Virus genome (UHGV): UHGV-0356621
Length of the DNA stretch: 43,895 nucleotides
Source of the DNA: a virus
Strand: one strand, 5' to 3'
In this document: piece by piece, positions 1-43,895 of the stretch
How the letters are laid out: the number at the start of each line of letters is the position of its first letter
Position numbering within the stretch: position 1 is the stretch's first letter
The notes under the pieces: model-generated
What the model saw: only the letters and a program-made list of their open reading frames with translations
Database searches by the model: none
Told to the model about the DNA's origin: nothing
Made by a program: the position numbers and the translations under genes

Positions 1-166
1 TTTATTAGAAATTTGCACTTAAATCAAAAAGTTACGGACAATCCAACCACCAATCAATAAATTAAAGGGCACATTAAAGTACACAATATTTGTGCCCTTC
101 TCTGTTTCTTTCCCGTTATCAGCTAGCTGGAAACTTTTTATACAGAGTTGAGAGCCCTACTCCATA
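1..166. repeat. Terminal direct repeat, copy 1; matches 43730..43895 with 2 mismatches (positions 16 and 87)
   Basis: Direct comparison of the two window ends; both copies are cut by the window edge so the true repeat may be longer. Contains the invertase 3' end and a downstream hairpin AAGGGCAC-N19-GTGCCCTT. Confidence 0.9.
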
Positions 167-667
167 CGTTTTTGATACGCTTTGTCGTGATTCACCGGTT
201 GCCATCCGCTCCCCCATTTCCCGCCATTGCTCATCCGTGAACTTAGGCCTGCGACCACCAACTCGCCATTTTGCCCTGGCTACGGCCAGCCCTGCTAAGG
301 TACGTTCGCTATTAAGATCAGATTCATATTGTGCTGCGGAAAGGATGTTACGAAAGTTATAGCGGCCGCTGGCTGTTTTGAGATCCACGCCATCGGTAAT
401 ACTGCGGAAGTTGATACCCTTTTCCTGTAGCTGCTGGAACATCAACAGCGCATGCAGAACGTTGCGGCCTATCCTGTCCAGCTTCCAGACCACCAGTTCA
501 TCCCCCGACTGCATAGTGGCGATCAGCCGTTTTAGAACCGGCCGATTCGATTTCCGCCCGCTGGCATGCTCTTCAAAAATTTTCTCACAACCCGCTGACT
601 TGAGCGCCGTTAGTTGCAATTCAGTGTCCTGGTGGTTTGTTGATACTCGGGCATAACCGTAAATCAT
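119..667 (-). CDS. Serine recombinase, Hin/Gin/Pin-type DNA invertase
   Basis: N-terminus MIYGYARVST with catalytic Ser, VVWKLDRIGR motif, C-terminal HTH GVGLSTLYKKF; close to Salmonella Hin over the whole length. ATG at 667 preceded by AGGAGA; the track ORF start at 766 is an upstream extension. Confidence 0.93.
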   Translation of the reverse strand: MIYGYARVSTNHQDTELQLTALKSAGCEKIFEEHASGRKSNRPVLKRLIATMQSGDELVVWKLDRIGRNVLHALLMFQQLQEKGINFRSITDGVDLKTASGRYNFRNILSAAQYESDLNSERTLAGLAVARAKWRVGGRRPKFTDEQWREMGERMATGESRQSVSKTYGVGLSTLYKKFPAS

Positions 668-671
668 GGGA

Positions 672-697
672 TTTCTCCTGTTATGAAAACAGGAGAA
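672..697. promoter_or_regulatory. Palindrome TTCTCCTGTT-N6-AACAGGAGAA overlapping the invertase ribosome-binding site
   Basis: Perfect 9-10 bp inverted repeat whose 3' arm on the minus strand is the AGGAGA Shine-Dalgarno of the invertase; could form an RBS-sequestering hairpin or be a protein-binding site. Confidence 0.3.
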
Positions 698-846
698 ACG
701 GCGAAGCATCACCAGATTTTTGATGGTTATAAAAAAGGTTCGTTTAGAACTGGAGGGATGGTGCATGACTATGAAAGACGATGCTATTTAGATAGATAAA
801 CGGCGGGTCTCACTGGTGTGCGGTGATACAGCAAAACCCGTATAGA

Positions 847-1287
847 CTACACCTCTGGAGGAACAGGCCAGTTAACATTCTCGGGGTCGATTGTTACATC
901 AGCCTCTTTAACCTCATTTTTATAGGCCAGCCACGCTGACAACTTCGCTCTGTTGGCGTCGCTGATTTCACCGAGCATCAACTCCGTTCTCCAGTCGAGC
1001 ATAGTGGCGTCAGCTTGATTCAGTAAATGTTGGCGATAGCGCTCTGCTGCGGCCAGTAACTCATCGTAGGTTGGTGTCGGGATATCAACCCATACTGGCT
1101 TCGAATTTTTCGCCCCCAATATTTTCCCAGCAGGAGGAGTTACGCGCCAATATTTCTCGGCATCTTCATTTGAGACCTCAGTTGCATCTTCTGGCCATGT
1201 ATTTTCTGAATATGTGCCATCAGATTTCCATGAAGCAGGAATGAATGAGAGTAATGAGGGAACAAAATATGCGACTGTTTTTGTCAT
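847..1287 (-). CDS. Tail fibre assembly protein (lambda Tfa / P2 gpG-like)
   Basis: C-terminus ...SAWLAYKNEV...VNWPVPPEV resembles the conserved Tfa C-terminus (lambda Tfa ends DIEWPAVPVME); ATG verified; lies directly after the tail fibre gene. Confidence 0.7.
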   Translation of the reverse strand: MTKTVAYFVPSLLSFIPASWKSDGTYSENTWPEDATEVSNEDAEKYWRVTPPAGKILGAKNSKPVWVDIPTPTYDELLAAAERYRQHLLNQADATMLDWRTELMLGEISDANRAKLSAWLAYKNEVKEADVTIDPENVNWPVPPEV

Positions 1288-1288
1288 A

Positions 1289-2449
1289 TCAGAATCCTAA
1301 TGCAAACCAGCGGAAACCGTCTGCTGGAGTTGCTGTTGATACCCATGAGAAGAAGAAATTGACATCAGAGTTAGAAATGGCACCAACCTGAGAAAAAACA
1401 TCAATACCGGCATTTCCTGACAAATTGGACGGGGTTGCCATTGCCATCAAGGAGAAATTCGGGAACGGTGTTGGGAAAATAACGTTTTGCACCCCTTCTG
1501 GTATAGACTTTAAAACAGCGCCCCATTGAATTATTAACCCACCAGAAACGTCTGGAATGCGGACAAAATCATTCGCTGCAAAATTTCTCTTTGGAAGAAA
1601 TGATTTCAGGCCGCTGGCATCTACCATTTTTTTAGCCGTACCCGACTGAATATCAGCGGCGGTAGCGATCGGCCCCAATCCCAAACCTGAAAGTACTCCC
1701 GCTGCATCACTCCTGCCGAGTATTGTTCTTGCGAATGCTGTCAGATCGGTTATTGCTACAGTATCTTCGCCAGTGAAGTAAGGTAATTTATTTGCTGAAC
1801 TTGCCAGGGCTGCAATGGCAGTTAAAGTTGCATCCAGTGGTTGTTTCCCATTCAGCAATTCAGTTATGCCAAGGTAGTTCACGATATCAGCAATTTTTTC
1901 TGCCGCCACGACTGTGCGCCCAACGGTTGTAATTCCAGAAAGTCTGGCTGTGTTGCTGTCGTCAAAAAAAGGAAAACTGTTCCCAATGCCATTCAGCGTT
2001 GCGAGCTGCTTTAAACCAAGGTATGTGAGAATGTCAGCAATAGTATTTTTCCCGATAATGTCACGGCCAACAGAAGTTAAATCAGTCTGCGCTGCTGTAT
2101 CATTTCCAGTGAAATATGGGAGTTTATTTGCACCTGTTGCGAGCCCAGCTAATGCCGTCAGCGTGGCGTCAAGCGCCTGGAAATCCTTACCGAACGCGGC
2201 GGACATTTTGGTGATAAACCCGTTCAGGTCACCATCATCAAGCACGTCCAGCCCGCTTTTGTTAGCGGTGTACTGCGCCAACGCTGCCGCTATAAAGCTG
2301 GCCTGTCGAATGGCTTTGTTTACCTGCGCACTGGATGCCTTTCCTGCCATGAATCCAGAGAGTAGAGCCGGAAGTGTTTCCCAGTCAGCCTGGGCTGTCA
2401 CGTTAGCGTTAGGATCAATCGCAAACGCTTTAAAGTTATTTGTTGCCAT
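1289..2449 (-). CDS. Tail fibre protein, distal part, with P2 gpH-like tandem repeat
   Basis: Two copies of LDATLTA(L/I)A.LA...NKLPYFTG.DT...TDLT..R.I.G...A..L.YLGL, matching the KDATLTALAGLATAADRFPYFTGND segment of P2 gpH as I recall it; ATG verified with AAGGAA RBS. Confidence 0.75.
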   Translation of the reverse strand: MATNNFKAFAIDPNANVTAQADWETLPALLSGFMAGKASSAQVNKAIRQASFIAAALAQYTANKSGLDVLDDGDLNGFITKMSAAFGKDFQALDATLTALAGLATGANKLPYFTGNDTAAQTDLTSVGRDIIGKNTIADILTYLGLKQLATLNGIGNSFPFFDDSNTARLSGITTVGRTVVAAEKIADIVNYLGITELLNGKQPLDATLTAIAALASSANKLPYFTGEDTVAITDLTAFARTILGRSDAAGVLSGLGLGPIATAADIQSGTAKKMVDASGLKSFLPKRNFAANDFVRIPDVSGGLIIQWGAVLKSIPEGVQNVIFPTPFPNFSLMAMATPSNLSGNAGIDVFSQVGAISNSDVNFFFSWVSTATPADGFRWFALGF

Positions 2450-2458
2450 TTTTATTCC

Positions 2459-2761
2459 TTAAGCCCAGACGCGAGCCAGTGTTTTCGGTGCAACCACAAA
2501 GTCGTTCAGCCCGGATAAATCGAGCGAGTCATTCATGACCCGCAAATTGGCGTGATAGCCGGGTTCGGTGGTGTACTTGATAACTTCGTTTTCCTCGCCG
2601 GAATTGATAACTTCAGCAGGAACAGTGATAACGCCGACGATATCCAGGCTGATATCAGGGTGATAAAAACCACCCTGTCCCTCATCATCCACAAACCCCG
2701 CCGCGATTAATTGCGTGCGCATTTGGTTGGCGTCATTAAAGCGCAGATATAAGTCTCTCAT
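2459..2761 (-). CDS. Hypothetical tail-fibre-associated protein
   Basis: 100-aa ORF between the two fibre genes; ATG overlaps the upstream stop (TAATG). No recognisable motif. Confidence 0.4.
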   Translation of the reverse strand: MRDLYLRFNDANQMRTQLIAAGFVDDEGQGGFYHPDISLDIVGVITVPAEVINSGEENEVIKYTTEPGYHANLRVMNDSLDLSGLNDFVVAPKTLARVWA

Positions 2762-4269
2762 TAGCGGAGTCCATTGATTTGGTTGGGAGTTAGCAGGCGG
2801 TGCCAGATACGGAAATTGCGAATGTGGTAAACAAACCTTACGGATGTAGTTTGGTTTATATTCCCTATATACGAAACGGATTGCGTGATGTCATTAGGAG
2901 TAACGCTATGAGAGTTTGAATTACCGTTGTAGTAGTTTGATATCCTGCCCCTTTCCGTTGTATGAACGAATACTCCGCTACTACCCTGGAGGCAAGGTAT
3001 ACTAATGTCCGTTGAACTTCGATACGATTTTACTGTGTTGTCGTTAACCCACCTGCAAACAATATCATTGCTTGGGCCTTGTACCTTAACAACTTCAATA
3101 TATCCATCGGAAGCCTGTAAATATTTAGGGAAAAATTCAAATGCCAAAGTTCTGTTGAATAGCGTTGCAAGAGTAGGGTATCCACAGTTTTCTTTCGGGA
3201 TTTGCCAGTAATCAGCAGCTCTTGTAACTGTAGTTGCGGCCGTCGGGATATAGGATGTTGGGAATGGGCTATCTTCTAATTGTGCGCCCCAGGCGTATAA
3301 ACCAGATACGCCATCTCCGGTATAGATTGTTGACACACCATTTGCTAATTGAATGCGAATAACTGTTCTCTGACTCGCTCCGGCTGTGAAAACCATCCAG
3401 ACACGGTATATGCCATTTCCGAAATCATCAAAACCACGATCAACAAATTGAGCACCATGGCCAGGCCCAACCCAGGCACCTGCAGCCGGGTCAAAGAAAA
3501 CGCCTGATGTACTACCAGAAGCAACACGCAGATATAAATTACGCGGGCTGGTGTGAGCTTTTACGAAAACCGAATAACAATAAGTTGTTCCTGCTGTTAA
3601 AATAATATTGCGGTCTTGTGCATAGTGTTCAATGGTAGGGGAGGTACTCTCAATTATAAGCGCCATCGTTTTATCGCCGCGAGGCGAGTCGCCGCTATTA
3701 TTCGTTGTGGTAACGTCTTTCCCTGCGTCCCACTGTTCTGAATATGTATACAGGTTCGTAATCTGATGCTCAATTAAAAGCCCCTCTTTCTCAAAGCGCG
3801 GCTCATTAATTGCCGCCGTCTTCAGCACACCAGATTTATCGATGTACGTCGCCGTCGTTGAGCGAGTGAACGTCATCGACTTAGTGGGCAGAGGGTAACT
3901 TGTGCCGGCCACTGTGATTGTGTCCGCCGGCGCGATCCCGGCCAGCAGGCGAAGGTCATCGGACAGCGGCGCCCAGACATCCGGGAACGGCGCATCAACG
4001 TAAACGGTGGCGGCAGCCGAGTTCGCAGCATCAGCTGCGCTCTGGGCTGCTGCAGCGGCTGAACTGGCTGCAGCCTGCGCCGACTGGCTCGCTGATTGCC
4101 CTATCGCAACTACGTCGGCTTGTAGTCCGGCAAGCGTTTTAGCTTTTTTGCCCGTTCTGGTCGTAACCTCCTTACTGCTGGAATTTACGACCTCATCCAG
4201 AGTCTGCTGGTTATCAGCAAAGTCACGCAAATCGCTGGATGGTACTGAGTTATTTGTATTGTAAGGCAT
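2761..4269 (-). CDS. Tail fibre / host-specificity protein, proximal part
   Basis: 502 aa with an Ala/Ser/Gln-rich N-terminal stretch typical of fibre shafts; sits between baseplate genes and the distal fibre gene; ATG verified with AGGAA RBS. Confidence 0.6.
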   Translation of the reverse strand: MPYNTNNSVPSSDLRDFADNQQTLDEVVNSSSKEVTTRTGKKAKTLAGLQADVVAIGQSASQSAQAAASSAAAAAQSAADAANSAAATVYVDAPFPDVWAPLSDDLRLLAGIAPADTITVAGTSYPLPTKSMTFTRSTTATYIDKSGVLKTAAINEPRFEKEGLLIEHQITNLYTYSEQWDAGKDVTTTNNSGDSPRGDKTMALIIESTSPTIEHYAQDRNIILTAGTTYCYSVFVKAHTSPRNLYLRVASGSTSGVFFDPAAGAWVGPGHGAQFVDRGFDDFGNGIYRVWMVFTAGASQRTVIRIQLANGVSTIYTGDGVSGLYAWGAQLEDSPFPTSYIPTAATTVTRAADYWQIPKENCGYPTLATLFNRTLAFEFFPKYLQASDGYIEVVKVQGPSNDIVCRWVNDNTVKSYRSSTDISIPCLQGSSGVFVHTTERGRISNYYNGNSNSHSVTPNDITQSVSYIGNINQTTSVRFVYHIRNFRIWHRLLTPNQINGLR

Positions 4270-4297
4270 GGATATTCCTTGAACGATTCACAGGAAA

Positions 4298-5071
4298 TTA
4301 AAACGGCGAATCCCATGCTCCCCGATCGAAACCGGAAACATATTCATCATCGAGGTCGAAACCGAAAAACTGATATCCAGCAGATGGCCTGATAATTTCA
4401 CGGATGCGAACGCCAGCGGGCTTAATAGTCAGATAGCCATTTTTTATTACCCACACCATTTCATTGCTCAGGTCATCAATCGGATTATTGAAATACTGAG
4501 AGGGTGTGTAATCCGCCGGGAGGTCGATAAACGGCCCGCCATTTATAGCCGAGTCTAAAATAAGCCTGTCTGTTGGATTGATAATCGCGTCAGGGTCAGC
4601 GAGAACCCAGACAGACTCTGTCATGTCCAGGTTATCAATTATCGCCATCCTGATGCCGGAGCCAGCCAGCGCCACATCCAGAATATCCGGTATGCTTTCG
4701 TTGCGGCCGTCCCACTGGTTCATTGCCGCCTTGGCATTAAGCACGACACGATAAGTATCGTCGCTTAGCTGCATCAGGCCTTCATCCGGGTCAAATGGCC
4801 CCTGCCAGTTACCGCGATCCCACCCAAGGCTGTCTGTGTCCCAGGAGAAGTAGACGCCGGTTATCGGCGTAGACACCTGCCTGCTGCGGCCGATCCACTC
4901 CCCCAGGATATCCAGTTGGACACCGATGGCTGTGTCCAGGTCAAAGCTGTCAATCAGCCCACCAGTTGCAATATAGGTATCAGTCAGCGGGCGGGTGATC
5001 AGGTCAATGTGCTGCGGGAAGAGTTGCCGGGTCGCGTGATAGTTTGTGATCAGCTCGGTATATTTGCTCAT
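4298..5071 (-). CDS. Baseplate/tail protein (Mu gp48 / P2 gpI position)
   Basis: 257 aa immediately downstream of and overlapping the baseplate J-like gene; assigned by gene order. Confidence 0.5.
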   Translation of the reverse strand: MSKYTELITNYHATRQLFPQHIDLITRPLTDTYIATGGLIDSFDLDTAIGVQLDILGEWIGRSRQVSTPITGVYFSWDTDSLGWDRGNWQGPFDPDEGLMQLSDDTYRVVLNAKAAMNQWDGRNESIPDILDVALAGSGIRMAIIDNLDMTESVWVLADPDAIINPTDRLILDSAINGGPFIDLPADYTPSQYFNNPIDDLSNEMVWVIKNGYLTIKPAGVRIREIIRPSAGYQFFGFDLDDEYVSGFDRGAWDSPF

Positions 5072-6264
5072 GAGGCGGTCACCTTGATGTTTGCCACATC
5101 GCAGTGCGCCGCCTCATCGAACAGAATGGTGATATTGGCTGCTGCGGTAGTGGAAGCGCTTTTCCCGACCTTCAGAGAGGTGATGTCGTAGAACTTGCTC
5201 TCCCCGCCGCTCATTACGCCCAGGTTAGCCGGAGAGTAAACCCGGCTCAGCAGCACGGGGTCGCCGATGCGCAGCGAGTTTATATATTTCGCCACCTCTG
5301 CCTTAATTCTGTCCGCCGTTGAGGTGGTGTAGCCAGGGTAAGTGGTTAACGTGATATCCACGAAAACCTCTACCACTTTCGGGCGCGAGAATCGTATTTT
5401 CTTGGATTCACCATATCGGCCCACCAGGTTTACGGTTGTCGTGCCGAATGGTGTTGTCCCAACATCCTTTTTACCGGCGATCACCGTGGCGATTTCAGTG
5501 GCATCGCCGCCGTCAACGATGCAGCACATAGAATGCGCTGGCAGACCGTTGGAATCGGTAGTTTCAGAGTCGTTCTCATAACTGCGCAGTCGGGTTACGC
5601 CAGTGACGTTAAGCAGCGCCCCGTCCACACCCTCCATGGTGGTTTGTAATGTCAAGGCAGTACTGCGGGCCTGCCGTTCGCGCAGCTGAGCGTCTGTTTC
5701 GCCACTTTCCCCCACGGTTGCTGCAGCCGGGTTATTCACTGTTCTCCACCCGCGCGTCGGCGAGGCTATACGATTTATGGTGTTAGCCAACGCCACCACC
5801 GGGCCAGAAATAGAGCAGGTGGCGGTAACTGTGATAGACTGGGTTTGCGGGATAATCACGCTGGCAGGCAGGTTCCAAACTGTGCCGTTCGCATCACGCA
5901 CACTGCCAGCGGTGATCTGCGTGCCGACGTCGCCTTCAATCACTACGTCTGCCGTGGAGTTGGTCGCCAGCTTCCTGGTAATGCCGTTGATTTTGACGTT
6001 ACTGGACAGCGCCCGCCCCATGCTCGTACTGGGTGAGAACGAGTTATAGGCAGCGATACTGGTGTTGTTCGCGTCATGGATTCCCAGCGCGTAAATCGCC
6101 AGCATTTGTCCGTCTTTGCTGTCTGGTTCGAGGTAGGCATCACTACCGTAAATCTGCCTGAAATAGCTGGTCAGTGTATCAAGGATTGTCTGGTAATCAG
6201 GCGCACTAATCCCCTGGGCGGTTACCGTTGCCGATAGCCCCAGCGTGTCGAGGTTCAAAGCCAT
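5068..6264 (-). CDS. Baseplate J-like protein (Mu gp47 / P2 gpJ family)
   Basis: 398 aa, position and size fit baseplate J; ATG verified. Confidence 0.65.
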   Translation of the reverse strand: MALNLDTLGLSATVTAQGISAPDYQTILDTLTSYFRQIYGSDAYLEPDSKDGQMLAIYALGIHDANNTSIAAYNSFSPSTSMGRALSSNVKINGITRKLATNSTADVVIEGDVGTQITAGSVRDANGTVWNLPASVIIPQTQSITVTATCSISGPVVALANTINRIASPTRGWRTVNNPAAATVGESGETDAQLRERQARSTALTLQTTMEGVDGALLNVTGVTRLRSYENDSETTDSNGLPAHSMCCIVDGGDATEIATVIAGKKDVGTTPFGTTTVNLVGRYGESKKIRFSRPKVVEVFVDITLTTYPGYTTSTADRIKAEVAKYINSLRIGDPVLLSRVYSPANLGVMSGGESKFYDITSLKVGKSASTTAAANITILFDEAAHCDVANIKVTAS

Positions 6265-6618
6265 TTATGCCTCGCTTGTTACAGTCGTCTGGCCGTAGAT
6301 TGTGTCAATGGAGGAAGTGAAGGTGACGCGACGGCTGGTGCCGTCATAATTGGTATCGAAGGAAAGAATCGACAGAACGCCCGGCGTATCCTGTATGCGT
6401 TCGCGTATAGCCAGGATGTAGACGTCAGATCGCTGTTTACCCAGCACTGATTGAACATATGGCGTGCCTTCCGTCAGATCGAGAAACCACTGACCGCGCC
6501 ACAGTTCGAAACGGGTTTTCACGGCCTGGGCGACACACTCCGGACTGTCGATAAGGAAAGTATCGTCACCCTGCCCGAAAGTGTAATCGCCGTCAGCATC
6601 TTCGCGACGGTATCGCAT
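6265..6618 (-). CDS. Baseplate wedge protein (Mu gp46 / gp25-W-like)
   Basis: 117 aa between the spike and J-like genes; GGAGG RBS and ATG verified. Confidence 0.55.
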   Translation of the reverse strand: MRYRREDADGDYTFGQGDDTFLIDSPECVAQAVKTRFELWRGQWFLDLTEGTPYVQSVLGKQRSDVYILAIRERIQDTPGVLSILSFDTNYDGTSRRVTFTSSIDTIYGQTTVTSEA

Positions 6619-6621
6619 AGA

Positions 6622-7260
6622 TTAACCTCCCAGCGGCTTAGTATTGCTTCCGCCGCTCTCAACGCCGCCATGGGTATGCTTATCCACGATAGAACCGTCC
6701 ACCAGCTGCAAGCGACCGTCAGACAGTATTTTGAGCCCGTTAAGGTTGAATCCGCCCGGCGCTGTGCCATTTATTTCCCCGCTGGATGGGTTAAGGCTTA
6801 ATTTTGTACCGCCGTCATCGCTGCGCAGCTCTACCGAACTGGTACTGATGCCGCTGATTTTCTGCGCTTGCGACTGCGGGCCAACGATGGCGAACGCATC
6901 AGATAAGTCATGCTGGCGCGGGTCGACGGTCTCCTGAACGCCGCCGCTCTGCCACCAGAAATCGATGCAACGGTCGGCAAAGATCAGCAGGCACTCGTCG
7001 CCTTCTTTAACCGGAAAGGTCAACGTGCAACCGCCGCCGCGCGGGAAGATGACCGGCACATCCACCAGCGGTTTTAATTCGGTGGAGCCATCGCCAACGA
7101 CACCGCGAAGCGCCACCTCTACCGTGCAGGTAACAGCGTCAGGATCGAACGACTGAATGATGCCGGGCATCGCTACGCGCATCTGGGTAGACACCGAATC
7201 GGCAATGGCCTGCGCGGTCTGCTGCTCGCCGCCGATCTGTGATTGAGTTGGAATTGGCAT
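6622..7260 (-). CDS. Baseplate spike / assembly protein V (Mu gp45-like)
   Basis: 212 aa with a Gly-rich C-terminus and DKHTH motif as in gpV-type spikes; ATG verified. Confidence 0.6.
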   Translation of the reverse strand: MPIPTQSQIGGEQQTAQAIADSVSTQMRVAMPGIIQSFDPDAVTCTVEVALRGVVGDGSTELKPLVDVPVIFPRGGGCTLTFPVKEGDECLLIFADRCIDFWWQSGGVQETVDPRQHDLSDAFAIVGPQSQAQKISGISTSSVELRSDDGGTKLSLNPSSGEINGTAPGGFNLNGLKILSDGRLQLVDGSIVDKHTHGGVESGGSNTKPLGG

Positions 7261-7269
7261 AAAAACCCC

Positions 7270-7294
7270 ATAAAAAAACCCGCTCGGTGGCGGG
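7270..7294 (-). terminator. Rho-independent terminator downstream of the lipoprotein gene
   Basis: Minus-strand hairpin ACCCGC-N6-GCGGGT followed by a T7 run (plus strand shows AAAAAAA ACCCGCTCGGTGGCGGGT). Confidence 0.6.
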
Positions 7295-7326
7295 TTATAA
7301 TTTTCTAAAAATATTAAAGAGCCATT

Positions 7327-8049
7327 TTAAAGTAATCCCATTTTTCTGGCAGCTTCAATATTGTAAACATCTCCACGACCACTACACGGGGCAGCTAATG
7401 TAACCATTTCCACATACCCTTTATTACCTTTCTGTTGGCATATGCTCGCATGCATTTTCGCAAGCCTTGCCGCATGCTCGAAATCTATATAACTATCAAA
7501 CGAAGCTTCACTTAATGCGGTATATTTTGTTTTATCAGGTATGCTATTTATTTTTAACATGCCAGAAAAGTCATTCAACGCTTTAGTTAAATTAGATATG
7601 CAAATATTTTTATAATTAGCATTATCATATGCTGAGGCTCTTTTGCATTCTTCAGCGTATCCAGTGATAGCGATTTGTACACGTCTCATTGTTAAATGAT
7701 AACCACCGACTTTCACATAAACGTTATCCATATTCTGTGAATTTGGATAACGAGTAACAAAGCCCAAATTGTTAAGCGCTCTACTTAGTTCGTTTCCACT
7801 TGAACTTGAAGAATCAACATCTAACTTTTCCACTTCTACTTCAGGGTGTGAAGCTTCGAAATTTTCAGCTTCTTCTTTTTGTTTTTTTAACCGATTTTTT
7901 TGATTTTCATCAACTTGCTTTTCATACTCAACTCTTTCTTTCTCTTTTTGTGCCAGCCATTCCCTTTGTGCATTAACACCATTAGGGTCCCAACTGCATG
8001 AAGTCAAAAACATTGAAAAGAAAATGGGAGTTATTGCAAGCATATTCAT
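7327..8049 (-). CDS. Predicted lipoprotein of unknown function, AT-rich inserted gene (moron)
   Basis: N-terminus MNMLAITPIFFSMFLTSC has a lipobox (LTSC); Lys/Glu-rich coiled-coil segment then a Cys-containing C-terminal domain. The DNA is visibly AT-rich against GC-rich baseplate neighbours. ATG at 8049 (track start 8052 is TTG). Confidence 0.6.
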   Translation of the reverse strand: MNMLAITPIFFSMFLTSCSWDPNGVNAQREWLAQKEKERVEYEKQVDENQKNRLKKQKEEAENFEASHPEVEVEKLDVDSSSSSGNELSRALNNLGFVTRYPNSQNMDNVYVKVGGYHLTMRRVQIAITGYAEECKRASAYDNANYKNICISNLTKALNDFSGMLKINSIPDKTKYTALSEASFDSYIDFEHAARLAKMHASICQQKGNKGYVEMVTLAAPCSGRGDVYNIEAARKMGLL

Positions 8050-8056
8050 CAAAAAT

Positions 8057-9121
8057 TCATCCTGCGGTTTTGTTTATGGACGCTCCTGATTGCAAATCTC
8101 GCGCCCCCCTCGCAAAGCACATCAAATCCATGTACCACGCCTGACCTCTTGTGTCGCCAGTATAGTCGATAGCTTTGACGATATAAACGCCATCTGTAGC
8201 AATGCTGGCAGCCTGTGACGTCGTACCTGTCAGTACGCGGTTGCCGTTCTCTTCCGTCTCGGTGATACGCCCGGGCGACTGCGCGATTTCGCTATTGCCG
8301 AGTGCGGCGCGGTACACTGAAGCCTGATCGAGCTGGATAAGGCCATTAATGCGGATGTTGGGGTTTATCAAACACCGCACGTTTACGCCGCCGCCCATCG
8401 TCTGTTGCGGCATACCGATCAGGCCAGTATCGGCATTCAGCACGATGGCTTCGTGAATATATTTATCCTCCGGCACCATCTGGACCTGACCATCCACCAG
8501 CTGCCATGTCGCTTTGCACTGCGCAGCAATATTATCCATCACGTTACGGGTGGATGAGTAAATCGCGCGGCCACGAGGAAACACGGTATCAGGAAAGTCA
8601 CCGGTTATGCCCTGCGTTACGCCGAACGCGTTGAAATCCTGCATCGTCGCCCGGTGCAGATCCGCAACGGTATAACCGGCTGCAAGCGTGGTGATGGTAG
8701 TCGCATAGAGGAACGCTTCGTGGTCACCAATCGCCTGAATCAACACCCAGGAGTCGGTAATGTTATCCTTCCCGGTGACGGTGAAGCGAATATCACCGTC
8801 AAATATCAGGCCGTAGTTCTGACCGTTCACCTGCCCTACCTGGTCTGGTGAAATCTTCCGGGCGACACCAACCTGGCTCGCATCAACATCCGGCGCAATA
8901 CCGTCATACCCGGCAATGATGCGAATTTTTGCAAACTCCTGCCCCAGTATCTTGTTCGTGGTATCGGTCGAAAGGTTGTAAATTTTCACGTTCGCCACTC
9001 GCGGCCAGCGTGTATCTGCCCACTCGATCTGGAACGTGACCTTAAAATCAGACAGGGAAACGCCCTGCCCGTTCTGGTCCAACAGTTGCAGCTCAAAATG
9101 GCGCATCCAGTTAAGAGACAT
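8057..9121 (-). CDS. Tail/baseplate hub protein (Mu gp44 / P2 gpD position)
   Basis: 354 aa between the tape-measure-proximal tail genes and the spike; assigned by gene order; ATG verified. Confidence 0.5.
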   Translation of the reverse strand: MSLNWMRHFELQLLDQNGQGVSLSDFKVTFQIEWADTRWPRVANVKIYNLSTDTTNKILGQEFAKIRIIAGYDGIAPDVDASQVGVARKISPDQVGQVNGQNYGLIFDGDIRFTVTGKDNITDSWVLIQAIGDHEAFLYATTITTLAAGYTVADLHRATMQDFNAFGVTQGITGDFPDTVFPRGRAIYSSTRNVMDNIAAQCKATWQLVDGQVQMVPEDKYIHEAIVLNADTGLIGMPQQTMGGGVNVRCLINPNIRINGLIQLDQASVYRAALGNSEIAQSPGRITETEENGNRVLTGTTSQAASIATDGVYIVKAIDYTGDTRGQAWYMDLMCFARGARDLQSGASINKTAG

Positions 9122-9123
9122 TT

Positions 9124-9429
9124 CTACTCCTGTACGAAAATGAGGTGGCTGTATGTGCCGAGGTTGGTTTTGGTGGGCTCGTCTGGTGCGCCCTTATCGG
9201 TCGCCACCACCAGCGCGCCATCAATGCCAAGCTGTGGATATTGTCGTAAAAGGTTTACGCCGGTCAGTAGAGGTACGCCAGAGAGAAGCGCGGCACCGCC
9301 GCTATCCATCACGTCCATAATCCAGCCAGCCGCATCACGCCAGATGATCCTGAGTGTATACGTGGTATTGCCCAGCAAAACTCGGAACCGCTGATTGTCA
9401 GGAGAAAGCGGTATTTCGTTAAACTGCAT
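9124..9429 (-). CDS. Hypothetical tail protein
   Basis: 101-aa ORF in the tail cluster; ATG verified. Confidence 0.4.
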   Translation of the reverse strand: MQFNEIPLSPDNQRFRVLLGNTTYTLRIIWRDAAGWIMDVMDSGGAALLSGVPLLTGVNLLRQYPQLGIDGALVVATDKGAPDEPTKTNLGTYSHLIFVQE

Positions 9430-9430
9430 A

Positions 9431-10033
9431 TCATCCCCCGAATGCTGATGTAACGCTTCCGCCCAGCTGGCTCAGCAAGGATTCGTTTGGCGGTGTAGTG
9501 GATTTCATCCCGGAATTCTGCACCGCCGATGTGCTGACGCCATCCTGCATATCTGATTTATCTGCAACGCTAACGCTCTGCGTCTGCGACATGATCACTT
9601 CACGCAGGGTAAGCGTGCAGTTCAGCACGTTCTCGCTGGTTTTATCCGTTGTCACCTCGATGGCTCGCACCAGCATATTGCTGTAAACCCGCTTTCCGGT
9701 CACTACATCGAACGGCACCCGAGAGGACTGGAGATCCAGTAGTTGCTGATAGGTCTCTTTGGGGCTAAGTCCGGCGCTGAGGCCGATTGAAGATGTATCA
9801 ATGAAGTCCAGCAACGAACCGCCACCAGCGAAGCCGCATTCCATTGTGACTTCGCTGGGACGCTTATACGCATGATCGGCAATGAAACCCGATGCGCTAT
9901 TCGTTGTCGGCTTCTCCACCGGGTGCTCAGTAATTTCAAGCGCATCAGAATGCTTTTCGGAAACGACTACACTGGGGATGAGTATGCCAATTCGCCGGGA
10001 TTGCTGGCGAAAAATCGCTGATAAAATATCCAT
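9431..10033 (-). CDS. Hypothetical tail protein (downstream of tape measure)
   Basis: 200 aa, start overlaps the tape-measure stop; position as in Mu gp43-like proteins. Confidence 0.4.
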   Translation of the reverse strand: MDILSAIFRQQSRRIGILIPSVVVSEKHSDALEITEHPVEKPTTNSASGFIADHAYKRPSEVTMECGFAGGGSLLDFIDTSSIGLSAGLSPKETYQQLLDLQSSRVPFDVVTGKRVYSNMLVRAIEVTTDKTSENVLNCTLTLREVIMSQTQSVSVADKSDMQDGVSTSAVQNSGMKSTTPPNESLLSQLGGSVTSAFGG

Positions 10034-12048
10034 TAGCTATTTCTCGTGATGAGTTGCTGAGTTAGAACAGAGTTGACACTCCCTTGGCGTTCAGCTGAGA
10101 GACGAGCCGCTTCACGTGGGTCGGAAACACCGTGGATGTTAATGTTCGTTTCCTGCTGAATCACCGGGGCGCTGGTGGGCATATTGCTCATCACTTTCGG
10201 AATGTAGTTGCGCGTTTCCTGCGGCATTAGCCCCATGCCATAGCGCTGAACGTTGCCGATCCCCCAGTTATATGATGCCAGTGCTTTGCTAAGGTCTCCG
10301 CCGTTCTGCCGCAACAGCTGGCTGAGGTACTTAGCTGCGGCCTGAGCTGACTTTTGCGGGTCGAATACATCGTTTCCGCGAAGGCCCATGTCTCGCGCCG
10401 TGCCATCCATGAACTGGAACAGACCTTTAGCGCCAGCGCCTGAAACGGCGAACTGATTACCGCCAGATTCCGTTATGGCCACACTGCGCAATAACCCCTC
10501 CGGAAGCCGGTAGAGCTGTTCCAGGTTGGTAAGCATCGGCTGCATCCATCCCAGCAGTTCAGAGCCTGCTTTGGTTGGCTGTGGCCGCTTAACTGACTGG
10601 CCGAGCTGTTCAGGCTCATCATCACCGAACCAGCCGCGCACCGTTCGGCCCACGCTGCGAGGATCGAATCCCCAGTGCTCTTTAATCCAGTCGGCTGTAC
10701 CGTTGGCGCTGTCTGTTACCATCGGCATCGCTGACGGATTTTCGCTGCCCTGATTTAGCAGCTGTTTGCCTATACTAGCGGCCTGCGCCCAGTTGCCATC
10801 TTTTATGGCATTCAGCAAATCAGCGATCATGTTCAGCATCTTGCCGAACTCACCCATTTGCGAAATGAAGTTGCTAAAATCCCACTTTAGGGACCATGAC
10901 TTGGGGTCAATACCGAGCAACTTAGCCAGCGCTTTTGTCAGGTCCGTAACAGTCTTTTTCAGGTCACCAATCATTTTGACGGCCTGATCAATTTCAGTCT
11001 TCCATTTCCCCCAGTCAATCAGGCTTTTGCCACCTTCTTTCCACGTCTGGTAATCATCCAAGAGCAGACCAAGTGCAATAATAAGCGTCGTTATCATGCC
11101 CAAGGGTGATGACATGAAAGCGGTATTTAGCAGCCGCCATGCAACCAACAGCCCACTGAACAATGCGATAAGCTGCTGCGTGGCTGGGTTCAGCTTTTTG
11201 AACCAGGCGATCACACCCTCAACAGCTTGCCCAGTTCGCCATAACACGCGGGTAATCGCGTCACCTGCCCAGAGAATTCCTTTGATGATCTTCGTGATGA
11301 CCGCTTCAATCTTCGGCCAGTTGTCGAGTATCTGCCTGCGGAAGTTATCAATACTGCCAGCAAGGCCACCAGCTAGGTTAGAGCCAATCTTGTCTTTCGC
11401 CTGTCCAAGCGTCATCGTCAGATTACGCATGGAGGTCATGAAAATATTGGACTGTTTAGCCGCTGACTCAGCATTAAAACCAATACGCTTTGCCGTCAAC
11501 GCGTACTCAGAACTGAGCTGCCCCATCCCTCTGCGCATCGCCATCAGCGTGTTTTCATCGATGCCAAGCATCTGCGCGTATTGCTTCGCGCGGTAATACG
11601 GCATGTTGTTGAGCTTTTGCCCAACGCCAGTAAAGATGGCCGCAGTATCACGCATCTTTCCGCTGGCATCTCGGGTCTGGACACCCAGACGGTTCAGGAA
11701 GCCTTCCGCCCCCGGATTGCTACGCATGAAACCGGCCAGCCCTTCGAGGGAGGACATGGCCGACTCGGCGCTGGCACCGGTTTGCGACGCGGCATAGCCC
11801 AGCGCTTTGATGCCCTGGACGCTGGCCCCCGTCCGTTGGGATGCCCAGTAAATTTTATCCAGACCATTCGCGATCTGGGTGGTAAATCCGACAATGCTCA
11901 GCGCTGCGCCTTCCACCACCGCGCCGACCTTCAGAACGTTTGCGGTAACGCCTTTCAGCACGGCTTCAAACTTATTAGCGCCAGCCTGATCGATATCGAA
12001 TCCCAGCGAAACAAGGAAGTCTTTAATCGTATCTGCGTTACCGCTCAT
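10033..12048 (-). CDS. Tail tape measure protein with C-terminal lytic transglycosylase (SLT) domain
   Basis: 671 aa; hydrophobic central segments; C-terminal ITESGGNQFAVSGAGAKGLFQFM...YNWG matches the SLT catalytic region; follows the chaperone/frameshift gene. Confidence 0.8.
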   Translation of the reverse strand: MSGNADTIKDFLVSLGFDIDQAGANKFEAVLKGVTANVLKVGAVVEGAALSIVGFTTQIANGLDKIYWASQRTGASVQGIKALGYAASQTGASAESAMSSLEGLAGFMRSNPGAEGFLNRLGVQTRDASGKMRDTAAIFTGVGQKLNNMPYYRAKQYAQMLGIDENTLMAMRRGMGQLSSEYALTAKRIGFNAESAAKQSNIFMTSMRNLTMTLGQAKDKIGSNLAGGLAGSIDNFRRQILDNWPKIEAVITKIIKGILWAGDAITRVLWRTGQAVEGVIAWFKKLNPATQQLIALFSGLLVAWRLLNTAFMSSPLGMITTLIIALGLLLDDYQTWKEGGKSLIDWGKWKTEIDQAVKMIGDLKKTVTDLTKALAKLLGIDPKSWSLKWDFSNFISQMGEFGKMLNMIADLLNAIKDGNWAQAASIGKQLLNQGSENPSAMPMVTDSANGTADWIKEHWGFDPRSVGRTVRGWFGDDEPEQLGQSVKRPQPTKAGSELLGWMQPMLTNLEQLYRLPEGLLRSVAITESGGNQFAVSGAGAKGLFQFMDGTARDMGLRGNDVFDPQKSAQAAAKYLSQLLRQNGGDLSKALASYNWGIGNVQRYGMGLMPQETRNYIPKVMSNMPTSAPVIQQETNINIHGVSDPREAARLSAERQGSVNSVLTQQLITRNS

Positions 12049-12285
12049 TGGCCGCTCTCCATTTATCTACCCGGGCGTCGTTATCCTCGCGCATGTCGAG
12101 GTAGTCATTGAGAAGCGCGATACGGCAGAGGTCTACCGCACCGCTGTTAAGGTCTTTCTGGTCAATATGGAAGGCAAGCGCCGGACGAAGAATAAAGTCT
12201 TCACCGCCCGGCAGGCTGTTGAAGGTTATTCCGCTGGCGGGGTGGGCGTCTCGCTGGTAGGGAGTCCTTGCAAAAAATTTCCCAG
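12035..12285 (-). other. Predicted -1 programmed frameshift extension of the tail assembly chaperone (GT-like product)
   Basis: Slippery heptamer T_TTT_TTG in frame (codons AAT TTT TTG) about 15 codons before the chaperone stop; the -1 frame stays open for about 70 codons and ends at TAA just past the tape-measure ATG. Confidence 0.5.
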
Positions 12286-12651
12286 CGAGTCGGCGACCAC
12301 CCGCGCCACCAGTTGCAGCATGGTAAGCAGGTCGATATCGTCAAACGCCATTTCGCCATGCTGGCAGACCGGCACCCAGCCTTTCATGTGCTCGCGTGAA
12401 ACAACGGAAAGGCAGGGGAACAGGATAGCGTCAACGTCGCCATCGCTCAGATCGGACACAGCATTGGCAATCTTTGGCAGGATGGTAGCCATCGCGCCTT
12501 CGGTGTCTTTGCTGCTGATCTTCTCCTGAACGCTCCGGAAGTCAGAAACCATCCCGGCCAGCACCGGCAACAGCTTTCGGGACACCTTCAGCTGTTCGAA
12601 AACGCTGAGCTTTGCGGTGCGATATTTCACGCCTTTAATTTCGAATTCCAT
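12226..12651 (-). CDS. Tail assembly chaperone (G-like)
   Basis: 141 aa between tail tube and tape measure; ATG verified; contains a slippery site near its 3' end (see next feature). Confidence 0.6.
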   Translation of the reverse strand: MEFEIKGVKYRTAKLSVFEQLKVSRKLLPVLAGMVSDFRSVQEKISSKDTEGAMATILPKIANAVSDLSDGDVDAILFPCLSVVSREHMKGWVPVCQHGEMAFDDIDLLTMLQLVARVVADSLGNFLQGLPTSETPTPPAE

Positions 12652-12654
12652 GCG

Positions 12655-13095
12655 TTAAAACTCCCCGAGCAGCTGGTCAATCTTGCCGCAGTCGAATACC
12701 CAGGCGACGGTTCCGCCCTCTTTAGCGTTATTGAAATCAGGCTGTTTCTGGAATGCACACGAACGCGCAGTAGAAATATCACCCGATGCCGTGTTGCGAA
12801 TAACGATCACGTTATTGCCCCAGGTTGCAGAGGACTGGCTCTGCGCGTTGTACGCCAGCGACAGCTTCTTGTTTACCGGTGATGTTTTCAGCAGGGTGAC
12901 CGTGATTGTTCCGCTTTTCCCGGCGTGCAGGCTATGCATCACCTCGCCGCCAGCTCCGATCGTCATGGTGTTTTTGTTCTCGGTCATGGTGACCGTGATG
13001 CCCTCTTCCGAGTTGGCAGAGCCGTAACCGAGATCGATAACCCCAGTTGGTCCGGTCATGGACGCGGTGACATCTATAAAGCTATAGGTTGACAT
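12655..13095 (-). CDS. Tail tube protein
   Basis: 146 aa directly downstream of the sheath gene; ATG verified. Confidence 0.6.
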   Translation of the reverse strand: MSTYSFIDVTASMTGPTGVIDLGYGSANSEEGITVTMTENKNTMTIGAGGEVMHSLHAGKSGTITVTLLKTSPVNKKLSLAYNAQSQSSATWGNNVIVIRNTASGDISTARSCAFQKQPDFNNAKEGGTVAWVFDCGKIDQLLGEF

Positions 13096-13105
13096 TCATT
13101 GCTCC

Positions 13106-14596
13106 TTAGCGAACCACATTGATGAGGACATCAGCGAAGTGAATGGCGCCCGCCAGTTTCGCCGCCACCTGAATCACCGGAGCTTTACGCGCTTCGCGAT
13201 CTGCCTGCGCCTGAGAGTTGAGGGGATTCGCGTAAACGTAATAACCCTTTGTCAGCGTGTCGCCCGGAGCTAACTGGCCGATACTTCCGCCGTTCCATAA
13301 CCCCGGAGCAACCAGCCCGTTATTCACTGACTGATCCATCGACTGCTCGATGTTCGTCACCAGGCGTGTCACACCGGCTTCGGTTTGTGGGATTTTGGTG
13401 GTGGAGGTGTAAAGCAGATTCCAGAGGTTGTTCTGGACATAGTTCTGTAGCCAGTCGAGACCGTGGCGCTCATCGAAGAAATCACCGTTGCACATCACGC
13501 CTTCCTGGATGATGGCGGTGTCGTTGGTGTAGCGTACGAACACGTTGCAGTTTTTGGCCTTCAGCGTGTCTGCCTGCTGCGCGGTGATCGTCTCTGCAGC
13601 GATGCCGGGCTCCTGCTTGAACTTCAGGGTAATGGTGGTGTTATTGCCCAGGAAGTTCACGGTAAATGCCCGGCCAAATGCTGACGCCGCGGCATAAGGC
13701 ACCTGGCTGTACTGACAGAAGGTGCGGCCGTAGCCCGCCGCTTTCAGCTTGTAGGCAATATCCGTGGTACTGGTTGCATCCAGAACCGCCGATGCGGAAG
13801 TGGTTACACCATACACGCGGGAGTCACTTGCAGAGCCAATCAGCGCGGAAACATCGATATGGTTCTGATCTGTCATCGCCGTGTCGGCAATTACCAGGCC
13901 ATACCAGTCGGCGGAGTAGTTCAGGGCGGTAGTGACCGACGGGAGAACTGAAGAGGACGCCGCCTGGCCGTTTACCACCGTGGGGTTGTGTGCTGAATCA
14001 ATGCCCAGTAGTGGAGCCAGGTCGGTGCCGGTTCCCGCAGCCGTCGGGATCCCGATAGCAGACGCCGCCCCGGTGGTGGTCGAGGTGATAACGAACTGGC
14101 TGGAGCCAGCCACCCAGGACACCGTAGCGCCGGTCATCTTCGCTGTAATCGCCGTCGCGACGCCAGCAAGGTCGGTAACCGCCGAGAGGTTAATCGCGGT
14201 GAGCGTTACAACTGTGCCGTTAATCGAAAGCTTCAGAGCGCCAGCTGTCACCGCTGTGAAGTTCGACAGCGCCTTTTCAGCCGTGGAGAGGACAGCGCCG
14301 GTCAACTTGCCTGATGAGGCAGAGACAGAGGTGCGGGCCAGTTTGCCGATGTACAGATCGCGAGGCTGCGGCGACTGCTGGAAGTAAAGATTAGCCGCTT
14401 TGTACTCTTCAGCACTGGTGCCAAAGTCCGTAGCGACGCTTTCAATGCTCTGATAGAGGCGCATCACCTCTGGTGCGGTGATCACGCTGGACGTGCCAAG
14501 CACCAGCAGCGCCCCAAAGTTGCGCCCGGCCGCCGCACGAACGGCGAGCGACACCTGCACGTTCACGACGCGCTGGACAGATAAGCCGTTAGGCAT
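13106..14596 (-). CDS. Tail sheath protein
   Basis: 496 aa, first gene of the tail block, followed by tube, chaperone and tape measure as in Mu/P2; ATG verified. Confidence 0.7.
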
Positions 14597-14599
14597 GGT

Positions 14600-15205
14600 T
14601 TATTCTCCAAAAAAGGTGACTGGCGCTTCCACCAGCGATTTAATGCCGTACTCGCGCACAACCTTCCGGCGCAGGCGCACCGTCATGTCGTAGCGGCGAA
14701 CCCATTGCTGGTTGATAAGTTCGGGGAAAGGGGTCAGACCGGTATAGTCGCCCAGGGACAAACCAAGCGCGTTCAGCTCAGCATTGTTTTGCGGGACAGA
14801 TATGCCATCACGAAAACGGGAAGCATAAGACATACCAGCCGGGCCATAGAACGACGCCATGCACTCGAACGTTTCATGCCGCCAGAGCTGAGCGCCCTCA
14901 TCGGTCTGCCTGGTGAATGCAGGACTGTTATCAATGGGCCACCCGGTAACGCCGAACGCACACCAGTTCGTTTCAACTGACGGTAGTGATGGCTGTTCTT
15001 TCTGCCAGCGCGGGCGAACCATCCCAGCCGGCAAGCCGGAAACGTTGCGCATCCACTGGCTTAACAGCCTGTCGAGCGCTTCGTCATAATCCGGATCGCC
15101 GCTGGTAGGTGTCAGCCAGCCGCGCTGTGTGCTGGTGTTATTGCTCAACGGGAGTACCCCCATCAAACGGCAACAGTTCGCAATGTGCCTGGACGAAGCC
15201 AGCAC
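14600..15205 (-). CDS. Hypothetical head-tail joining / tail completion protein
   Basis: ORF between neck genes and sheath; track start is GTG and an internal ATG lies at 15163; start uncertain. Confidence 0.35.
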   Translation of the reverse strand: MLASSRHIANCCRLMGVLPLSNNTSTQRGWLTPTSGDPDYDEALDRLLSQWMRNVSGLPAGMVRPRWQKEQPSLPSVETNWCAFGVTGWPIDNSPAFTRQTDEGAQLWRHETFECMASFYGPAGMSYASRFRDGISVPQNNAELNALGLSLGDYTGLTPFPELINQQWVRRYDMTVRLRRKVVREYGIKSLVEAPVTFFGE

Positions 15206-15527
15206 CGTAAGCGGTATACGGATCGACGAATGTCACACGATAATCACGGTTCTGATACGTCACGATATCGGCATCACGGCCAGTCTGCCCCTGCGTCAGT
15301 CGCTCAGTCGTCACGATGAGAATCGCGCCACTGATAACCTGTCCGGCCTGCATGCGGCGGTTTTCCAGAGAGCGGTCAACGGTAACAACTCCGGCAAACT
15401 GCGTTTTAACATCGCTGTCGCTGCCGATCCCGTCCTCGTCCACCGTTTGCGCGCGACGCGTTACCCACAGGTTGAAGTCGCAAAAATCGGGGTCAAAAAG
15501 CACGTCTGTTACATCAAGAGTCGGCAT
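15138..15527 (-). CDS. Hypothetical head-tail connector protein
   Basis: 129 aa; ATG verified; assigned by position. Confidence 0.4.
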   Translation of the reverse strand: MPTLDVTDVLFDPDFCDFNLWVTRRAQTVDEDGIGSDSDVKTQFAGVVTVDRSLENRRMQAGQVISGAILIVTTERLTQGQTGRDADIVTYQNRDYRVTFVDPYTAYGAGFVQAHCELLPFDGGTPVEQ

Positions 15528-16101
15528 CTTTATCCCTCACAACATGGGTAATGGCTCTGCGGTATTGTCCGGTATCAATCAACGGCCTTACATTCTCATT
15601 GCTTATCAATTGACCAGAATCTGGGTTGATAGCATTAAGCTTTCCGTCTGCCGATCTGCGTGCTAACTCCGCTTTCGCCCCTTTACGCCCGCGACGCGCG
15701 CGTGCTTCAACGGTGCTATCAGCAAGCGGCGTAAAACCGGTAATGGTCATGTAACGCCTGACACCGTTAGCAGCCAGCGTACCCGCCTGGTTGAGAGCTC
15801 TTTCAGCGCCATCCGCATTACCATCAAGCGCAGCCTGCGCCGCTGCTTTGAGCTGCGGCACTGTCTGTTCCTCTACTGATTTAACGCCGGGGACCAAGTG
15901 CGGGCGTGGGGGGATGTTTTGCGCCGGTGAGCCGTATTCGTTGACGTAACCGATCCCGGCATTGCCAAACGGAACATCTTCACGCTCGCTGTCTTCCGAA
16001 GGGATGCCGACCAGCACATCCTTTTTGGTTAGCGACCTGAGCGCATCCAGAATGGCCTGAGCGTTATCCACCCTCGTTGTTACACCGCTTTTGAAACTCA
16101 T
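15514..16101 (-). CDS. Hypothetical head-tail adaptor protein
   Basis: 195 aa; ATG verified; overlaps the upstream stop (ATGA). Confidence 0.4.
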
Positions 16102-16517
16102 AGCTGGCGACCGCCCGCACCGAACATCGTGATCAGCTGATAAAATTCAGCGCCATATCGGGTGTTATTCCAGAAGCCCGCGTCTGGATTGAGTGTCATG
16201 CTGGTGTCATAGCTGACGCTAACCTTGTCAACAGACTTGGAGGACTGCACGCCATTGGTTGAACCACCCGGGCCACCAACCAGCATCGCCCGGCTATCTG
16301 CCGCCCAGAGCGTCATGTAGTGCGCCACGAACAACTCGGCAAAGTACGGAAACAACTTTTTGCCGGTGACGTTTTCACTCAGCAGCTCATCGGCCAGATT
16401 CAGGCGAAATTCGATTTGGGGATCGGGATATTTTGCCGGGTCAGCAAACTGCGGGAAGTCGCGCCGAAAATCACTTACTGTTGGCAGGCTTTGATTCTTT
16501 GACATCTTTCGCCCCAT
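16098..16517 (-). CDS. Hypothetical head completion protein
   Basis: Track start 16541 is TTG; ATGs at 16517 and 16505; assigned by position. Confidence 0.4.
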
Positions 16518-16839
16518 TACCGCCAGTCTGGGCGGCAGCAATCTGCGCTTGCAGGCCGTCGTTCTGCTCCTGCAGCTTGAGCAGCGCTTCTTTCAGATCG
16601 GCAATCAGCTTATCTTTATCGGCAATCTGCGCTTGCAGGCCGTCGATAATGGGTTGCAGATCATCGGTGTTGCTAATCACGCTTTCGGAAAGCTCAGAGT
16701 GCGCCTGGGTGAACCAGTGCGCCGCGACCTCTTCCGACACATTATGCCGCCCCCGGCCAAACTCCTGTTTTGACTGATCGCCGAGCGTCAGCGTAAACGG
16801 GGTGTGAACATGGATGGTAACCAGCTTTTCTTTCGCCAT
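16471..16839 (-). CDS. Coiled-coil structural protein
   Basis: 122 aa with repeated DGLQAQIA; the DNA carries a 23-bp direct repeat CAATCTGCGCTTGCAGGCCGTCG at about 16538 and 16622; AGAAGGAAA RBS. Confidence 0.45.
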
Positions 16840-16880
16840 TTTCAGTTTCCTTCTGGCCCCTTTCGGGGCCGTTCTGGTTA

Positions 16881-17822
16881 TCAGATACCGTCCACGTAGG
16901 ACAGGGTTTCTTTGTACACTGGCTCAACCGCACCGAGCTTGCCGTAGTAGGTCGCAATCTGGTACAGACCGCGATACTGGATAGGAACGCTCTGCAACGG
17001 CACCAGCGGATAGCGCACGTATTTCTTGTCGTTGGTGTAGGCGACCATACGGTCTTTACCGCCAACCCCGCGCCCTTTCAGCCATTTAACCGCTTTGATT
17101 TCCAGCGGAACGCCGTTCTGGTGGAAAGCGATAGTGTTCACGGCCAGATAGGTCAGCAGCGACTGGTTACCCGCTTCGGAAACCTTACGGCTCGCCAGCA
17201 GTGAATACTGCTCTGGCGGAATGCGCAGATCAGAAGGCACGACGGAATAACCGGATGCTGCCCAGGCATTCGACAGAATGCTGTTCACGCTATCGAGAAT
17301 CTCGTCGTTGGTGGAGTTCGCCCAGGTCTTCGGCGCATTGTTCAGCGTCACACCGACAAGGTTTGCCAGCCCTTTCAGGCCGAGCGCATCATCGCCAATG
17401 TAAACCTGCTCGTCGTTGTCCATTTGCCATTTGAGCTGCATCCCGTCGTACTTCTGGGTATCAATCGGGCGACCTACCTGCTGAGCTGCTGCCAGCTCTA
17501 CAACGGTCCAGCCCAGTTCCATGCCCCAGAGGTTCAGCGGATTGCCGTCTTTGCCGATATCAACATTCACGCCAGCAATAGCAGTGGAGTCTTTGCCTAC
17601 CCAGTTTTTACCGTTCGGATTTGCGCCAGTACCAGCAGCGCCAAAACTGGTGTTAGTCCAGCTGGAAATGTCATCTGCGATAGAAACGTCTTCACGCAGC
17701 TGAATATCGCGGGTCCAGGTGTAACCCACCAGCGGCAGGTTCAGCGTCTGGTCGAGTCGCTCCAGCTCCCCGATGAGAAAGGCACCAGAGCTATCAACGG
17801 TTGCCTGATCAAAAGTAATCAT
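16881..17822 (-). CDS. Major capsid protein
   Basis: 313 aa, the largest head ORF, flanked by scaffold-like and decoration-like genes; ATG verified. Confidence 0.65.
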   Translation of the reverse strand: MITFDQATVDSSGAFLIGELERLDQTLNLPLVGYTWTRDIQLREDVSIADDISSWTNTSFGAAGTGANPNGKNWVGKDSTAIAGVNVDIGKDGNPLNLWGMELGWTVVELAAAQQVGRPIDTQKYDGMQLKWQMDNDEQVYIGDDALGLKGLANLVGVTLNNAPKTWANSTNDEILDSVNSILSNAWAASGYSVVPSDLRIPPEQYSLLASRKVSEAGNQSLLTYLAVNTIAFHQNGVPLEIKAVKWLKGRGVGGKDRMVAYTNDKKYVRYPLVPLQSVPIQYRGLYQIATYYGKLGAVEPVYKETLSYVDGI

Positions 17823-17833
17823 TCGTCTGTTCC

Positions 17834-18337
17834 TTAAATCTTCCAGGAGATTTCTGCATTGCCGTTAGCGTCACCGGCCCCTGTGAATTCGGCGTTGGTC
17901 AGCGCCACGTTTTTGCCACTGACGGACGTGGACATGAAGCCGCCCAGCGGCACTTTGATGGATACATCAGTGGAGACGACAACGTATACCGGGTCGCCTT
18001 TTTTGATGGTGCTGGCATCAAAATCAGAACCGAGATTAACGGTCATGTAGCCACGCTTCATGGCGTCACCCGGGAAGTTCTTATCCGTCCCCACCTGGCG
18101 AACCATGTCTGGCTGCGATGTGGTCGGATACGGACGAACGTAGATCCCCTTCACCTTGTCGGCGGTGTCACCGTCCGCCAGCGGCACGAAAAAGCCGTCA
18201 GCATCATATTTGCCAGCCAGACCATAGGCAGCGAAGGCGTTAGCGGATTTAAGGATCACCGGTTCGACGGTTAAGTCCTGCGGGCGAGAGATAGCCCCGG
18301 CAATGCCAACAGGCATCCGGTACAGATATGCAGTCAT
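17834..18337 (-). CDS. Putative head decoration / minor capsid protein
   Basis: 167 aa immediately upstream of the major capsid gene. Confidence 0.4.
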   Translation of the reverse strand: MTAYLYRMPVGIAGAISRPQDLTVEPVILKSANAFAAYGLAGKYDADGFFVPLADGDTADKVKGIYVRPYPTTSQPDMVRQVGTDKNFPGDAMKRGYMTVNLGSDFDASTIKKGDPVYVVVSTDVSIKVPLGGFMSTSVSGKNVALTNAEFTGAGDANGNAEISWKI

Positions 18338-18341
18338 TGGA

Positions 18342-19574
18342 TTATCCTTTGCGGTTAGACCAGAAGTCGGCGTTTTGTTTGTTCAGGGAAGCGATGCTGG
18401 TCATGCCCATATTTGGACGTTGTGCATCGCCCGTGGTGCTGCGGGTGTTTCGCCCTTTGGCAATCTCTGACACGGCGTTAAACGCCATATCTACCGATTG
18501 CTTGGGCAATTTGCGGATATCCGCATCACCGACAACCTGGCGAACCAGTGTTTTGTCAGCGGCGGACAGCACATCACGTTTGAACGCGGTCGGTTTCACC
18601 TTACGGCTCAGATCGATACCCGGAACGATAACTTCGGCACGATAAGCAGCGTCACCGGTAATCGTGGTTTCCTCTTCGTCGTCCTCACCGTCGCCGGTAG
18701 GGTCTTTGTTATCTTTGCCGTCAGGCTTATCGTCGTTATCGCCCGTTGCAGTACCTTCCAGCTTAGCCAGCAGGGCTTTGAGCAAGGTTTTGATATCGTC
18801 CTCGCCGTCGCCGGTTGGCTCTCCGCCCATTTCCGGCTTTTTGTCCGGCAATGGTTGCTGCGGTGAAAGGTTAATGTTGAGGTTAACGCCGCTCGGCAGA
18901 TCCACTTCGTCACCCGTTACCGCCGCTGGCGCAGAGTCCAGCAGTTCGTTCATGGTGTCAGCATCACCCGTTTTGATGGCCGTGCGCATGCGGGTCCACC
19001 AGCTTTTCTTTTGATTTGCCATTGTGTCTCTGTCTCCAATTGCACAACGATTTCCGGCTCTGCCTTTAGGGACAAGAGCCACATGGTTTCCGGTAATATC
19101 GACCTGCTCGGCTTTTCCGGGTTCGGTCTGCTTGTACTCAGCGTCATAGCCGCACGACACTTCGCGCAGACCATCTTCGATAAGCTGAATGGCGCTTTCG
19201 TCTTTGACGATAAGATCAGCCAGCATCAAATCAGACTGGTCACCAGTCCCGCGCCGCACGTTCTGAAGATGCCCGACAGCAAGCTCTTTCCAGTTCTCGG
19301 GATTTACCAGCCGCACATTCCCGTTTTCATCTTCAGGATGCAGGATCGTGATGCTCATCCCTTCGAATGAGGCGAGCGTGGCCGGATGGAATACCTGCTC
19401 AGGAGAGCGCGTTACGACTATCTCACCGAGCTTGTCGGGTTTGAGGTTTGGCAGATCGGCAGCGCCGTAGAGCTGTTTACCCGTTCGACCTATCGGCACG
19501 TCTTTGCACAGCAGCGAGCCGTCAGCCAGCTGATAACGGGTTTCCCCCAGCCGGGTATTGAAAAAATATTTCAT
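18342..19574 (-). CDS. Putative capsid scaffolding / prohead protease protein
   Basis: 410 aa with an acidic low-complexity central region (GDGEDD, DNDDKPDGKDNKD) typical of scaffolds; between the head morphogenesis and capsid genes. Confidence 0.45.
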   Translation of the reverse strand: MKYFFNTRLGETRYQLADGSLLCKDVPIGRTGKQLYGAADLPNLKPDKLGEIVVTRSPEQVFHPATLASFEGMSITILHPEDENGNVRLVNPENWKELAVGHLQNVRRGTGDQSDLMLADLIVKDESAIQLIEDGLREVSCGYDAEYKQTEPGKAEQVDITGNHVALVPKGRAGNRCAIGDRDTMANQKKSWWTRMRTAIKTGDADTMNELLDSAPAAVTGDEVDLPSGVNLNINLSPQQPLPDKKPEMGGEPTGDGEDDIKTLLKALLAKLEGTATGDNDDKPDGKDNKDPTGDGEDDEEETTITGDAAYRAEVIVPGIDLSRKVKPTAFKRDVLSAADKTLVRQVVGDADIRKLPKQSVDMAFNAVSEIAKGRNTRSTTGDAQRPNMGMTSIASLNKQNADFWSNRKG

Positions 19575-19588
19575 GGTTTACCTGCGAT

Positions 19589-20362
19589 TCAGGCGAGATA
19601 AGAATGAGGGTTGGGGAAGACGATTTCTTTGTAACAGCGGCAGTTCGGGAGCTCGCCAGCGTGACCGGTCATGCCGTCAAGCGTTGGAGGTCGGCCCCAT
19701 TCGACAAACTTCCCTTCCATCTCTCGATGAGAATGCCGGACGTCGCCATCTTCGACTGTACGCCAGATATAACCATTCGAGCCGATTGACAGCGCACGCG
19801 CCTGATCCAGCGCGCCGGTTGCGCGTCCAAGCTCGGTACGGGCAATAAGGTTCGCTCGTGAGCGTGACACGTCACCGGAAGCAGCTATCTCTTTCGCGAA
19901 TGGCTCAGCGCGGCCACCAGTTACTACAGCCTCGATGGCCTTGTTCTGAATGTCATACACCCGATCGGCGGCCTCAAGAGGCAGAGATTTGATGTACTTA
20001 ATTTGCTCGGCGACGATGGATTTCATCACCTGGCCTACCGGGGCGCGGTCGACCATGTTGCGTAGTTCTGCGCTGATGTTCCGACTGTGCTGACGCCACT
20101 GCTTTTCATTCTGGCGCGCAATGTCGGCGGTGAAGCTCTCAGCAACCTTAGTCGCCCAGGGGGTGATGATTTCGCTGTAGCGCTCCAGCGCATCCATTAT
20201 TTCGGTGACGCTATCGTTTGAACCATCGTAGCGCCCATTTACGATATCCCCGACCGCCCGCGCTATCTGCCGTAGGCTCGTTCGATATCGGATCTCCGCC
20301 TGTCGGCTCTGGCGGTTTGTCGCCAAGTTCGCCGATGCCTGGCGGCGCTTCGTCTTCGGCAT
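19589..20362 (-). CDS. Head morphogenesis protein (Mu F / SPP1 gp7-like minor head protein)
   Basis: 257 aa following the portal, as in Mu gpF; ATG at 20362 with GAGGA RBS; overlaps the portal ORF end by about 150 bp. Confidence 0.55.
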   Translation of the reverse strand: MPKTKRRQASANLATNRQSRQAEIRYRTSLRQIARAVGDIVNGRYDGSNDSVTEIMDALERYSEIITPWATKVAESFTADIARQNEKQWRQHSRNISAELRNMVDRAPVGQVMKSIVAEQIKYIKSLPLEAADRVYDIQNKAIEAVVTGGRAEPFAKEIAASGDVSRSRANLIARTELGRATGALDQARALSIGSNGYIWRTVEDGDVRHSHREMEGKFVEWGRPPTLDGMTGHAGELPNCRCYKEIVFPNPHSYLA

Positions 20363-21680
20363 TCTCGATATCCTCGTCGGTAATGGATGCCCCGATACCG
20401 GTGACGTCAGAGTTTTCGCGCAGGTCGGTCATCGCCGCCTTACGCGTCATCAATCCGTCGCCCAGCGCGGTGCTGATCGCGTTGGTGGTGTTTACGGCCA
20501 CCGTTGAGCGGTCAACGTCAGACATTTGCCATAGCGGGTTAAACTCAAACGTGAAATCGTCCGGCAGCGGCTTACCGAGTTCCGAGCGGTGCATAATGTC
20601 CAGTATCCGGCGCATCGGCAGCCGTAAGCGGCGCTCCTGCAATGAGCTCACCCGGTCGTAATAGTTGGCGAGGTCTGCGTCACCAGTAGAGAAGCCTTTC
20701 GGGGATTGACCGAACAGGCGCACCAGCGGGATACCAACGGCACCGCTGATCTGCTCAGCGAACTGCGAAAGAATGTCATCCAGACCGCTGAAGCTGTACT
20801 GGTGGGTTTCGAACTTATCCCGCGAGTCCATGAGCGTCATACCTTCATTGCTCTGGAACTGGCGGATCAGGTCGATGTTCTTCAGCAGCGCCTCGAACGC
20901 CGGGCCGCCAAGCGCGATAAGCTCGCGCAGCTTCTCCACGCTGTAGGTGCGCAGATGCGCTTTGTAGACCAGCTGCGCCGCGCCGACAGTGGCGCTGTCG
21001 AACGCAGTAAGCCGATCCCAGATACGCTCTACAACCGACATTCCCCATTCGTTTTCGGTCATCTTCTGCTGGAATGGCAGCGTCACCCCGTCGAAGCGAA
21101 TCAGGCGGCTGTGATGGATGCGCCAGGCCGGGATGCCCGTTGCAGTGGTCACCACGTCGTAAAACTCAGGTTTGCCGAGATCTGGCCCCATCTCTTTAAT
21201 GCGGCGGGTCAGGACCGGGTTAATCATCCAGCGGTCGAGCGGGAGAATGCCCTTAAACTTGCCTTCTCCAATGGTTTCGAGCCGCAACGGGGTCATTGGT
21301 GCCTGCCCCTCAATCATGATGAAGCCGACCGCGCCGCCGTAGAGACGCGACCATTTCAGCACGTCGTTCAGCGCATCCCAGATCTGCAACTCATCCAGCT
21401 GCGCTTCGAGGGTGCCACGGCCTTTCGCGTCAATCTCCGAAGTGATGCGAATGCCTTTCCGGGTCATATCGTCCGGGATGGCGTCGACCGCTTCGCCAAT
21501 AACCCACGATCCGCGATATGACCATTCCACCAGCATGCGGTTGCGGCTGGTGAAGTTCGCCCGGTAGGTTGATGCTGAATGCTGGTTAGGCGTCTGCATC
21601 CCCACGCGGGCGACAAAGTTCTCATAGCCATCAGCGGTGGCCTGCGCCGTTCGCTGAGAGGCTTGCTTGTTTCGTGCCAT
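20211..21680 (-). CDS. Portal protein
   Basis: About 490 aa immediately downstream of the large terminase with an ATGA overlap; GGGAGG RBS before the ATG at 21680 (track start 21707 is TTG). Confidence 0.75.
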   Translation of the reverse strand: MARNKQASQRTAQATADGYENFVARVGMQTPNQHSASTYRANFTSRNRMLVEWSYRGSWVIGEAVDAIPDDMTRKGIRITSEIDAKGRGTLEAQLDELQIWDALNDVLKWSRLYGGAVGFIMIEGQAPMTPLRLETIGEGKFKGILPLDRWMINPVLTRRIKEMGPDLGKPEFYDVVTTATGIPAWRIHHSRLIRFDGVTLPFQQKMTENEWGMSVVERIWDRLTAFDSATVGAAQLVYKAHLRTYSVEKLRELIALGGPAFEALLKNIDLIRQFQSNEGMTLMDSRDKFETHQYSFSGLDDILSQFAEQISGAVGIPLVRLFGQSPKGFSTGDADLANYYDRVSSLQERRLRLPMRRILDIMHRSELGKPLPDDFTFEFNPLWQMSDVDRSTVAVNTTNAISTALGDGLMTRKAAMTDLRENSDVTGIGASITDEDIENAEDEAPPGIGELGDKPPEPTGGDPISNEPTADSAGGRGYRKWALRWFKR

Positions 21681-23122
21681 CAGGCTTGCCTCCCGAGCAA
21701 TTCCCAAATATCCATTGTTGTATCGGTCGGCGCGAACGCCATTATGAAAGCGTCGGCAATGTTAGGTGAGGGGATATCGCGCTTAGCCAAATCTTTCTTG
21801 CTTTCAACCATAACCCTACCGTTACGATCAAAGTCTCGGTGCGGGGTCGTCAGCTCAAGCTTTAGTTTCTCCAGGTGCGGGCACGATGAATCGATACTTA
21901 TCAACTCATCAACAGGATATTCCTCTCCATTTTTCACCGCGTTGAACGTATTACGAAAGCGATCAGCTACCAGCCACCATGCCTGGGCTTTCAGATTGGC
22001 AAAGAAGTCTTTATTCGGAATGCCGTTATATTCAGAATCTGGCTCGTTCACACCAGCGCCAGCATTGAAGCGTTGATAATTAACTGGTCGTGAATAAGGA
22101 TTTTCACGTCGTCTGTCTTCGTTAATTTCCGAGAATTTAGCACCAGCAGAAGCGCCAACACCAATGGAGTCATAAACGATATCAGCACTTCTCTCTGTGG
22201 CTGCCTGATATGCCCGCTGGCAGCTTTTAAGAAGCTCGTCTTCTTTTGCCTTCCATTCATCAGCCCAATACACAACGGAGCCATGACGATAAACATTGGA
22301 GCACTTATCCGCACCGCTATCGGCAACGTCGAAGCCTATTCGCTTTCGTCCGTTTGGCTCAAAACCAAGCACCTTATGGGCATCTATTGCAGCCTCAATC
22401 CACGAAAGTTTAATAATTGCCGCGTCATCATCAGATTCGGGAACCCCCATATAAACGTGGTCAAACCCCTCCGGATCACGACGCTTTGCAGCCGAGATAA
22501 CCTTAAGCATGGTGTCTGAGAGGAATGGGTTTTCGTCGTAATTGATTTTTCTCACCAACGTATCTTCTGGTGGATCAACAACGAAATTACGCCATACAAA
22601 GTCAGTCACCAGACCAGGGTTAAAAATAAACCAGCATTCAGATCCGCTTTTACGAATGGTTGGTTCCAGTATCTTCCACTGGTATTCCGTTAGTGCATGG
22701 GCTTCTTCAAGCCACAAAACGCTGATACCTTCCAGGGATTTAATTTCTTCGATATTGCGCCATAAACCGTAAAACACGAATTCTGAGCCAGTGACCCGGT
22801 TGATAATTTTATTATTCAGAATTCGGAAGCGATGCCGCAGCCCAAACCGTTCAATCTGTATTTTGAGCAGGGTATAAACCGACTCTTCGATTTTGTTCTG
22901 AATTTGACGTGCGCAACAGAAACGCAGGTTGTATTTATTTGCCAGAAAGACAGCAAACCCAGCAGCATCCCATGACTTTGACGATGAGCGCCCACCAAAA
23001 AGTACTTTATTTCGAGCCTGTGTCGTCCAGAAGTTCCTTAGAGCCGGATTCAGGGTCGGTTTGGATGTCAGAGTAGAAGTCATTAAGGTCACGATCTCCA
23101 TTACCGTCATCAACGCCAGCAT
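21680..23122 (-). CDS. terL: Terminase large subunit
   Basis: Walker A GGRSSSKS near the N-terminus, nuclease-type acidic residues towards the C-terminus, about 480 aa; several candidate ATGs (23122, 23110, 23101, 23083). Confidence 0.85.
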   Translation of the reverse strand: MLALMTVMEIVTLMTSTLTSKPTLNPALRNFWTTQARNKVLFGGRSSSKSWDAAGFAVFLANKYNLRFCCARQIQNKIEESVYTLLKIQIERFGLRHRFRILNNKIINRVTGSEFVFYGLWRNIEEIKSLEGISVLWLEEAHALTEYQWKILEPTIRKSGSECWFIFNPGLVTDFVWRNFVVDPPEDTLVRKINYDENPFLSDTMLKVISAAKRRDPEGFDHVYMGVPESDDDAAIIKLSWIEAAIDAHKVLGFEPNGRKRIGFDVADSGADKCSNVYRHGSVVYWADEWKAKEDELLKSCQRAYQAATERSADIVYDSIGVGASAGAKFSEINEDRRRENPYSRPVNYQRFNAGAGVNEPDSEYNGIPNKDFFANLKAQAWWLVADRFRNTFNAVKNGEEYPVDELISIDSSCPHLEKLKLELTTPHRDFDRNGRVMVESKKDLAKRDIPSPNIADAFIMAFAPTDTTMDIWELLGRQA

Positions 23123-23762
23123 CACGACGAAGGCGATCCGCTTCCAGAGACACTTTGTCAGTGGAGGCGAGCCGATGCTCTATAGATGCCTTTGTGAATT
23201 CCAGCGACTCAATGCGGGCCGTGTTACGGTGCATGGCCTTTTCAGCAGAGGAAATCAGCGAGTGGAGTTCCTTCGCTTTGTCATCATCGGCCAGCTCCAG
23301 CTCAGCCTGCCAGCGCCCGATATTCTCCGCCGCCGTCAGATTCGCCGCGCGCAGCCAGAACAACTCATCGTCGAGCGTGAGCAGCTTCGCGTCTTCGGTG
23401 ATTGCGTCAGAGAGCAGCATCCTGCGACCGTAGCCGCCGTGCTTCAATGCGTTCTGATTTCCGGGTCTGGAATTATAATGAGCGCGTTTCGTTTCTGGTG
23501 AGTTTGATGGTTTTGCGACTTCGCAGTTATCCACTAAGCCCGCTGGTGGCTTACTCTTTGCCACTTTCTCCTTTTGCGAATTCGCAGTTTTATTCGCACT
23601 TTTCTTTTGCGAATTCGCACTACCATTCGCAATTTTGATATAGCGCTTTGCAGTCGAGTAATTCAGTCCCTGCGCTTCGCACCATTCTTTGGGGGAAATG
23701 CCGGTTTTGGCATGTTCGGACAGGAACCGTTGCTGAAGCTCGCCCCAGTCCGGCTTTGCCAT
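23007..23762 (-). CDS. terS: Terminase small subunit
   Basis: N-terminal HTH (KEWCEAQGLNYSTAKRYI), central NQNALKHGGYG motif seen in small terminase subunits, sits directly upstream of terL; AGAGGAAA RBS. Confidence 0.6.
   Translation of the reverse strand: MAKPDWGELQQRFLSEHAKTGISPKEWCEAQGLNYSTAKRYIKIANGSANSQKKSANKTANSQKEKVAKSKPPAGLVDNCEVAKPSNSPETKRAHYNSRPGNQNALKHGGYGRRMLLSDAITEDAKLLTLDDELFWLRAANLTAAENIGRWQAELELADDDKAKELHSLISSAEKAMHRNTARIESLEFTKASIEHRLASTDKVSLEADRLRRDAGVDDGNGDRDLNDFYSDIQTDPESGSKELLDDTGSK
23565..23640. repeat. Short direct repeats TTGCGAATTCGCA (x2) plus ATTCGCA (x2) inside the 5' part of terS
   Basis: Read directly from the sequence; encodes the repetitive ANSQKKSANKTANSQ segment. 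Confidence 0.7.
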
Positions 23763-23819
23763 GAATATTTCCTCTTAATGACATTATCGAAGCCCCTCAG
23801 TGAAGAGCTTCTGTAATGG

Positions 23820-24077
23820 CTACTTCGTTTTTGCTTCCGCTCTTTTACGGCGGCGCTCTTCTTTCTTCTCGGCGTTTGCCATGTCCATGAATGCCTGCAT
23901 GATCGAGTTCCTCATCATGTAACTGACAAAGTGATGATTGACGCAGCCGTTGAGACGGAGTTGCTCGCCAAACTGATCAACCGAGGCCAGCACTTCCATC
24001 ATGCCCTTCTCGCCTTTCATGAACTCTGAGAAGTCGCGCCCCGCTCTGGAGGCGCATTCAATGACACGATCACTCAT
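23820..24077 (-). CDS. Hypothetical protein
   Basis: 85-aa ORF upstream of terS; ATG verified; ATGA overlap with the KilA-N gene stop. Confidence 0.45.
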   Translation of the reverse strand: MSDRVIECASRAGRDFSEFMKGEKGMMEVLASVDQFGEQLRLNGCVNHHFVSYMMRNSIMQAFMDMANAEKKEERRRKRAEAKTK

Positions 24078-24571
24078 CCCGGAAGCCCGGGGATCGTAAT
24101 CTGCAGCTGGTTAGCCAGGGAGTTAATCTCAGCGACCAACACTGGCTTCGTATAGCGCCATGCCGCCAGCCCTTGTCCGCAGAAACTCGCCATGTCTTTC
24201 TTCTGGTCAAACTCATGACATTTCATGTTGAGCTGCGCACTTAAGCTGTTGCGATGCTGAAGTTCTCCGGTGAAGTAGTCATCGAGGACTTTATAGGCCG
24301 CGTACTTGAACCCGGGGTTTAACCAAGCCGCATAATCGTAAGCAACAAACTTCCCGCCATATGTTCCACCGTGTACACCGCGCTCAGTAAAAACCACAGA
24401 TTCGTGGTTTTTCTCCAGCTCGGCTAAGAACTCTTTGGTCTGCTTGTTTCGCAGGTAGTGGTAAGGCGATTCAGATTCACTTTTGCCACTGGCTTTCCAC
24501 ATATCGGTGAGGCAGATCATGCCGTCTTCCCCGACACGGATTGGTTGATTGAAGAGGGTTAATGATTTCAT
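24074..24571 (-). CDS. KilA-N domain protein
   Basis: N-terminus MKSLTLFNQPIRVGEDGMICLTDMWKASGK fits the KilA-N/APSES-type pattern; ATG at 24571. Confidence 0.5.
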   Translation of the reverse strand: MKSLTLFNQPIRVGEDGMICLTDMWKASGKSESESPYHYLRNKQTKEFLAELEKNHESVVFTERGVHGGTYGGKFVAYDYAAWLNPGFKYAAYKVLDDYFTGELQHRNSLSAQLNMKCHEFDQKKDMASFCGQGLAAWRYTKPVLVAEINSLANQLQITIPGLPG

Positions 24572-24718
24572 TTCGCTGATACCTTTTGGTGGTTGAGCCT
24601 GTTCTCGTAGATACGGGCAGCCCAAGAGCGGTCAGCGTTACCACTGCCCTATCTCAAGCTCTACCCCGAAAGGCTCTTGGTTGATATGCGCACGAGAATG
24701 CGCGTGTTTACTTCAGGC

Positions 24719-24747
24719 ATAAAAAAGCCCCGCTATTGCGAGGCTCT
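24719..24747 (-). terminator. Rho-independent terminator at the end of the lysis cassette
   Basis: Minus strand AGCCTCGC-AATA-GCGGGGCT followed by TTTTTT, overlapping the Rz1 stop. Confidence 0.55.
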
Positions 24748-24996
24748 TGATGATTCGATTTTCCTGATTGCTGCCTTATCCAGATTGCACTGCCCCAGCG
24801 CCGTATAGAGCTGAGTGTTTAACTCCAGACTTGCCTGCCACGTGAACGGAACCGCCATTCCGGGGATCGGCGTGTCAGCTGTCAGGTCAGCGCTTATCGG
24901 CACCACCGGGGCCGGAACGTAAACTGTCTGCGTATTCCCGCAGGCTGTCAGCAGCGGCAGAAGGAACAAGCTGGTTAGCGCACGGATCGCCTTCAA
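24733..24996 (-). CDS. Rz1: o-spanin (Rz1-like outer-membrane lipoprotein), overlapping Rz in another frame
   Basis: Lipoprotein signal ...KAIRALTSLFLLPLLTAC with lipobox; Pro-rich mature part; probable TTG start at 24996 (track start 25080 is GTG). Confidence 0.5.
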   Translation of the reverse strand: MKAIRALTSLFLLPLLTACGNTQTVYVPAPVVPISADLTADTPIPGMAVPFTWQASLELNTQLYTALGQCNLDKAAIRKIESSRASQ

Positions 24997-25273
24997 GCGC
25001 CTGCCTGATGTAGACAATGCGCGTCTCGCCTTTATGGGCCAGTTCGTTCTTTGCATTCTGGGTAGCCTGTGAGATGTCACGGATGAGGTTCATCGTGGTG
25101 ATCACGTTGTTGGTGATCGCCTCTGATTTGTCTGCCCTGACCGTTTCTTTATCGCGCTGGTCTTTGTAGGCGATGGCGTTGTTGCGGTAGTGGTTCACGA
25201 AGAACGCCAGCACGCCGATTAACGCCAGCACCAGCAACTGCATCCAGTAACGTTTAACCAGCGCGCCAATCAT
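24887..25273 (-). CDS. Rz: i-spanin (Rz-like)
   Basis: N-terminal transmembrane segment then VNHYRNNAIAYKDQRDK, matching lambda Rz (VNHYRDNAITYKAQRDK); ATGA overlap with the endolysin stop. Confidence 0.75.
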   Translation of the reverse strand: MIGALVKRYWMQLLVLALIGVLAFFVNHYRNNAIAYKDQRDKETVRADKSEAITNNVITTMNLIRDISQATQNAKNELAHKGETRIVYIRQALEGDPCANQLVPSAAADSLREYADSLRSGPGGADKR

Positions 25274-25710
25274 GACAGGAACAGAGCGCGCTCCGCCTCC
25301 CGGCGACGTGTCAGCCCATTCAGCACCTTCCCACCAGCTTTATTCCAGCGCAGGAACTCATCGGCTGCACCAGCGTAATCACCAGCGTTGAGTTTTCGCA
25401 ATAGCGTAGATGTCGACAATGACCTAGCACCGAGGTTGTACGTGAACGACACCAGAGCATCGAATTGCCCCTGAGTCAGACCGACTTTAACCAGGCGGGA
25501 CACGTCACTTTCGTAGCTGACCAGTCCGGTTTTCAGCAGGCGATCCGCAGTTTCCTGCTTAATCGTCATCCCGGCGCGGATCGGTTTACCGTCGACAGGC
25601 TGAGTCCAGCCATAGCCGATCGTCCACACTCCGACGCTGTCCTGGTAGGCAGTGAGCTTGCAACCTTCGAACTGCTTGATCAGGGCAATGCCTTTATCAC
25701 TGGTTTGCAT
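25270..25710 (-). CDS. R: Endolysin, T4-lysozyme-like (glycoside hydrolase family 24)
   Basis: [28 protein letters not shown] matches the lysozyme catalytic motif; ATG at 25710 with GGGAG RBS (track start 25737 is TTG). Confidence 0.85.
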
Positions 25711-26017
25711 CGTCAACTCCCGCCTTTTTTGCTGCAAGTTTTTTAATCAGATTGCCGATCGAATCGGTGCCGATGTATCCAATAAAGACGCTGGCTATGT
25801 AGGCGAGGTTGCTGCTCAGGCCGATAAAGTCCAGAAAGTCACGAACGAACCAGGCAATCATCGCGCACATCAGCGCATCAATTAGCGTTTTTGTTACCGC
25901 GCCGCCGTTATAGCGACCACGCAGATACGCCATGATAAAAGCCAGCATTGCACCAATACCCTGCTCCTTGGCGGCAAGTAGCGCAGCGATGAAATCTTGT
26001 TTGTATGGCATTTTCAT
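25697..26017 (-). CDS. S: Holin, lambda S family, with dual-start MKM motif
   Basis: [40 protein letters not shown]... is close to lambda S over about 105 aa; strong GGAGGTGAGG RBS; Met1/Met3 dual start as in lambda holin/antiholin. Confidence 0.9.
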
Positions 26018-26199
26018 AGGCCTCACCTCCGATTTTCCGGATGGTGCTGTGTGTGTTTGTAGGGGAAAGGCCGTCAGACTCTGATTGCTACATGGCATCT
26101 GAAAATGATATCTGCGGCCTGCAATAAAAAAGCCCACGGCGCGGTGGGCAATAGAGGGTAGTGCGTTGAGCTTTTGCTCTTATGGTCCTGGTAGGTATT

Positions 26200-26274
26200 T
26201 GGCGGGACAGGAAGGATTCGAACCTTCGACCATTCGGTTAACAGCCGAACGCACAACCGCTGTGCTTCTGACCC
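26200..26274 (-). tRNA. tRNA-like gene, putative tRNA-Asn (anticodon GUU), 75 nt with encoded CCA
   Basis: Minus-strand cloverleaf by eye: acceptor GGGTCAG/CTGTCCC (one T:T mismatch), D stem GCAC/GTGC, anticodon stem TTCGG/CCGAA with loop CTGTTAA, T arm GAAGG-TTCGAAT-CCTTC, discriminator G, CCA. Position 8 is A rather than the usual U. Confidence 0.55.
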
Positions 26275-26277
26275 TGA

Positions 26278-26308
26278 AACGAAAAAGCCCCGCACGATGG
26301 CGGGGCTT
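26278..26308 (-). terminator. Rho-independent terminator between Q and the tRNA (candidate tR')
   Basis: Minus strand GCCCCGC-CATCGT-GCGGGGC followed by TTTTTCG. Confidence 0.65.
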
Positions 26309-26371
26309 GGAATTTATTCATGTTACACACAACAATGGCAACATATACGAATTAGTTTGCTCATTTGTTCA

Positions 26372-26869
26372 TTAAATTGCAAGCACGTTGTGTGATTTAT
26401 TTGCAATTTTCCTCACATTTTCGCGATCGTTAAACGCATTTTGAAGCGGTTGGTATAAACAGAACAATGAAGCATTGATTATTTGCTTCACCTCTCTACG
26501 GATTGTCGAGATGCTTGGGTGTTTGTACTGATTGCCGCCACGCGTCTTCATAAGGCGAGGCTTACTTACTGCATGCTGCCATGATGCAATTCGGATCTCG
26601 CTGGAGTTGCAGACGTAGTAGGCGAAGATAACCCGCCAGGCATTTTCATCCACATTCTTCAGATAGTGACGAATGACAGCATCAATGAGCATCCCGTCAT
26701 CATCACTACATACCGGTCGTGATGCTTGCTGGGGCTCGACGGTAGCCATGAATCTGGCAATCATGTTGATCATCGCTTTATCAATCTTGCCGGTCTGGCA
26801 CCATGCGCCCCACAACTGGAGCCACTGGTCTACCCATTGATGCTGGTCGTTGGTTAATTCCAGTTTCAT
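26372..26869 (-). CDS. Q: Late-gene antitermination protein Q (Phage_antitermQ-type)
   Basis: Motifs LWGAWCQTG, VCSDDDGMLID and FAYYVCN resemble the WGAW / CCDDDAM / YY signature of this Q family; located just before terminator, tRNA and lysis genes. Confidence 0.7.
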   Translation of the reverse strand: MKLELTNDQHQWVDQWLQLWGAWCQTGKIDKAMINMIARFMATVEPQQASRPVCSDDDGMLIDAVIRHYLKNVDENAWRVIFAYYVCNSSEIRIASWQHAVSKPRLMKTRGGNQYKHPSISTIRREVKQIINASLFCLYQPLQNAFNDRENVRKIANKSHNVLAI

Positions 26870-26981
26870 TATGCGGCTTCCTTCTGTGGCTGGTTGGTTT
26901 TGGTCTGGCTGTGCTTTGCTACTGGCGGCATGCTGGCGCGCTTAACGCTTTCTGCCTGGTACTGGAGGAGGTCGGCGTGGT

Positions 26982-27623
26982 TCATGCGGACTCCTTCTGC
27001 TTTGGTCCGCGATATTCACCATACAGAGGTGCTCTTCCTCTTGGCCTGGTATGCCTGTGGGTTACTTTGGGAGAAAAAAGCGCATCCTCTACATTCATTC
27101 CATTTTTTAGTCGACGCTTGATGGATGTTTCTGATACTGAAACGCGAGGATCCCTTGACCATTCTGTGGCGGTTTTCGTTTCGCCATTAAAAGTTATGGC
27201 TGTGCGTCCTTTTTTTGTGTGCTCAGGGATATGCACTCGAGATCGCATGACATTACACGCCCTGCACAGCACCCTAAGATTTGAGTCCGCATTGTTATCA
27301 ACAACCTCATCAATGTGATCAATATGCGCGGTTTTCCATGTGACCTCCTTGCCGCATTTTTCGCATGGTGGAAGTGTTTCTCCATAACGGTCGTAAACAA
27401 CTTTTCGGTGCTCATATACGCAACCATTCGCCATTGATAGTGGGTGATCAGGAATTTTGAGCATTTGATATCCTTTCGCATTTTTATGCCTGAATTTCCC
27501 TTTACCGTTTTTTGTGAGTTCGTAGGTCCCGTAGCGCATCATTCGGAAGTAGTGCATTTGACAGATACCCTTCCCTGGGTAGTGTTTGCATTCACGATCA
27601 CAACCTTCAACTTTGCATTTCAT
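26982..27623 (-). CDS. HNH homing endonuclease
   Basis: Cys-rich N-terminus and HNH motif HIDHIDEVVDNNADSNLRVLCRACN; C-terminal DNA-binding-like segment; ATGA overlap with NinG. Confidence 0.75.
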   Translation of the reverse strand: MKCKVEGCDRECKHYPGKGICQMHYFRMMRYGTYELTKNGKGKFRHKNAKGYQMLKIPDHPLSMANGCVYEHRKVVYDRYGETLPPCEKCGKEVTWKTAHIDHIDEVVDNNADSNLRVLCRACNVMRSRVHIPEHTKKGRTAITFNGETKTATEWSRDPRVSVSETSIKRRLKNGMNVEDALFSPKVTHRHTRPRGRAPLYGEYRGPKQKESA

Positions 27624-28267
27624 GCTGCACTCTCCTGTAATTTTTGACGGCGCTTCATCAGTGCACTGGCCCTGCGGGAAAAAATTGCTTTCACCCGCTT
27701 CAGGTAGGTAACGTCAAACCGGCGTGGGGCATTGTCAGCTTCGAGCCGCTCTACGCGCTCAAGGCCAATGCGATTAACCAGGCGGATCCGGTACTCGACA
27801 GCATTACCGCTCAACTGTCGGTTACAGCGGGTGCAAGCGGAGTGGACGTTAAACACGTTGAATTTGAGGTGTGAGGCAGCGCCGCGTGAACGGTAATGGC
27901 TGGCGTCAATGGCGCTGCCAGTCAGGTAATTGCTTTTTCCCATAAGTGGATTGCCGCAACTGACACATGGCTTACCTTCATCGCGGATCCGGATGTAGCG
28001 ATTGAAAGCTGATTGAGCCTCTTTATCCCACTGAGATTTAGACTTGAGTGACTCACGCTTGGCCTTACGGCGTTTGCGCCCGGCCTTCTCTGCCTCCTTC
28101 TGCTCTTTGATGCGCTTCGCCGCGGCCTTAACCTTCTCCTTTTCGCGCTCTTCCATCGCGAGGATTGCGCCGTGCTCCGGGCTGCACCAGCGGATCCGGA
28201 TATCGTGGAATTTCGGCACGAAGTATTCCCCGCATACTTTGCACTTACGGCGGGATGGTTTACGCAT
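27620..28267 (-). CDS. ninG: NinG (Rap) recombination protein
   Basis: [11 protein letters not shown]...WCSPEHG N-terminus, central basic K/E/R stretch, and ...SGN.V.YR..L..RIG..V matching lambda NinG; ATG at 28267. Confidence 0.8.
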
Positions 28268-28928
28268 GTTCACCGCCTTGCACCTTTACCAGCGTGAGGT
28301 TTCCGCAGAACACGGCGCCGGTGTCGATGTACATCTGGTTGGCATACTTCAGGGGCTGGCGCGCTGGGGTGTGGCCGAAGATAAACAGATCAGCACCGGC
28401 TATCGTCGATACAATGCCGTCCTGTGCGTCGCTAACCCTCTCACGATTCCAGATGACCATATCTTTCGGGATGGGCTTATCGAACGCATATTCGTTATGC
28501 GGGTAGTCAGCGTGGCAGATAACGATTTTACGCTCAGCGGTAACCAGCTCGATGACGAGTGGCAGCTCAGCTGCTTTGTGAACCAGAGCCTTAGCCAGCA
28601 CTTCTTTGTCATAGTCGAGATTGAAGAACCAGCCGCCACCATTTGCCAACCAGTGATTGACGTTTCCATACTCCGATAGCCCATCAATCATCATCTGCTC
28701 ATGGTTGCCACGAACAGCACGGAACCACGGCATAGTAATCAGATCCAGGCATTCGACGTTTTCCGCGCCGCGGTCAACAAGGTCTCCAACCGAAATCAGC
28801 AAATCGCACGCAGGGTCGAACGAAACTTTTTCGAGCTCATTCATCAGCAGGGTGTAGCACCCATGCAGATCGCCGACAACGAAGATATTGCGCCAGTCAG
28901 CGCCATTAATGCGTTGATACATGCTCAT
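28260..28928 (-). CDS. Ser/Thr protein phosphatase (lambda NinI-like)
   Basis: GDLHG, GDLVDRG and GNHE metallophosphatase motifs; ATG at 28928 after GAGGAGAAAA. Confidence 0.85.
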
Positions 28929-29095
28929 GCGGATTTTCTCCTCGCCGCGAGACGCAGCCATTTCTGATCCACCAGGCGGGCGGTGTAGCCCTTCAGTGTC
29001 GGGATGTCGGACGGCTTAACCGCGGGCTTGCGCTGGCGGCGCGCCGGAACGCGGAAGATTTCGTTTGTGATGACGCGTGCGAGAGGGTTATTCAT
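28925..29095 (-). CDS. Small hypothetical nin-region protein (56 aa), translationally coupled on both sides
   Basis: [27 protein letters not shown]...; its ATG overlaps the NinB stop and its TGA overlaps the phosphatase ATG (ATGA overlaps). Below the 60-aa track cutoff. Confidence 0.45.
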
Positions 29096-29529
29096 GCAAG
29101 CCTCCCAAAGTAATCGCCACGATAACGGACATCGCGAAGTTGGATGTTCTGGCTGACGGCGAAAGCCTGGGTGTACTCAATCAGGCTGTTCATCCTTTTG
29201 ATCCCCATCGATGAGGTGCTTTCGCGAATTGCCACCAATTCTCCCTCAAGTCCGGCAATAACCTTCCCCCGCCCGCCAGTGGCAATGGAGTGACCGGAAA
29301 CCAAAATTGATTTCCACGACGGAAGCGACCACGCAGAGCCAGCCCACTGAATGCGATGCTTTGCCAGATCGCCGCAAAGCGCGTGGAACAGTGAATTCTG
29401 AGGAAGAGTGCGCTTAGGGTCGGCAAAACTCACCACGAGCGGGAAATCTGCGTTTACAGGCTGCTTGTTGATGTAGTCGATGAGGTTGCGGCGAACCTGC
29501 TCATCACGTAGGTAGAATTTGATACTCAT
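29092..29529 (-). CDS. ninB: NinB (Orf) recombination protein
   Basis: PKRTLPQNSLFHALCGDLAKH...W.G..W.L.SWK resembles the lambda NinB RSLDQN...LGDV core; ATG at 29529 with GGAGGTG RBS. Confidence 0.7.
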   Translation of the reverse strand: MSIKFYLRDEQVRRNLIDYINKQPVNADFPLVVSFADPKRTLPQNSLFHALCGDLAKHRIQWAGSAWSLPSWKSILVSGHSIATGGRGKVIAGLEGELVAIRESTSSMGIKRMNSLIEYTQAFAVSQNIQLRDVRYRGDYFGRLA

Positions 29530-29740
29530 ACGCCACCTCCGAGAGGTAACGCAGAATGCAGAAAATCGCAGGTGCATTTCTGCATCTGTGACAAGGTGAG
29601 GATTTCAGATTGTGGTCGCATTTAAGTCCCCTTAAATGCGAAGAAGTCACCGGAGTTGTTCAGGCTCCGATGACTTAATTATGGATGGATGATTATTGGA
29701 AATCAAACGTTGCTTGACGTTTAGTTATGCGTCGAATGGG

Positions 29741-29995
29741 TTAGGTATTATGTGATACCACTGTTGGCGAACTGAGTGGGTAGGCGACGCCGATAGGGTG
29801 CTTGCCATTGCAGATAAAACACCGCATCTCGCTAAGCACCTGAGGAGAGGTAGTGATCGTCTTCGGATGATCGTCCTCGCTCAATGCATCACGGAACGCT
29901 ACCGCAACAACCTTCCCGCCGAAAGCCTCCATGTGGGCATGCACTGGCGGCTCCTTGCCGTCTTCAAACTCAATGACGAAAGTTAACTTACCCAT
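29741..29995 (-). CDS. Hypothetical protein
   Basis: 84 aa; ATG verified; TAATG overlap with the upstream gene. Confidence 0.4.
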   Translation of the reverse strand: MGKLTFVIEFEDGKEPPVHAHMEAFGGKVVAVAFRDALSEDDHPKTITTSPQVLSEMRCFICNGKHPIGVAYPLSSPTVVSHNT

Positions 29996-30576
29996 TACGC
30001 CTCCTGCTGCGGTGCTGCTGGCAGCGATTTAATCCAAGCGGCTGCCAGAAGACGACTCCACGCATCCTTAGAATCCTCAGCGCCGTAATCAATAATCGAG
30101 TCGAATTCGTCTAGAATGGCTATCGTAGGTTCAACCGGCACCGCAACCCAACCATCCGGAATCACCGGAGAGTTGAGTTGTTCGGAATTACCGAACGACT
30201 GAAGCATGGCGGCGCGGCAGGCGTTCCAGCCGACAGCTTTTCCGTGTTCAAACGCGCTGTCAAAGTCATCATCAATTTCCATCGCAGCGGGCACAGATAC
30301 CGGCGCTGGCGGGGCGGTGTAGAGAGTACGAGTGTCCTCACCGTCGCTGCTAAGGCGAATCATTTCATCCTCGTCTACGTCAGACCAGGTATCATCGCTG
30401 TTGCCGTAGACTTGATGCACAGCCTCCGCTTCGAGCGATGCCAGCGCGATACGCGCATTATTAATCAGGAGGCTATCAGCAGGAGATAAAACAACATGAG
30501 CGTTACCATCCGCATCAATTTCAGAATTCGTAATTTTTCTGAACAGCTTTGCCAGTTCTTTGGTAATATTGCTCAT
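29995..30576 (-). CDS. Hypothetical acidic protein
   Basis: 193 aa; ATG with GGTGAGGA RBS. Confidence 0.45.
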   Translation of the reverse strand: MSNITKELAKLFRKITNSEIDADGNAHVVLSPADSLLINNARIALASLEAEAVHQVYGNSDDTWSDVDEDEMIRLSSDGEDTRTLYTAPPAPVSVPAAMEIDDDFDSAFEHGKAVGWNACRAAMLQSFGNSEQLNSPVIPDGWVAVPVEPTIAILDEFDSIIDYGAEDSKDAWSRLLAAAWIKSLPAAPQQEA

Positions 30577-30579
30577 GGG

Positions 30580-31011
30580 TTAGTCCTCACCTTTCTGTTG
30601 CACTACCGGAACCGATAAATCGACGCACCAGGAGATAACGCCGAATTGATCATCGTTCTGCGCTTCACCCCAAACGTAATATTTTGATCCTGGCCGACCC
30701 ATTGCCGGGTCAAATACTTCTATGCCGCGTTCTGCCGTTAACGACATCAGAATCTGATGCAGGCCGCCTTTGATGTTCAGTGACGGAACGGTCAGGAAGT
30801 AAATAAACCCGTAAAGCAATTCGGCCTTGCGCTGGCTTCCGTAAAAATACGGGATTTTGTAATAATCCAGCGCGTCGTCGAGCCAGTCTGTTTTGTCGTG
30901 GAATTTCTGATGCCAGCGTTCCACTACCTCATCGACAGGTTGACCGGCAACCATTGCAACGCAGGTAGCCATGCAGGTGTTAAATGTTGGCTGCATTTGA
31001 TGTTGAAGCAT
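30580..31011 (-). CDS. Hypothetical protein with conserved Cys/His (possible thiol hydrolase fold, speculative)
   Basis: 143 aa; N-terminal FNTCMATCVAMV and later GGLHQ; ATG at 31011. Confidence 0.4.
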   Translation of the reverse strand: MLQHQMQPTFNTCMATCVAMVAGQPVDEVVERWHQKFHDKTDWLDDALDYYKIPYFYGSQRKAELLYGFIYFLTVPSLNIKGGLHQILMSLTAERGIEVFDPAMGRPGSKYYVWGEAQNDDQFGVISWCVDLSVPVVQQKGED

Positions 31012-31724
31012 CACTCCCCCTTACCGATGCCAGCGGCGCGGTCTATGCGTTCGATTTCAGCCAGAATTAAAGCCCCTGCTTTTACCAGGTTGCGACGGCG
31101 GGCATTTGGCTTCCACCATGAAGCATCCCAAGGCCACCCCCACGGCTTGCCACCATTGCGGTTAACAGTTCCTGTTTCGTTTATGTAACAAACCGCCGCC
31201 ATTGCCAGTTCCCCGTTGCAGTGTTCGTCATCATGCTCAGGCGTCCATCCCTCAACTGATTGATGGCGTTGACGCTCTGCAATTACTGACTGAACGGCAT
31301 TGGATAGCGATTTCACACCCTGCGCACGCACTTCAGCCAGGAAAGCGTCGGTGGCTGGGGTTTTGGCATTCTCCAATAATGCTATTGAATCCTGAGCGTC
31401 ACAAAGACGTAATAGTGCGTCCATTTGCTCGCCATCAGCGTCATAGCTGAATAGACCATGATCATCATGATGTGCTTCCATATTTTCTGAGGCCTGCAGT
31501 ATTCCAGACTTCAGCCCAGCATTCTCCACAGCCAGCGCCGCGCACTTGGCCTCAAGGTTATCAATCGTGATTCCAGCAGAACGACACTCCCGCAACGCCG
31601 TTTCTAGTTTTGATTCAAGTTCACCGAACTTACGGACAAGATATTCAGCGTTTGTTTCGTTAACCTTTAAATCTCGTGGAATGCACTTGCCACGCAGAAA
31701 ACCTTCCATCTCAAATAATTTCAT
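31011..31724 (-). CDS. Hypothetical phage protein with Trp-rich C-terminal domain
   Basis: 237 aa from the ATG at 31724 (strong GGAGGG RBS); C-terminus KPWGWPWDASWWKP...RNLVKAGALILAEIERIDR looks like a conserved phage domain I cannot name with confidence. Confidence 0.45.
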   Translation of the reverse strand: MKLFEMEGFLRGKCIPRDLKVNETNAEYLVRKFGELESKLETALRECRSAGITIDNLEAKCAALAVENAGLKSGILQASENMEAHHDDHGLFSYDADGEQMDALLRLCDAQDSIALLENAKTPATDAFLAEVRAQGVKSLSNAVQSVIAERQRHQSVEGWTPEHDDEHCNGELAMAAVCYINETGTVNRNGGKPWGWPWDASWWKPNARRRNLVKAGALILAEIERIDRAAGIGKGE

Positions 31725-32065
31725 ACCCCTGCCCTCCCCCAAACCATCAATACTCGCTTCATCGCCGCGCTGTTGCGGCACTCCTGGCAGATCACGTTTG
31801 CCTCTGTACGCTGCACCAGCTTCGAATTTCCCTTCGGCATAGCCGGGATTGTTTCTGGTGCGTATTTCATGCCGTAATCGGTCAGCCGATAAAGCCGCTG
31901 TCCGTGCTTGCCTTCGAACTCGATCAAGCCGTCTGCCAGCAGCGTGCTCACCGTTCCGGATATCTTTTTGGTGGTCATGCCGATCATGCTGGCAATACGA
32001 GCACTGTTCAGGCACGGGTTGTTACGCAGGGCTGCCAGCACCTGCTCACGGATTGTTATGTTCAT
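31721..32065 (-). CDS. Hypothetical DNA-binding (winged-helix-like) protein
   Basis: 114 aa from the ATG at 32065; LAALRNNPCLNSARIASMIGMTTKKISGTVSTLLADGLIE resembles a winged helix; coupled to P upstream and to the next gene downstream. Confidence 0.4.
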   Translation of the reverse strand: MNITIREQVLAALRNNPCLNSARIASMIGMTTKKISGTVSTLLADGLIEFEGKHGQRLYRLTDYGMKYAPETIPAMPKGNSKLVQRTEANVICQECRNSAAMKRVLMVWGRAGV

Positions 32066-32066
32066 G

Positions 32067-32756
32067 TCACACCATCCCGTTCGACTTGTTGCGGTTGTAC
32101 TTGGCCAGCAGCAGCTGGATCGGCGTCGGCCCTTGCTCGGCAGCTGGTGCGGCAATAGCCCGGCGTACCGGCGGCACTGGCTTACCCTCGGTGACGCGCC
32201 TTTCCCACATGTCCAGCAGATCGCCTGCCTCGCGTGCCAGTTCACCATGCGTTAACTGGCGCTCGGTGCTGCGGTGGCGCAATTCTACGCAAATGTGGTA
32301 CATGACCGGCTGCGACCATGGAAATTGCTCGCTGGAGATGAATTCGAACGAGCGGTTACGCCAGTCCCAGTATTCGGCGATCACCTGGTCAACGTTGACG
32401 CCCAGCGCGCCGCCGCTCTGCTTGCACCAGGCGACGAACTGGCCCGGCGACGGCAGGAATGGGCGCTCCTGGCGGCGGGCAATGCGCATGCCGGCATCGA
32501 CCTGAGCCATGGTGTGGATCCCGTTCTCCTGAAACGCCAGCAGCCACTGACGGCGGAATTCGTTCAGGTCTTCCTGGGTGCGGAAGTTCGCCATGCTGGC
32601 CGGGAACGCGGCGCGCAGCTCGTTGAACAGCTTGTTGAATACCTGCGCTACCTGCTCGACCGGTGCACGTTCCTGGTACTGCTCTGGCAGGTTATGGGCC
32701 ATGCGGCTCATCTGCTCGCGGTCGTGGTTACGCATCTGCTCTGCAAGAGATTTCAT
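32067..32756 (-). CDS. P: Replication protein P (helicase loader)
   Basis: Closely matches lambda P: MKSLAEQMRNHDREQMSRMAHNLPEQY... and RPFLPSPGQFVAWC identical to the lambda motif. Confidence 0.9.
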   Translation of the reverse strand: MKSLAEQMRNHDREQMSRMAHNLPEQYQERAPVEQVAQVFNKLFNELRAAFPASMANFRTQEDLNEFRRQWLLAFQENGIHTMAQVDAGMRIARRQERPFLPSPGQFVAWCKQSGGALGVNVDQVIAEYWDWRNRSFEFISSEQFPWSQPVMYHICVELRHRSTERQLTHGELAREAGDLLDMWERRVTEGKPVPPVRRAIAAPAAEQGPTPIQLLLAKYNRNKSNGMV

Positions 32757-33685
32757 CGCATCACCTCATAGGCCCAGTCAGTGTTGTTGAAGTCCAGATC
32801 CGGCTTGCCAGATTCTTCGCCTGTCTGCTGCTTGTTGCGTTTGATATCGAGCTGAGTCCACTTGTCGCGCAGCGTTGCCGGACATAGAACATTTCCCTTC
32901 CAGAACTTGTCGTTACAGGCCCATTTGAACAGGGCAGCAATTTCGTAGTGGGTGCGATCGTCACGCTCGCGCATCAGGCGGATGTCGTTAGCCCACGCTG
33001 CATAGTTTGGTTTTTTGGCAGATGGTGAAATGCTTTGCACCATGGTGAACAGCCATTCCGCGCAGCGAAGGTCTTCAGAGTTACCCCACTTTGTGCCGCT
33101 CTGAATTGCCGCTTCAGGTTTCATGACAGGCGGTTTCTTTCCGGGCTTGTCAGAGGATTCGTCAGAATTCTCGGACGTAGAGTTATTTATATTCTTGTTA
33201 TTACCTTCTTGTTCATGATGTGCGGGGAATTGTGCGGCCTTATGTGCGGCATACCCATCTGAACCCGCGCCGTTACTGACTTCATCATGTGCGCCTGTAT
33301 GTGCGGCTTTATGTGCGGGTAAATCGTCCATTTTTTGAGCATATTCGACGTAATTTGTGATGGTGATCACCCTGCCTTTTCGTTTCTCTCCCTCGATGGA
33401 AATCATCCCTTCGCGGACGAAAACTGACAGCATTCTCTCCACAGCGTCGCGGCTTGTCGGGTTGCCCTGACGGTCACACAACTGAAGGCCAAGATCTGCA
33501 GCAGTGACGACCAGTTGACCGGGTTGCAGAGGCCATTGCTTGCCCTTGAAGAATGCCGTGTATGGCTGTCTGGCTGCGTCAATGAGCAGGTTCTCCCACA
33601 GCGCGCGCAGGAACACATCCTTAGCCCAGGACTTCTTCTTGATGCTCCGGTACAACGGGACGTAACCAGACTTCTGGTTCTCCAT
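32753..33685 (-). CDS. O: Replication initiator O-like protein containing the iteron origin
   Basis: Directly upstream of P, with iteron repeats inside the coding sequence as in lambda O; ATG at 33685 with AAGGAG RBS (track start 33742 is GTG). Confidence 0.65.
   Translation of the reverse strand: MENQKSGYVPLYRSIKKKSWAKDVFLRALWENLLIDAARQPYTAFFKGKQWPLQPGQLVVTAADLGLQLCDRQGNPTSRDAVERMLSVFVREGMISIEGEKRKGRVITITNYVEYAQKMDDLPAHKAAHTGAHDEVSNGAGSDGYAAHKAAQFPAHHEQEGNNKNINNSTSENSDESSDKPGKKPPVMKPEAAIQSGTKWGNSEDLRCAEWLFTMVQSISPSAKKPNYAAWANDIRLMRERDDRTHYEIAALFKWACNDKFWKGNVLCPATLRDKWTQLDIKRNKQQTGEESGKPDLDFNNTDWAYEVMR
33181..33320. repeat. Candidate origin of replication: about six TGTGCGG iterons plus adjacent AT-rich stretch inside the O-like gene
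   Basis: ATGTGCGG-like motif recurs at roughly 10-20 bp spacing between 33214 and 33320; AT-rich GAGTTATTTATATTCTTGTTATTACC at 33180-33206. Confidence 0.65.
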
Positions 33686-33867
33686 CCTGTTGCTCCTTGC
33701 GGCTGAGTGCGCCGCGAAATTTGCGTAAGCGACGTTCGACACAGTTAAACCTCCTGCGCCTGGCGTTTTGGATTAGCGTTTGTCATAATGACCTCGCAAT
33801 TGACTGACGTTTGTTGCACCAGAAAGCCGGTTCTGTTCGCGCAGACCGGCTTTTCCCCTTTCTACGT

Positions 33868-34089
33868 TCATGCTTCAAAATCTCCCTTCTCTCCATCCCT
33901 GTTCGAAATCAGGATGGCAAGCAGCAGCGACATGTTCGGTACCAGGTTTTCCCGCCACCGGCTGACTGTGGATTTGTTGATGCCAGCTACTTCGGCTATC
34001 CGGGCGGTACCCAGATCAGCGATTTGCCGCTGCACCCAGCTCTCAATTCGTCGTGCCTCCGCTTTGTTGCGTGTCGTTAAGGTCTCCAT
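33868..34089 (-). CDS. cII: CII-like transcriptional activator
   Basis: NKAEARRIESWVQRQIADLGTARIAEVAGINKSTVSRWRENLVPNMSLLLAIL aligns with lambda CII (NEALRIESALLNKIAMLGTEKTAEAVGVDKSQISRWKRDWIPKFSMLLAVL). Confidence 0.8.
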   Translation of the reverse strand: METLTTRNKAEARRIESWVQRQIADLGTARIAEVAGINKSTVSRWRENLVPNMSLLLAILISNRDGEKGDFEA

Positions 34090-34116
34090 TTGCGATACTT
34101 CCTCTGAATTAATTGG

Positions 34117-34350
34117 TTATGCCGCGGTATTTCGCGGCGAGGCAAAAACCAGGCTCTCTTTGAGCACCGGATCCTGGCGGTGAAATTTTTTTGTGGCATC
34201 TTCGATAGCCGATGCCATTTCTGGTGATGCGCGACGATTTCCGTAAGCGATCTGGTCCAGATAACCTGGCGTTGTGTTTGCCAGTTTTGCGAGCTGCGCC
34301 CATTCGTCTGTAGTGGCGCCCTTACGCCAGCGATGCAGTTCAGTACTCAT
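34117..34350 (-). CDS. cro: Cro-like repressor (YdaS/Cro-type HTH)
   Basis: 77-aa HTH protein divergent from cI across an operator region and followed by cII. Confidence 0.6.
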   Translation of the reverse strand: MSTELHRWRKGATTDEWAQLAKLANTTPGYLDQIAYGNRRASPEMASAIEDATKKFHRQDPVLKESLVFASPRNTAA

Positions 34351-34382
34351 TGGTGTCTCCGGTTGAGTCGTTTGATTTGGAG

Positions 34383-34448
34383 TTTAGCGTTATGCTAAAT
34401 ACTACGCAAGCAACATTTAGCAATTTGCACATTTATCATTTTGCTAAA
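34383..34448. promoter_or_regulatory. OR-like operator cluster with divergent promoters, 17-bp sites TTTAGC-N5-GCTAAA
   Basis: Perfect site 34383-34399 TTTAGCGTTATGCTAAA; second site 34432-34448 TTTATCATTTTGCTAAA; weaker half-site at 34416-34432. Confidence 0.6.
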
Positions 34449-34466
34449 AGCAGTAACAATGCAGGG

Positions 34467-35144
34467 ATGGAAAATAAAGAAATCAGAAAAGCCAACCTGG
34501 AAGCGCTGTATGAGAAGCGCCAGCACGAGTCTGGAATGACAAAGGCGCAGTTCGCCGAGCTCATCGAGACAAGTCCGGCTGCGCTTAGCCAGCTGCTGGG
34601 ACCAAACCCTCATCGCAATATCGGCGATAAGATGGCTCGCAAAATTGAAAGTGCGCTTGATCTGCCTTTTGGTTGGATGGATGTTTTACACACCAGTGAA
34701 GAACCTTCGAACGTTGCATTTCGAGGACTGAACGAGACAAAAGGAAGTTATCCTGTAATCAGCTGGGTAAGCGCGGGGCAATGGATGGAAGCTGTAGAAC
34801 CTTATCACCGAAGAGCGATAGATCGCTGGTATGACACGACTGTTGACTGCTCAGAAGATTCATTCTGGCTGGACGTTAAAGGGGATTCTATGACCTCCCC
34901 GGCTGGACTGAGCATACCCGAGGGAGCAGCGATACTTGTTGATCCTGAAGTCGAGCCGCGCAACGGAAAGCTGGTTGTCGCGAAGCTAGAAGGCGATAAC
35001 GAAGCGACCTTTAAGAAGCTTGTAATCGATGCCGGCAGACGCTTCCTAAAGCCCCTTAACCCCGCATATCCAATGCTAGAAATTAATGGAAACTGCAAAA
35101 TCATCGGCGTTGTGGTTGATGCCAAAATACTAAACATCCCATAA
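34467..35144 (+). CDS. cI: CI repressor (N-terminal HTH, C-terminal S24 LexA-like autopeptidase domain)
   Basis: HTH segment MTKAQFAELIETSPAALSQL; C-terminal GDSMTSP (Ser nucleophile) and later Lys; ATG at 34467. Confidence 0.85.
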   Translation: MENKEIRKANLEALYEKRQHESGMTKAQFAELIETSPAALSQLLGPNPHRNIGDKMARKIESALDLPFGWMDVLHTSEEPSNVAFRGLNETKGSYPVISWVSAGQWMEAVEPYHRRAIDRWYDTTVDCSEDSFWLDVKGDSMTSPAGLSIPEGAAILVDPEVEPRNGKLVVAKLEGDNEATFKKLVIDAGRRFLKPLNPAYPMLEINGNCKIIGVVVDAKILNIP

Positions 35145-35163
35145 CCTCACGCAAAACCCCTCA

Positions 35164-35189
35164 AGCCCGCCATCGCGCGGGCTTTTTTA
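35164..35189 (+). terminator. Rho-independent terminator after cI
   Basis: GCCCGC-CATCGC-GCGGGC followed by TTTTTT. Confidence 0.7.
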
Positions 35190-35227
35190 CGTCCCGAATT
35201 CCTTCGCTGTAAATTTTTAATCGCTTA

Positions 35228-35302
35228 TTAATCAATACGCTAAATAAAACCATTCAACAATTTAGCATTTTGCTATTGCGCATAATTTAGCATCACGCTA
35301 AA
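35228..35302. promoter_or_regulatory. OL-like operator cluster / candidate leftward early promoter
   Basis: Sites 35261-35277 TTTAGCATTTTGCTATT and 35286-35302 TTTAGCATCACGCTAAA (perfect), plus a weaker site ending GCTAAA at 35244; same consensus as the OR sites. Confidence 0.55.
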
Positions 35303-35862
35303 TTTACCCCATCGAAACGAAACATCGACAGCTGAGCGAAGTTAGCCAGCGGCGGACAGCAAGTCGCCTGCTTTTTTAACAAATCAGACTGAGTGACAGG
35401 CAAGCCGTAGCTCTCCTGGCAAAAAGAAATGGCACCCGATGGGATCGAGGTAAGCACTGAGTCCGTATGCGTACGGTAGGTGTAGAGGACCACGCTGCGA
35501 TGAGCTGATAAGTCACTCAATTTGAAGCGCTCCGATGATGGGGCGCTGATTCAACTTAGAGGAGTGATTCCAATGAAGAACTAAAGCGGACAGACCGCAG
35601 CCTAAAGGCAATGCAGCAGTAATGATGCCGCCCTGAGTCGCCGAATGGCGAGCCTGTGTAGTGATGGGTCAAGGTTCTTATATCAAAACAAGCTCCGGTA
35701 AAGCAGCGCGAACGCCAGACGCGCACCGGTTATGAGCGGCGATGAGCGACAAGGTCTCAAGGGCATGTGCGCGGCCACTGCGAGAGTGTGGCGAAGTTTA
35801 CCAGCAGCTCTTTGCGAGGGGCTGACGGCAAATCTACTCCACTTATTTAAAAGAGACGGTAT

Positions 35863-36036
35863 ATGGATAATCAGGATAATGAGTTAAGAAAGGTTGTTCA
35901 GGAACTTGCTGATGAAGAAGGCATCAGCTTTTCCGATGCCCTAGATGTTTCGATTAAAGCGCTGCGTTATGAGGTAGAGCGCAGAAAATCGTTTAACGGT
36001 GAAGCTGCTTGTGATGGCTCTGCAATTACTTCTTAG
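35863..36036 (+). CDS. Small acidic hypothetical protein (57 aa)
   Basis: ORF MDNQDNELRKVVQELADEEGISFSDALDVSIKALRYEVERRKSF...; first ORF downstream of the OL-like operators; 3' end overlaps the convergent gene by 11 bp. Below the track cutoff. Confidence 0.35.
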   Translation: MDNQDNELRKVVQELADEEGISFSDALDVSIKALRYEVERRKSFNGEAACDGSAITS

Positions 36037-36304
36037 CCAAGTACCAAGAGGTGTCTGCGGCTTCGGAAACCAGTACGTAATAGCTTTGCTTTACACTACT
36101 AGCTATACCTCTGACTTCCTCTCTAACGTTATATGCAGTTGATGTTTTTACGGTTGTATATTCAGCTGTTGGGAGGTTAAACCAAGTGCCATTACCATCC
36201 TGTATCTCACGCGAATAACCCTTTGCTTTCATCTTTTCATGAAGATTTTCATAGTCTTCAGAATCAGCGCCGCGCAACTCAACTCGAACAATATATCTTG
36301 CCAT
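36026..36304 (-). CDS. Hypothetical protein (92 aa), AT-rich gene antisense to the early-left operon
   Basis: ORF MARYIVRVELRGADSEDYENLHEKMKAKGY... with AGGAAT RBS; DNA is visibly AT-rich; the longer track ORF (to 36595) is an upstream extension. Confidence 0.5.
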   Translation of the reverse strand: MARYIVRVELRGADSEDYENLHEKMKAKGYSREIQDGNGTWFNLPTAEYTTVKTSTAYNVREEVRGIASSVKQSYYVLVSEAADTSWYLAKK

Positions 36305-36530
36305 AAGAAGATTCCTATATTGACTGTGGAATGAGCAACATATCAGTTTCCTTTGACTGTGGAAAGCAAAGGGACACGGGCCGGGCGTGGATAAAAATCC
36401 CGGCAATAACTGGAATGTTTTGTAGTGCAGTGAATTGCAGCTGCATCGACGGCAACCGGAAGATAAGCACCCGGCGCTGCACCACAAAGCATTTCTCCCG
36501 CATCCGCGGGTAACGACAGAGGGTAAAAGG

Positions 36531-36827
36531 ATGATCGACGACATCAAGCGCATCGACTCAATGATAAATGTGCTTCGAAATATGAAACAGGACATTAAGC
36601 GCCAGCAGAAACTAAGTGAAATAAACAGCTTAGACCTTACGCCAAAGCAAGCTCAAAAGCGCAATGCCGATGCTGGCTGGATTGCGATGGAACAGATTAA
36701 GCGCCGGCATGAGCTGCACGCTCTGTCAGTTGAGCTTGGGTTCGCTGAACGCCGGGAAAGTTATGCTCCATTTGAATTAACTGACGGGTGGCACCGATTC
36801 AACCACAAGCCGCGCGAACCTCAATAG
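36531..36827 (+). CDS. Hypothetical early protein
   Basis: 98 aa from the ATG at 36531 after an AAAAGG RBS. Confidence 0.4.
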   Translation: MIDDIKRIDSMINVLRNMKQDIKRQQKLSEINSLDLTPKQAQKRNADAGWIAMEQIKRRHELHALSVELGFAERRESYAPFELTDGWHRFNHKPREPQ

Positions 36828-36980
36828 CCGCCTAGCCAGCGGCTTTTTCATACCTGGAGTCATTTACGAGTGGCTTAGTTATGACAACCGGCGGCCATCC
36901 ATCGCCCATTGAAACACATAAAAGTGCGTTGAAGTCTTGTATTAACCGTTCCGTTCGCCGCGATAAGGCTAAGAGGATTT

Positions 36981-37241
36981 ATGAGCACTGTAAAGATGAT
37001 TGGCGCCAGTCCACTAACTGGAACAATTTTCGAAGGACGACTTAACCCAGTCAAAAGCTGCTGGGTTGGAAAGAAAACAGATGTTACCGATATGGTTCTG
37101 AGAGCTACCGCTGACCACCTCTACGTTGTGAAAAAGGAATATGCGTTCCCGTTACGAGACGGAAAGGTGGCTGTGTTGAGCATGCATATTTTCGATGAAT
37201 TGCCAGAGCGCTTCATTGGTGGCACGGAGCATGGCGAATGA
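36981..37241 (+). CDS. Hypothetical early protein
   Basis: 86 aa; stop overlaps the next ATG (ATGA). Confidence 0.4.
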   Translation: MSTVKMIGASPLTGTIFEGRLNPVKSCWVGKKTDVTDMVLRATADHLYVVKKEYAFPLRDGKVAVLSMHIFDELPERFIGGTEHGE

Positions 37242-37399
37242 TGACAGTCACCCACAACGGCAAGCAGTACACCGCCAAAAAGCTCAACGATAACGAGTGG
37301 CAGCTGACGTCCGTATCGGCACCGCGTGAAAAGCTGACGCTTAACCGCTGGCAGATGCATATGGCTGGCCTCCTGGTACAGGTAGAGGTGAAGGTATGA
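37238..37399 (+). CDS. Small hypothetical protein (53 aa)
   Basis: ATGA overlaps at both ends link it to the neighbouring ORFs; below the track cutoff. Confidence 0.35.
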   Translation: MMTVTHNGKQYTAKKLNDNEWQLTSVSAPREKLTLNRWQMHMAGLLVQVEVKV

Positions 37400-37602
37400 T
37401 TGGAATGCACTACGGCACCGCATCAGTGCCACGTAGCGAGGTTTTACCTGGCACAATGCTGCAACACCACGGCAAAACTTATCGCGCCTCTGCGAACGTT
37501 GAGAAAGGCCTGTACGCCTTCAACATCTTCGAAAAAACCATCATCAAAAGTGATTCCGTCGTTGTGCTGCTGAATGAGCGCGGCGAGCCGATGGTTCACT
37601 GA
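37396..37602 (+). CDS. Hypothetical early protein
   Basis: 68 aa, translationally coupled to the preceding small ORF. Confidence 0.35.
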   Translation: MIGMHYGTASVPRSEVLPGTMLQHHGKTYRASANVEKGLYAFNIFEKTIIKSDSVVVLLNERGEPMVH

Positions 37603-37678
37603 TACCAACCAACCTATTCAACCGATCGGCCTGGCTAAAAGCGGGCGGGATCTGCACATCCAAATTTCAGGAGAAACC

Positions 37679-38650
37679 ATGAGCGAAGTAACGGACTTAA
37701 CTGTCATCGAAATCAAGCCGGAACAGGCCCCAGTGCTTTACGTAGCGGGCGGCCTTGACGCGTACCTTGAGCAAATCCGCCAGGCTGTAAACGAAGTGCC
37801 GGACCTGTCCACGAAGAAAGGCCGTGACCGTGTTGCCTCTCTGGCAGCGCAGGTGTCCCGCAGCAAGACGGCAATCGAAAAGCCGGGCCGTGAGTACCTG
37901 AAGCGCCTGAAAGAGGCTGTACGCCCTGCCGAGGCCGAAATTAAGCGATTCGTTGATGCCTGCGACGAGCTGCGCGATGCGACCCGCCGCCCACTCACCG
38001 AATGGGAAGCCGAGCAGGAACGCATTAAGGCTGAAGAAGCCATGAACGCGATGCACGCCGAAGCGCTGGAGATGAACATCAGGTTCGATCAGGAGCTGGC
38101 TGCCAAGTTCGAAGCGGACCACGAAATGGCTCTACTGATGAACAAGGATTTTGACCGTGACCGCGAAGAGCAGCGCCGTCTGGCGGAACAGGCTCAGCGT
38201 GAACGTGATGAGCGGCTGAAACAGGAAGCGGCAGAACAAGCCCGCCGCGATGCCGAAGCGAAGCACAAAGCGGAGATTGAAGCCGCAGCGCGCCGTGAAG
38301 CTGAAGAGAAAGCACGTGCAGAGCTGGCTGAACGCCAGCGCGTCGAAGCGGAACAGCGTGCAGCTCGCGAGAAGCAGGAAGCAGAAGCCCGGGCAGAACG
38401 CGAAAAAGCCGCGGCGGTTGAAGCCGAGCGCCTGAAGGCCAAACAGGCCGAAGATGCCCGCCTGGCCGAAGAGAAGCGCCTCGCCGATGAGCAGGCAAAG
38501 CGTGAAGCTGACGTTAAGCACCGCAAGACGGTCGGCACCAACATCGTTAACGCGCTCACCAGCAACACCAGCTTAACCCGCGAACAGGCTATCGAAGTGC
38601 TTACCGCTCTGAAAGATGACCTCATCCCCTGCGCGAAAATTCATTACTGA
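37679..38650 (+). CDS. Hypothetical protein with long Glu/Ala/Arg-rich coiled coil
   Basis: 323 aa from the ATG at 37679 (GGAGAAACC RBS); conserved N-terminal domain then about 150 aa of EAEAKHKAEIEAAARREAEEKARAE-type repeats. Confidence 0.5.
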   Translation: MSEVTDLTVIEIKPEQAPVLYVAGGLDAYLEQIRQAVNEVPDLSTKKGRDRVASLAAQVSRSKTAIEKPGREYLKRLKEAVRPAEAEIKRFVDACDELRDATRRPLTEWEAEQERIKAEEAMNAMHAEALEMNIRFDQELAAKFEADHEMALLMNKDFDRDREEQRRLAEQAQRERDERLKQEAAEQARRDAEAKHKAEIEAAARREAEEKARAELAERQRVEAEQRAAREKQEAEARAEREKAAAVEAERLKAKQAEDARLAEEKRLADEQAKREADVKHRKTVGTNIVNALTSNTSLTREQAIEVLTALKDDLIPCAKIHY

Positions 38651-38657
38651 GGCAACC

Positions 38658-38942
38658 ATGAACGCATACCTCACTTACGACCGAATCGAAGATCGGCGCT
38701 GGGTTGAGCAGCAGCTCACCGACGAGAAAGAGAAGTGGATTGACGACCGGGCGCAGGAAATCATCGACATGATGCCGAAAGACCCGACCGGCATCTTTCA
38801 CTTCTCAGTACCAATCGATTCCAGCCCGTACGAAGGACTTCGCAGCGATAAAGCTTGCGAGGCCTATAACGACTTTGTTTCGGCAGTGGCCTATGCCCAG
38901 GCAGAACACGACTGGGAACACCGCACCGGCTGCCCGTTTTAA
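38658..38942 (+). CDS. Hypothetical protein
   Basis: 94 aa from the ATG at 38658; upstream of recT. Confidence 0.4.
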   Translation: MNAYLTYDRIEDRRWVEQQLTDEKEKWIDDRAQEIIDMMPKDPTGIFHFSVPIDSSPYEGLRSDKACEAYNDFVSAVAYAQAEHDWEHRTGCPF

Positions 38943-38960
38943 TTTTTGAGGGGATTAACG

Positions 38961-39806
38961 ATGACAAACGAATTAACAATCACCGCGACTTCGCTTCAGG
39001 AAAAAGGTATCGATGTCGCTACCTGGAGCGCGCTGAAGAACAGTATCTACCCTGGTGCCAAAGACGAATCGGTAATGATGGCGCTCGATTACTGCCGTGC
39101 CCGCCAGTTGGATCCACTGCTGAAGCCCGTTCACCTCGTGCCGATGAGCGTCAAAGACTCAAGAACGGGTAAAAGCGAATGGCGCGACGTGGTCATGCCG
39201 GGCATCGGGCTTTACCGCATTCAGGCGGACCGCTCCGGCGATTATGCCGGGGCCCGCGAACCAGAGTTCGGTCCAGACGTAACTCAGACGCTTACTGGTG
39301 TAGAGGTGACTTTCCCTCAGTGGTGCAAATACACCGTCTACAAGCGCATGCCCAGCGGGGAGATCGTCGAGTTCAGCGCCAAAGAATATTGGATTGAAAA
39401 CTACGCCACCGGCGGCCGCGACACCACGGCGCCGAACGCGATGTGGAAAAAGCGCCCATACGGACAGCTGGCGAAATGCGCAGAAGCCCAGGCGTTGCGT
39501 AAGGCATGGCCTGAGATTGGACAGCAGCCTACCGCCGAAGAAATGGAAGGCAAATCACTGGACGTTGATATCCGTGACGTCACGCCGCGCAGCACCACAG
39601 AAGCGCTTCCACCAGCAGCAAGCGAAGAAACGCTTCAGGCCATCACCGATCTCTTAACATCGCTGAATAAAGACTGGGAGCAAGACTTCCTCCCAGTGTG
39701 CAGCGACATCTTCAAACGACCAATTCTTGAGGCGTCAGACCTCACTGAAGAAGAGGCACAGAAAGGGTTCAACTTCCTTCAGAAAAAAGCTAAGGCGGCA
39801 GCATGA
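38961..39806 (+). CDS. recT: RecT-family single-strand annealing recombinase
   Basis: ALDYCRARQLDPLLKPVHLVP...KDSRTG...IGLYRIQADRSGDYAG resembles Rac RecT; ATG at 38961 with GAGGGGA RBS. Confidence 0.8.
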   Translation: MTNELTITATSLQEKGIDVATWSALKNSIYPGAKDESVMMALDYCRARQLDPLLKPVHLVPMSVKDSRTGKSEWRDVVMPGIGLYRIQADRSGDYAGAREPEFGPDVTQTLTGVEVTFPQWCKYTVYKRMPSGEIVEFSAKEYWIENYATGGRDTTAPNAMWKKRPYGQLAKCAEAQALRKAWPEIGQQPTAEEMEGKSLDVDIRDVTPRSTTEALPPAASEETLQAITDLLTSLNKDWEQDFLPVCSDIFKRPILEASDLTEEEAQKGFNFLQKKAKAAA

Positions 39807-40423
39807 ACGCCAATCCACTTATGCCCGGTGAAAAATACGGGCACTTAACCGTCAAAGAACACTCGCACATGCTGAGAGGTAGAAGGATGTATCTCTGCCT
39901 TTGTGTGTGCGGTAATTCCTGCTATAGGGCCGCAAATCAGCTCAAAAACAACTCAATAAGCAGCTGCGGATGCATGATAGGAAAAAACTCCACTCATGGC
40001 CAGCGCAATACCCGCGTTTACAGGATTTGGAGCGGGATGAAAAATCGCTGCACAAACCCAAAAAACAAAGACTTCGAAAAATACAGTCAGCGCGGTATCT
40101 GCGAAAGATGGCTGACGTTCGAGCTATTTCTTGAAGATATGGGGCCACCTCCTACGCCTAAGCATCAGCTAGATCGGAAGAACAATGAAGGCCCGTATTC
40201 AAAAGAAAATTGCAGATGGGCAACGGTTACCAAGCAGGCGGAAAACAGAAGCACATCGTTTTACTGGTTTGTTGATGGGTTGCGTTTTGAAAGCGCCGGA
40301 GCCGCCGCGAATCATTTTGGCGTGAAATCAGCAACCATCCACAAATGGTGTCACGGCTACAACAATAGAGGCATTAACATCCCGCCAAGAGCCAACTGCC
40401 GTAAGGAGAGGAAATATGGATAA
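39803..40423 (+). CDS. HNH-like homing endonuclease family protein
   Basis: Cys cluster, then [13 protein letters not shown]....F.KYSQRGI.ICERW..FE.F..DMG and [21 protein letters not shown], a pattern I associate with free-standing phage HNH-type endonucleases; inserted between recT and exo with ATGA coupling. Confidence 0.5.
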
Positions 40424-41102
40424 CACGTGGCTCATTAAATTTGAGCAAATATTTGGGCCAATTGCACAAATTGAGCAAGGCAGCGAGACATGGGCAAGGG
40501 CGAGACTCGGAGTTATTACTGCCTCTGACGCTCACAACGTCATTTCCAAGCCTCGATCTGGCACCAAATGGACAGACATGAAAATGTCCTATTTCCACAC
40601 GCTGCTCGCCGAGGTATGCACCGGTGTAGCGCCAGAGGTTAACGCCAAGGCGCTGGCCTGGGGCAAGCAGTACGAAGAAGACGCCCGCACCCTCTTCGAG
40701 TTCACCACTGACGTGAAAGTCACGGAGTCTCCGATCTTGTTCCGTGACGAGAGCATGCGCACCGCCTGCTCCCCTGACGGCCTGTGCAGTAACGGGTTCG
40801 GCCTTGAGCTTAAATGCCCGTTCACCTCCCGCGACTTCATGAAATTCCGCCTTGGCGGTTTCGAAGCCATCAAGTCTGCGTACATGGCCCAGGTGCAGTA
40901 CAGCATGTGGGTGACCGGGAAAGATGCCTGGTTTTTTGCCAACTACGACCCTCGCATGAAACGCGAAGGCATTCACCATGTCGTCGTTGAGCGGGATCCG
41001 CAGTACATGACCGATTTCAACGAAATGGTGCCGGAGTTCATTGAGAAGATGGACGAGGCGCTGGCGGAAATCGGCTTCACGTTCGGGGAGCAGTGGAAAT
41101 GA
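40416..41102 (+). CDS. exo: Lambda-type exonuclease (Red-alpha)
   Basis: Very close to lambda Exo across the protein ([57 protein letters not shown]..., C-terminus [19 protein letters not shown]); AAGGAGAGG RBS. Confidence 0.92.
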
Positions 41103-41527
41103 AACGCACACCCTTCTATCGCCGGCCAGGGCGAGCCGGGCAATTCTCGGGCCTCCGCGAGCGCGTTATCTGGATGATTCAGACGCGCGGTCGCCAGGTA
41201 ACCGGCAGCGAAATCGCTGAGAAGTTTGGCGTAACGCTGATTGAGTTTAACCGGGTAGCCAACGGCATCACCCGCGGTACCGGACAGATAGCCCAGGTAG
41301 TTGAGTCGGAAAAGTGGATCAACGAGGACGGCATCTGCGACCGGACTTTCGACCTGGTCACGAAGCCGAAGGTTGTGACGCCGCAGGGCAAATCGCGCCT
41401 GTTCACCCGGCGCGCCATTGAGCAATCGCAGGAAGGTAGACGGCAGGAGTGCATAGCCCGTGCCGCCCGCCGTAGCCGCCTGATTGCTCAGGGCCTCTAC
41501 ATCGACGAAATGGAGTCCATCCTATGA
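41099..41527 (+). CDS. Hypothetical protein
   Basis: 142 aa from the ATG at 41099 (track start is GTG), coupled to the exo stop. Confidence 0.4.
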
Positions 41528-41853
41528 CTCACGCTCACGACGACATCAGGGTTGGCGCGGTGCGCCTTCCCTGGCTCAAAGAGAAAAACGGATGGTTGCT
41601 GCCGTGGGGTGAAGTCGTTACCAACCCACTGAAGGCGCAACGACTGGCTGAAGAACTTAACGAAAAGCAGGTGGCAGCCCACCAGCGTGGGGCAAAAGTG
41701 GTGATCAGCAATTCTACCGCTCCGCGCGTAATTGAACTTTACGAACAGCACGGCTTCACGCTGCACCGCGTCAGTGCTCGCCGGGCTATATCCAGCAAAG
41801 GCAGTACCCGCGAAACAGCGAGTGATGTCGTAGCCACTTTGGGAGTGCAGTGA
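41524..41853 (+). CDS. Hypothetical protein
   Basis: 109 aa; ATGA overlap with the upstream gene. Confidence 0.4.
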   Translation: MTHAHDDIRVGAVRLPWLKEKNGWLLPWGEVVTNPLKAQRLAEELNEKQVAAHQRGAKVVISNSTAPRVIELYEQHGFTLHRVSARRAISSKGSTRETASDVVATLGVQ

Positions 41854-42095
41854 TGATGAAGCTGATTAATCGCAGTAAGCAATCACCTATTGGTCGCCGC
41901 GCTTGCGATGTTGCGCTGGCAGCTCACTTGCAAACATATGGCGACTATGGGCGAAGCAAGATGAAAGAGACTTATACGGTGAAGGTTGAAGGCGTGAAAG
42001 TCTGGGTGGAGGTGGTGAACCGAAAGGCGAGCTACGTGGCCACAGCGATGACCGGCATGCGCCGTCTCCGCTCCCTGCCCGGGCAGGTTGGTTGA
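41853..42095 (+). CDS. Hypothetical protein
   Basis: 80 aa from the ATG at 41853 with GGGAGTG RBS. Confidence 0.4.
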   Translation: MMKLINRSKQSPIGRRACDVALAAHLQTYGDYGRSKMKETYTVKVEGVKVWVEVVNRKASYVATAMTGMRRLRSLPGQVG

Positions 42096-42136
42096 AAAAG
42101 ATTTTGAATGGCCCGAACGGGCAACTGGAGAGAGCT

Positions 42137-42334
42137 ATGGATGATATTTTGGTAACGTCAGACCTGACCAGTCGCTACAAAATTTCACGCAAAACCCTTT
42201 GGTCATGGCAAAGTGCAGACACAATGCCTCGGGGCTTCGTATGCCCGTTCCCACCCCCTGACTGGCCCGGCAACCCTAACCGCTGGCGCTCTGAGTCAAT
42301 CAAAGAGTGGGAGGATAAAAAGAAGATAAATTAA
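42137..42334 (+). CDS. xis: AlpA-family excisionase / transcriptional regulator
   Basis: [24 protein letters not shown]...[10 protein letters not shown] fits the AlpA/Xis winged-helix pattern; ATG at 42137 after GGAGAGAG; convergent with int. Confidence 0.6.
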
Positions 42335-43524
42335 CTGAAGGGCTCTCCGATGATCTCTTCAAGATGGCTCTGCCAAACGCGGAGCCAGTGTTTCTGATCA
42401 TCGATATAGTCATGAAGGTTGTAATGCGCCATAACCCCCACCATCTGATGCCCGAGCAGCTTTTCAATTACGTGCGGCGGGCAACCTAACTCAGAGAGAT
42501 TTGTGGCTATCGTCCGCCTCATATCATGAAGCGACCACTCTGCCATACCTGTTCCATTCCAAATAGAACGGGCGTAATTGGATGCCACAGGTGAATGAAC
42601 GGGCGAATCTTTGATCCCGCCATCAATTTTACGTTGTGAAGTCACCAGGTGATTGGTGTTTATTTTCTTGAGGTGATTTCTGACCAGGTTAACGGCGGCG
42701 TCTGAGAGTCCCCTTCTAATATGTACCCGAGTTTTATAACTGCCCGCAGGCACGACCCACTCATTATCATCCAATCGAAACCATGATCTCTCACTAAGTC
42801 GAATCTCAGCCGTACGGCATCCGGTAAGCATAATAAATTTCACCAGGAAAACGGACTCTATCGACATATGGCTTTTCAACCACTGATAGATTTTGCGCAG
42901 ATCGTCATCGTCCATCCTGCGAGTTCTCTTTTTAGGCTTTTGCCCGACATCAGATGGCAGTAATCCCTCGAGTGGGTTTGAGGCGATCACACTTCTGTTA
43001 ACGCAGAACCTAAACGCCCGTTTGCACAGCGAAAGCATGTAATGAGCCATCACCCTGCTTTCTATAGAATCGAAGACGTTGATCCAGTGCATTTTCGCTG
43101 TGTTATCGACTTTGACATTCTTCATCGGTTCGGCGATATGTTTCTCAAACACCTGGCGATAGTAATCGACTTTAACTAGCCCGTTAGCGATACAGTGCCT
43201 TTCAATCCAGTAATTGAACGCTTCGGCAACGGACATCGCTTCCTGTCGGGTCTGCTTATCCAGCTTCACCTGCTCTCGCGGATCCAGTCCCTCAGTTAAC
43301 CAGTTTCTGAATTGTTGGCGACGCTCTCTTGCCTGGGTGATACTCATTGCAGGATAATCACCAACATTGAGTTTTACCGCTTTACCGGCCCAGCGATACC
43401 GATAGAAAAATGATATTTTTCCGGCCTGGCTGATTCTGGCGTTGAGCCCGTGCGAATCAGAAATAATCTCGATATCATCTCTTTTCTTGCCGAGCGCCTT
43501 CCTGAGCTTTGTGTCGGTGATCAT
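42331..43524 (-). CDS. int: Tyrosine integrase, P4-like family
   Basis: N-terminus [10 protein letters not shown]...[29 protein letters not shown] as in P4-type integrases; C-terminal catalytic region ...HDMRRT...LLGH...Y; start at 43524 is one of several possible. Confidence 0.85.
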
Positions 43525-43729
43525 TGAATGGGTACACATTTTTGTTTTTGGGTACACAAAAGTGTACACAAAGTTGCCCACTCAAAGCTACACGCAATGT
43601 AACACTAGTTCGCAGAGTGTTATGGTTTACATCCTTGAAAGCCTGCTGGATAAGGGTTTAGCGTAACAGAACGTTTTTACGCGGAATTGTTCGTAATATG
43701 CCAAATGACAATTTAAGAAAGTGTTCTAA

Positions 43730-43895
43730 TTTATTAGAAATTTGAACTTAAATCAAAAAGTTACGGACAATCCAACCACCAATCAATAAATTAAAGGGCA
43801 CATTAAAGTACACAAGATTTGTGCCCTTCTCTGTTTCTTTCCCGTTATCAGCTAGCTGGAAACTTTTTATACAGAGTTGAGAGCCCTACTCCATA
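43730..43895. repeat. Terminal direct repeat, copy 2; matches 1..166
   Basis: 164/166 identical to the window start; includes a truncated copy of the invertase 3' end running off the window edge. Confidence 0.9.

Follow-up and report, generated by a model that had tools for sequence, protein, structure and literature searches.

Why should a viral genome sequence with an integrase gene near one end and an invertase gene at the other begin and end with the same 166 bp? The UHGV virus genome UHGV-0356621 raises this question. Its sequence of 43,895 nucleotides, which we analysed over its whole length and refer to as the window, carries the same stretch at both of its ends. An ungapped alignment of the two copies matches at 164 of 166 positions, the exceptions being position 16 (C in the left copy, A in the right) and position 87 (T in the left copy, G in the right). 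This agrees with a sequence-only reading made earlier, which had described the ends as identical apart from these two substitutions and as cut by the window edges. Both copies do reach those edges, which hide their true extent. In a repeat search of the window the pair was the sole direct repeat of at least 40 nt, with a spacing of 43,729, and a chance origin of the pair is excluded.

Composition of the repeat and its attachment module

Judged from its sequence, the 166-bp repeat is the P' arm of a phi80-type attP and continues into the invertase gene pin, of which it takes in the final 48 nt (Table 1). The left copy shows 98.8–99.4% identity to the P' arm of phi80, HK225, mEp237, mEpX1 and E. 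coli lysogens, and the repeat begins 2 bp past the att core. The pin stop codon lies at 119–121, and the portion of pin inside the repeat (119–166) holds the last 15 sense codons and the stop, its translation ending in YGVGLSTLYKKFPAS. The earlier reading had correctly placed the end of the invertase here, although its count of 16 codons before the stop was one too many. The core itself, ATTTAAGAAAGTGTTCT, has a single match in the window, even with two mismatches allowed. It is the stretch common to the left flank of attL and the right flank of attR in E. coli G3/10, and is annotated as attP in HK225; the corresponding phi80 annotation (JX871397) is shifted by 3 bp.

Table 1. Features of the att region and of the phage backbone, in window coordinates
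Feature	Position	Strand	Remarks
Left repeat copy	1..166		P' arm of phi80-type attP, pin terminator and pin 3' end; alleles C16, C43, T87
IHF-consensus site AATCAAAAAGTTA in P' arm	22..34	+	IHF site annotated at the equivalent position in phi80 JX871397
Terminator-like hairpin downstream of pin	64..100	-	10-bp GC-rich stem, then U-rich run; -14.8 kcal/mol
pin, serine DNA invertase, 182 aa	119..667	-	Pfam Resolvase (E=7.8e-38), HTH_7
DUF3383 sheath	13106-14596		structural block
Terminase_3 large terminase	21680-23125		Pfam
xis (excisionase), 65 aa	42137..42334	+	overlaps int 3' end; matches xis position in phi80 and HK225 records
int, phi80-type tyrosine integrase, 402 aa	42331..43539	-	Pfam Arm-DNA-bind_3 (E=1.5e-18), Phage_integrase (E=8e-17)
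Three GTACACA motifs in P arm	43532..43570	+	candidate Int arm-type binding sites; overlap int start region
P arm of attP, including int promoter region	43540..43710		100% identity to int-proximal attR side of lysogens up to 43727
att core, 17 bp, ATTTAAGAAAGTGTTCT	43711..43727		crossover region; identical to host yciI 3' end
Right repeat copy	43730..43895		second P' arm and pin 3' end, joined to P arm and core; alleles A16, C43, G87

The P and P' arms are contiguous across the core: positions 42300–43895 are colinear over their full length with four phage genomes, those of phi80, HK225, mEp237 and mEpX1 (100% coverage, 99.5–99.8% identity). The right end of the window has the unbroken attP arrangement of phi80-family phages, and the earlier proposal that the sequence continues from the integrase upstream region directly into the invertase stands. 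In the phi80 record, pI -10 and -35 signals are annotated in the P arm region. In addition to the tabulated IHF-consensus site, a second match to the consensus is present at 52–64, and the counterparts of the two sites in the right copy lie at 43751–43763 and 43781–43793. The pattern WATCAANNNNTTR has six matches in the window against 1.3 expected, with four of the six inside the two repeat copies.

The GTACACA heptamers are candidates for Int arm-type binding sites, since all five occurrences in the 43.9-kb window fall in the att region, three in the P arm and one in each P' copy. The two P' motifs (79–85 in the left copy, 43808–43814 in the right) sit in the loop of the pin terminator hairpin. 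The fold predicted for this hairpin is the same for both alleles; mismatch site 87 also lies in the loop, 2 nt from the P' motif. All parts of the attP module are fully accounted for by the well-known phi80-type system, which leaves no new element, and the biology is that already known for the attachment of an ordinary phi80-type phage.

The genes on either side of the junction belong to the same system. The integrase is 99.9% identical to that of phi80 lysogens such as DH5alpha and DH10B, and the exact protein is present in phi80 and in many E. coli contigs, where its gene adjoins kch. An alternative start, at an upstream GTG at 43581, would extend it to 416 aa. At the DNA level, pin is 95–99% identical to pinL of phi80 and to the invertases of HK225 and mEp237. 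Positions 119–2800 of the window contain no inverted-repeat pair flanking the tail-fibre and assembly genes by pin and no gix/hix-like site, and pin seemingly has no segment to invert.

The module in phage genomes and E. coli chromosomes

We compared the repeat and its surroundings with 5426 complete E. coli genomes. The 166 bp occur at 121 places in 119 of these genomes (median 1 per genome), and they directly follow the yciI stop codon in all loci that were read (ECCRA-119, EcPF16, G3/10 and KL53). The comparison of the 166 bp with host genomes, which the earlier reading had proposed as a check, identifies the target as the yciI 3' end. The integrase gene is present in 176 of the 5426 genomes, phi80dlac laboratory strains among them. 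An unbroken P-core-P' junction was found in none of the 5426, the best coverage being 90% and ending at the core. On the int side, identity between lysogens and the window stops at 43727–43730 and gives way to the kch side, while the pin side adjoins yciI. Read base by base toward kch, the lysogen junctions run ...GTGTTCT up to 43727 and continue as GAATAGAG... These junctions agree with the kch-int and pinL-tonB junctions described for phi80 lysogens at the yciI locus (PMC5727415). The expectation that a single prophage would be split at attP, with host DNA on both sides, is thus borne out by the lysogens, which show kch on the int side and yciI on the pin side. The intact attP junction that ends the window is not what a single lysogen contains.

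Outside complete E. coli genomes, the unbroken junction was found only in phage genomes and in one phage contig from a gut metagenome. A scan of IMG/VR for the attP-junction pattern returned only HK225, mEp237 and mEpX1, and the GTDB species representatives gave no match to it. Among metagenome contigs there was one match, OWZX01000017 from human gut, a lambdoid phi80-like phage with an unrelated backbone. PLSDB contained only a 479-bp int fragment, on an Enterobacter plasmid.

Reading of the lysogen loci yielded further observations. Integration leaves yciI intact and swaps its stop codon, which is TAA on the phage P' side (attL) and TGA on the native attR/attB side; the swap lies at 43727–43729 in the window, and at 1497–1499 and 44532–44534 in locus L026. 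Decayed copies of the module also occur. EcPF16 carries a degraded phi80-type left end beside yciI, with pin split by IS3 and a T-to-C change within the att core (locus L002, 6001–8000), and in KL53 the part left beside yciI amounts to some 200 bp of P' and pin 3' end, followed by unrelated tail genes (locus L028, 4941–5400). P' remnants without int are present in at most 3 of the 5426 E. coli genomes.

As a whole, the phage is a mosaic, in which the phi80 int-xis-attP-pin module is combined with a lambdoid early region (RecT, Gam, KilR, N-like) and a contractile-tail structural block. The structural block is non-lambdoid and related to Citrobacter phage Omnitron and Salmonella phage SEN34; over the first 20 kb, the part compared with phage records, the best record covers at most 59%. 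The window shares with phi80 (JX871397), HK225, mEp237 and mEpX1 the order xis, int, P arm, 17-bp core, P' arm with IHF site and pin, as well as 95–99% identity over 1–745 and the target at the yciI 3' end between tonB and kch. In contrast, the remainder of the phage is of the contractile-tail type and not phi80-like, and the P' arm of the window carries a private allele, C43. Taken over its whole length, the window comes closest to a prophage that sits at yciI in E. coli G3/10 (NZ_CP060075.1, 2829999–2873036). Some 66% of the window's left half and some 49% of its right half are covered by this prophage at roughly 94–95% identity; att module and orientation are the same and the size is similar. 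Unlike the window, the G3/10 prophage is integrated as a single copy, flanked by yciI at its pin end and by kch at its int end, and it has no P-core-P' junction. The two also differ beside pin, where G3/10 has opposite-strand alternative tail-fibre genes that are absent from the window.

The two alleles and the window boundaries

Whether the two mismatches are real bears directly on the origin of the repeat. The right-hand A16 is the natural allele of HK225, and G87 was seen nowhere else among the sequences compared. The C43 common to both copies occurs at none of the 121 E. coli places and in none of the four phages, and scans of IMG/VR and of the GTDB representatives did not find it either. 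Because both P' copies share this private allele, they are close kin. The mismatches look real, and the two copies look like distinct alleles rather than noise. The sequence-only reading had taken the mismatches to argue against a simple assembly overlap, and in this it is supported both by the natural occurrence of A16 and by an independent read-derived assembly that breaks at site 16. A plain self-overlap of one circular molecule does not suffice to put C16 and T87 next to the structural genes and A16 and G87 behind the P arm; this takes two P'-pin sequences that are physically distinct.

The independent assembly consists of Logan contigs, built from reads with k=31; no 31-mer is used more than once, and k-mers with a single occurrence are dropped. 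Exact phage proteins were found only in short Logan contigs of SRR6504918 and of SRR33960981 (L024), and the exact-protein look-ups gave no long host-linked contig. SRR6504918 is an independent run, which may be neither an isolate nor the window's own source, and a literature search for it gave no hits. Two of its contigs match the window at 100% identity, L027 over 35704–43740 (8037 bp) and L008 over 17–2858 (2842 bp). L027 crosses the core from the P arm and takes in the first 11 nt of P', so that reads bridge an attP-type junction. It ends at the last 31-mer containing base -19, the first difference between the P arm (A) and yciI (C), which is the point where a yciI-core-P' (attL) path would merge. 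At -2, the branching point expected of a P-core-kch (attR) path, the contig continues unbroken. L008, for its part, starts at 17, directly after mismatch site 16, and passes site 87 without a break, as expected if the bubble was collapsed or if G87 is absent from SRR6504918. Taken together, the contigs point to two incoming contexts (yciI and the P arm) and to two alleles at site 16; an ordinary attR for this P arm seems to be missing.

At its other end, the pin-side contig of SRR6504918 stops at window position 2858, within an ORF at 2761–4269, and SRR33960981 reads through this point. There is a hint here that a second sequence in the SRR6504918 sample may share the pin/tail-fibre end for about 2.8 kb.

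The positions at which the window begins and ends were considered as well. Base 1 is the first base after the yciI stop codon as found in attL, and the probability that an arbitrary opening of a 43.7-kb circle would fall at this base is about 1 in 44,000. This start suggests that a prophage was cut from a host contig at a gene boundary. The right edge is not an ORF boundary; it coincides with a codon boundary of pin, the next base being a wobble position. An end at 166 would need an assembler k-mer of 79, whereas the usual 77 gives 87+77=164, and among 14 related sequences we found no known polymorphism at position 167 that would explain it.

Explanations for the terminal repeat

The explanation we favour, with a probability of roughly 0.55, is a tandem-type array in which a second P'-pin module of phi80 type comes after a prophage at yciI. 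The window comprises one complete unit (43,729 bp) from a temperate phage of mosaic make-up that uses the phi80 int-xis-attP-pin module. On its left this unit begins 2 bp past the att core, exactly behind the stop codon that yciI receives from the phage in attL, and the window ends 166 bp beyond the unbroken P-core-P' junction. The left edge would result from excising the prophage from a host contig where the yciI gene ends, and the right-hand copy would belong to a second, physically distinct P'-pin module lying downstream. This second module could be a closely related prophage or, more likely, a remnant without an int-P-core-kch junction of its own, the remnant being favoured because the attR branch is missing. 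We hypothesize that such a heterologous tandem array could have formed beside a resident element, either by Int-mediated recombination of attP with attL or by homologous recombination in pin/P'. The stop at 166 may reflect an assembly that was unable to pass the duplicated pin region.

Among tandem-type arrangements, we think a second module that is not identical more likely than a dimer of one and the same phage. The existence of degraded P'-pin remnants beside yciI, in EcPF16 and KL53, supports the idea of a remnant. The prior for a tandem array is nevertheless low, because none of the 5426 genomes has a P-core-P' junction and remnants occur in at most three. The shared C43 also counts against a tandem array, in that it makes the two copies very close kin and would be explained equally well by a population of one phage. 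A more specific version, which we put forward tentatively and with clearly less than even odds, is that a mosaic myovirus with a phi80 att module integrated beside a decayed relative, its attP recombining with the attL (yciI-core-P') of a remnant that had lost the integrase end.

Chief among the alternatives is a circular form, excised, replicating or virion-derived, that was assembled past its own start, the mismatches stemming from two co-existing haplotypes of one phage or from terminal errors in the contig consensus. The phage genome is complete and its attP intact, as this would require, and P-core-P' junctions are otherwise confined to phage genomes and the single gut-metagenome phage contig, with none on the E. 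coli chromosomes; a C43 common to both copies is likewise what one lineage should show. We nonetheless consider this origin unlikely, though it deserves serious weight. It makes the start exactly one base past the yciI stop a coincidence of about 1 in 44,000, and De Bruijn overlaps are exact and k bases long, unlike 166 bp with two substitutions. Random errors would have about a 1% chance of producing the match of A16 to a natural allele, and the independent assembly branches at site 16, with an attL-like merging path and no attR-like branch. An exact circular-contig overlap can be rejected on the 164/166 match, the start at a host-gene boundary and the real branch at site 16. In the same way, the window resembles circular viral contigs of the "DTR" type in being of genome length and carrying one sequence at both ends, but the overlaps of such contigs are exact, of k-mer length and placed arbitrarily, whereas here the repeat has two substitutions, a length of 166 and a start at a host-gene boundary. 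A related scenario has the assembler join, through their shared pin, a free circular phage and a separate resident yciI-core-P'-pin remnant; the chimeric path would lead from the yciI side into the remnant P', through the phage and on to the phage's own P'. It predicts yciI-core-P' and P-core-P' junctions without P-core-kch, as in the Logan contigs, and it accounts for two P' alleles and for a contig that stops on re-entering shared sequence. We rate it as improbable, as a remnant host, rare in itself (at most 3 of 5426), would have to coincide with an actively replicating, non-integrated temperate phage, and remnant and phage alike would have to carry the private C43.

Tandem double lysogens are familiar in lambdoid phages: polylysogens of lambda and of phi80 have an internal attP-like junction and an outer attL, and in the classical case consist of repeats of one phage with a normal attR at the end. 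A tandem dimer of a single prophage at yciI, the two differences being recent mutations, would have this layout, with P-core-P' between the units, and the shared private C43 fits a single lineage. Such a dimer is very improbable here. A recent duplication should show fewer than two substitutions in 166 bp, the P-arm contig of SRR6504918 is unbranched at the core although a dimer must also hold P-core-kch, and none of the 176 integrase-bearing complete genomes shows one. The window departs from classical polylysogens in the same two respects, its second P' differing at 2 of 166 positions and the read-derived graph having no attR for this P arm. The remaining proposals have next to no probability. 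Direct repeats at both ends of a prophage-sized window, with an integrase at one end, might recall an attL/attR duplication in which a long segment of att identity flanks a single prophage, and the earlier reading had listed a long att duplication as an option. That option falls, as the 17-bp core at 43711–43727 lies outside the repeat, 2 bp away, and is present once; past the core, the int side of lysogens is host DNA (GAATAGAG...), and the 166 bp are phage DNA, found once per lysogen genome. Equally negligible is a physical direct terminal repeat of packaged phage DNA. A phage-sized sequence with the same ends and a large terminase of the Terminase_3 type would be compatible with it, and the G3/10 homologue is annotated as PBSX family, from which headful packaging with terminal redundancy may be supposed. 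The boundaries of the repeat are, however, those of the att core and the yciI stop and not of a packaging site, the copies differ at two sites, and the terminase genes lie in mid-window at about 21.7–23.7 kb, some 21 kb from the repeat; headful redundancy would be permuted and kb-sized rather than a fixed 166 bp. The earlier suggestion of a terminally redundant genome, taken in this physical sense, is dismissed on the same grounds.

In practical terms, a complete phage unit of 43,729 bp is present in the window, and its phi80-type attP is intact. The value of this result lies mainly in bookkeeping: neither an att duplication nor the termini of a genome should be read into the terminal repeat. 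If the tandem reading is true, the window would offer a natural case of a phage landing beside a related remnant at yciI, with a modest bearing on the origin of prophage arrays and mosaic phages and without a new mechanism. Should the phage indeed have landed beside a remnant, the internal junction of the heterologous array would be a fully functional attP-like site. Occupied or "scarred" attachment sites would then stay usable as landing pads, and arrays could be excised or exchanged as units.

A separate observation concerns the gut-metagenome contig OWZX01000017, from a lambdoid phage of the phi80 family with a J-protein. Its unbroken int-attP-pin junction shows that the module circulates on different gut phage backbones.

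Follow-up and report, generated by a model that had tools for sequence, protein, structure and literature searches.

The window analysed here is the whole 43,895-nucleotide stretch of the virus genome UHGV-0356621. Close to its first letter lies a DNA invertase gene and, beside it, as a preliminary description of this DNA had noted, genes for a tail-fibre assembly protein (Tfa) and a tail fibre, all on the minus strand. We found that these genes are accompanied by a pair of inverted crossover sites, which we call L and R, and by remnants of a second cassette. The features are as follows.

119 to 667, minus strand: DNA invertase gene, encoding a pinL/Pin-like small serine recombinase of 182 amino acids (open reading frame, translation, Pfam, PHROG, Gin structures)
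266 to 268, minus strand: codon 134 of the invertase gene, TGG (Trp), which is GGG (Gly) in all relatives; probably an inactivating missense change
578 to 649, minus strand: putative recombinational enhancer, nt 19-90 of the invertase coding sequence, matching the position of the P1 cin enhancer (homologous position)
671 to 699, minus strand: leader hairpin with a 12-bp stem, a 5-nt loop and a 3′ arm that contains the AGGAG ribosome-binding site (folding, conservation in 8 relatives)
715 to 726, plus strand: isolated hix-like half-site GATTTTTGATGG, matching GGTTTTTGATAA at 9 of 12 positions and abutting site R (half-sites from PMC3241671, Table 3)
727 to 752, plus strand: crossover site R, TTATAAAAAAGG TT CGTTTAGAACTG, with its core at 739-740 (weight matrix, relatives, homology breaks)
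741 to 2017, no strand: invertible or exchangeable segment of 1.28 kb, with one live cassette and vestiges of a second; 98.9-99.2% identical in relatives
741 to 791, plus strand: stub of a lost alternative fibre C-terminus, RLELEGWCMTMKDDAI then TAG, 16 codons (translation, in-silico inversion)
798 to 875, plus strand: decayed 3′ end of an inverted tfa′ gene that is otherwise lost, KRRVSLVCGDTAKPV*TTPLEEQAS*; it overlaps the live tfa at the 3′ end of the latter
847 to 1287, minus strand: tail-fibre assembly protein Tfa, 146 amino acids (Pfam Caudo_TAP, 1e-22; PHROG 188)
1289 to 2449, minus strand: tail fibre, 386 amino acids (Pfam Gp53-like_C; PHROG tail-fibre families)
2006 to 2031, plus strand: crossover site L, CTGCTTTAAACC AA GGTATGTGAGAA, with its core at 2018-2019, inside the fibre reading frame between ...YL and GLKQ...
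43711 to 43895, plus strand: attP core (43711-43727), then a repeat of window positions 1-166 (43730-43895) with 2 mismatches

The earlier assignment of the invertase to the Hin/Gin/Pin group agrees with its domains and its structural matches. The protein has the architecture of the Din family, with an N-terminal resolvase catalytic domain (Pfam Resolvase, PF00239, 7.8e-38, residues 2-133) and a C-terminal helix-turn-helix (HTH_7, PF02796, 1.5e-09, residues 138-181), and falls in PHROG 125, “DNA invertase” (2e-73). Its top PDB match is Gin (3UJ3/4M6F; E=1e-55), with an ungapped alignment over 181 residues at only 51% protein identity, and the catalytic set (Y5, R7, S9, D64, R65, R68, E121, R122, T123) is identical in the two proteins. 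The gene is shorter than the span 119-846 previously given to it. Its start is at 667, where an AGGAG ribosome-binding site is present and where relatives are annotated to start, and the 215-residue frame reaching 766 is merely the longest open reading frame. Positions 668-846 hold a non-coding leader, a crossover site and the remnants.

The preliminary description saw no invertible segment and no convincing pair of hix- or gix-like sites. We located such a pair, flanking the segment 741-2017, via related loci and with a position weight matrix built solely from 13 sites of the Din family published in PMC3241671 (Table 3). Among 43,870 window positions, site L ranks first, with 18.9 bits, a score equalled or exceeded in 0.5% of 200 dinucleotide shuffles. 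Site R ranks third, with 12.9 bits, which is below every published site (hixR 16.7, mix1 17.3). The two are inverted relative to each other and their cores match. R is situated 60 nt upstream of the invertase start. The L core lies within codon L144 of the fibre gene and divides the fibre into a constant N-terminus (residues 1-144, positions 2018-2449) and an exchangeable C-terminus (residues 145-386, positions 1289-2017). The N-terminal part recurs in more than 2,000 proteins, whose C-termini are of many kinds, and it is at the L core that their homology stops.

The inner half-sites of both L and R match the Din consensus poorly, and the TTC in the inner half of R is displaced by 2 bp. A generic search for inverted repeats in positions 1-9000 did not reveal the sites, because the two arms are alike at only about 16 of their 26 nt. 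The sites nevertheless look usable: two-cassette relatives whose invertase is the same have identical outer halves, and the inner halves travel with a mobile cassette, which in one Citrobacter genome is found flipped. What had been reported as weak half-sites at 713-752 corresponds to site R plus the abutting half-site at 715-726. The abutting half-site is conserved in WEM25, ET896 and HK225 and not in phi80. The idea that the invertase acts on different sites is not supported, as no other pair with matching cores scores in the window by the weight matrix. A match at 27378-27403, which has a GT core and no partner, was rejected as chance. We also note a TATAAC sequence, without a -35 element, within the outer half-site of R.

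The segment holds one live cassette, consisting of the fibre C-terminus and tfa. A tblastn search of the whole window with Tfa and the fibre C-terminus gave no second intact copy on either strand, which bears out the earlier observation that a second cassette is missing. Vestiges of one are present, however. When the segment is inverted in silico, the 16-codon stub continues the reading frame of the fibre N-terminus, and an identical stub occurs in every copy of the cassette. The tfa′ vestige was compared with E. coli strain 44, where the convergent Tfa is intact and ends in ...KKYRVLLMRVDTAKPEWPTPPGEQAS*, and the DNA homology to loci with two tfa genes continues beyond the stop codon of tfa. 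The reduction of the second cassette to a stub and a decayed tfa′ end, together with a G134W change in the invertase, supports the earlier suggestion that the switch may be degraded.

The arrangement resembles those of the Mu G segment with Gin and the e14 P segment with Pin. In each, one 26-bp site directly precedes the invertase gene, which adjoins the segment from outside, and the other is in the fibre reading frame at the junction of constant and variable parts. The segment holds a fibre C-terminus and a Tfa-type chaperone, and the crossover sites have a dinucleotide core; the half-sites in the window resemble pix and cix (TTCTC..AAACC). Unlike Mu G and e14 P, the window has a single live cassette, with ON and OFF as the expected outcomes in place of alternative host ranges, and its R-outer half-site is of the CCTTTTTTATAA type, which is typical of its clade. 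Its invertase also differs from Mu Gin in carrying G134W. Like P1 C/Cin and p15B Min, the locus combines Din-family sites and tail-fibre cassettes with an enhancer position, putative in the window, in the 5′ end of the invertase gene. However, P1 cin points toward its segment and cixL overlaps the 3′ end of cin, whereas the corresponding site in the window is 5′ of the gene.

The WEM25 and ET896 prophages of E. coli, which are integrated at yciI, have the same invertase (WP_000639140.1) apart from S54P and G134W. They share with the window the fibre N-terminus, both outer half-sites and a context of DUF2612 and baseplate J genes. They differ from the window in that their inner half-sites follow the consensus, their inverted repeat is perfect over 15 nt (TTGGTTTGGGAGAAG), and their fibre-C/Tfa cassettes number two and are convergent; they also do not have the gene for a separate 502-residue tail protein that the phage of the window encodes upstream. 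Phages phi80 (pinL), HK225, mEp237 and mEpX1 are 95-99% identical to the window in nucleotide sequence over the invertase gene, and share the leader hairpin (IR3), the R outer half and the adjacent attP arm; yciI is the integration site of the phi80/HK225 group as well. In contrast to the window, the invertase in these four is a true orphan, with no L site and only a fragment of a fibre gene after R. In the window, the invertase of this lambdoid group accompanies a myovirus-type tail module that has a live cassette and both crossover sites.

We consider it probable that the locus represents a reduced tail-fibre inversion switch of the Din family (Gin/Pin type), most likely locked ON. Given that the second cassette is lost, inversion here would give a fibre that is ON or OFF, not a choice between A and B. 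Recombination at the TT/AA cores, followed in silico, would leave the host range unswapped. The product would be a truncated fibre of 160 residues, with the stub attached to fibre residues 1-144, and the fibre C-terminus and tfa would then point away from the late operon. The apparent anomaly of an invertase with nothing to invert is in this way resolved into an ordinary decayed host-range switch, and the exact site coordinates are now open to tests by PCR or sequencing reads.

The expectation of a lock comes from the invertase. A one-base difference at position 268 relative to WEM25, ET896, HK225 and phi80 results in G134W. All 29 other homologues, including Gin, have Gly at this position; Trp occurs only in the invertase of the window. 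Homologues in species representatives (14 loci) are informative on G134 and on conservation of the hairpin, though not on orientation. Position 134 aligns with Gly137 of gamma-delta resolvase. The arm-region glycines G126 and G138 are kept, and the one equivalent to Tn3 G137 is replaced by Trp. The conserved arm-region glycines of Tn3 resolvase (G129, G137, G141) contact the DNA backbone. In alanine scans of hyperactivated zinc-finger fusions, as distinct from the native invertase, Tn3 Gly137 is listed among the conserved arm residues indispensable in Tn3, Gin and beta (>100-fold loss on substitution by Ala), and the Tn3-to-Gin mapping gives an offset of 3 (PMC3985619). By analogy with these Ala substitutions, Trp at this position probably cripples the invertase. 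Since the changed residue is an invariant arm-region glycine, the segment's own invertase is most likely unable to flip it, which would leave the fibre locked ON. The change could be a sequencing error shared with the single Logan contig. G134W is a natural test of an arm-region glycine that has so far been studied only in engineered recombinases.

A co-resident prophage could supply an invertase in trans and so unlock the segment. PinQ of Qin is a prophage invertase documented to act in trans, on the e14 P segment, and this precedent matters as a possible source of activity if the W134 protein is dead (PMC12529663). PinQ resembles the window's protein in being a Din-type invertase of a prophage, for which the relevant substrate may be in another element. 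Unlike PinQ, which is without a segment of its own, the invertase in the window has sites in cis, and no defence function is indicated in the window.

The window itself is in the ON state, with the junctions ...AAAAAAGGTTCGTTTAGAAC... and ...CTTTAAACCAAGGTATGTG..., and flipping the segment in silico gives the OFF junctions AAAAAAGGTTGGTTTAAAGCAGCT and CCAGTTCTAAACGAAGGTATGTGA. The only other assembly of the exact locus is also ON, with one contig running across both junctions. In a two-cassette relative, two assemblies of E. coli strain 44 differ by an inversion. The exact 22-nt stub pattern had zero matches in metagenome and viral contigs. The 160-residue protein P0093 was considered as a flipped-state fusion on account of its length and was rejected, as its locus (L047) is a frameshifted, decayed segment in the ON orientation.

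The locus could instead be a working ON/OFF fibre switch, with a W134 protein that retains activity and inverts 741-2017 at low frequency, although we regard this as unlikely. The paired inverted sites with matching cores and the intact catalytic residues fit such a switch, and WEM25 and ET896, the two-cassette relatives, have an identical leader hairpin and an identical enhancer-equivalent region (578-649). In at least four other backbones (L038, L039, L040/41 and L042), intact invertases persist beside this single cassette. Moreover, the cassette has been seen flipped elsewhere. A Citrobacter freundii protein, P0153 (WP_200079245.1 / MBJ8815556.1), consists of MPFERLRIIIGNV followed by GLKQLATLNG..., and residues 1-13 correspond to the translated R-outer flank of L040/41, so that the cassette is joined to this flank in the flipped orientation; this example, read from the protein sequence, belongs to another backbone, which has a different, Gin-like invertase. 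If the switch worked, lysogens would release a mixture of phages with and without the fibre, and OFF particles might still adsorb to another host through the 502-residue tail protein, whose presence upstream is in keeping with this. Against a working switch stands G134W, at a glycine that alanine scans found indispensable. A search of about 15 billion proteins gave none of the OFF fusion proteins predicted for the backbone of the window and four related ones, whereas the ON forms are present in 16 contigs. The stop codons in the stub and in the tfa′ vestige also look like decay and not like design.

Somewhat more doubtful is that the invertase is purely a relic or hitch-hiker, belonging to a clade that no longer recombines these sites, with the gene kept only by its linkage to the int-attP module common to phages that integrate at yciI, such as phi80 and HK225, or acting in trans on segments of other prophages. 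The inner half-sites of the window are weak, as this would suggest, and the same invertase and R site adjoin attP in the lambdoid siphoviruses phi80, HK225, mEp237 and mEpX1, where the L site is missing and only fibre fragments are found. In phi80, pinL is shortened to 172 residues and is without the end of the helix-turn-helix. Orphan Pin proteins that act in trans are, again, documented (PMC12529663). However, the window has both sites in cis and correctly inverted, unlike an orphan, which has no cis pair, and two-cassette relatives with virtually the same invertase exist. Homology breaks exactly at the cores in many backbones, which argues that Din invertases use these half-sites.

It is highly improbable that a partner cassette or second site is located outside the window, past the terminal repeat, as had also been suggested: the final 166 nt of the window do repeat its beginning, but both sites are inside it, the segment is on the fibre side of the invertase in all relatives, and what adjoins the invertase on its far side is yciI in E. 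coli lysogens of related prophages and, in the phage form of HK225 and phi80, int with the attP core. The repeat is a wrap-around across attP. In these lysogens, homology on the int side ends at 43730, and the phage genome of HK225 is contiguous across the attP junction.

Beyond its state in this phage, the reduced, probably locked switch contains a cassette that is found on several phage backbones. The segment, including the stub, is 98.9-99.2% identical in L040, L041, L043 and L045, with boundaries at window positions 734 and 2022-2031, and cassettes that are about 99% identical occur in Mu-like (L040/41), P2-like (L043/45) and DUF2612-type loci. In comparisons with six other phage backbones, the core dinucleotides mark on both sides the exact point where homology is lost, and every backbone has its own outer half-site. 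The exact Tfa protein is present in 71 blocks of our collection, in Mu-like, P2-like and DUF2612-type prophages. Neither complete E. coli genomes nor the species representatives of GTDB yielded a relative of the fibre C cassette, and its matches in IMG/VR are distant. Cassettes bounded by crossover sites of this kind can be reshuffled, as with p15B, which has six sites and many cassettes. We tentatively raise the possibility that the single-cassette segment, with fibre C-terminus, Tfa and stub, is a portable “plug-in” receptor-binding module that Din invertases move between unrelated myovirus backbones (Mu-like, P2-like, DUF2612-type) through crossovers at the core dinucleotides and that then serves as an ON/OFF switch, and so would be more than a wreck. 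The occurrence of the cassette in at least six backbones, with breakpoints at the 2-bp cores, makes it a clean natural example of tail-fibre exchange at invertase sites. Module exchange at crossover sites matters for predicting and engineering phage host range, and is relevant to annotating the many “recombinase family protein” genes that adjoin tail fibres.

The leader of the invertase gene is also conserved. A perfect palindrome reported at 672-697 is indeed there, as an inverted repeat at 672-698 with 11-nt arms and a 5-nt spacer, which is annotated as IR3 in the phi80 record. The 71-nt leader folds with -23.2 kcal/mol (z = -4.87), and none of 200 shuffles was equally stable. The hairpin is kept in the eight relatives while its loops vary, and phi80 has one compensatory change from U-A to C-G. 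This folding and conservation support, without proving, the earlier proposal that the palindrome controls translation of the invertase; by burying the ribosome-binding site, the hairpin probably keeps translation low. The putative enhancer stretch follows the P1 record, which places the enhancer at nt 19-90 of cin. A simple scan for Fis motifs recognised no Fis sites even in P1 cin and is hence uninformative for 578-649. A promoter scan of the minus strand gave no sigma-70-like site for the invertase, whose expression by read-through from the tail operon is possible.

The invertase of the window stands last in a minus-strand gene order of DUF2612, 502-aa tail protein, 100-aa ORF, fibre, Tfa and invertase, and, as the preliminary description had stated, adjoins fibre and Tfa genes; these share its strand. 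That description had seen no convincing pair of crossover sites and no visible invertible segment. Through relatives and a position weight matrix (PWM) we found such a pair, with a segment (741-2017) between them; the invertase is borne out by its domains and its alignment to Gin, but the absence of a segment is not. The relevant features are as follows.

4298-5071, minus strand: DUF2612 protein gene
2761-4269, minus strand: 502-aa tail protein gene; weak ConA-like lectin/Laminin_G_3 match, PHROG 5939/1419 'tail protein'
2459-2761, minus strand: 100-aa ORF
1289-2449, minus strand: fibre gene, 386 aa
847-1287, minus strand: Tfa gene
119-667, minus strand: DNA invertase CDS, 182 aa; AGGAG before the start, start as annotated in relatives
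2006-2031: crossover site L, inside the fibre gene; in fibre sense TTCTCACATACC TT GGTTTAAAGCAG
727-752: crossover site R, beside the invertase; TTATAAAAAAGG TT CGTTTAGAACTG

The switch belongs to the Mu G / e14 P type, in a reduced variant with a single live cassette in the ON state, i.e. with the fibre C-terminus and Tfa in line with the fibre N-terminus (in the OFF state the segment is flipped). In four related loci (L003, L004, L042 and L044) the fibre gene directly follows DUF2612, whereas in the window the 502-aa tail protein and 100-aa ORF lie between; the window phage may carry two different fibre-like receptor-binding proteins.

The invertase had been placed at 119-846. Its gene does lie inside that span, but the CDS reaches only to 667, where it starts on the minus strand. 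Although the longest ORF extends to 766, the start was taken at 667 because AGGAG precedes it and relatives are annotated in this way. Pfam assigns the protein a resolvase catalytic domain plus HTH_7; it also matches PHROG 125 'DNA invertase' and can be aligned without gaps to the sequences of Gin crystal structures (51% identity, E=1e-55), with Y5, R7, S9, D64, R65, R68, E121 and R122 kept. The nucleotide sequence of window 1-745 matches the pinL/invertase region of four lambdoid phages (phi80, HK225, mEp237 and mEpX1) with 95-99% identity, and prophages of ~200 complete E. coli genomes with 99%.

The yciI prophages of E. coli WEM25 and ET896 encode the same invertase except for S54P and G134W, and carry two cassettes: fibre N-terminus, then fibre-C and Tfa facing Tfa' and fibre-C', then invertase. 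Their segment is bounded by a perfect 15-nt inverted repeat, TTGGTTTGGGAGAAG; the invertase-side site is TTATAAAAAAGG TT GGTTTGGGAGAA and the fibre-side site, in fibre sense, is TTCTCACATACC TT GGTTTGGGAGAA. The outer halves of R and L are the same as in these prophages. As an independent check, the PWM was built from 13 published Din sites only (PMC3241671 Table 3). L is the top 26-mer of the whole window (18.9 bits, attained in 0.5% of dinucleotide shuffles). R ranks third with 12.9 bits, which is not significant by score alone (0.3 such hits expected per shuffle), and is a compelling candidate through its position and its identity to the relatives. The relatives' sites score higher (26.6 and 21.0 bits) because the inner halves of the window's sites stray from the consensus. 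The plus-strand cores, TT in R and AA in L, are in inverted orientation.

Owing to an internal repeat in the fibre gene (1682-1843 vs 2018-2179; 61% identity at a distance of ~49 aa), there are two copies of the YLG(L/I) motif, which encodes L; the other one, around 1864-1894, falls outside the top 25 PWM hits. A lone hix-like half-site, GATTTTTGATGG (715-726), abuts the R outer half and overlaps a possible -10 (TATAAC, minus strand). By analogy, it might serve autoregulation of the invertase, which is known for Hin and Cin.

The suggestion that the switch is degraded fits a stub (741-791), a tfa' vestige (798-875) and the G134W change. From the R core, the plus strand reads RLELEGWCMTMKDDAI and then a stop (741-791), followed at 798-875 by KRRVSLVCGDTAKPV, stop, TTPLEEQAS, stop. 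Judged by its sequence, 798-875 is a decayed C-terminus copy of a convergent Tfa, comparable to the KKYRVLLMRVDTAKPEWPTPPGEQAS that precedes the stop in E. coli strain 44. Homology to two-Tfa loci continues in the DNA beyond the live tfa stop codon. No further Tfa or fibre-C copy was found in the window by tblastn, in line with the earlier impression that a second fibre/Tfa cassette is missing. When the segment is inverted in silico at the cores, the stub becomes an in-frame continuation of fibre residues 1-144 (160 aa in all), and fibre-C and Tfa come to lie behind the R flank; therefore, inversion would amount to an ON/OFF change. In L047 (Citrobacter meridianamericanus CP101051.1, 5001-7458), the fibre is frameshifted just past the crossover site and the fibre-C and tfa genes are fragmented, while the invertase is intact; this locus is a later decay stage of the same kind of switch.

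Prophages of several kinds (Mu-like, P2-like, DUF2612-type and others) in E. coli and Citrobacter encode the identical 146-aa Tfa. In these loci 741-2017, with stub and vestige, is 98.9-99.2% identical, and similarity to the window stops at 734 and 2022-2031. Inspection of the junctions revealed that identity halts at the core dinucleotide on either side, next to a Din-like outer half-site particular to each backbone (e.g., CTCTCTCAAACC, TTTCTACAAAACC, CGTTTCCGATAA, CCTTTGATAGAA). Since the flanks are otherwise unrelated, homologous recombination is no explanation. The simplest one would be that Din invertases exchange the segment by crossover at L/R-type sites. Two of the P2-like prophages with the cassette lack an invertase, implying that the enzyme came in trans, an action documented for PinQ on e14 (PMC12529663).

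Single-cassette segments can invert, and OFF forms are uncommon. The predicted OFF fusion proteins of the window and of four invertase-bearing backbones were not found in ~15 billion proteins, while 16 contigs encode the exact ON-state fibres. The sole other assembly of the exact locus, a 2,842-nt contig, spans both junctions and is ON. One cluster member, a C. freundii protein (P0153, WP_200079245.1, 255 aa), starts with MPFERLRIIIGNV, then GLKQLATLNG..., and its first 13 residues are the exact translation of the R-outer flank of a Mu-like backbone (L040/41); the cassette is therefore flipped there. P0157, whose backbone is unsampled, is a second protein of this kind. With two cassettes, the DUF2612-type prophage at yccA in E. 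coli strain 44 differs between two assemblies (L005, NZ_CM132959.1, and L048, NZ_CM132951.1; ~2.933 Mb) by inversion of the fibre/Tfa segment, such that WP_456794233 and WP_456794234 (Tfa) trade places relative to the invertase.

The window's own invertase is probably crippled. Two residues set it apart from the E. coli consensus: S54P, which L042 shares and which lies at a variable position, and G134W. All 29 other homologues (62-99% identity) have Gly at residue 134, as does Gin, and the position aligns with Gly137 of gamma-delta resolvase. From alanine scans of the Tn3, Gin and beta arm regions, Sirk et al. (PMC3985619) list Tn3 Gly137 among the conserved residues whose substitution cuts recombination >100-fold. 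Their mapping of Tn3 R130/I138/K139/F140 to Gin L127/R135/I136/G137 sets an offset of 3, so Tn3 G137 is residue 134 in Gin and the window. Trp is unlikely to be tolerated there, and the switch is probably locked unless served in trans. Gly is kept in L042 (C. freundii), the closest relative that shares cassette and sites, so G134W is recent.

A palindrome had been described over the invertase ribosome-binding site, and it is indeed there: the two 11-nt arms of 672-698 are perfect inverted copies, 5 nt apart, and the phi80 record annotates this repeat as IR3. In the mRNA it forms a 12-bp stem with AGGAG in the 3′ arm, 4 nt ahead of the ATG; folding of a 71-nt leader gives -23.2 kcal/mol (z = -4.9). 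The stem is kept in eight relatives (86-99% protein identity) with variable loops, shows one compensatory change in phi80 (U-A to C-G) and is missing from more distant invertases. Translational damping is its likeliest role, ahead of a protein operator.

The window holds the whole genome of a temperate myovirus-type phage, in attP form. Features near its ends are the following.

42331-43581: integrase
43711-43727: attP core of the phi80/HK225 type
1-166 and 43730-43895: terminal repeat, two mismatches (positions 16 and 87)

In E. coli lysogens, int-side homology ends at 43730, and yciI ends right before the equivalent of window 1, on the invertase side. The attachment site thus occupies the far side of the invertase, and the idea of a partner cassette beyond the repeat falls, as nothing relevant is hidden there. 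As in the free HK225 genome, int, attP and invertase follow one another without a break, and the window is either a phage-form genome in circular permutation or a tandem-prophage junction; the two mismatches in the 166-nt repeat make a mere overlap of the assembly less likely. In the lambdoid siphoviruses phi80 and HK225, the invertase likewise lies beside attP, together with its leader hairpin and R, but, unlike the window, these phages have no L site. The int-attP-pin block seems to be a module common to siphovirus and myovirus prophages using yciI. The stretches concerned are 5149-5667 of L001 (phi80) and 5119-5745 of L002 (HK225); phi80 pinL is truncated to 172 aa, with the last 10 HTH residues missing. 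Amid the baseplate genes, a minus-strand ORF of 241 aa (7327-8052) has a lipoprotein-like N-terminus (…FLTSCSW) and no PHROG match; relatives have other small unrelated genes here (DUF4282, DUF4236), and the position may be a moron slot.

Follow-up and report, generated by a model that had tools for sequence, protein, structure and literature searches.

Envelope-acting morons of prophages are a main source of phage resistance and of limits on host range, and few of the mechanisms involved are known. In phage HK97, gp15 is the product of a moron of the tail operon and the exclusion it exerts depends on the tail of the incoming phage (Juhala et al., 2000; Cumby et al., 2012; PMC3594210). Llp and Rtp45, for their part, are periplasmic lipoproteins that bind or clamp a receptor (PMC9586334; PMC12685063); Llp from T5, Cor from phi80, N15 and T1-like phages, as well as Rtp45 are proteins of about 6-8 kDa encoded beside the gene of the receptor-binding protein and clamping FhuA or LptD (PMC9586334; PMC12685063). 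Besides, some exported phage proteins act on the incoming tail tip and not on the receptor, namely Spackle from T4, a periplasmic inhibitor of the spike lysozyme gp5 (PMC7677548), and Ltp from Streptococcus phage TP-J34, a lipoprotein targeting the tape measure protein (PMC3952083); Spackle is the product of an early gene in a lytic phage, whereas Ltp belongs to the lysogeny module of a Gram-positive phage.

The locus considered here lies in the virus genome UHGV-0356621, of which the whole stretch of 43,895 nucleotides that was analysed is referred to as the window. It corresponds to a lambda-like temperate prophage, with integrase, RecT, a CI-type repressor (S24/HTH), O, P, NinB and NinG, together with late and lysis genes comprising the Q antiterminator (26372-26869), a holin, a lysozyme and Rz/Rz1, where Rz (24887-25273) contains an embedded Rz1 (LLTAC lipobox) and neighbours the genes for holin and lysozyme. 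With holin, lysozyme and Rz/Rz1 all present, the phage has a full lysis cassette that does not include the gene under study; a role as Rz1-type o-spanin was rejected, the phage having its own Rz/Rz1 and the gene being located 17 kb away in the tail module. The tail is contractile and of the E217/PhiTE type, its genes following the order tape measure (with an SLT domain), Dit-like protein, Pam3-gp18-like plug, hub, lipoprotein gene and spike, then a 117-aa protein, Baseplate_J, DUF2612 and fibre.

The lipoprotein gene, located between two genes that are adjacent in relatives, deviant in composition and ending at a terminator, shares with the lambdoid morons, HK97 gene 15 in particular, the status of an extra tail-operon gene with aberrant GC content, a terminator and a predicted envelope product. 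Unlike HK97 gene 15, it has no visible separate intergenic promoter and its product is a 25-kDa predicted outer-membrane lipoprotein instead of a small inner-membrane protein; in addition, its slot is a hot spot with multiple alleles, the first gene of which is nearly always drawn from a related set of exported proteins. As for Llp, Cor and Rtp45, the product is a phage lipoprotein predicted at the periplasmic face of the outer membrane and encoded in a tail gene region, but it is three times larger, combines a stalk with a globular domain, has its gene next to those of hub and spike and shows no sequence similarity to these three proteins or to any curated family; the earlier suggestion of a Cor- or Llp-like factor is thus not sustained, neither by sequence nor by size (25 kDa against about 6-8 kDa) nor by neighbourhood, which is that of hub and spike and not of a receptor-binding protein gene. 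With Spackle and Ltp it has no sequence or fold match, its gene belongs to the tail module, and a target in the tail tip is here hypothesised.

The lipoprotein is an acquired accessory and not a baseplate part. The first-pass annotation of this DNA, drawn up from the letters and their open reading frames and too narrow in its view of the surroundings, had recognised the kind of gene correctly, as foreign composition, lipobox, synonymous divergence and presence in only 8 out of 122 related modules all indicate. By analogy with the above systems, the product is most likely a moron-type envelope protein, which may function as a phage-exclusion factor. The set of modular exported proteins that occupies the position next to the hub is a more interesting lead than the lipoprotein alone.

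The gene and its product

The features of the locus are as follows.

6622-7260, minus strand: central spike gene, gpV-like, 212 aa, the downstream flank (PF18352, 1.8e-41, plus Apex motif)
7270-7296, minus strand: intrinsic terminator, consisting of a 7-bp stem (7277-7296) and a U7 tract (7270-7276)
7327-8049, minus strand: lipoprotein coding sequence, 240 aa, ATG start, stop codon at 7327-7329 (list of open reading frames and sequence)
7330-7848, minus strand: predicted globular alpha/beta core, residues 68-240, with four conserved Cys and the motif F-x-H-A-A-R-L-A-x-M-H
7849-7986, minus strand: predicted charged helix, residues 22-67 (46 residues, rich in E, K, R and Q; AlphaFold2, pLDDT 90-94)
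7996-8049, minus strand: lipobox L-T-S-C (Cys18 at 7996-7998) behind a signal peptide of residues 1-17 (alignment conservation)
8057-9121, minus strand: baseplate hub gene, 354 aa, the upstream flank (phrog_196, 1.4e-83; PF22759, E217_GP41)
8159-8187, minus strand: candidate sigma-70 promoter TTTATA-17-TATACT, with a 9/12 match to the consensus, inside hub codons 312-321

The ATG is found 7 nt past the hub stop codon (8057-8059), an alternative TTG start at 8052 adding just one residue (Met), and the 3' end lies 66 nt before the start of the spike gene at 7260. The GC content of the gene is 0.357 and its GC3 0.261, against 0.52-0.58 and 0.59-0.66, respectively, in the five nearest structural genes to either side and a GC content of 0.525 for the whole window, of which it constitutes the sole extended island below 0.42 over 43.9 kb; the gene is indeed far more AT-rich than its neighbours, as had been stated at first pass. 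Such AT-richness is met in the family in every host, with a median GC content 16 points under that of the hub gene (n = 14 distinct copies). The open reading frame is a real gene under purifying selection, as dN/dS amounts to 0.09 between the window and the 86%-identical copy from E. coli M172-1. In the same comparison, dS reaches 0.73 in the cassette but 0.27 in the hub and 0.235 in the spike gene; this roughly threefold excess over the flanks means that cassette and flanks differ in history and, judging from synonymous divergence, that the cassette has been exchanged separately from them, which lends support to the horizontal acquisition initially proposed.

Regarding export, the protein begins with MNMLAITPIFFSMFLTSC, its N-terminal stretch being MNMLAITPIFFSMF-LTSC with an h-region and lipobox LAITPIFFSMF-LTSC, where L-T-S-C, preceded by a hydrophobic h-region, matches the pattern [LVI][ASTVI][GAS]C. 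Cys18 is invariant and Leu15 (Leu-3) at least 90% conserved over 30 aligned sequences, with relatives 37-86% identical, hence the LTSC lipobox read at first pass holds and is not an artefact of a wrong start codon. The n-region of the window copy, starting with MNM, is devoid of K and R, whereas most relatives begin with MK or MR; this missing positive charge is atypical for an SPase II substrate but not disqualifying. At position +2, the window copy carries Ser and the 30 aligned relatives S, G, A, N, R or K, with no Asp among them nor in the distant lipoprotein forms that were read, from which the Lol rule predicts sorting to the outer membrane. By these sequence rules, the gene product would be a lipoprotein processed by Sec and SPase II, with a computed mass of 25.1 kDa and pI of 6.5 once mature.

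The AlphaFold2 model built on the family alignment (mean pLDDT 86.7, pTM 0.73) displays, with good confidence, a long helix that leads into an alpha/beta core. Charged residues make up 46% of the helix, which has 7 opposite-charge pairs in i/i+4 and a hydrophobic fraction in a/d positions of 0.38 for the best heptad register; though its sequence drifts, 26 of 29 aligned relatives have it at constant length, free of indels. Because of this high charge and poor heptad pattern, it is probably an ER/K-type single helix, forming a rigid spacer of about 7 nm, and not a classical coiled coil; of the charged coiled coil announced at first pass, the charged helix stands and the coiled coil probably does not. 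The four Cys of the core (C135, C150, C204 and C222), where not invariant, reach at least 90% conservation over the 30 sequences, in line with the Cys-containing domain already noticed.

No credible match to the lipoprotein was found in Pfam, PHROGs, NCBIfam or PADLOC, and a Pfam scan of all 30 family members gave no consistent weak match. The hits to BamD (TIGR03302; 19 bits for a cutoff of 81), Slp (E 0.14) and Cas6f (E 0.014) were put down to signal-peptide or helix noise, and membership of the lambda Bor family was discarded, no Pfam or NCBIfam match to it appearing at E up to 5 in any of the 30 members. Searched by sequence and by profile, the PDB returned nothing significant, with only ChiB (E 0.021) over the signal peptide and helix. 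BFVD yielded a single match, the viral protein H9C1A6 (324 aa, E 6.7e-3), which is probably a long-form relative of the family. A word-indexed search of 5.8 billion proteins retrieved 54 relatives, all named 'hypothetical' and, where an organism name is given, every one from Enterobacterales; only 36 came out of 1.84 billion cluster representatives when these were searched exhaustively with a profile. By tblastn, no match to the lipoprotein was present in 50,697 deposited phage genomes, and the distant long forms used as queries had for sole match a truncated and signal-less remnant after the hub of Hafnia phage yong1. A close DNA match exists in just 1 of 5,426 complete E. coli genomes. The lipoprotein is no orphan and, from these searches, belongs to a family of at least 50 members restricted to Enterobacterales prophages. 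That it matches no family holds for the curated resources (Pfam, PHROGs, NCBIfam, PADLOC, PDB) but not in the sense of an orphan, considering its 54 relatives. The family is uncharacterised, no curated family or solved fold matching it, and literature searches found no paper on it or on the slot between hub and spike.

A hypervariable cargo slot between hub and spike

Related tail modules were sampled by probing with the hub protein and hence independently of the lipoprotein (species-representative genomes contributed 53 loci, alongside 80 viral contigs). The 138 loci with both hub and spike consist of 122 independent ones and 16 earlier ones that had been fetched via the lipoprotein; over these 138, the gap between the two genes ranges from -70 to 2817 nt. 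According to the first gene of the slot, the 122 independent loci are distributed as follows.

14/122: empty slot, hub and spike genes abutting or overlapping
76/122: secreted protein of 109-122 aa, phrog_3443
10/122: lipoprotein of 288-298 aa, with a distinct N-domain fused to the phrog_3443 module
8/122: core of the window protein, in 6 short forms like that of the window and 2 long forms
4/122: other exported proteins
10/122: something else

The hub-spike junction is a hypervariable cargo slot, and the lipoprotein gene is one allele of a resident variable position, not a one-off intruder. The gene had been depicted at first pass as interrupting an otherwise syntenic baseplate block; there is an interruption, hub and spike abutting in 14/122 loci, but the block is not otherwise syntenic, the slot being occupied in 108/122.

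The small secreted proteins of phrog_3443, to which no function is assigned, are the commonest occupants and their beta-barrel module is carried by 86/122 loci. Of the 108 occupied loci, 98 have an exported protein as product of the first slot gene and in 94 of the 108 (87%) this gene, judging by sequence, belongs to one modular set of exported proteins, the architecture of which is a signal peptide or lipobox, then a spacer helix or an optional N-domain, and finally either the beta-barrel (phrog_3443) or the core of the window protein. The long forms of the window family (360-379 aa) have their N-domain in common with the 288-298-aa lipoproteins (32-40% identity over 137-212 residues); since one and the same N-domain is fused to either the core or the beta-barrel, analogous periplasmic roles are implied. 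Like the phrog_3443 proteins, the window lipoprotein is exported and encoded directly after the hub, by a gene with a GC content under that of the hub gene, core and barrel both being fusible to the same lipoprotein N-domain. The barrel, however, comprises 8 strands over about 95 residues, whereas the core is an alpha/beta domain of about 170 residues, with no detectable sequence relationship between them. Behind the first gene, further cargo includes Fic/DOC, YafO, EACC1, DUF4236 and T5orf172/MUG113, which is typical conflict-system content.

The exchange can be followed in Citrobacter phage Omnitron, whose flanks are 94% identical to those of the window and whose hub is 97% identical, but from which the lipoprotein is absent. 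Where the window has a single cassette, made of an AT-rich gene and an intrinsic terminator, the slot of Omnitron harbours two different AT-rich genes, both with signal peptides. The left breakpoint falls within the last ~15 codons of the hub gene, which are part of the exchanged segment, and the right one at the terminator, where Omnitron exhibits a different hairpin sequence followed by the same U-run and spike start. These data bear on whether the lipoprotein could be a structural or assembly component of the baseplate, as its position between hub and spike and a hub adjacency kept across deep divergence could suggest. Such a role is highly improbable: the invariant lipobox means export and lipidation, the family is encountered in only 8/122 related modules and is absent by tblastn from the 50,697 deposited phage genomes, the composition is foreign, and Omnitron, despite its 97%-identical hub, does without it. 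The conserved baseplate component that the first-pass annotation had named as the outcome contradicting its proposal is thus not what is observed, the flanks of Omnitron enclosing other cargo. The lipoprotein is, moreover, dispensable for virion production, since the slot is empty in 14/122 loci and filled by different genes elsewhere.

Where the family does occur, its place is fixed. In Serratia, Cronobacter, Citrobacter koseri, Pantoea, E. coli and a metagenome, the lipoprotein gene comes directly after the hub gene, at -4 to +23 nt. Scanning IMG/VR with the family alignment gave 44 loci, with the gene in the hub-spike slot in 43 of the 43 having upstream sequence; it lies no more than 200 nt from the hub end in 41/43 of these viral contigs, the other 2 being long forms in which the N-domain explains the distance. 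A relative detected by profile only (P0079, E 3.5e-10) is found in a module with a 41%-identical hub, where it sits between the plug and hub genes; the GC content of its gene is under that of most neighbours and the gene ends at a terminator. This locking in position may simply result from spread by homologous recombination in conserved flanks and need not reflect a functional link. In the contexts read, no co-variation with a candidate tail target was seen for spike length or the tape-measure SLT domain, and the family occurs with both 212-aa and 246-aa spikes. A specific inhibitor of the SLT domain of the tape measure was rejected, SLT matches accompanying the family in only 3/7 contexts read.

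The breadth of hosts is relevant to another explanation, that of a lysogenic-conversion factor serving host fitness, by which a change in the envelope would benefit the lysogen (serum or complement resistance, stress tolerance, adhesion) with no role between phages. The moron-like anatomy and AT-rich composition would be compatible with it, as would a predicted outer-membrane lipoprotein, lambda Bor being a prophage lipoprotein of such kind (PMC3594210); the weak profile match to 'complement-inhibiting protein ChiB' (E 0.021) points the same way but covers the signal peptide and helix only. This explanation is nonetheless unlikely, in that the protein has no similarity to Bor or to any virulence family, the genes co-resident in the slot are conflict genes, and the family is found only beside the hub of one tail type, across enteric, plant-associated and insect-associated hosts. 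One tail type over many host niches is the reason why a phage-directed role fits better than a host-niche role.

Possible exclusion at the level of the envelope

For the preferred reading as a whole, in which an acquired cassette encodes an outer-membrane lipoprotein that acts in exclusion at the level of the envelope, we propose a probability of roughly 0.45. As to function taken by itself, envelope-level phage exclusion is the most likely one, which we infer tentatively and at somewhat less than even odds, from analogy with HK97 gp15, Llp, Rtp45, Spackle and Ltp and from the conflict-type cargo of the slot; homology to a protein of known function was not found in curated families, the PDB or BFVD. 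In this scheme, the lipoprotein would be anchored in the outer membrane and its charged helix, about 7 nm long, would suspend a disulfide-bonded globular domain in the periplasm, near the peptidoglycan. The protein would there interfere with phage entry, at or after adsorption, the possible targets being an outer-membrane or periplasmic component of the host, or else the incoming tail tip, i.e. hub, spike or tape measure. It might also spare the progeny from being wasted on cell debris.

Beyond this single protein, the post-hub genes of temperate myophages of the E217/PhiTE type could constitute a hitherto unrecognised, modular class of periplasmic exclusion proteins intercepting tail tips of the same type as their own, a generalisation that is speculative and on balance doubtful. 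In such a class, an export signal or lipid anchor, a spacer (charged single helix or N-domain) and an interchangeable effector (beta-barrel or alpha/beta core) would act at a set depth below the outer membrane, and linkage to the hub would let the exclusion determinant and its target travel together.

With dozens of exported alleles, two interchangeable effector folds and cargo of the toxin-antitoxin or conflict type, the slot represents an abundant natural experiment. Were entry blocked via the tail tip or a periplasmic host factor, superinfection exclusion in Gram-negative bacteria would gain a new mechanistic class, and the proteins would help predict which prophages protect Enterobacterales from therapeutic phages. 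Were it otherwise, the proteins of the slot would still define an uncharacterised periplasmic function that most such phages keep.

Terminator, candidate promoter and transcription of the cassette

The terminator hairpin AACCCGC-CACCGA-GCGGGUU, with 5 GC pairs and -11.1 kcal/mol, is located 30 nt after the stop codon of the lipoprotein gene and ends 10 nt upstream of the spike start, thereby running into the spike ribosome-binding region; its folding energy alone is unexceptional (z = -1.15). Among the 108 occupied related loci, at least 89 (at least 82%) have an equivalent hairpin, with different stem sequences, ahead of the spike gene, as counted with a strict hairpin-plus-T-run pattern within 110 nt upstream of the spike, several of the misses arising from the placement of the spike start. 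In Omnitron, Pantoea, Citrobacter koseri and a further locus (L017), the hairpin holds its position while its stem shows compensating changes, and a few distant loci carrying the beta-barrel gene alone have no terminator. In view of its presence before the spike in so many occupied loci, the terminator goes with the 3' edge of the slot and not with any particular cargo. It had been attributed at first pass to the lipoprotein gene itself; a clean hairpin with its U7 does close the gene, but it is the slot edge to which it belongs.

This edge also weighs on a further reading, in which the lipoprotein serves the phage itself late in its cycle and not as a defence expressed by the lysogen. Its gene would share a transcript with the hub gene, perhaps with translational coupling, and the protein would work in the periplasm of the producing cell, for example by masking a receptor to save progeny from loss on debris, or by modulating lysis or the peptidoglycan. 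Several features agree with this reading: just 7 nt separate the hub stop from the start codon, an SD-like AGGA (8060-8063) overlaps the end of the hub gene, spacing in relatives is similarly tight (-4 to +23 nt), the window has a Q antiterminator, and in some distant modules a small beta-barrel gene stands between hub and spike with no terminator, as an ordinary late-operon gene. We nevertheless consider it rather unlikely: were every transcript Q-modified, there would be little reason for at least 82% of occupied loci to keep a terminator at the slot edge, the phage already possesses holin, endolysin and Rz/Rz1, and the slot can be empty (14/122) or have other genes as substitutes.

Late transcription in lambdoid phages is Q-antiterminated and reads through intrinsic terminators. 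Under the preferred reading, that of exclusion at the envelope, Q-modified late transcription would pass the terminator, so that the lipoprotein would be made along with the tail genes, and a sigma-70-like promoter within the hub gene may also drive its expression while the prophage is repressed, the terminator then insulating the spike gene.

The 7 nt between the hub stop and the ATG leave no room for an intergenic promoter, which counts against expression in lysogens and hence against the lysogenic conversion put forward at first pass; the sole candidate found falls within the hub coding sequence, some 110 nt upstream from the ATG of the lipoprotein gene. Sigma-70-like patterns are not above chance there, with 3 sites found for 3.5 expected in 3 kb; the TTTATA/TATACT pair is also present in 65 of 106 distinct cargo-bearing loci. 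Synonymous constraint was evaluated from site entropy in a codon alignment of 110 hub genes. Out of 71 four-fold sites, none varies less than the ACT codon of Thr321, which provides the final T of the -10 hexamer (entropy 0.26, median 1.44), and out of 43 two-fold pyrimidine sites, none varies less than the TAT codon of Tyr313, in the -35 hexamer (0.25, median 0.76). This constraint at the 3' end of the hub gene could be accounted for just as well by a recombination anchor or an RNA element as by a promoter; the conserved T at position 5 of the -35 hexamer departs from the consensus and several further 3'-terminal hub codons are likewise constrained. Across the 110 hub genes, the spacer codons between the candidate hexamers vary freely.

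The usual first gene of the hub-spike slot and its replacements

Between the baseplate hub gene and the central spike gene, the first position is usually taken in relatives by a secreted protein of 109-122 aa belonging to phrog_3443, as seen in Citrobacter phage Omnitron and among loci L019-L151 of the related set. Counting both the standalone form and the form fused behind the distinct N-terminal domain of longer slot lipoproteins, this module was found in 86 of the 122 tail modules sampled with the hub protein as probe. The phrog_3443 protein is predicted to be an eight-stranded beta-barrel with a terminal Cys pair.

Omnitron (L001) 4308-5085: hub-spike slot with phrog_3443 protein

In a Cronobacter prophage (L007), a leftover piece of the phrog_3443 module that codes for its C-terminus (…AILNVQLVQANINAPRVYGTYDCVKVK) lies 3' of the lipoprotein gene, at 6625-6710; it is the scar of an event in which one first-gene type took the place of the other. 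In Hafnia phage yong1, a 136-aa ORF (gp67, 3154-3564 of L152) follows the hub gene; it is similar only to the C-terminal part of the alpha/beta core of the lipoprotein, lacks a signal peptide in its annotated form and probably represents a relative that either has decayed or was annotated from the wrong start. The E. coli M172-1 prophage (L002), which adjoins tonB/yciI, carries about 450 bp between lipoprotein gene and terminator that have no equivalent in the window; an additional 53-aa ORF annotated in this prophage at 7700-7861 is likewise without counterpart there. As for Pantoea stewartii ATCC 8199, five hub genes of the same type occur in one genome (L030, L040, L047, L048 and L051), a state that is polylysogeny, and divergent beta-barrel variants are present in all three slots with a readable first gene.

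Conflict-type cargo and a conserved stretch of the hub gene

Further cargo of the slot in relatives comprises toxin-antitoxin and conflict-type genes (L007 6866-7862 in the Cronobacter prophage, as well as other loci), and within the tail operon the slot has the character of a defence or conflict island.

Slot cargo: YafO toxin with an upstream partner
Slot cargo: Fic/DOC with a Phd-like gene
Slot cargo: EACC1
Slot cargo: DUF4236
Slot cargo: T5orf172/MUG113 protein, 409 aa

Within the hub gene, extreme synonymous-site conservation at codons 312-321 (window 8159-8187) is clustered on a sigma-70-like -35/-10 pair. This cluster may represent either a promoter that serves the slot from within the hub gene or an anchor for recombination.

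Lysis genes and composition elsewhere in the window

24074-24625: KilA-N/ORF11CD3 protein
24887-25273: Rz i-spanin gene
Embedded in the Rz gene, +1 frame: Rz1 o-spanin, lipobox LLTAC
25270-25737: lysozyme gene, upstream of Rz/Rz1
25697-26137: holin gene, upstream of Rz/Rz1

The tail-fibre region and the surroundings of the prophage's integrase end contain smaller low-GC stretches (0.39-0.42), at 1201-1600, 2801-3200 and 43401-43800. A GC3 of 0.45 in the fibre gene (2761-4269), compared with about 0.6 in other places, points to exchange of the fibre module. A 189-aa ORF at 36026-36595 gave a weak Pfam match to GhoS-like endoribonuclease antitoxins (E 4.4e-4), just under the gathering score.

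Follow-up and report, generated by a model that had tools for sequence, protein, structure and literature searches.

The tail assembly chaperone gene of the virus genome UHGV-0356621 very probably gives rise to two products by a programmed −1 ribosomal frameshift of the G/GT type, in a myophage or prophage. This reading rests on the anatomy of the locus, on the coding status and family of a −1-frame extension that has no independent start, on the selection acting on the slip tract and on the conservation of the two-frame layout, all of which were established by sequence analysis. Coordinates refer to the 43,895-nt stretch of UHGV-0356621 (the window), and every gene described here lies on its minus strand.

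Gene order and the −1-frame extension

The chaperone gene is part of a tail operon with the gene order sheath, tube, chaperone, tape measure. The tail sheath protein (13106..14596, 496 aa) was recognized by Pfam DUF3383 (E=1.5e-140) and PHROG 205 'tail sheath' (E=1.7e-131), and the tail tube protein encoded directly upstream of the chaperone (12655..13095, 146 aa) by Pfam KPP10_Orf10 (E=3.2e-61), its homologue in Burkholderia phage Magia being labelled putative tail tube. The zero-frame product of the chaperone ORF (12226..12651, 141 aa, TAA stop at 12228..12226) matched Pfam Phage_TAC_15 (PF21822) with 114.9 bits against a gathering cut-off of 22 (E=4.4e-33) as well as PHROG 1688 'tail assembly chaperone' (E=3.4e-57). 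The tape measure protein (10033..12048, 671 aa) was assigned via PHROG 2276 'tail length tape measure protein' (E=1e-225) and carries an SLT lytic transglycosylase domain at its C-terminus (Pfam SLT, E=1.6e-24). The chaperone stop is separated from the start of the tape measure gene by 177 nt, which is unusual for the operon, whose neighbouring gaps vary between −1 and 11 nt.

The gap is spanned by a −1-frame extension of the chaperone ORF (12038..12273) and, as is characteristic of G/GT-type loci, two overlapping ORFs are placed between the tube and tape measure genes. The initial annotation had described this frame as open for about 70 codons and as ending just past the tape measure start; we found 77 open codons after the TTG codon of the slip site (100 codons from stop to stop), followed by a TAA at 12040..12038 that lies just beyond the tape measure ATG at 12048, so that start and extension end overlap (ATGAGCGGTAA). 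The ribosome binding site of the tape measure gene (GGAG, 12060..12057) falls within the conserved KWR codons of the extension. The fused product comprises 204 aa, of which residues 165–200 match DUF6889 (PF21829) with 41.6 bits against a gathering cut-off of 23.9 (E=1e-10), and the extension also matches PHROG 4364 (E=2e-17). No NCBIfam model matched the fused protein, no solved relative was found by sequence search or Foldseek search of the PDB, and literature searches on DUF6889 and Phage_TAC_15 returned nothing. In the AF2 model of a natural fusion (P0004) the chaperone domain is confident and the extension part is modelled as a flexible linker plus C-terminal helix only; in BFVD the model hit myophage proteins annotated as chaperones (E=4e-10).

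The mean pairwise difference within the extension amounted to 0.259/0.215/0.491 by codon position, and by this excess at the third position the extension codes for protein. In the dual-coding zone, which reaches from the slip site to the chaperone stop (12229..12270), it is the −1 frame that is constrained and not the zero frame. Over the 30 nt after TTG, the −1 frame showed a diversity by position of 0.405/0.314/0.504 and an amino-acid difference of 0.41, versus 0.314/0.504/0.405 and 0.63 for the zero frame.

For the comparison with relatives, an initial scan of viral contigs returned only sequences 95–100% identical to the window, which were unusable for covariation, and the sequence diversity was taken from a genome scan and a phage protein search. 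Loss of the extended frame in related phages had been named in the initial annotation as an observation that would speak against a frameshift; the extension was found in the −1 frame at 152 of 153 related loci. The lone exception (L110), which had looked like a +1-frame variant, carries a 5-nt duplication. The layout is kept in distant phages of Burkholderia, Acinetobacter, Ralstonia and Bordetella and, with phages of Edwardsiella and Providencia included, persists at ~29–40% identity, a conservation despite divergence that is likewise typical of the G/GT class. Seven −1 peptides from distant phages were furthermore all recognized by DUF6889 with scores above the cut-off. The distant phages retain a slippery heptamer or a T_TTT tetramer at the position homologous to LGNF, the site variants being GGA AAT TTT ATT in Acinetobacter, CCT TTT ATC in Burkholderia and GGA AAT ACT in Bordetella phages.

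The slippery tract and its surroundings

Near its 3′ end the chaperone gene reads CTG GGA AAT TTT TTG CAA. The heptamer T_TTT_TTG (12277..12271) is in phase as X_XXY_YYZ and lies inside the two-frame overlap, where a G/GT-type site is expected; its placement about 15 codons before the chaperone stop proved accurate, with 14 codons between TTG and TAA. A second in-phase heptamer, A_AAT_TTT (12280..12274), overlaps with it to form the compound slippery tract A_AAT_TTT_TTG (12271..12280), and a third one, G_GGA_AAT (12277..12283), resembles the lambda heptamer G_GGA_AAG. T_TTT_TTG, the only one named initially, is the last of these three overlapping in-phase heptamers. As a check on chance occurrence, in-phase heptamers were counted, yielding only 10 in 2,894 codons, 3 of them at the slip tract.

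Among 78 unique relatives, the synonymous-codon entropy of GGA/AAT/TTT/TTG was 0.10/0/0/0.10 bits versus about 1–1.9 bits in most flanking codons. The loci had been gathered with two patterns, one of which (DSLGNFL) fixes the amino acids at the site, and hence only synonymous positions are informative there. Conservation of the slippery site, suggested at the outset as a check on the frameshift, is evident at exactly these positions: the synonymous sites of the tract are fixed, and synonymous variation halts precisely at GGA AAT TTT TTG, a pattern that marks nucleotide-level selection on the slip tract. Dual coding, and not a slip signal, can account for some of the nucleotide conservation 3′ of the site.

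In analogy to lambda, G_GGA_AAT was considered as the main site and rejected. The Leu codon whose third base is the first G of this heptamer varies among relatives (CTG, TTG, CTT or CTC, with an entropy of 1.04 bits), and in this lineage G_GGA_AAT is unlikely to be the site under selection; in the Bordetella phage IFTN9 it is the sole remaining heptamer. The real slip site may be A_AAT_TTT, T_TTT_TTG or both, as the two are equally conserved. In E. coli reporter assays UUU, the A-site codon of A_AAT_TTT, was the more prone to shifting and U_UUG was a weak A-site tetramer, and U_UU.U_UU.G is absent from the 18 patterns selected by Sharma et al. The E/E+E′ genes of phage P2 shift at TTTTTTG without a downstream structure (Christie et al. 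2002, as described in PMC3091744).

Upstream of the slip site lies the Shine-Dalgarno-like sequence GGTGG (12297..12301), a candidate stimulator of frameshifting. Its spacing falls within the published range of 6–17 nt before the motif (criterion of 2014), and GGNGG occurs in this range in 100 of 111 unique relatives versus 13% of control positions. The Val codon at −6 is GTG in 96% of relatives, and the element is partly a by-product of conserved Arg-Val-Val codons.

The downstream stimulatory structure that the initial annotation had proposed to look for did not materialize in conserved form. In dnaX- and IS-type sites a hairpin or pseudoknot begins 4–10 nt after the motif. Folding single sequences of 70–140 nt gave z-scores from 0.27 to −1.87, and RNAalifold on 39 diverse relatives revealed no structure near the site and nothing in the first ~115 columns. 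A hairpin according to the published rule was no commoner in relatives (17 of 34) than at control positions (42 of 68), its size and offset were not consistent, and Rfam gave no match. A conserved structure of this kind was rejected on these four lines of analysis. An 8-bp inverted repeat flanking the slip site (CUCGCUGG at 12289..12282 and CCAGCGAG at 12257..12250) was treated as coincidental, because it is not kept in Klebsiella phage Mulock or several other relatives and the slip site would fall in its loop.

We tentatively raise the possibility of a compound signal, in which the tract A_AAU_UUU_UUG would offer two consecutive slip chances and the conserved upstream GGUGG would help, with no downstream structure involved.

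Alternative origins of the extended frame

The same protein (GNFFA) would result from transcriptional slippage, in which RNA polymerase adds one U at the T6 run in some mRNAs and the fusion is then made by normal translation. A six-T homopolymer is present at the site, and a natural T7 variant joins both frames at the DNA level exactly at the slip site, yielding an in-frame fusion with the junction GNFFA. However, slippage calls for a run of about 9 A or T, or for a shorter run with an adjacent nascent-RNA hairpin, and the run here is T6; efficient bacterial slippage has been reported at runs of 9 A or T, and at T5C5 none was detectable unless a special hairpin lay upstream (Atkins et al. 2016). 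Furthermore, the two-frame layout persists in relatives whose T run is only T4 or T5 or is missing altogether, it is the phase of the heptamer and not the run length that is conserved, and the identical TTTTTTG of P2 is described as a translational frameshift. We regard transcriptional slippage as very unlikely.

A separate small gene, with a start codon of its own or with ribosomes reinitiating after termination at the chaperone stop, is what public annotation implies: RefSeq calls a separate 'DUF6889 family protein' in E. coli prophages, databases hold 24 clusters of stand-alone DUF6889 proteins, and PHROG 4364 is a 54-aa family assembled from such stand-alone calls. These 24 clusters stand against 636 chaperone hits, though, and the annotated N-termini fall at eight different alignment columns, with M in place of an aligned I, L or T. 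The 100-codon −1 ORF contains a single canonical start (ATG, GTG or TTG), the ATG at 12094, which is only 18 codons away from the stop and has no Shine-Dalgarno sequence upstream, and the CDS called by NCBI's pipeline (PGAP) begins at ATA; a downstream −1 ORF lacking its own start codon and ribosome binding site is again a mark of the G/GT class. Constraint on the −1 frame sets in right behind the slip site, before the chaperone stop is reached, and a separate gene would not need the fixed synonymous sites of the slip tract. An independent gene is therefore extremely improbable.

That the open −1 frame and the heptamer are a coincidence or a remnant without a functional second product draws on the composition of the DNA (a stop frequency of 5.4% in the −1 frame of 10 neighbouring genes gives P = 0.014, about 1.4%, for 77 open codons, and the longest other −1 run in those genes has 78 codons), but this reading is effectively refuted by the comparative data, since the extension scores above the cut-off of a curated family, shows a pattern of purifying selection and keeps frame and position in phages of Enterobacterales, Burkholderia, Acinetobacter, Ralstonia and Bordetella.

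Proposed mechanism, known systems and annotation

Under the programmed −1 frameshift that we favour, most ribosomes would make the 141-aa chaperone and terminate at 12228..12226, and a minority, expected to amount to a few percent, would slip back by 1 nt on A_AAU_UUU_UUG (12280..12271), with the P- and A-site tRNAs re-pairing in the −1 frame. The shifted ribosomes would read 77 more codons and end at 12040..12038 over the tape measure start, giving a 204-aa product with an N-terminal chaperone domain and a C-terminal DUF6889 domain. The junction would read ...GNFF-ARTPY... for a slip on A_AAU_UUU and ...GNFL-ARTPY... for a slip on U_UUU_UUG. The predicted tryptic junction peptides are VVADSLGNFFAR (slip on A_AAU_UUU or G_GGA_AAU) and VVADSLGNFLAR (slip on U_UUU_UUG), and the predicted C-terminal tryptic peptide of the zero-frame product is VVADSLGNFLQGLPTSETPTPPAE. 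If the lambda pair gpG/gpGT is taken as a guide, the N-terminal portion common to both products would bind the tape measure protein and the portion read in the −1 frame would bring in the tube protein; tail assembly would need a fixed low ratio of the long to the short form. That ribosomes actually shift here, at which codon and how frequently they would do so and which partners the products would bind, we infer.

The G/GT-type class of tail assembly chaperone frameshifts was reportedly described by Xu, Hendrix and Duda in 2004, and the lambda pair gpG/gpGT is said to have been studied by Levin et al. in 1993 and by Xu, Hendrix and Duda in 2004, 2013 and 2014. The locus had initially been taken to match both lambda G/GT and P2 E/E′. 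This held for the layout and at the level of function and not for sequence homology, as Phage_TAC_15 and DUF6889 were the only Pfam hits when chaperone and fused product were scanned, with no detected homology to P2 E/E′ and no match to lambda-type chaperone or T-domain families.

The lambda pair has the same gene position, requires no RNA structure, forms its short product (G, ~140 aa) by termination and its long one by a low-level −1 shift leading to the tape measure gene. Lambda differs in being a siphophage that uses G_GGA_AAG, whereas the window has G_GGA_AAT with a first G varying among relatives; no sequence homology between the two was detected, and binding of tape measure and tube is presumed here. 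In the lambda paradigm, as described in the review of Atkins et al. 2016, mature virions contain neither G nor GT, and therefore absence of the fused product from virions would not refute a frameshift. With P2 the locus shares the contractile tail and enterobacterial hosts, a chaperone-like gene between tube and tape measure, the heptamer TTTTTTG near the end of the upstream ORF with no downstream structure in either, and an extension of about 50–77 codons ending at the tape measure gene. In contrast to P2, the proteins have 141/204 aa here and 91/142 aa there, and the A_AAT preceding the T run creates a second, conserved overlapping heptamer, to which the conserved upstream GGTGG is added.

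The closest parallels are found in two annotated phages. Mulock (CPT_Mulock_014/015) has the same protein families and gene order, an identical GGA AAT TTT TTG tract and a homologous −1 extension ending in ...KWREANER, although its nucleotide identity to the window in this region is ~71%. Magia (CPT_Magia_015/016) likewise shares protein families and gene order but has the heptamer C_CCT_TTT. The E. coli dnaX and IS911/IS3-type sites resemble the locus in combining a slippery heptamer with an upstream Shine-Dalgarno-like element at a spacing in line with published criteria; they differ in that a conserved downstream hairpin or pseudoknot is missing here and the heptamers are U-rich instead of A_AAA_AAG.

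The GenBank records of Mulock and Magia carry, as annotations, a joined CDS named 'tape measure chaperone frameshift product'; in the Mulock paper the frameshift does not come up. PGAP calls a separate "DUF6889" gene instead, and in RefSeq as in most phage records of the family the extension is poorly treated: the 177-nt gap is left empty or is filled with a protein, called "DUF6889 family protein" or even "lytic transglycosylase", whose non-ATG start is arbitrary. The frameshift class is already known and represented by the textbook cases lambda G/GT and P2 E/E+E′, so that the finding is correct but ordinary and its chief value lies in annotation. If DUF6889 is recognized as the C-terminal domain that Phage_TAC_15 chaperones gain through the −1 frame, hundreds of prophage annotations would be corrected, and a domain so far listed without a function would be given one. 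The overlapping heptamers together with the conserved upstream GGTGG would further provide a small natural test case for the tuning of structure-free bacterial −1 sites. If the tentative compound signal is real, DUF6889 would never be an independent protein but the T-domain equivalent of a large family of myophage chaperones, which public annotation would systematically split off with forced non-ATG starts.

Architecture of the probable frameshift site

The tail genes lie on the minus strand in the order tail sheath (14596..13106; Pfam DUF3383, PHROG "tail sheath"), tube (13095..12655; KPP10_Orf10/DUF3277), tail assembly chaperone (12651..12226, 141 aa; Phage_TAC_15, E=4.4e-33, PHROG 1688) and tape measure protein (12048..10033, 671 aa, C-terminal SLT domain). 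Chaperone and tape measure are separated by a "gap" of 177 nt versus -1 to 11 nt between neighbouring genes, which is out of character for such a tightly spaced operon. The 3' end of the chaperone gene reads CTG GGA AAT TTT TTG CAA. In accordance with the initial annotation, which had proposed a probable -1 programmed frameshift with the heptamer about 15 codons before the chaperone stop and about 70 open codons, T_TTT_TTG (12277..12271) is located in phase, 14 codons before the TAA of the chaperone, and the -1 frame remains open for 77 codons past TTG (100 codons stop-to-stop) until a TAA (12040..12038) that overlaps the start of the tape measure gene (ATG, 12048). What had been overlooked is a chain of overlapping in-phase heptamers, with G_GGA_AAT (12283..12277) and A_AAT_TTT (12280..12274) preceding T_TTT_TTG; three of the ten in-phase heptamers of 2,894 neighbouring codons fall at this site.

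A perfect 8-bp inverted repeat, CUCGCUGG (12282..12289, minus strand) and CCAGCGAG (12250..12257, minus strand), flanks the slip tract and would leave it in a 24-nt loop; as it is not conserved in Klebsiella phage Mulock and several other relatives, it is probably coincidental. The tape measure ribosome binding site GGAG (12060..12057) and the ATG are embedded in the final codons of the -1 extension (…D K W R A A N E R*; 12038..12060), so that its conserved KWR..NER C-terminus appears doubly constrained, by protein sequence and by translation initiation of the next gene. Due to the SLT lytic transglycosylase domain (residues 510–605), the tape measure protein presumably doubles as a cell-wall-degrading enzyme. 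The sheath comprises 496 aa versus 381–386 aa in close relatives and contains an insertion of ~115 aa (residues ~99–214, approximately 13955..14302) with a weak Flagellin_IN match (E=0.0044). Its flanks share just 49–67% protein identity with an E. coli ABWA45 prophage, versus 95% nucleotide identity in the chaperone region, which points to mosaicism and an additional surface domain.

Slip signal and candidate stimulator

The relatives comprised annotated phages and E. coli genomes, 80 viral contigs, 65 loci from a one-genome-per-species scan and individual distant phages. For 78 unique relatives the synonymous-codon entropy, which lies at ~1–1.9 bits for the majority of flanking codons, amounts to 0.10, 0, 0 and 0.10 bits at GGA, AAT, TTT and TTG, corroborating conservation of the slippery site. 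Together with the variable Leu codon immediately before GGA (CTG/TTG/CTT/CTC), this drop indicates that the selected nucleotides are A_AAT_TTT_TTG (12280..12271) and not G_GGA_AAT. Although the amino acids of the site are prescribed by one of the two scan patterns, codon choice is left free and all 149 non-distant loci match the anchor pattern, so that the result is not circular.

In distant phages a slippery element of different sequence is kept at the homologous LGNF position: C_CCT_TTT in Burkholderia phages Magia and BgManors32, G_GGA_AAT plus A_AAT_TTT in Acinetobacter, G_GGT_TTT plus T_TTT_TTC in Ralstonia, T_TTT_TTT in Providencia, G_GGA_AAT only in Bordetella, and a T_TTT tetramer only in vB_E192a and ZHS. 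The most widely shared feature is a UUU Phe codon in the A site with a U before it. In E. coli reporter assays the A-site tetramer U_UUU is far better than U_UUG, heptamers of the A_AAU_UUU class (R_RR.U_UU.Y) are noted to shift unexpectedly readily, and the 18 patterns selected do not include U_UU.U_UU.G (PMC4066793); P2 E/E+E′, on the other hand, shifts at exactly TTTTTTG (PMC3091744). We conclude that the tract would offer two overlapping chances to shift, either of which may dominate, with predicted products one residue apart (GNFF-A versus GNFL-A). Transcriptional slippage on the T6 run is an unlikely source of the frame change, since efficient slippage requires runs of ~9 according to the literature and the two-frame layout is retained in relatives with T4 or T5 runs or none.

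A conserved downstream structure stimulating the ribosomal shift was not found: single-sequence folds gave z-scores of 0.27 to −1.87, RNAalifold predicted no structure near the slip site from 39 sequences, a published hairpin rule held in 17/34 relatives versus 42/68 control positions and an Rfam search returned no match. Lambda and P2 likewise lack such a structure. Of 111 unique relatives, 100 carry an SD-like GGNGG within range, versus 13% of control positions, and 96% of relatives use GTG for the Val codon that forms it, making GGTGG (12297..12301, minus strand) a candidate stimulator, though in part it is a by-product of conserved Arg-Val-Val codons.

The extension as part of the chaperone

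The -1 peptide matches Pfam DUF6889 (E=1e-10, above the gathering cut-off) and PHROG 4364 (E=2e-17), and the DUF6889 cut-off is also passed by the -1 peptides of 7/7 distant phages (Burkholderia, Bordetella, Ralstonia, Acinetobacter, Edwardsiella, Providencia, Klebsiella). As anticipated for a genuine frameshift, the extended frame is conserved, lying in the chaperone's -1 frame at 152 of 153 loci. The sole exception (Enterobacter sp. R1(2018), locus L110) differs from the near-identical locus L107 by a 5-nt tandem duplication (GCCCG GCCCG) ~130 nt past the slip site, which breaks the frame inside the extension and probably reflects either prophage decay or misassembly. Mean pairwise differences by codon position are 0.259/0.215/0.491 (102 unique extension sequences, single-coding part). 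Within the first 30 nt past the slip site, which are open in both frames, a coding pattern is seen for the -1 frame (0.405/0.314/0.504, amino-acid difference 0.41) but not for the zero frame (0.314/0.504/0.405, amino-acid difference 0.63); selection thus tracks the -1 frame as soon as the slip site is passed, already upstream of the chaperone stop. These patterns argue for a conserved segment of a translated protein.

That the extension is a separate gene has to be rejected. The only ATG/GTG/TTG of the 100-codon -1 ORF in the window is an ATG 18 codons before its stop, and the PGAP "DUF6889 family protein" of a 95%-identical E. coli prophage (2368..2559 of locus L002) starts at ATA. Stand-alone DUF6889 clusters number only 24 in public databases versus 636 chaperone matches, with N-termini at eight different alignment columns and M usually in place of an aligned I, L or T. 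Such entries (P0121–P0141, from RefSeq and other sources; 46–75 aa, non-ATG starts, e.g. ATA) look like artefacts of the unannotated frameshift. Several carry the wrong label "lytic transglycosylase", as small adjoining ORFs are named probably because the tape measure bears the SLT domain; in SEN34 and other phage records the gap is left empty and the extension unannotated. A chance opening of the frame (P ~0.014 for 77 open -1 codons on composition alone) is excluded by conservation across relatives.

Fusion variant and known systems

Locus L159 (1501..2142; Logan SRR23924998), a natural variant, carries T7 for T6 at the slip site, whereby chaperone and DUF6889 form one 213-aa ORF. Its protein P0004 (a 16-member cluster) is fused at exactly the slip position (junction GNFFA) and shows the predicted fusion readable as a single continuous ORF. 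The T7 could stem from a genuine insertion into the homopolymer or from faulty assembly; the variant would produce the long form only. AlphaFold2 (28-sequence alignment) modelled the chaperone domain of P0004 confidently; in the extension it placed a linker of low confidence (139–184) that leads into a C-terminal helix (184–211). Foldseek found no solved relative of the model in the PDB; among predicted viral structures it matched annotated myophage tail assembly chaperones (best E=4e-10).

The likeness to lambda G/GT and P2 E/E' drawn initially holds for the mode of working but not for the sequence, as neither is a detectable homologue: the element would function like lambda gpG/gpGT, and P2 E/E+E′ shares both the heptamer and the missing downstream structure. 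Virion mass spectrometry, suggested for detecting the fused product, would be uninformative because lambda tail assembly chaperones are absent from mature virions. For Klebsiella phage Mulock and Burkholderia phage Magia, GenBank already shows the same predicted frameshift as a joined CDS. The practical consequence concerns annotation: in Phage_TAC_15 chaperones, DUF6889 is almost certainly the C-terminal domain encoded in the -1 frame.

Follow-up and report, generated by a model that had tools for sequence, protein, structure and literature searches.

In the streptococcal M protein, blocks of heptads are gained and lost in frame by way of DNA repeats, the heptad register is kept, and near-identical strains differ in the length of the protein. 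In E. coli, short direct repeats lying close together also give rise, through replication slippage and sister-strand misalignment, to RecA-independent deletions and duplications with precise products that leave one repeat copy at the junction, and a 24-nt repeat at 84-nt spacing lies within the range in which such misalignment is efficient. The locus described here resembles the M protein in all these respects, and the E. coli events in repeat length, in spacing and in its precise products. It differs from the former, a bacterial surface antigen, in that the product is a 122-aa phage head-module protein with a 24-nt repeat present twice and no sign of immune or host selection, and from the latter in that the phage has an annealing protein and an exonuclease of its own, which could contribute. 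Repeat-mediated change of coiled-coil length with the register preserved is a known kind of event, of which this locus is a new and unusually clean example.

The 24-nt repeat, its gene and its phage

The window, i.e., the whole stretch of 43,895 nt that was analysed, is the genome or prophage of a SEN34-like temperate myovirus, and among sequenced phages it is closest to Citrobacter phage Omnitron (96%) and Salmonella phage SEN34 (89%). SEN34 itself is temperate and has the morphology of a myovirus, and its early region resembles that of lambda (PMC5261728). Besides an integrase, a CI-like repressor, a replication initiator and a recombination module, the window encodes a structural module on the minus strand, which runs from the large terminase through the portal, a MuF-like protein, a DUF2213 protein, a cement protein of the E217 gp24/XM1 gp53 type and the major capsid protein to a 122-aa gene, and continues with a head-to-tail adaptor, a Neck1-type protein, a small head protein and the neck terminator, followed by sheath, tube, assembly chaperone and tape measure. 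The features that concern us are the following.

16881-17822, minus strand: major capsid protein, the upstream gene (Pfam PF09950, E 1.4e-81; PDB relatives 8hdt and 7kmx)
16471-16839, minus strand: STY1053-family gene (122 aa), comprising an N-terminal domain, a coiled-coil spacer and a basic tail
16690-16839, minus strand: conserved N-terminal domain, aa 1-50, four beta strands and one helix, with the motifs VHTPF and HWF..AH
16525-16668, minus strand: predicted coiled-coil helix, aa 58-105, seven heptads (DDLQPII, A, B, C, D, A, AAAQ..)
16622-16645, plus strand: repeat copy 1, promoter-proximal in the gene, heptad A, DGLQAQI(A), aa 66-73
16603-16623, minus strand: heptad B, ADKDKLI, one copy here, flanked by the 13-nt repeat ATCGGCAATC(A/T)GC at 21-nt spacing
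16561-16644, minus strand: cassette A-B-C-D, 84 nt (28 aa), lost in 94-aa alleles and doubled in 150-aa alleles
16538-16561, plus strand: repeat copy 2, distal, heptad A, DGLQAQI(A), aa 94-101
16474-16539, minus strand: Gly-rich linker and basic C-terminal tail, 22 aa, predicted to be disordered (pLDDT <50), also present in the coil-less 73-aa variant
16098-16505, minus strand: downstream head-to-tail adaptor, DUF4054/E217_gp27-type, 135 aa (Pfam PF13262, E 8.5e-27)
38946-41102: recombination module with a single-strand-annealing protein (38946-39806, phrog_2449), an HNH endonuclease and a RecE-like exonuclease (40416-41102)

The initial annotation had reported a 23-bp direct repeat present twice, about 84 bp apart, within gene 16471-16839, where it encodes a DGLQAQIA unit. 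An exact match search confirmed the coordinates (16539-16561 and 16623-16645), letters and spacing, with the identity running one base further, so that the repeat unit is the 24-nt sequence GCAATCTGCGCTTGCAGGCCGTCG, found in two exact copies (16538-16561 and 16622-16645) that start 84 nt apart. No third copy of the 23-mer was detected in the 43.9-kb window at up to three mismatches, copies arising by chance numbered 0.00 in 100 dinucleotide-preserving shuffles and, the 166-nt end repeat described below aside, the 24-nt repeat is the sole 100%-identical direct repeat of at least 20 nt in the window. The gene bounds and the peptide were likewise correct: both copies lie inside the 122-aa minus-strand ORF and encode DGLQAQIA at positions offset by 28 aa, i.e., four heptads, and the two copies match at all synonymous sites (24/24 nt). 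An inverted repeat in the same gene (I1, 16513-16530/16636-16653, 78% complementary) was judged to be a by-product of chance.

The product of this gene matches the NCBIfam model NF047914 (STY1053 family phage-associated protein) with 75.3 bits against a cutoff of 40 (E 2.9e-21; aa 8-49 aligned to model positions 1-42 of 42), and RefSeq gives its orthologues the same family name. It also shows a full-length match to phrog_2619, a family of unknown function (E 8.2e-42; aa 3-121 against profile positions 1-124 of 124), and the N-domain alone additionally matches phrog_6497, which corresponds to the coil-less form. In an AlphaFold2 monomer prediction based on a 24-sequence alignment, the N-domain contains strands at residues 6-11, 15-18, 24-27 and 30-35 and a helix at 36-48 (pLDDT about 75-89), and the helix at aa 58-105 is predicted with a pLDDT of 90-97. 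This predicted helix is heptad-periodic and contains both repeat copies, in agreement with the earlier proposal of a duplicated coiled-coil unit. In the best register the a positions are I, I, I, L, N, I and the d positions L, L, K, L, L, L, which places I, L, M or V at 10 of 14 core positions compared with at most seven in the other registers. Ile at a, Leu at d and a buried Asn are the textbook signature of a dimer, and this pattern, with the Asn at one a position, suggests a parallel dimer.

The adaptor gene, whose role is known from the structure of phage E217 (PMC10329688), begins at an ATG (16505) inside the STY1053 gene and shares with it the final 35 nt of the latter. The mechanically delimited adaptor ORF (16098-16541) would start at a TTG at 16541 and encode 147 aa, while the orthologues are consistently annotated with 135 aa, which corresponds to the ATG at 16505. 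A GGGG(C)G Shine-Dalgarno-like run sits in the GGNGAKD codons, and given this run and the overlap the conserved Gly-rich linker may be doubly constrained. On the other side of the gene, the intergenic stretch between the capsid stop and the STY1053 start (16840-16880) holds a perfect hairpin on the coding (minus) strand, GGCCCC-GAAA-GGGGCC (16855-16870), which is almost invariant across 84 related loci. It is followed by no U-run on the minus strand, and a terminator scan flagged the plus strand only; the hairpin may stabilise the mRNA or act as an attenuator, and in this way set the expression of the capsid gene relative to that of the genes downstream.

Several further elements were recorded elsewhere in the window. 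Both ends of the window (1-166 and 43730-43895) carry a 166-nt direct repeat, 99% identical, at a distance of 43,729 nt, and the integrase gene (42331-43581) lies close to the right copy on its inner side. The repeat could represent the attL and attR sites of a prophage; alternatively, it could be the overlap or the terminal repeat of a phage contig that is circular or terminally redundant. The DUF2213 gene (410 aa) carries a 22-nt imperfect direct repeat (86%; 18681-18702 and 18798-18819) with a spacing of 117 nt, equal to 39 codons, which may be a further in-frame repeat in a head-assembly protein. Within or upstream of an unannotated 251-aa ORF adjoining the large terminase gene there is a tandem 33-nt repeat, 85% identical (23571-23636, CTTTTGCGAATTCGCAGTTTTATTCGCACTTTT), with internal palindromic GCGAATTCGC-like motifs, and this may be a packaging or regulatory site. 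Finally, a tRNA-Asn (GTT) gene is present in the phage genome at 26200-26274 on the minus strand.

Heptad modules and length alleles

A protein search retrieved 128 homologues, the lengths of which step through 94, 122, 129, 136, 143 and 150 aa. A 164-aa allele is encoded in the complete chromosome of E. coli EC2001, and a 73-aa coil-less form extends the series below 94 aa. Comparison of the DNA of ten alleles (L001-L010) resolved the coil into modules of 21 nt, one heptad each: H0 (DDLQPII), A (D[GS]LQAQI), B ((A/V)DKD(K/Q)(Q/L)I), C (ADLKEAL) and D (LKLQEQN), followed by the tail. All coil-containing alleles are rearrangements of these common modules, as listed here.

94 aa: A
122 aa (the window): A-B-C-D-A
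129, 136 and 143 aa: the 122-aa layout with two, three and four tandem B heptads, respectively
150 aa: (A-B-C-D)x2-A
164 aa: (A-B-B'-C-D)x2-A

The number of D-x-L-Q-x-Q-I units follows length, with one unit at 94 aa, two at 122-143 aa and three at 150 and 164 aa. The suggestion that the repeat could permit length variation, which the initial annotation had proposed to check by comparing copy number across relatives, was thereby borne out, since copy number is not invariant among the relatives. Two nested repeat systems, A and B, are therefore at work, both in frame and in heptad register. The B heptad, present in one to four tandem copies, constitutes a second layer of variation that the initial annotation did not mention and that is commoner than the first. 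Proteins that are 100% identical to each other in the 66-aa N-terminal part and in the 22-aa tail exist in five lengths, 94, 122, 129, 136 and 143 aa.

Several of these alleles are separated by a single recent step. The 150-aa allele of an E. coli prophage (L009) and the 122-aa alleles of three IMG/VR prophages (L034, L037 and L041) have flanks that are 100% identical over 1400 nt upstream and 1000 nt downstream, and the genes differ by a precise 84-nt insertion with no other difference across about 2.8 kb; a common prefix of 300 nt and a common suffix of 69 nt add up to the whole 369-nt shorter gene. Similarly, removal of exactly 105 nt from a 129-aa allele (L057) gives a 94-aa allele (L005), and insertion of exactly 42 nt into another 129-aa allele (L059) gives a 143-aa allele (L010). 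The junctions keep exactly one repeat copy. Moreover, four duplicated alleles (P0001/L009, P0002, P0003/L008 and L001) carry differing private substitutions (KD, RE, M, and R with B-B'), each of them in both copies of the cassette, indicating that the duplications arose independently, and 94-aa alleles occur on E. coli-type as well as on Salmonella-type backgrounds. The repeat thus leads to block deletion and duplication of the coiled-coil spacer in related phages.

Many of the homologues come from short metagenome or Logan contigs, and k-mer assemblers can mis-resolve exact tandem duplications of 84-105 nt, so that the length variants might have been produced by collapse or expansion of tandem repeats during short-read assembly. 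This is extremely unlikely, because the 164-aa allele stands in a complete E. coli chromosome and a 150-aa allele in a complete C. braakii chromosome, and the 136-aa allele agrees in two independent AW1.7 assemblies. In addition, the 94-aa protein P0073 was present on 24 contigs, each set of them obtained from a different sample, and the 24-nt repeat together with its 84-nt spacing is shorter than typical reads.

A second alternative is that segments of the gene were exchanged between co-resident prophages rather than misaligned within the gene. These prophages are mosaic, some E. coli genomes hold two or three copies of the module, and the identity of the flanks is often unequal between the upstream and the downstream side, all of which would be compatible with such exchange. 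Nevertheless, exchange cannot yield a tandem duplicate with the recipient's private substitutions in both copies, and it offers no account of a lone precise 84-nt insertion in otherwise identical 2.8 kb; we therefore regard it as very unlikely. Unequal exchange at the A repeat between co-resident copies is a sub-case of the explanation that we prefer.

That explanation, which we consider quite probable, is that identical A heptads misalign and so bring about the gain or loss of whole cassettes, in register, in the spacer of the STY1053-family protein. The 24-nt repeat would be the DNA image of heptad A (D-G-L-Q-A-Q-I), used twice around a four-heptad cassette, and because the copies are nucleotide-identical and 84 nt apart, the cassette could be removed or added by misalignment, most likely through replication slippage or when sister or concatemeric genomes recombine unequally. 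The single-strand-annealing protein and the exonuclease that the phage itself encodes may assist by acting on homology this short in the course of lytic replication. Slippage, RecA-dependent and phage-recombinase-driven routes would fit the alleles alike, and we infer both rate and mechanism from the comparison of sequences. As the products are all in frame and in heptad register, the helix would still be a working coiled coil, of a new length, and the 21-nt B heptad would expand and contract likewise. Deletion to a single A, as in the 94-aa alleles, would leave no way back by the same route, so these alleles could persist, and the 150- and 164-aa alleles contain exact tandem repeats of 84-105 nt, which would be expected to collapse easily.

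Frequency of the alleles and lineages with diverged copies

With patterns that matched positive controls, no A-mediated deletion or duplication junction was found in the whole of IMG/VR, in which 212 relatives were detected. A-mediated alleles are therefore rare, and the common polymorphism is that of the B heptad, not of the 24-nt repeat. Among the best 80 of the 212 IMG/VR loci, a set biased to 122- and 129-aa alleles, 32 encode 122 aa, 46 encode 129 aa and two encode 136 aa. In a large protein database the 94-aa form is represented by 15 clusters and the 150-aa form by three singleton clusters. A scan of genome contigs returned 11 loci, too few for allele statistics. The exact A pair of the window is shared by just five of 84 compared loci, and in about 24 more the 21-nt heptads are identical. 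Irreversible loss of A on the one hand and easily collapsing duplicates on the other would explain the dominance of two-copy alleles.

Recurrent and independent copy-number change on near-identical backgrounds, as observed here, is what marks a contingency or hypervariable locus, which raises the question whether the locus is selected as such, with the population sampling different arm lengths, for instance of a capsid-surface fibre or a packaging tether. In line with this idea, two repeat systems are nested in register, the phage encodes a recombinase of its own, the length classes recur on identical backgrounds, and the A copies of a lineage share substitutions (for example DSLQTQI...DSLQTQI and DSLQSQI...DSLQSQL). 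We consider a selected contingency locus highly improbable, given that A-mediated alleles account for 0 of the approximately 212 IMG/VR loci, that coil-less variants exist in viable phages and that the protein has no recognisable receptor-binding or surface identity; furthermore, neutral rounds of duplication and collapse can likewise be expected to leave the copies with shared substitutions. The length variation may be neutral.

Distant homologues provide a natural control for the proposed misalignment. Klebsiella phages of the Mulock type encode, at the same position, a 36%-identical homologue with the pattern RIAELEA-KIAEKDA-RIAELEA, whose A-type heptads differ at 3-5 mostly synonymous sites and whose length is 93 aa in all three genomes examined. 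In Hafnia phage yong1 the copies have diverged as well (DLQKQL...GLQNQL). The heptad pair is thus kept at the protein level in distant homologues, and the Klebsiella phages point to length instability only where the DNA copies are identical.

The retention of an A-x-A pattern in these phages despite diverged DNA indicates that selection on the heptads exists, and it could be argued that protein-level selection for the same heptad twice is all there is to the repeat, without any mutational consequence, the different lengths being the outcome of old, ordinary divergence. Such a reading is highly unlikely in view of the identity of the window's copies at every synonymous site, the precise cassette indels between 100% identical flanks of 2.4 kb and the nucleotide-exact duplicated cassettes with lineage-private changes in both copies. 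The lineages with diverged DNA copies, moreover, show no length variation.

In some relatives the gene is disrupted. The Apirhabdus apintestini gene (L014, 2501-2888) loses its frame inside the B-heptad tract, and coil-less versions in Shigella and in E. coli ECMA0423 (L019 and L020, 2501-2650) have an altered C-terminus and 81 aa as against 73 aa. These disrupted relatives are likely to be decaying prophages or slippage-induced frameshifts.

The spacer and the STY1053 family

The 73-aa version, which consists of the N-domain and the basic tail with no coil between them, is found in the sequenced phage vB_EcoM-689R2 and in several E. coli prophages. In a search of 1.84 billion representatives the N-domain was found in 114 clusters, N-terminal in nearly all of them. 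Among 97 family representatives it is followed by 0-235 aa (median 60), in the form of a coiled coil, an Ala/Glu/Lys-rich stretch or Pro/acidic low-complexity sequence, and in 65 of the 97 the tail has at least three Lys or Arg in its last ten residues. Considering the coil-less form and this range of lengths, the helix behaves as a length-tolerant spacer between conserved ends; it appears to be a spacer of relaxed length between N-domain and basic tail, and it is probably a dimerising element as well. Four distant members (P0139, P0140, P0164 and P0173) have two STY1053 N-domains in tandem instead of a domain and a coiled coil, a hint that the presence of two N-domains in each functional unit may be the essential point. 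A SAP/HeH-type DNA-binding motif seen by eye at the C-termini of distant relatives (P0156) was dropped, as Pfam gave no support for it. Of 5426 complete E. coli genomes, 340 carry the structural module but just 104 a closely similar STY1053 gene, indicating that this gene is far more divergent than its capsid and adaptor neighbours and that coil-less and other variants take its place.

Searches for function by homology returned coiled-coil noise only, both among sub-threshold Pfam matches and in the PDB sequence search; the N-domain profile had no match in the PDB, and fold searches gave nothing significant. The label of head-tail gene given in the initial annotation is accordingly not established, as no match was obtained to a known adaptor, stopper or head-closure family or to a solved neck structure. 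As far as the data go, the product can at most be called a small head-module accessory protein, sitting between the capsid and adaptor genes, and it would be made along with the head-to-tail adaptor in head morphogenesis. A scaffolding protein was considered and rejected: the match to PF06810 (Phage_scaffold) scored 20.3 bits, below the 35-bit gathering threshold, and was confined to the coil (aa 58-109), the match to phrog_194 reached just E 0.009, and it is the 410-aa DUF2213 protein that holds the gene position of the putative scaffold of phage Pa193.

Three phage proteins invite comparison. The DNA-packaging chaperone gpFI of lambda (PF14000) is encoded immediately downstream of the major capsid gene, with the head-tail joining genes following (gene order E, FI, FII), is of similar size (132 aa) and combines a small folded domain with a flexible or charged linker; no Pfam match to it was obtained at E <=10, and hhalign gave a probability of 1.6% with the full protein and of 0.07% with the C-domain. 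In myoviruses of the E217/PB1 type, an unassigned ORF (Pa193 gp27, PB1 gp25) occupies the same slot between capsid and adaptor, next to homologous cement, capsid and adaptor proteins, and Pa193 gp27 has been detected in virions by LC-MS, although it was not located in cryo-EM maps (PMC11456595). PB1 gp25, however, has no detectable similarity to the STY1053 family (hhalign probability 0.1%) and lacks a coiled coil. Fibritin of phage T4 is, like the present protein, a segmented phage coiled coil encoded beside neck genes, and it tolerates the removal of segments, but it is a trimer of about 487 aa per chain with a C-terminal foldon, whereas the a/d pattern of the STY1053 protein suggests a dimer, and no homology between the two was found.

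By analogy with gpFI, and with the domain order reversed, the STY1053 protein might be imagined as a bivalent tether, its N-domain bound to the prohead or neck and its basic tail to DNA or terminase, with the heptad repeats maintained, helped by the annealing protein and the exonuclease, as a generator of arm-length variants for selection; we consider this combination very improbable.

The finding overturns nothing known. What the locus offers is a compact natural example of repeat-mediated change in coiled-coil length, in which single-step events on otherwise identical prophages are accompanied by a built-in control lineage with diverged copies. For SEN34-like prophages in E. coli, Salmonella, Citrobacter and Enterobacter, the gene could be used for typing at a fine scale, and the allele series is a ready set for asking whether the length of the spacer matters. 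At the same time, the comparison sketches the anatomy of a widespread, uncharacterised family of small phage proteins, in which a spacer that can have almost any length lies between a conserved N-domain and a basic tail.

Follow-up and report, generated by a model that had tools for sequence, protein, structure and literature searches.

The window, the whole stretch of 43,895 nucleotides of UHGV virus genome UHGV-0356621 that was analysed, carries a head module in the order large terminase (TerL), portal, MuF, DUF2213 protein, cement protein and major capsid protein, with the minus strand coding throughout (Table 1). The prophage is of a temperate, myovirus type of about 42 kb. The portal gene likely starts at ATG 21680, from which its relatives are also annotated; the open reading frame spans 21707..20211, and its ATG has one base in common with the TerL stop (TGATG). 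Directly downstream lies the gene for a head morphogenesis protein, here called F, which comprises 257 aa from ATG 20362 and is read in the +1 frame relative to portal. The preliminary description of this DNA had placed an overlap of about 150 bp between the two genes and had seen a good ATG and ribosome-binding site for F at 20362. The overlap is confirmed at exactly those boundaries, with a length of 152 nt, and the start signals are as described, with GAGGA lying 8 nt upstream of the ATG and conserved in relatives. As the remaining junctions of the head module are all tight (a 1-nt overlap and gaps of 14, 4 and 11 nt), the portal/F overlap is an outlier among them. No promoter-like site was found between portal and F, and the terminator-like matches there fall on the wrong strand only and are at chance level.

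Table 1. Genes of the head module and features of the portal/F overlap, in window coordinates.
Feature	Coordinates	Strand	Remarks
Large terminase (TerL)	23125..21680	minus	PF04466
Portal gene, 489 aa, Phage_portal_3 / DUF1073 family	20211..21680	minus	Pfam PF06381, E=1.5e-104
MuF / SPP1 gp7-like head morphogenesis (minor capsid) gene F	19589..20362	minus	PF04233, E=3.8e-18
DUF2213 protein	19574..18342	minus	PF09979 (DUF2213)
Cement protein	18337..17834	minus	PF23982 / PF22758
Major capsid protein	17822..16881	minus	PF09950
Overlap, probably dual-coding, 152 nt	20211..20362	minus	portal residues 440-489 and stop; F residues 1-51
Shine-Dalgarno GAGGA of F	20375-20371	minus	portal codons GAC-GAG-GAT (D-E-D); spacer 8 nt
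F start ATG (favoured)	20362-20360	minus	written by portal codons AAT-GCC (N-A)
Overlap part A	20303..20359	minus	F basic leader, residues 2-20, PKTKRRQASANLATNRQSR, over portal acidic/Pro-rich linker AEDEAPPGIGELGDKPPEPT
TTG, F codon 13	20324..20326	minus	F start by NCBI PGAP (245-aa product)
Overlap part B	20231..20302	minus	F residues 21-44, QAEIRYRTSLRQIARAVGDIVNGR, over portal residues 460-483
Portal D472-S473	20267-20262	minus	within overlap part B; invariant
Portal C-terminal motif L484-R485-W486-F487 (CTA CGA TGG TTC)	20220..20231	minus	over F Y45-D46-G47-S48 (TAC GAT GGT TCA)
Portal stop TAG	20213-20211	minus	same codon or one earlier in 73/73 viral contigs
In-frame ATG, F Met56	20195..20197	minus	F start in SEN34 and yong1 records

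Both genes are assigned to their families by profile matches. The PF06381 match covers profile positions 7-355 of 357 and portal residues 64-411, and relatives of this portal occur among solved structures (Pam3 portal 8hds, E=1.8e-35; E217 gp19 8fvh, E=5.7e-13), both of which are structurally proven dodecamers. The portal tail past residue ~451 had no match in any solved portal in a sequence search of the structure database. PF04233 (Phage_Mu_F) matches F residues 137-243 with 66.7 bits against a cut-off of 29.6, and F found no match among solved structures at E<=0.1. MuF genes are typically located directly after the portal gene, and Gp7 of SPP1 is a portal-binding protein found at 1-2 copies per capsid (PMC5576092, Jamet et al. 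2017).

Three readings of the arrangement had been proposed beforehand: that the overlap is real, that the product is frameshifted or fused, or that an indel error lies near the portal 3' end. Of these the comparison with homologues upholds the first only. Over the 2.1 kb that cover portal and F, nine phage records align in one piece without gaps, at identities of 84-96%; they include Citrobacter phage Omnitron, Hafnia phage yong1, Salmonella phage SEN34 (Brunovirus) and four E. coli phages. Of 5426 complete E. coli genomes, 382 (about 7%) contain a prophage that matches this stretch, with a single alignment piece in each of the 12 matches listed, and a five-way alignment is free of indels, with both frames open in every sequence. 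All 73 contigs from IMG/VR that could be aligned (49 distinct sequences) retain the ATG and an open F frame, and in each of them portal stops at the codon seen here or at its neighbour. Broken copies do occur, as L016 has a frameshift in F and two Arsenophonus loci (L037 and L052) have stops in the portal tail; these are exceptions that have evidently decayed. Since homologues from independent phage isolates, hundreds of E. coli prophages and viral contigs carry the same overlap in the same two frames without gaps, an indel error in sequencing or assembly is excluded, and this explanation, together with that of a decaying prophage pseudogene, retains a negligible probability. The overlap is thus ordinary in the sense, raised in the preliminary description, that homologues share it and it is not an artefact, yet it appears to be dual-coding, with selection on both frames.

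The arrangement extends well beyond close relatives. Among 80 diverged loci of different bacterial species, where identity is down to ~50% for portal and 46% for F, about 72 keep the portal/F arrangement with an open portal frame; like the other counts given here, this is one of phylogenetically related sequences and not of independent events. F is always in the +1 frame, and the overlap lengths differ only by multiples of three. Measured to the first ATG, most Enterobacterales loci overlap by 134-218 nt; three Yersinia loci have that ATG further downstream, with GTG as the aligned start. The corresponding lengths are 164-167 nt for Cupriavidus/Ralstonia and about 47-92 nt for Alkanindiges, Oxalobacter and Chitiniphilus. 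Two loci were left unplaced by the script, L030 with no portal match and L060 with no ATG found. Two Rhizobiales loci, L080 and L082, have a canonical ATGA junction in place of the long overlap, and their portal is far more distant.

The start signals favour ATG 20362 as the predicted start of F. The aligned start column holds a start codon in 53 of 58 distinct contexts (ATG 50, GTG 2, TTG 1), and 51 of the 58 have a Shine-Dalgarno-like 4-5-mer, mostly GAGGA at 8 nt. Across 66 distinct F sequences, codon 1 is ATG in 56 and GTG in 3. Both signals are written within a conserved portal motif, I-T-D-E-D-I-x-[N/D]-A, where GAC GAG GAT provides GAGGA and [A/G]AT GCN provides the ATG. The Photorhabdus copies are without this ATG and have an alternative one five codons upstream, made from GAT GAA.

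Public annotations choose starts further downstream, which would make the overlap shorter or remove it. NCBI PGAP uses the TTG at codon 13 or an ATG at codon 14 (245 or 244 aa), the SEN34 and yong1 records use ATG 20197 (202 aa, no overlap), and the record of phage vB_EcoM-606R2 (606R2) starts F still further down. Such a start would also fit the finding that long co-directional overlaps in prokaryotes are usually mispredicted starts (PMC2478687), as well as the weak conservation of F residues 1-20. Codon 20197 itself argues against it, however, being ATT in phage 606R2 and Met in only 35 of 66 distinct sequences, while the stretch preceding it, F residues 21-55, ranks among the most conserved of the protein and is present in relatives whose genes do not overlap. 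ATG 20197 is therefore most likely an internal methionine, Met56. TTG 20326 is a weaker alternative start than ATG 20362, as just 15 of the 66 sequences have TTG or ATG at codon 13, which is a gap in 27 (an indel-prone spot) and has no good Shine-Dalgarno sequence. Given that codon 1 is ATG or GTG in 59 of 66 sequences with GAGGA at 8 nt, we consider any downstream start unlikely. Even the TTG would leave 116 nt of overlap; since the PGAP starts leave 110-116 nt, the RefSeq annotation already includes an overlap.

That the F frame is open across the overlap is not in itself informative, for given the portal sequence it would be open by chance in 77% of trials. Openness was accordingly dropped as coding evidence for F and conservation at the protein level was used instead. 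The N-terminal 55 aa of F are conserved in homologues down to 46-60% identity. Within them, QAEIRYRTSLRQIARAVGDIVNGRYDGSNDS (F residues 21-51) belongs to the most strongly conserved parts of F in homologues at 60-75% identity, is conserved in homologues from Arsenophonus, Providencia, Xenorhabdus and Pantoea and is still recognisable at 46-50% identity. In L080 and L082, the two loci with abutting genes, F has a basic leader of 24-30 aa followed by ARKxExxYxxxLRKIA, as in the F segment here. Because these relatives encode it, the N-terminal region belongs to F regardless of the overlap.

Nucleotide diversity divides the overlap into two parts. In part B (here F residues 21-50), diversity at the three F codon positions is 0.12/0.17/0.39, a periodicity of the F type, and diversity at portal third positions drops from 0.54-0.55 outside the overlap to 0.17, with portal codons frozen as GAT (68/68), CGA (68/68) and TTC (66/66). 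Part A is variable at all codon positions, with 0.39/0.47/0.45 in the F frame and a weak portal-type periodicity of 0.40/0.32/0.51. An acidic, proline-containing portal linker and a basic F leader, both fast-evolving, share this one stretch. Reading acidic portal codons at +1 could account in part for the basic character of F residues 1-20.

The portal frame, in turn, remains open more often than chance would allow. When the F protein was held fixed and its codons were resampled from local usage, the portal frame was open through the overlap in 2.6% of trials, yet it is open in all intact relatives and about 72 of the 80 loci keep it, with the stop at the same F codon; the overlap therefore exceeds chance expectation. 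Sites that are synonymous for F are also constrained. At conserved residues, the F-synonymous third positions show a heterozygosity of 0.264 within the overlap as against 0.604 over the remainder of F (Mann-Whitney p=4.8e-6); 4 of 10 such sites are frozen inside the overlap, compared with 0 of 65 outside it. Freezing of sites synonymous in one frame for the sake of the other is found in both directions (p=4.8e-6 for the F frame, p=0.003 for the portal frame). By this pattern of variation, purifying selection is acting on both frames of the overlap.

The frozen sites fall where two short portal motifs are specified. F Y45 is TAC in 66 of 66 sequences, and TAT would give TGA in the portal frame at codon 485. 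D46 is GAT in 64 of 66, as needed for portal TGG (W486), and G47 is GGT in 64 of 66 at a four-fold degenerate site, as needed for portal TTC (F487). The last base of F codon 44 is restricted to those giving L, I or V at portal 484. Further upstream, F I33 is the rare codon ATA in 65 of 65, as needed for portal AGC (S473), and F codon 32 always ends in G even as its amino acid varies (A/Q/K/R/E/G), as needed for portal GAT (D472). In the portal protein, D472-S473 and L/I/V484-R485-W486-F487 are accordingly kept within an otherwise variable sequence: D472 in 68 of 68, S473 in 67, L/I/V484 and R485 in 68 each, and W486 and F487 in 66 each. In Cupriavidus/Ralstonia, with 64-67% GC, F uses T-ending codons in AAT GGC TTT CCG CCT GGC GAT, which in the portal frame read Q-W-L-S-A-W-R-S, and the W-x3-W spacing is preserved there despite a different F sequence and the high GC.

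It could still be that only F is functional in the overlap and that the last ~50 residues of portal are a tolerated read-through tail without function. Portal residues 442-471 are highly variable, residues 444-489 are predicted by AF2 as coil at low confidence, and distant portals stop 15-30 residues past the PPP motif. A functionless tail, however, would not be expected to stay open in about 72 loci against the chance level given above, to freeze F-synonymous sites exactly where portal D-S and R-W-F are specified, or to retain W-x3-W in a second clade with a different F and high GC, and we regard it as quite improbable. The AF2 models, which are of low confidence overall (pLDDT 52.8 and 57.4 for F and portal), give a weak indication of a disordered portal tail and an N-terminal F helix. 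The coil prediction for portal and the missing match to solved portals past residue ~451 would be compatible with a flexible portal tail that is internal to the capsid and bears a short anchor motif; the F model is too poor to be relied on.

A +1 relationship between the two frames raises the further scenario of a programmed +1 ribosomal frameshift in the overlap, by which the two proteins would be joined into a portal-MuF fusion and MuF thereby tethered to portal. F invariably lies at +1, MuF proteins bind portals (PMC5576092), and the protein database holds four fused portal-MuF ORFs of 655-697 aa. These four (P0122, P0124, P0129 and P0132) are nevertheless singletons that switch frame at four different positions, three of them come from automatic assemblies, and most fusions would delete the conserved F N-terminal segment. 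One switch is a 41-codon deletion between GAYATCG repeats. Taken together, the four fit random indels or errors as the origin of such ORFs. The codon tables of the overlap contain no invariant shift-prone motif that could serve as a conserved slippery site, and the portal ends vary (LRWFKR*, LRWFK*, LRWF*, LRWFTGQR*), while F has its own conserved Shine-Dalgarno sequence and ATG. As to a stimulatory RNA structure, the folding of 20300-20440 is not significant (z=-1.2; 22 of 200 shuffles fold equally well). Programmed frameshifting is thus very improbable, and the frameshifted or fused product of the preliminary description is not supported, as the switch points differ and a conserved slippery site is missing. 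Two related candidates were also rejected. An RNA structure that hides the F ribosome-binding site and couples it to portal translation is not favoured by the same folding value (z=-1.2, 20300-20440), and an AAA-TGA frameshift site at the portal stop, as suggested by SEN34-type ends, is not shared among relatives, whose ends differ.

Given the above, the portal/F junction is very probably a genuine, evolutionarily fixed, out-of-frame (+1) co-directional dual-coding overlap. In its favour are the two frames that are open in relatives, the apparent purifying selection on both and the conserved start signals. Under this scenario, one late mRNA would be read in two ways. Ribosomes translating portal would run on to TAG 20213-20211 and add a tail of ~50 residues, consisting of an acidic, proline-rich linker followed by D-S and L-R-W-F. 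Other ribosomes would bind the internal GAGGA and start at ATG 20362 to make the full 257-aa MuF/gp7-like protein. With 150 nt separating the F start from the portal stop further downstream, F cannot be translated by termination-reinitiation, and its initiation would have to be internal and independent. The F initiation site would be periodically occluded by ribosomes translating portal, which may hold the amount of F below that of the 12-mer portal.

The overlap likely arose by overprinting, with the 5' region of F being ancestral and the portal tail having grown over it. The ancestral state of the F 5' region is suggested because relatives with abutting genes keep it, and a later growth of the portal tail by the early ends of distant portals, 15-30 residues past PPP. 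From such an abutting pair, the portal frame would have been extended over the 5' region of F until the F start came to lie inside the portal D-E-D-I motif. Overlaps of intermediate length occur in Betaproteobacteria and in hosts of the Acinetobacter group. The resulting series, from a 4-nt junction through about 47-90 nt to 134-218 nt, could be used to study how overprinting grows.

A more far-reaching proposal is that the portal tail, with L-R-W-F as a terminal anchor, and the MuF N-terminal segment are partners, the tail serving to recruit or position MuF, perhaps by way of that segment, that the overlap locks the two together genetically, and that internal initiation sets a portal:MuF ratio of ~12 : 1-2. 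This is a tentative idea that we hold to be rather unlikely as it stands. In a weaker variant, occasional +1 shifts may give rise to a tethered portal-MuF fusion subunit.

Dual coding at this junction has consequences for annotation. With F starting at ATG 20362, the protein would be truncated by 55-81 residues in the deposited SEN34, yong1 and vB_EcoM-606R2 genomes, and the RefSeq start would be 12-13 codons late. Because F has been annotated too short, its conserved N-terminal segment is missing or cut in many database entries. The sequence comparison also suggests that the D-S...L-R-W-F tail of portal and the N-terminal segment of MuF may be functional peptides. The locus is a well-sampled case of a long co-directional overlap, present in many genera, in which selection can be measured in both frames. 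The type of overlap is already known and the locus reveals no new mechanism; it is the length that is unusual.

In 338 prokaryotic genomes surveyed, real co-directional overlaps did not exceed 60 bp, the longest being 56 bp (PMC2478687), and by that measure the length of the portal/F overlap is a true exception. The overlap described in that 2008 work is likewise co-directional, conserved among Enterobacteria and conserved at both protein ends, whereas the portal/F overlap has about three times its length (134-218 nt in Enterobacterales) and is located in a mobile prophage module. A literature search found no prior description of a portal/MuF overlap. The paper on phage Patience reports other overlaps, none of them portal/MuF. 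The operon logic and gene order are those of the 1-4 nt overlaps (ATGA/TGATG) of phage late operons, which are associated with translational coupling. That short type is present here at the TerL/portal junction and at the portal/F junction of L080 and L082, but in the long overlap, of 152 nt, the F start is far upstream of the portal stop. As in SPP1, where gp6 (portal) is followed by gp7 (MuF), the MuF protein is encoded right after the portal, and by analogy a low-copy, portal-associated role would be expected for F. Unlike the portal of SPP1, the portal here belongs to PF06381, and for SPP1 an overlap is undescribed.

Two groups of phage genes provide the closest parallels in the use of two frames. 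Lambda G/GT and T7 10A/10B make frameshift fusion products, which need a conserved slippery sequence and give a product that is shared at its N terminus. The portal/F locus resembles them in having two frames at the end of a structural gene, and it differs in having no slippery site and in that F has its own start. The other group is that of overprinted out-of-frame genes such as phiX174 A/B/K and D/E and lambda Rz/Rz1, in which Rz1 is in the +1 frame; in functional terms the portal/F overlap would operate as these do. The portal/F overlap differs from these in being terminal, with a C-terminal tail lying over an N-terminal region, and in joining adjacent, unrelated structural genes instead of nesting one in the other. 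Unlike phiX174, it is found in a ~42-kb tailed temperate phage and not in a tiny genome, and its two products are predicted ones. It shares with phiX174 and Rz/Rz1 the two frames on one strand, the internal Shine-Dalgarno sequence and start codon, and the suppression of synonymous variation in the shared stretch.

Four database relatives of the stretch 19589-21680 (P0122, P0124, P0129 and P0132) carry the portal and MuF domains in a single ORF of 655-697 aa, showing that the overlap between the portal and F genes readily yields in-frame portal-MuF fusions. All four are singletons, the site at which the frame switches differs in each, and one is the product of a 41-codon deletion between GAYATCG repeats. 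These fusions are probably indels or assembly errors.

The start assigned to the F gene also differs among deposited phage annotations. In the records of SEN34 and yong1, the MuF-like gene begins 55 codons 3' of the conserved ATG, and in that of vB_EcoM-606R2 it begins 81 codons 3' of the same codon; all three cases concern locus positions 2845-3090. Therefore, the conserved N-terminal segment is absent from the protein entries of these three phages.

Broken or partial copies were found in bacterial genomes. Two Arsenophonus loci (L037 and L052) and one from Apirhabdus (L016) carry stop codons within the portal tail or a frameshift in F; these are probably prophages in decay within symbiont genomes. 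Some E. coli genomes, among them BL21 and strain G5 (search matches H20 and H21), retain just the first ~37% of the portal and F stretch. In such genomes, including BL21, the PGAP product name for the remaining piece of the DUF1073 portal is 'anti-CBASS protein Acb1 family protein', and UniRef likewise names full-length homologues 'Anti-CBASS protein Acb1-like N-...'. For a portal protein, the Acb1 or anti-CBASS name looks questionable.

Elsewhere in the window (table below), the two plus-strand ORFs facing the portal gene are probably stop-poor shadow frames.

Other features of the window
Feature	Position	Strand	Remark
tRNA-Asn (GTT) gene	26200-26274	-	within phage region
Antisense ORF, 147 aa	20218-20661	+	opposite portal gene
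Antisense ORF, 271 aa	20706-21521	+	opposite portal gene
Small-terminase-like ORF	23762..23007	-	overlaps TerL ORF
Span shared with TerL ORF	23007-23125	-	

The junction between the small-terminase-like ORF and the large terminase gene (TerL) may represent a second long overlap, or else a question of start codon. Taking the longest ORF, the overlap is 119 nt; with a TerL start at 23083, as in the 467-aa PGAP homologue of E. coli ET846, it would be ~77 nt.

Follow-up and report, generated by a model that had tools for sequence, protein, structure and literature searches.

An array of palindromes and half-sites inside the small terminase gene as putative binding sites of a phage's own TerS

The small terminase gene of the virus genome UHGV-0356621 contains, within its reading frame, a compact array in which a pair of perfect palindromes is accompanied by one imperfect palindrome and by two half-sites standing alone. 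Comparison with related loci suggests that this array (23514-23631) probably consists of sites to which the phage's own small terminase subunit (TerS) binds, and that it forms the recognition part of its packaging start. All positions refer to the window, the whole stretch of 43,895 nucleotides (43.9 kb) that was analysed; taken whole, it is a temperate, myovirus-like genome in reverse orientation. The way in which small terminases of the pac type single out viral DNA is still described as unclear (PMC4737164). A preliminary description of this DNA had proposed a candidate TerS recognition (pac) site in terS, and the proposal gains support here, all of it from comparative tests: constraint on the repeats at the DNA level, uniqueness of the cluster, covariation between helix 3 of TerS and the repeated hexamer, and co-inheritance of the N-terminal domain with the array.

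The small terminase gene and its product

The open reading frame at 23007-23762 on the minus strand encodes 251 amino acids and is the small terminase subunit gene (terS), as identified by family match (PHROG 370, 'terminase small subunit', E = 6.6e-74) and by gene position. It lies directly upstream of the large terminase (terL) and portal genes in the minus-strand order terS, terL, portal, and its 3' part overlaps the start of terL. TerL is of the PBSX/Terminase_3 type (PF04466 at 8.4e-38; TIGR01547 at 9e-42). Its maximal open reading frame spans 21680-23125 on the minus strand, with a likely start at 23083 suggested by homology with the PGAP annotation in locus L001. The portal protein (Phage_portal_3/DUF1073; PF06381 at 1.5e-104) is encoded at 20211-21707 on the same strand. 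Genes upstream of terS (KilA-N, hkbL-like) are common to phages with other terS types, and an Rfam search over the window returned tRNA only.

No TerS model in Pfam or NCBIfam matches the terS reading frame; the sole match in these collections, an IS66 TnpA HTH protein, is sub-threshold and was discarded. A PDB sequence search with TerS likewise returned nothing relevant. Homologues of TerS number 2628 at E <= 1e-5, mostly annotated as 'hypothetical protein', and the prophages bearing them are found in E. coli, Klebsiella, Citrobacter, Enterobacter and Salmonella; Stx-converting phages harbour more distant members. Phage ES18, for which the literature gives no known pac site, was set aside, its TerS being a different one of 143 amino acids.

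AlphaFold2 predicts three N-terminal helices in TerS (residues 6-20, 24-31 and 35-41/43; pLDDT about 80-89), which would form a three-helix, HTH-like domain of residues 1-43 (23634-23762, minus strand) with helix 3 at Y35-K43 (STAKRYIK). A basic linker follows (about residues 44-126) and is predicted to be disordered, residues 47-106 and 117-126 (all but residue 73) falling below pLDDT 50. It leads into a helical hairpin core (residues 130-214, pLDDT about 90) and then a C-terminal tail (about residues 214-251; 23010-23123, minus strand) whose coding sequence overlaps the start of terL. So modelled, the order of parts, from the three-helix domain through the disordered linker to the hairpin, would match the usual TerS build. 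The HTH assignment is a prediction based on the AlphaFold2 model: the top Foldseek matches to the N-terminal domain model are HTH DNA-binding domains, none of them significant (E >= 0.7). A Foldseek search with the full-length model returned generic helical hairpins only, such as ESCRT-III and BAR domains, again none significant.

Sequence and layout of the array

Two 13-bp palindromic copies and two further copies of ATTCGCA had been described as clustering in the 5' part of the small terminase gene, and each of these observations is borne out. The 13-mer TTGCGAATTCGCA occurs exactly at 23574-23586 and 23607-23619 on the plus strand. Its 12-bp core, TGCGAATTCGCA, is a perfect palindrome with two exact copies in the window (23575-23586 and 23608-23619), compared with 0.02 expected; none of 100 shuffles reached two. 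ATTCGCA starts on the plus strand at 23580, 23592, 23613 and 23625. The copies at 23580 and 23613 are the right halves of the two palindromes, while those at 23592-23598 and 23625-23631 are isolated half-sites that read TGCGAAT on the coding strand.

Along the coding strand, the array begins with site A, a half-site TGCGAAT on the minus strand (23625-23631; terS nt 132-138, codons I44-A45-N46). It is followed by site B, a perfect 12-bp palindrome TGCGAATTCGCA (23608-23619; terS nt 144-155, codons x48-A-N-S-Q52), by site C, a second minus-strand half-site TGCGAAT (23592-23598; terS nt 165-171), and by site D, the other perfect 12-bp palindrome (23575-23586; terS nt 177-188, codons x59-A-N-S-Q63). 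Together, sites A to D make up a tandem duplication with 33-bp units (23571-23603 and 23604-23636) that are 85% identical. A fifth site, with one mismatch, is present as TTGCGACTTCGCA at 23513-23525; within it, site E is the imperfect palindrome TGCGAAGTCGCA on the coding strand (23514-23525; terS nt 238-249), which is read in another frame as C-E-V-A. All five sites fall within codons 44-83 of the minus-strand terS gene, just past the N-terminal three-helix domain, and the repeats encode the first residues of the linker.

Codons 44-63 read ATT-GCG-AAT-GGT-AGT-GCG-AAT-TCG-CAA-AAG-AAA-AGT-GCG-AAT-AAA-ACT-GCG-AAT-TCG-CAA on the coding strand and encode I-A-N-G-S-A-N-S-Q-K-K-S-A-N-K-T-A-N-S-Q, so that the DNA repeat doubles as a peptide repeat (ANSQK). 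This peptide repeat, the fifth site at 23514-23525 and the generality of the feature across the terS family go beyond the preliminary description. The cluster is also slightly larger than the segment first noted (23565-23640), with site E outside that range.

Seven exact TGCGAA/TTCGCA hexamers lie within 120 bp in the terS cluster, compared with a maximum of two in any such stretch elsewhere in the window. In 2000 random placements of the hexamers, the mean maximum was 2.0 and never exceeded four. Taken together, the five sites amount to about eight TGCGAA half-sites in 118 bp (23514-23631). The terS cluster is thus the sole cluster of its kind in the 43.9-kb window and lies inside terS, a location and uniqueness in keeping with a pac site. 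The half-sites are spaced by 12, 21, 12 and 61 bp here and irregularly in a sister group with TGCGCA arrays (described below); helical phasing was looked for, and no claim is made for it.

Constraint on DNA rather than protein

Conservation was assessed in 80 related loci from IMG/VR with 55-96% amino-acid identity, which gave a codon alignment of 67 distinct N-terminal sequences. The alanine codon GCG never shows a synonymous change in site B (60/60), site D (65/65) or half-site C (64/64). Asparagine is always AAT in site B (54/54) and site D (64/64) and varies in half-site C, and serine, with its six-fold degenerate codons, is always TCG in site B (62/62) and site D (66/66). In the HTH-coding part of the same gene, by contrast, each of alanine and serine is written with three or four synonymous codons. 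The flanking codons behave similarly. The codon before site B specifies seven different amino acids (G, S, N, A, T, R, V) and has T as its third base in 66 of 66 sequences; the one before site D specifies five (S, T, N, A, G) with T in 65 of 66. That conserved T is the first base of TGCGAATTCGCA. Site C is also preceded by T in 60 of 65 sequences, and its seventh base varies, which indicates that the conserved unit is the hexamer TGCGAA. Site A is the least conserved of the sites: it is kept in lineages reading I-A-N, and lineages reading V-T-x carry ACGAAT or ACGACT instead.

Fitch parsimony on a neighbour-joining tree of 61 sequences assigns 0.21 changes per site to the palindromes versus 4.7 to the spacer between them. 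Since the spacer has changed this freely, the invariance of the palindromes appears specific to those positions. Among third-codon positions, seven of the eight that fall in palindromes are without change, compared with a mean of 3.6 changes at third positions in the HTH-coding part (Mann-Whitney p = 4e-4), and site D shows zero changes at all four of its third-codon positions.

The use of more than one reading frame points in the same direction. Sites B and D are read as A-N-S-Q and site E as C-E-V-A; in two relatives (L008 and L072), site E is a perfect TGCGAATTCGCA encoding C-E-F-A, a Val-to-Phe difference, and about 40% of relatives have a TGCGAA in the site E area. The presence of one 12-mer in two frames of a single gene is hard to explain by protein selection. 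Judged by these sequence comparisons, the repeat cluster is conserved as DNA beyond its coding need, as a pac site within a gene would be.

Helix 3 and the repeated hexamer in sister lineages

Other terS lineages carry a different hexamer array at the same place, just past the N-terminal domain. Klebsiella phage ST11-VIM1phi8.2 and 48 distinct IMG/VR relatives contain five to six copies of TGCGCA; in this group all three reading frames are used, spacers vary, and there is one 9-nt copy-number variant. Klebsiella phage ST512-KPC3phi13.5 and its relatives contain three to ten copies of (G)TACGCA, which use two frames and shift in copy number by 12-nt steps. A Sepvirinae Stx-type phage has four copies of GATCAT at 12-bp spacing. 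Pasteurella phage Pmp11, whose TerS is 34% identical, has nine copies of TGCGAA in a wholly different layout, encoded as C-E, T-A-N and T-A-K.

The helix-3 variant splits these hexamer arrays perfectly among distinct sequences. The variant xAKRYIK, with close variants, accompanies a TGCGAA array in all 70 distinct sequences, and TARRYIK accompanies a TGCGCA array in all 52. The variant TARTRIK, represented by a single sequence, occurs with the four GATCAT copies plus two of TGCGCA. With no more than about 10-120 bp between helix 3 and the array, the covariation could in part stem from two old haplotypes being linked. However, distant members have arrays that do not align and yet contain the same hexamer, which points to functional coupling rather than plain inheritance.

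Modular inheritance of domain and array

Related phages combine the parts of TerS in different ways. The TerL of ST512-KPC3phi13.5 is 90.6% identical to that of the window and its TerS has the same tail, joined to an unrelated N-terminal domain and a GTACGCA array. Klebsiella phages that have the same TerL and a different N-terminal domain show 84% identity over terS nt 601-756. Conversely, phage RothC shares TerS residues 1-225, the array included, and has an unrelated TerL (Terminase_6N). In Yersinia and Providencia phages, only terS nt 1 to about 190 are shared, corresponding to the HTH and the array, and are joined to other cores. By these patterns of sharing, the TerS tail goes with the TerL type and the N-terminal domain with the array.

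A composite pattern of the array (palindrome, 9 nt, TGCGAA, 6 nt, palindrome) has four matches in 596 Gb of species-representative genomes. The genera are Kosakonia, Serratia, Raoultella and Trabulsiella, and every match falls at this same position of a terS homologue. Because the array lies in linker-coding DNA right after the domain, the putative reader and its site are contained within about 260 bp and pass between phages as one specificity module.

Proposed packaging mechanism

The mechanism that we infer covers TerS binding, the oligomeric state of TerS, the position and direction of the cut, and headful as opposed to cos packaging. TerS may oligomerise through its central helical hairpin, leaving the N-terminal three-helix domains on long flexible linkers to read TGCGAA half-sites with helix 3 (STAKRYIK). 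Several TerS domains would bind the array cooperatively and thereby mark concatemeric DNA, after which the C-terminal tail would recruit the PBSX-type TerL to cut nearby and begin headful packaging. By analogy with P22 and SPP1, packaging probably proceeds in the direction terS, terL, portal, towards lower coordinates.

Headful (pac) packaging is suggested by the PBSX-type TerL and is probable, if held somewhat less firmly than the assignment of the array to TerS. The best-studied relatives of the window TerL belong to the Pbunaviruses, with about 55% identity, and for these phages headful packaging and circular permutation are reported (PMC12390725). Accounts of the genome ends in this group have been contradictory, earlier ones disagreeing. 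The ends of deposited records (RothC and RothD, Chronis, Mulock, RCIP0034, phi367) were considered as termini and rejected as annotators' choices, and KlebPhaCol states that its own genomes are 'zeroed' by convention.

Alternative explanations

The most serious alternative is itself a variant of the main reading, in which the array is a TerS site of the cosB kind: the phage would have defined cohesive ends, TerL would be positioned at a nearby cos nick, and packaging would be of unit length. Phage RothD, which shares TerS residues 1-225, was called 'COS (5')' by PhageTerm, pairs of HTH domains serve the small terminases of cos phages to read repeated elements (PMC4737164), and palindromic sites would suit HTH dimers. 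However, the type of end is decided by TerL, and that of RothD is unrelated (Terminase_6N). Its near-twin RothC was called 'Undetermined; permutated' by PhageTerm from the same kind of Nextera library, and the window TerL is of the PBSX type, whose relatives are reported as headful; we therefore regard a cosB-kind site as unlikely. An operator, serving either TerS in autoregulation or some other regulator of the phage or host and playing no part in starting packaging, is quite improbable. An intragenic array of HTH sites could act as a roadblock, and in one passage of the SF6/SPP1 study, the authors suggest that TerS binding could enable viral gene regulation (PMC4737164). Against this, the array holds no promoter-like site, and promoter and terminator scans of 22900-24700 gave chance-level results. 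In addition, a host factor is hard to reconcile with an array that covaries with the TerS domain from lineage to lineage, and the upstream KilA-N and hkbL-like genes also occur with other terS types. A regulatory role of the array would be compatible with one in packaging.

Two further explanations are less likely still. Selection could act on the peptide only, maintaining a basic (A-N-S-Q-K)n arm next to the HTH, with the DNA repeat as a by-product of the 33-bp duplication. The DNA does encode ANGSANSQKKS followed by ANKTANSQKEK, A-N-S-Q-K is kept at the amino-acid level in most relatives, and copy number in the sister lineages varies as slippage would give. What makes this explanation very improbable is that synonymous sites of four-fold and six-fold degenerate codons are invariant only within the palindromes, that codons variable in amino acid keep T as their third base, and that the same hexamer or 12-mer appears in other frames as other peptides; moreover, the region is predicted to be disordered and the linker beyond it diverges freely. 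A hairpin in mRNA or single-stranded DNA that regulates translation or transcription of terS and terL is equally hard to credit. Sites B and D can pair in an 11-12-bp stem, and a 96-nt RNA folds at -27 kcal/mol (z = -5.45 versus shuffles). Yet RNAalifold on 45 sequences found no compensatory pairs (covariation term +0.09), and observed changes are uncompensated, including T to A at site B in AKSQ lineages and those in L020, L023/L051 and L055. Sister lineages have irregular direct-repeat arrays, and a hairpin needs no palindrome in each arm and leaves the helix-3 covariation unexplained. Despite its strong fold, the RNA hairpin was set aside for want of covariation and compensation.

A possible recognition code

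The TerS superfamily to which this protein belongs may carry a readable recognition code, in which helix 3 would specify the hexamer and the cognate array would always sit in the linker-coding DNA right after the domain. Lysine at position 39 would correspond to TGCGAA, arginine to TGCGCA and TARTRIK to GATCAT. This proposal, taken as a whole, is tentative, and we consider its chances to be slightly short of even. If true, the array and the domain would be a self-contained, exchangeable cassette of 'reader plus address', and pac-type TerS would read base sequence directly, unlike the conformational-selection model for SF6/SPP1. Packaging sites, together with the starts of lateral and generalized transduction, would then be predictable from sequence in thousands of enterobacterial prophages, including Stx-converting phages. 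Once the packaging start is known, one could predict where lateral transduction from these prophages originates and which way it runs, and the annotation of terS would improve. The one-residue difference in helix 3 that accompanies the hexamer change between TGCGAA and TGCGCA provides natural variation as a handle.

Comparison with known packaging sites

Repeat or hexamer packaging signals are an already known kind of array; for this terS family and its named relatives, our literature search returned no description of a pac site. In lambda, the R-elements of cosB are bound by the winged HTH of gpNu1 and lie outside the reading frame together with an IHF site, in a cos phage. As in lambda, the repeats described here adjoin the small terminase gene, an N-terminal HTH (here predicted) would be the reader, and reader and site are linked. 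A cosB site of the lambda type was rejected, since the window TerL is of the Terminase_3/PBSX type and not of the gpA type.

The pac site of P1 consists of TGATCA/G hexamers inside pacA and is controlled by Dam methylation. The array resembles it in having multiple hexamer copies clustered in the 5' part of the small terminase gene, and in the Stx-phage branch of the family the hexamer even contains GATC (four GATCAT copies spaced by 12 bp). Neither the protein family nor the motif is that of P1, and the window motif lacks GATC, so that no Dam control would be expected.

The pac of P22 is one asymmetric site, about 22 bp long, in mid-gene, whereas here a repeat array follows the N-terminal HTH; the TerS family of P22 is also unrelated. 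P22 pac is nonetheless located inside terS (gene 3) and can be attenuated by wobble mutations (PMC11260489); its effect on plasmid transduction was measured in the same work. The array is similar in that it lies within the terS frame and appears to be constrained both as DNA and as code.

SPP1 pac contains direct repeats that reach into the start of the terS gene, and the TerS of SPP1 and SF6 (G1P) is a ring-shaped oligomer that carries HTH domains at the N-terminus (PMC4737164). The array bears no sequence relation to pacL-pacC-pacR of SPP1/SF6, and it lies wholly inside the reading frame, downstream of the HTH-coding part. Across 79 loci, the 600 bp that precede the ATG contain essentially no TGCGAA/TTCGCA, with at most five half-sites per 30-bp bin upstream versus up to 146 inside the array, and an SPP1-type pac with a repeat set upstream of terS was therefore rejected. 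For SF6, among HTH-bearing small terminases of the pac type the one studied best, the TerS HTH is reported to have little sequence specificity for the pac repeats (PMC4737164), which implies that repeats close to terS need not be what TerS reads. Here, by contrast, the hexamer tracks helix 3 from lineage to lineage, which suggests base-specific reading and, if confirmed, would be a notable difference from SF6.

Modular organization of TerS

Comparison of window 23007-23123 with the cultured phage RothC (L002) and Klebsiella phage ST512-KPC3phi13.5 (L086) indicates that TerS is composed of three exchangeable parts: the DNA-binding domain together with the array, a helical core and a C-terminal tail. 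In this comparison, the type of the C-terminal tail tracks the type of TerL. RothC carries the same domain, array and core as the window, but its TerL is of the unrelated Terminase_6N type. PhageTerm calls are available for RothC and RothD, the nearest cultured phages with the window terS type. Although the two are nearly identical, these calls differ, with RothD assigned 'COS (5')' and RothC 'Undetermined; permutated', each from a Nextera library (KlebPhaCol supplementary table, 10.1101/2024.12.02.626457).

Just upstream of terS, the minus strand of window 23820-24625 encodes an 85-aa hkbL-like protein (PHROG 875) and a KilA-N/ORF11CD3 protein. The DNA of this gene pair is ~91% identical to that of HK620, Stx phages and Salmonella phages, all of which have other terS types, and a mosaic junction is therefore placed between the pair and terS. 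Further along, a tRNA-Asn (GTT) gene, detected by both ARAGORN and Rfam, lies on the minus strand at window 26200-26274, upstream of the lysis genes; in an E. coli relative (L001), tRNA-Asn and tRNA-Thr genes are located between the antiterminator Q and holin genes.

Palindromes and repeat arrays within terS

Both window palindromes (23575-23586 and 23608-23619) contain the EcoRI site GAATTC, so that EcoRI-type restriction systems would cleave the packaging signal proposed here. The Dickerson-Drew dodecamer, CGCGAATTCGCG, has a core identical to the inner 10 bp of each palindrome, GCGAATTCGC. In two related loci (L008 and L072), a third site, which spans terS nt 238-249 and has its homologue at window 23514-23525, is itself a perfect palindrome, TGCGAATTCGCA; it is the same 12-mer as the window palindromes read in a different frame, encoding C-E-F-A.

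ST512-KPC3phi13.5 and its relatives (L170-L249) possess a (G)TACGCA array at terS nt ~130-300, which also includes inverted GCGTAC copies. Copy number ranges from 3 to 10 among otherwise near-identical phages, and the array grows in 12-nt units, each of which inserts K-S-T-Q into the TerS linker. The relative with 10 copies (L187) has a TerS of 270 aa.

A further array is found in the Stx-type terS of Escherichia phage vB_EcoP_phi367 (L084; Sepvirinae), which shares 33% identity with the window terS and starts at L084:1203. Here, at L084 ~1338-1390, a place homologous to the window array, four GATCAT copies with 12-bp spacing (AAAATCGATCATGAAATTGATCATAAAACCGATCATGAAATCGATCATGAC) encode the peptide IDHEIDHKTDHEIDH. 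In Stx-converting phages, this array is a candidate for the pac site. The pac site of phage P1 consists of hexamers under Dam control, and the GATCAT copies, every one of which contains a Dam GATC site, are reminiscent of this arrangement.
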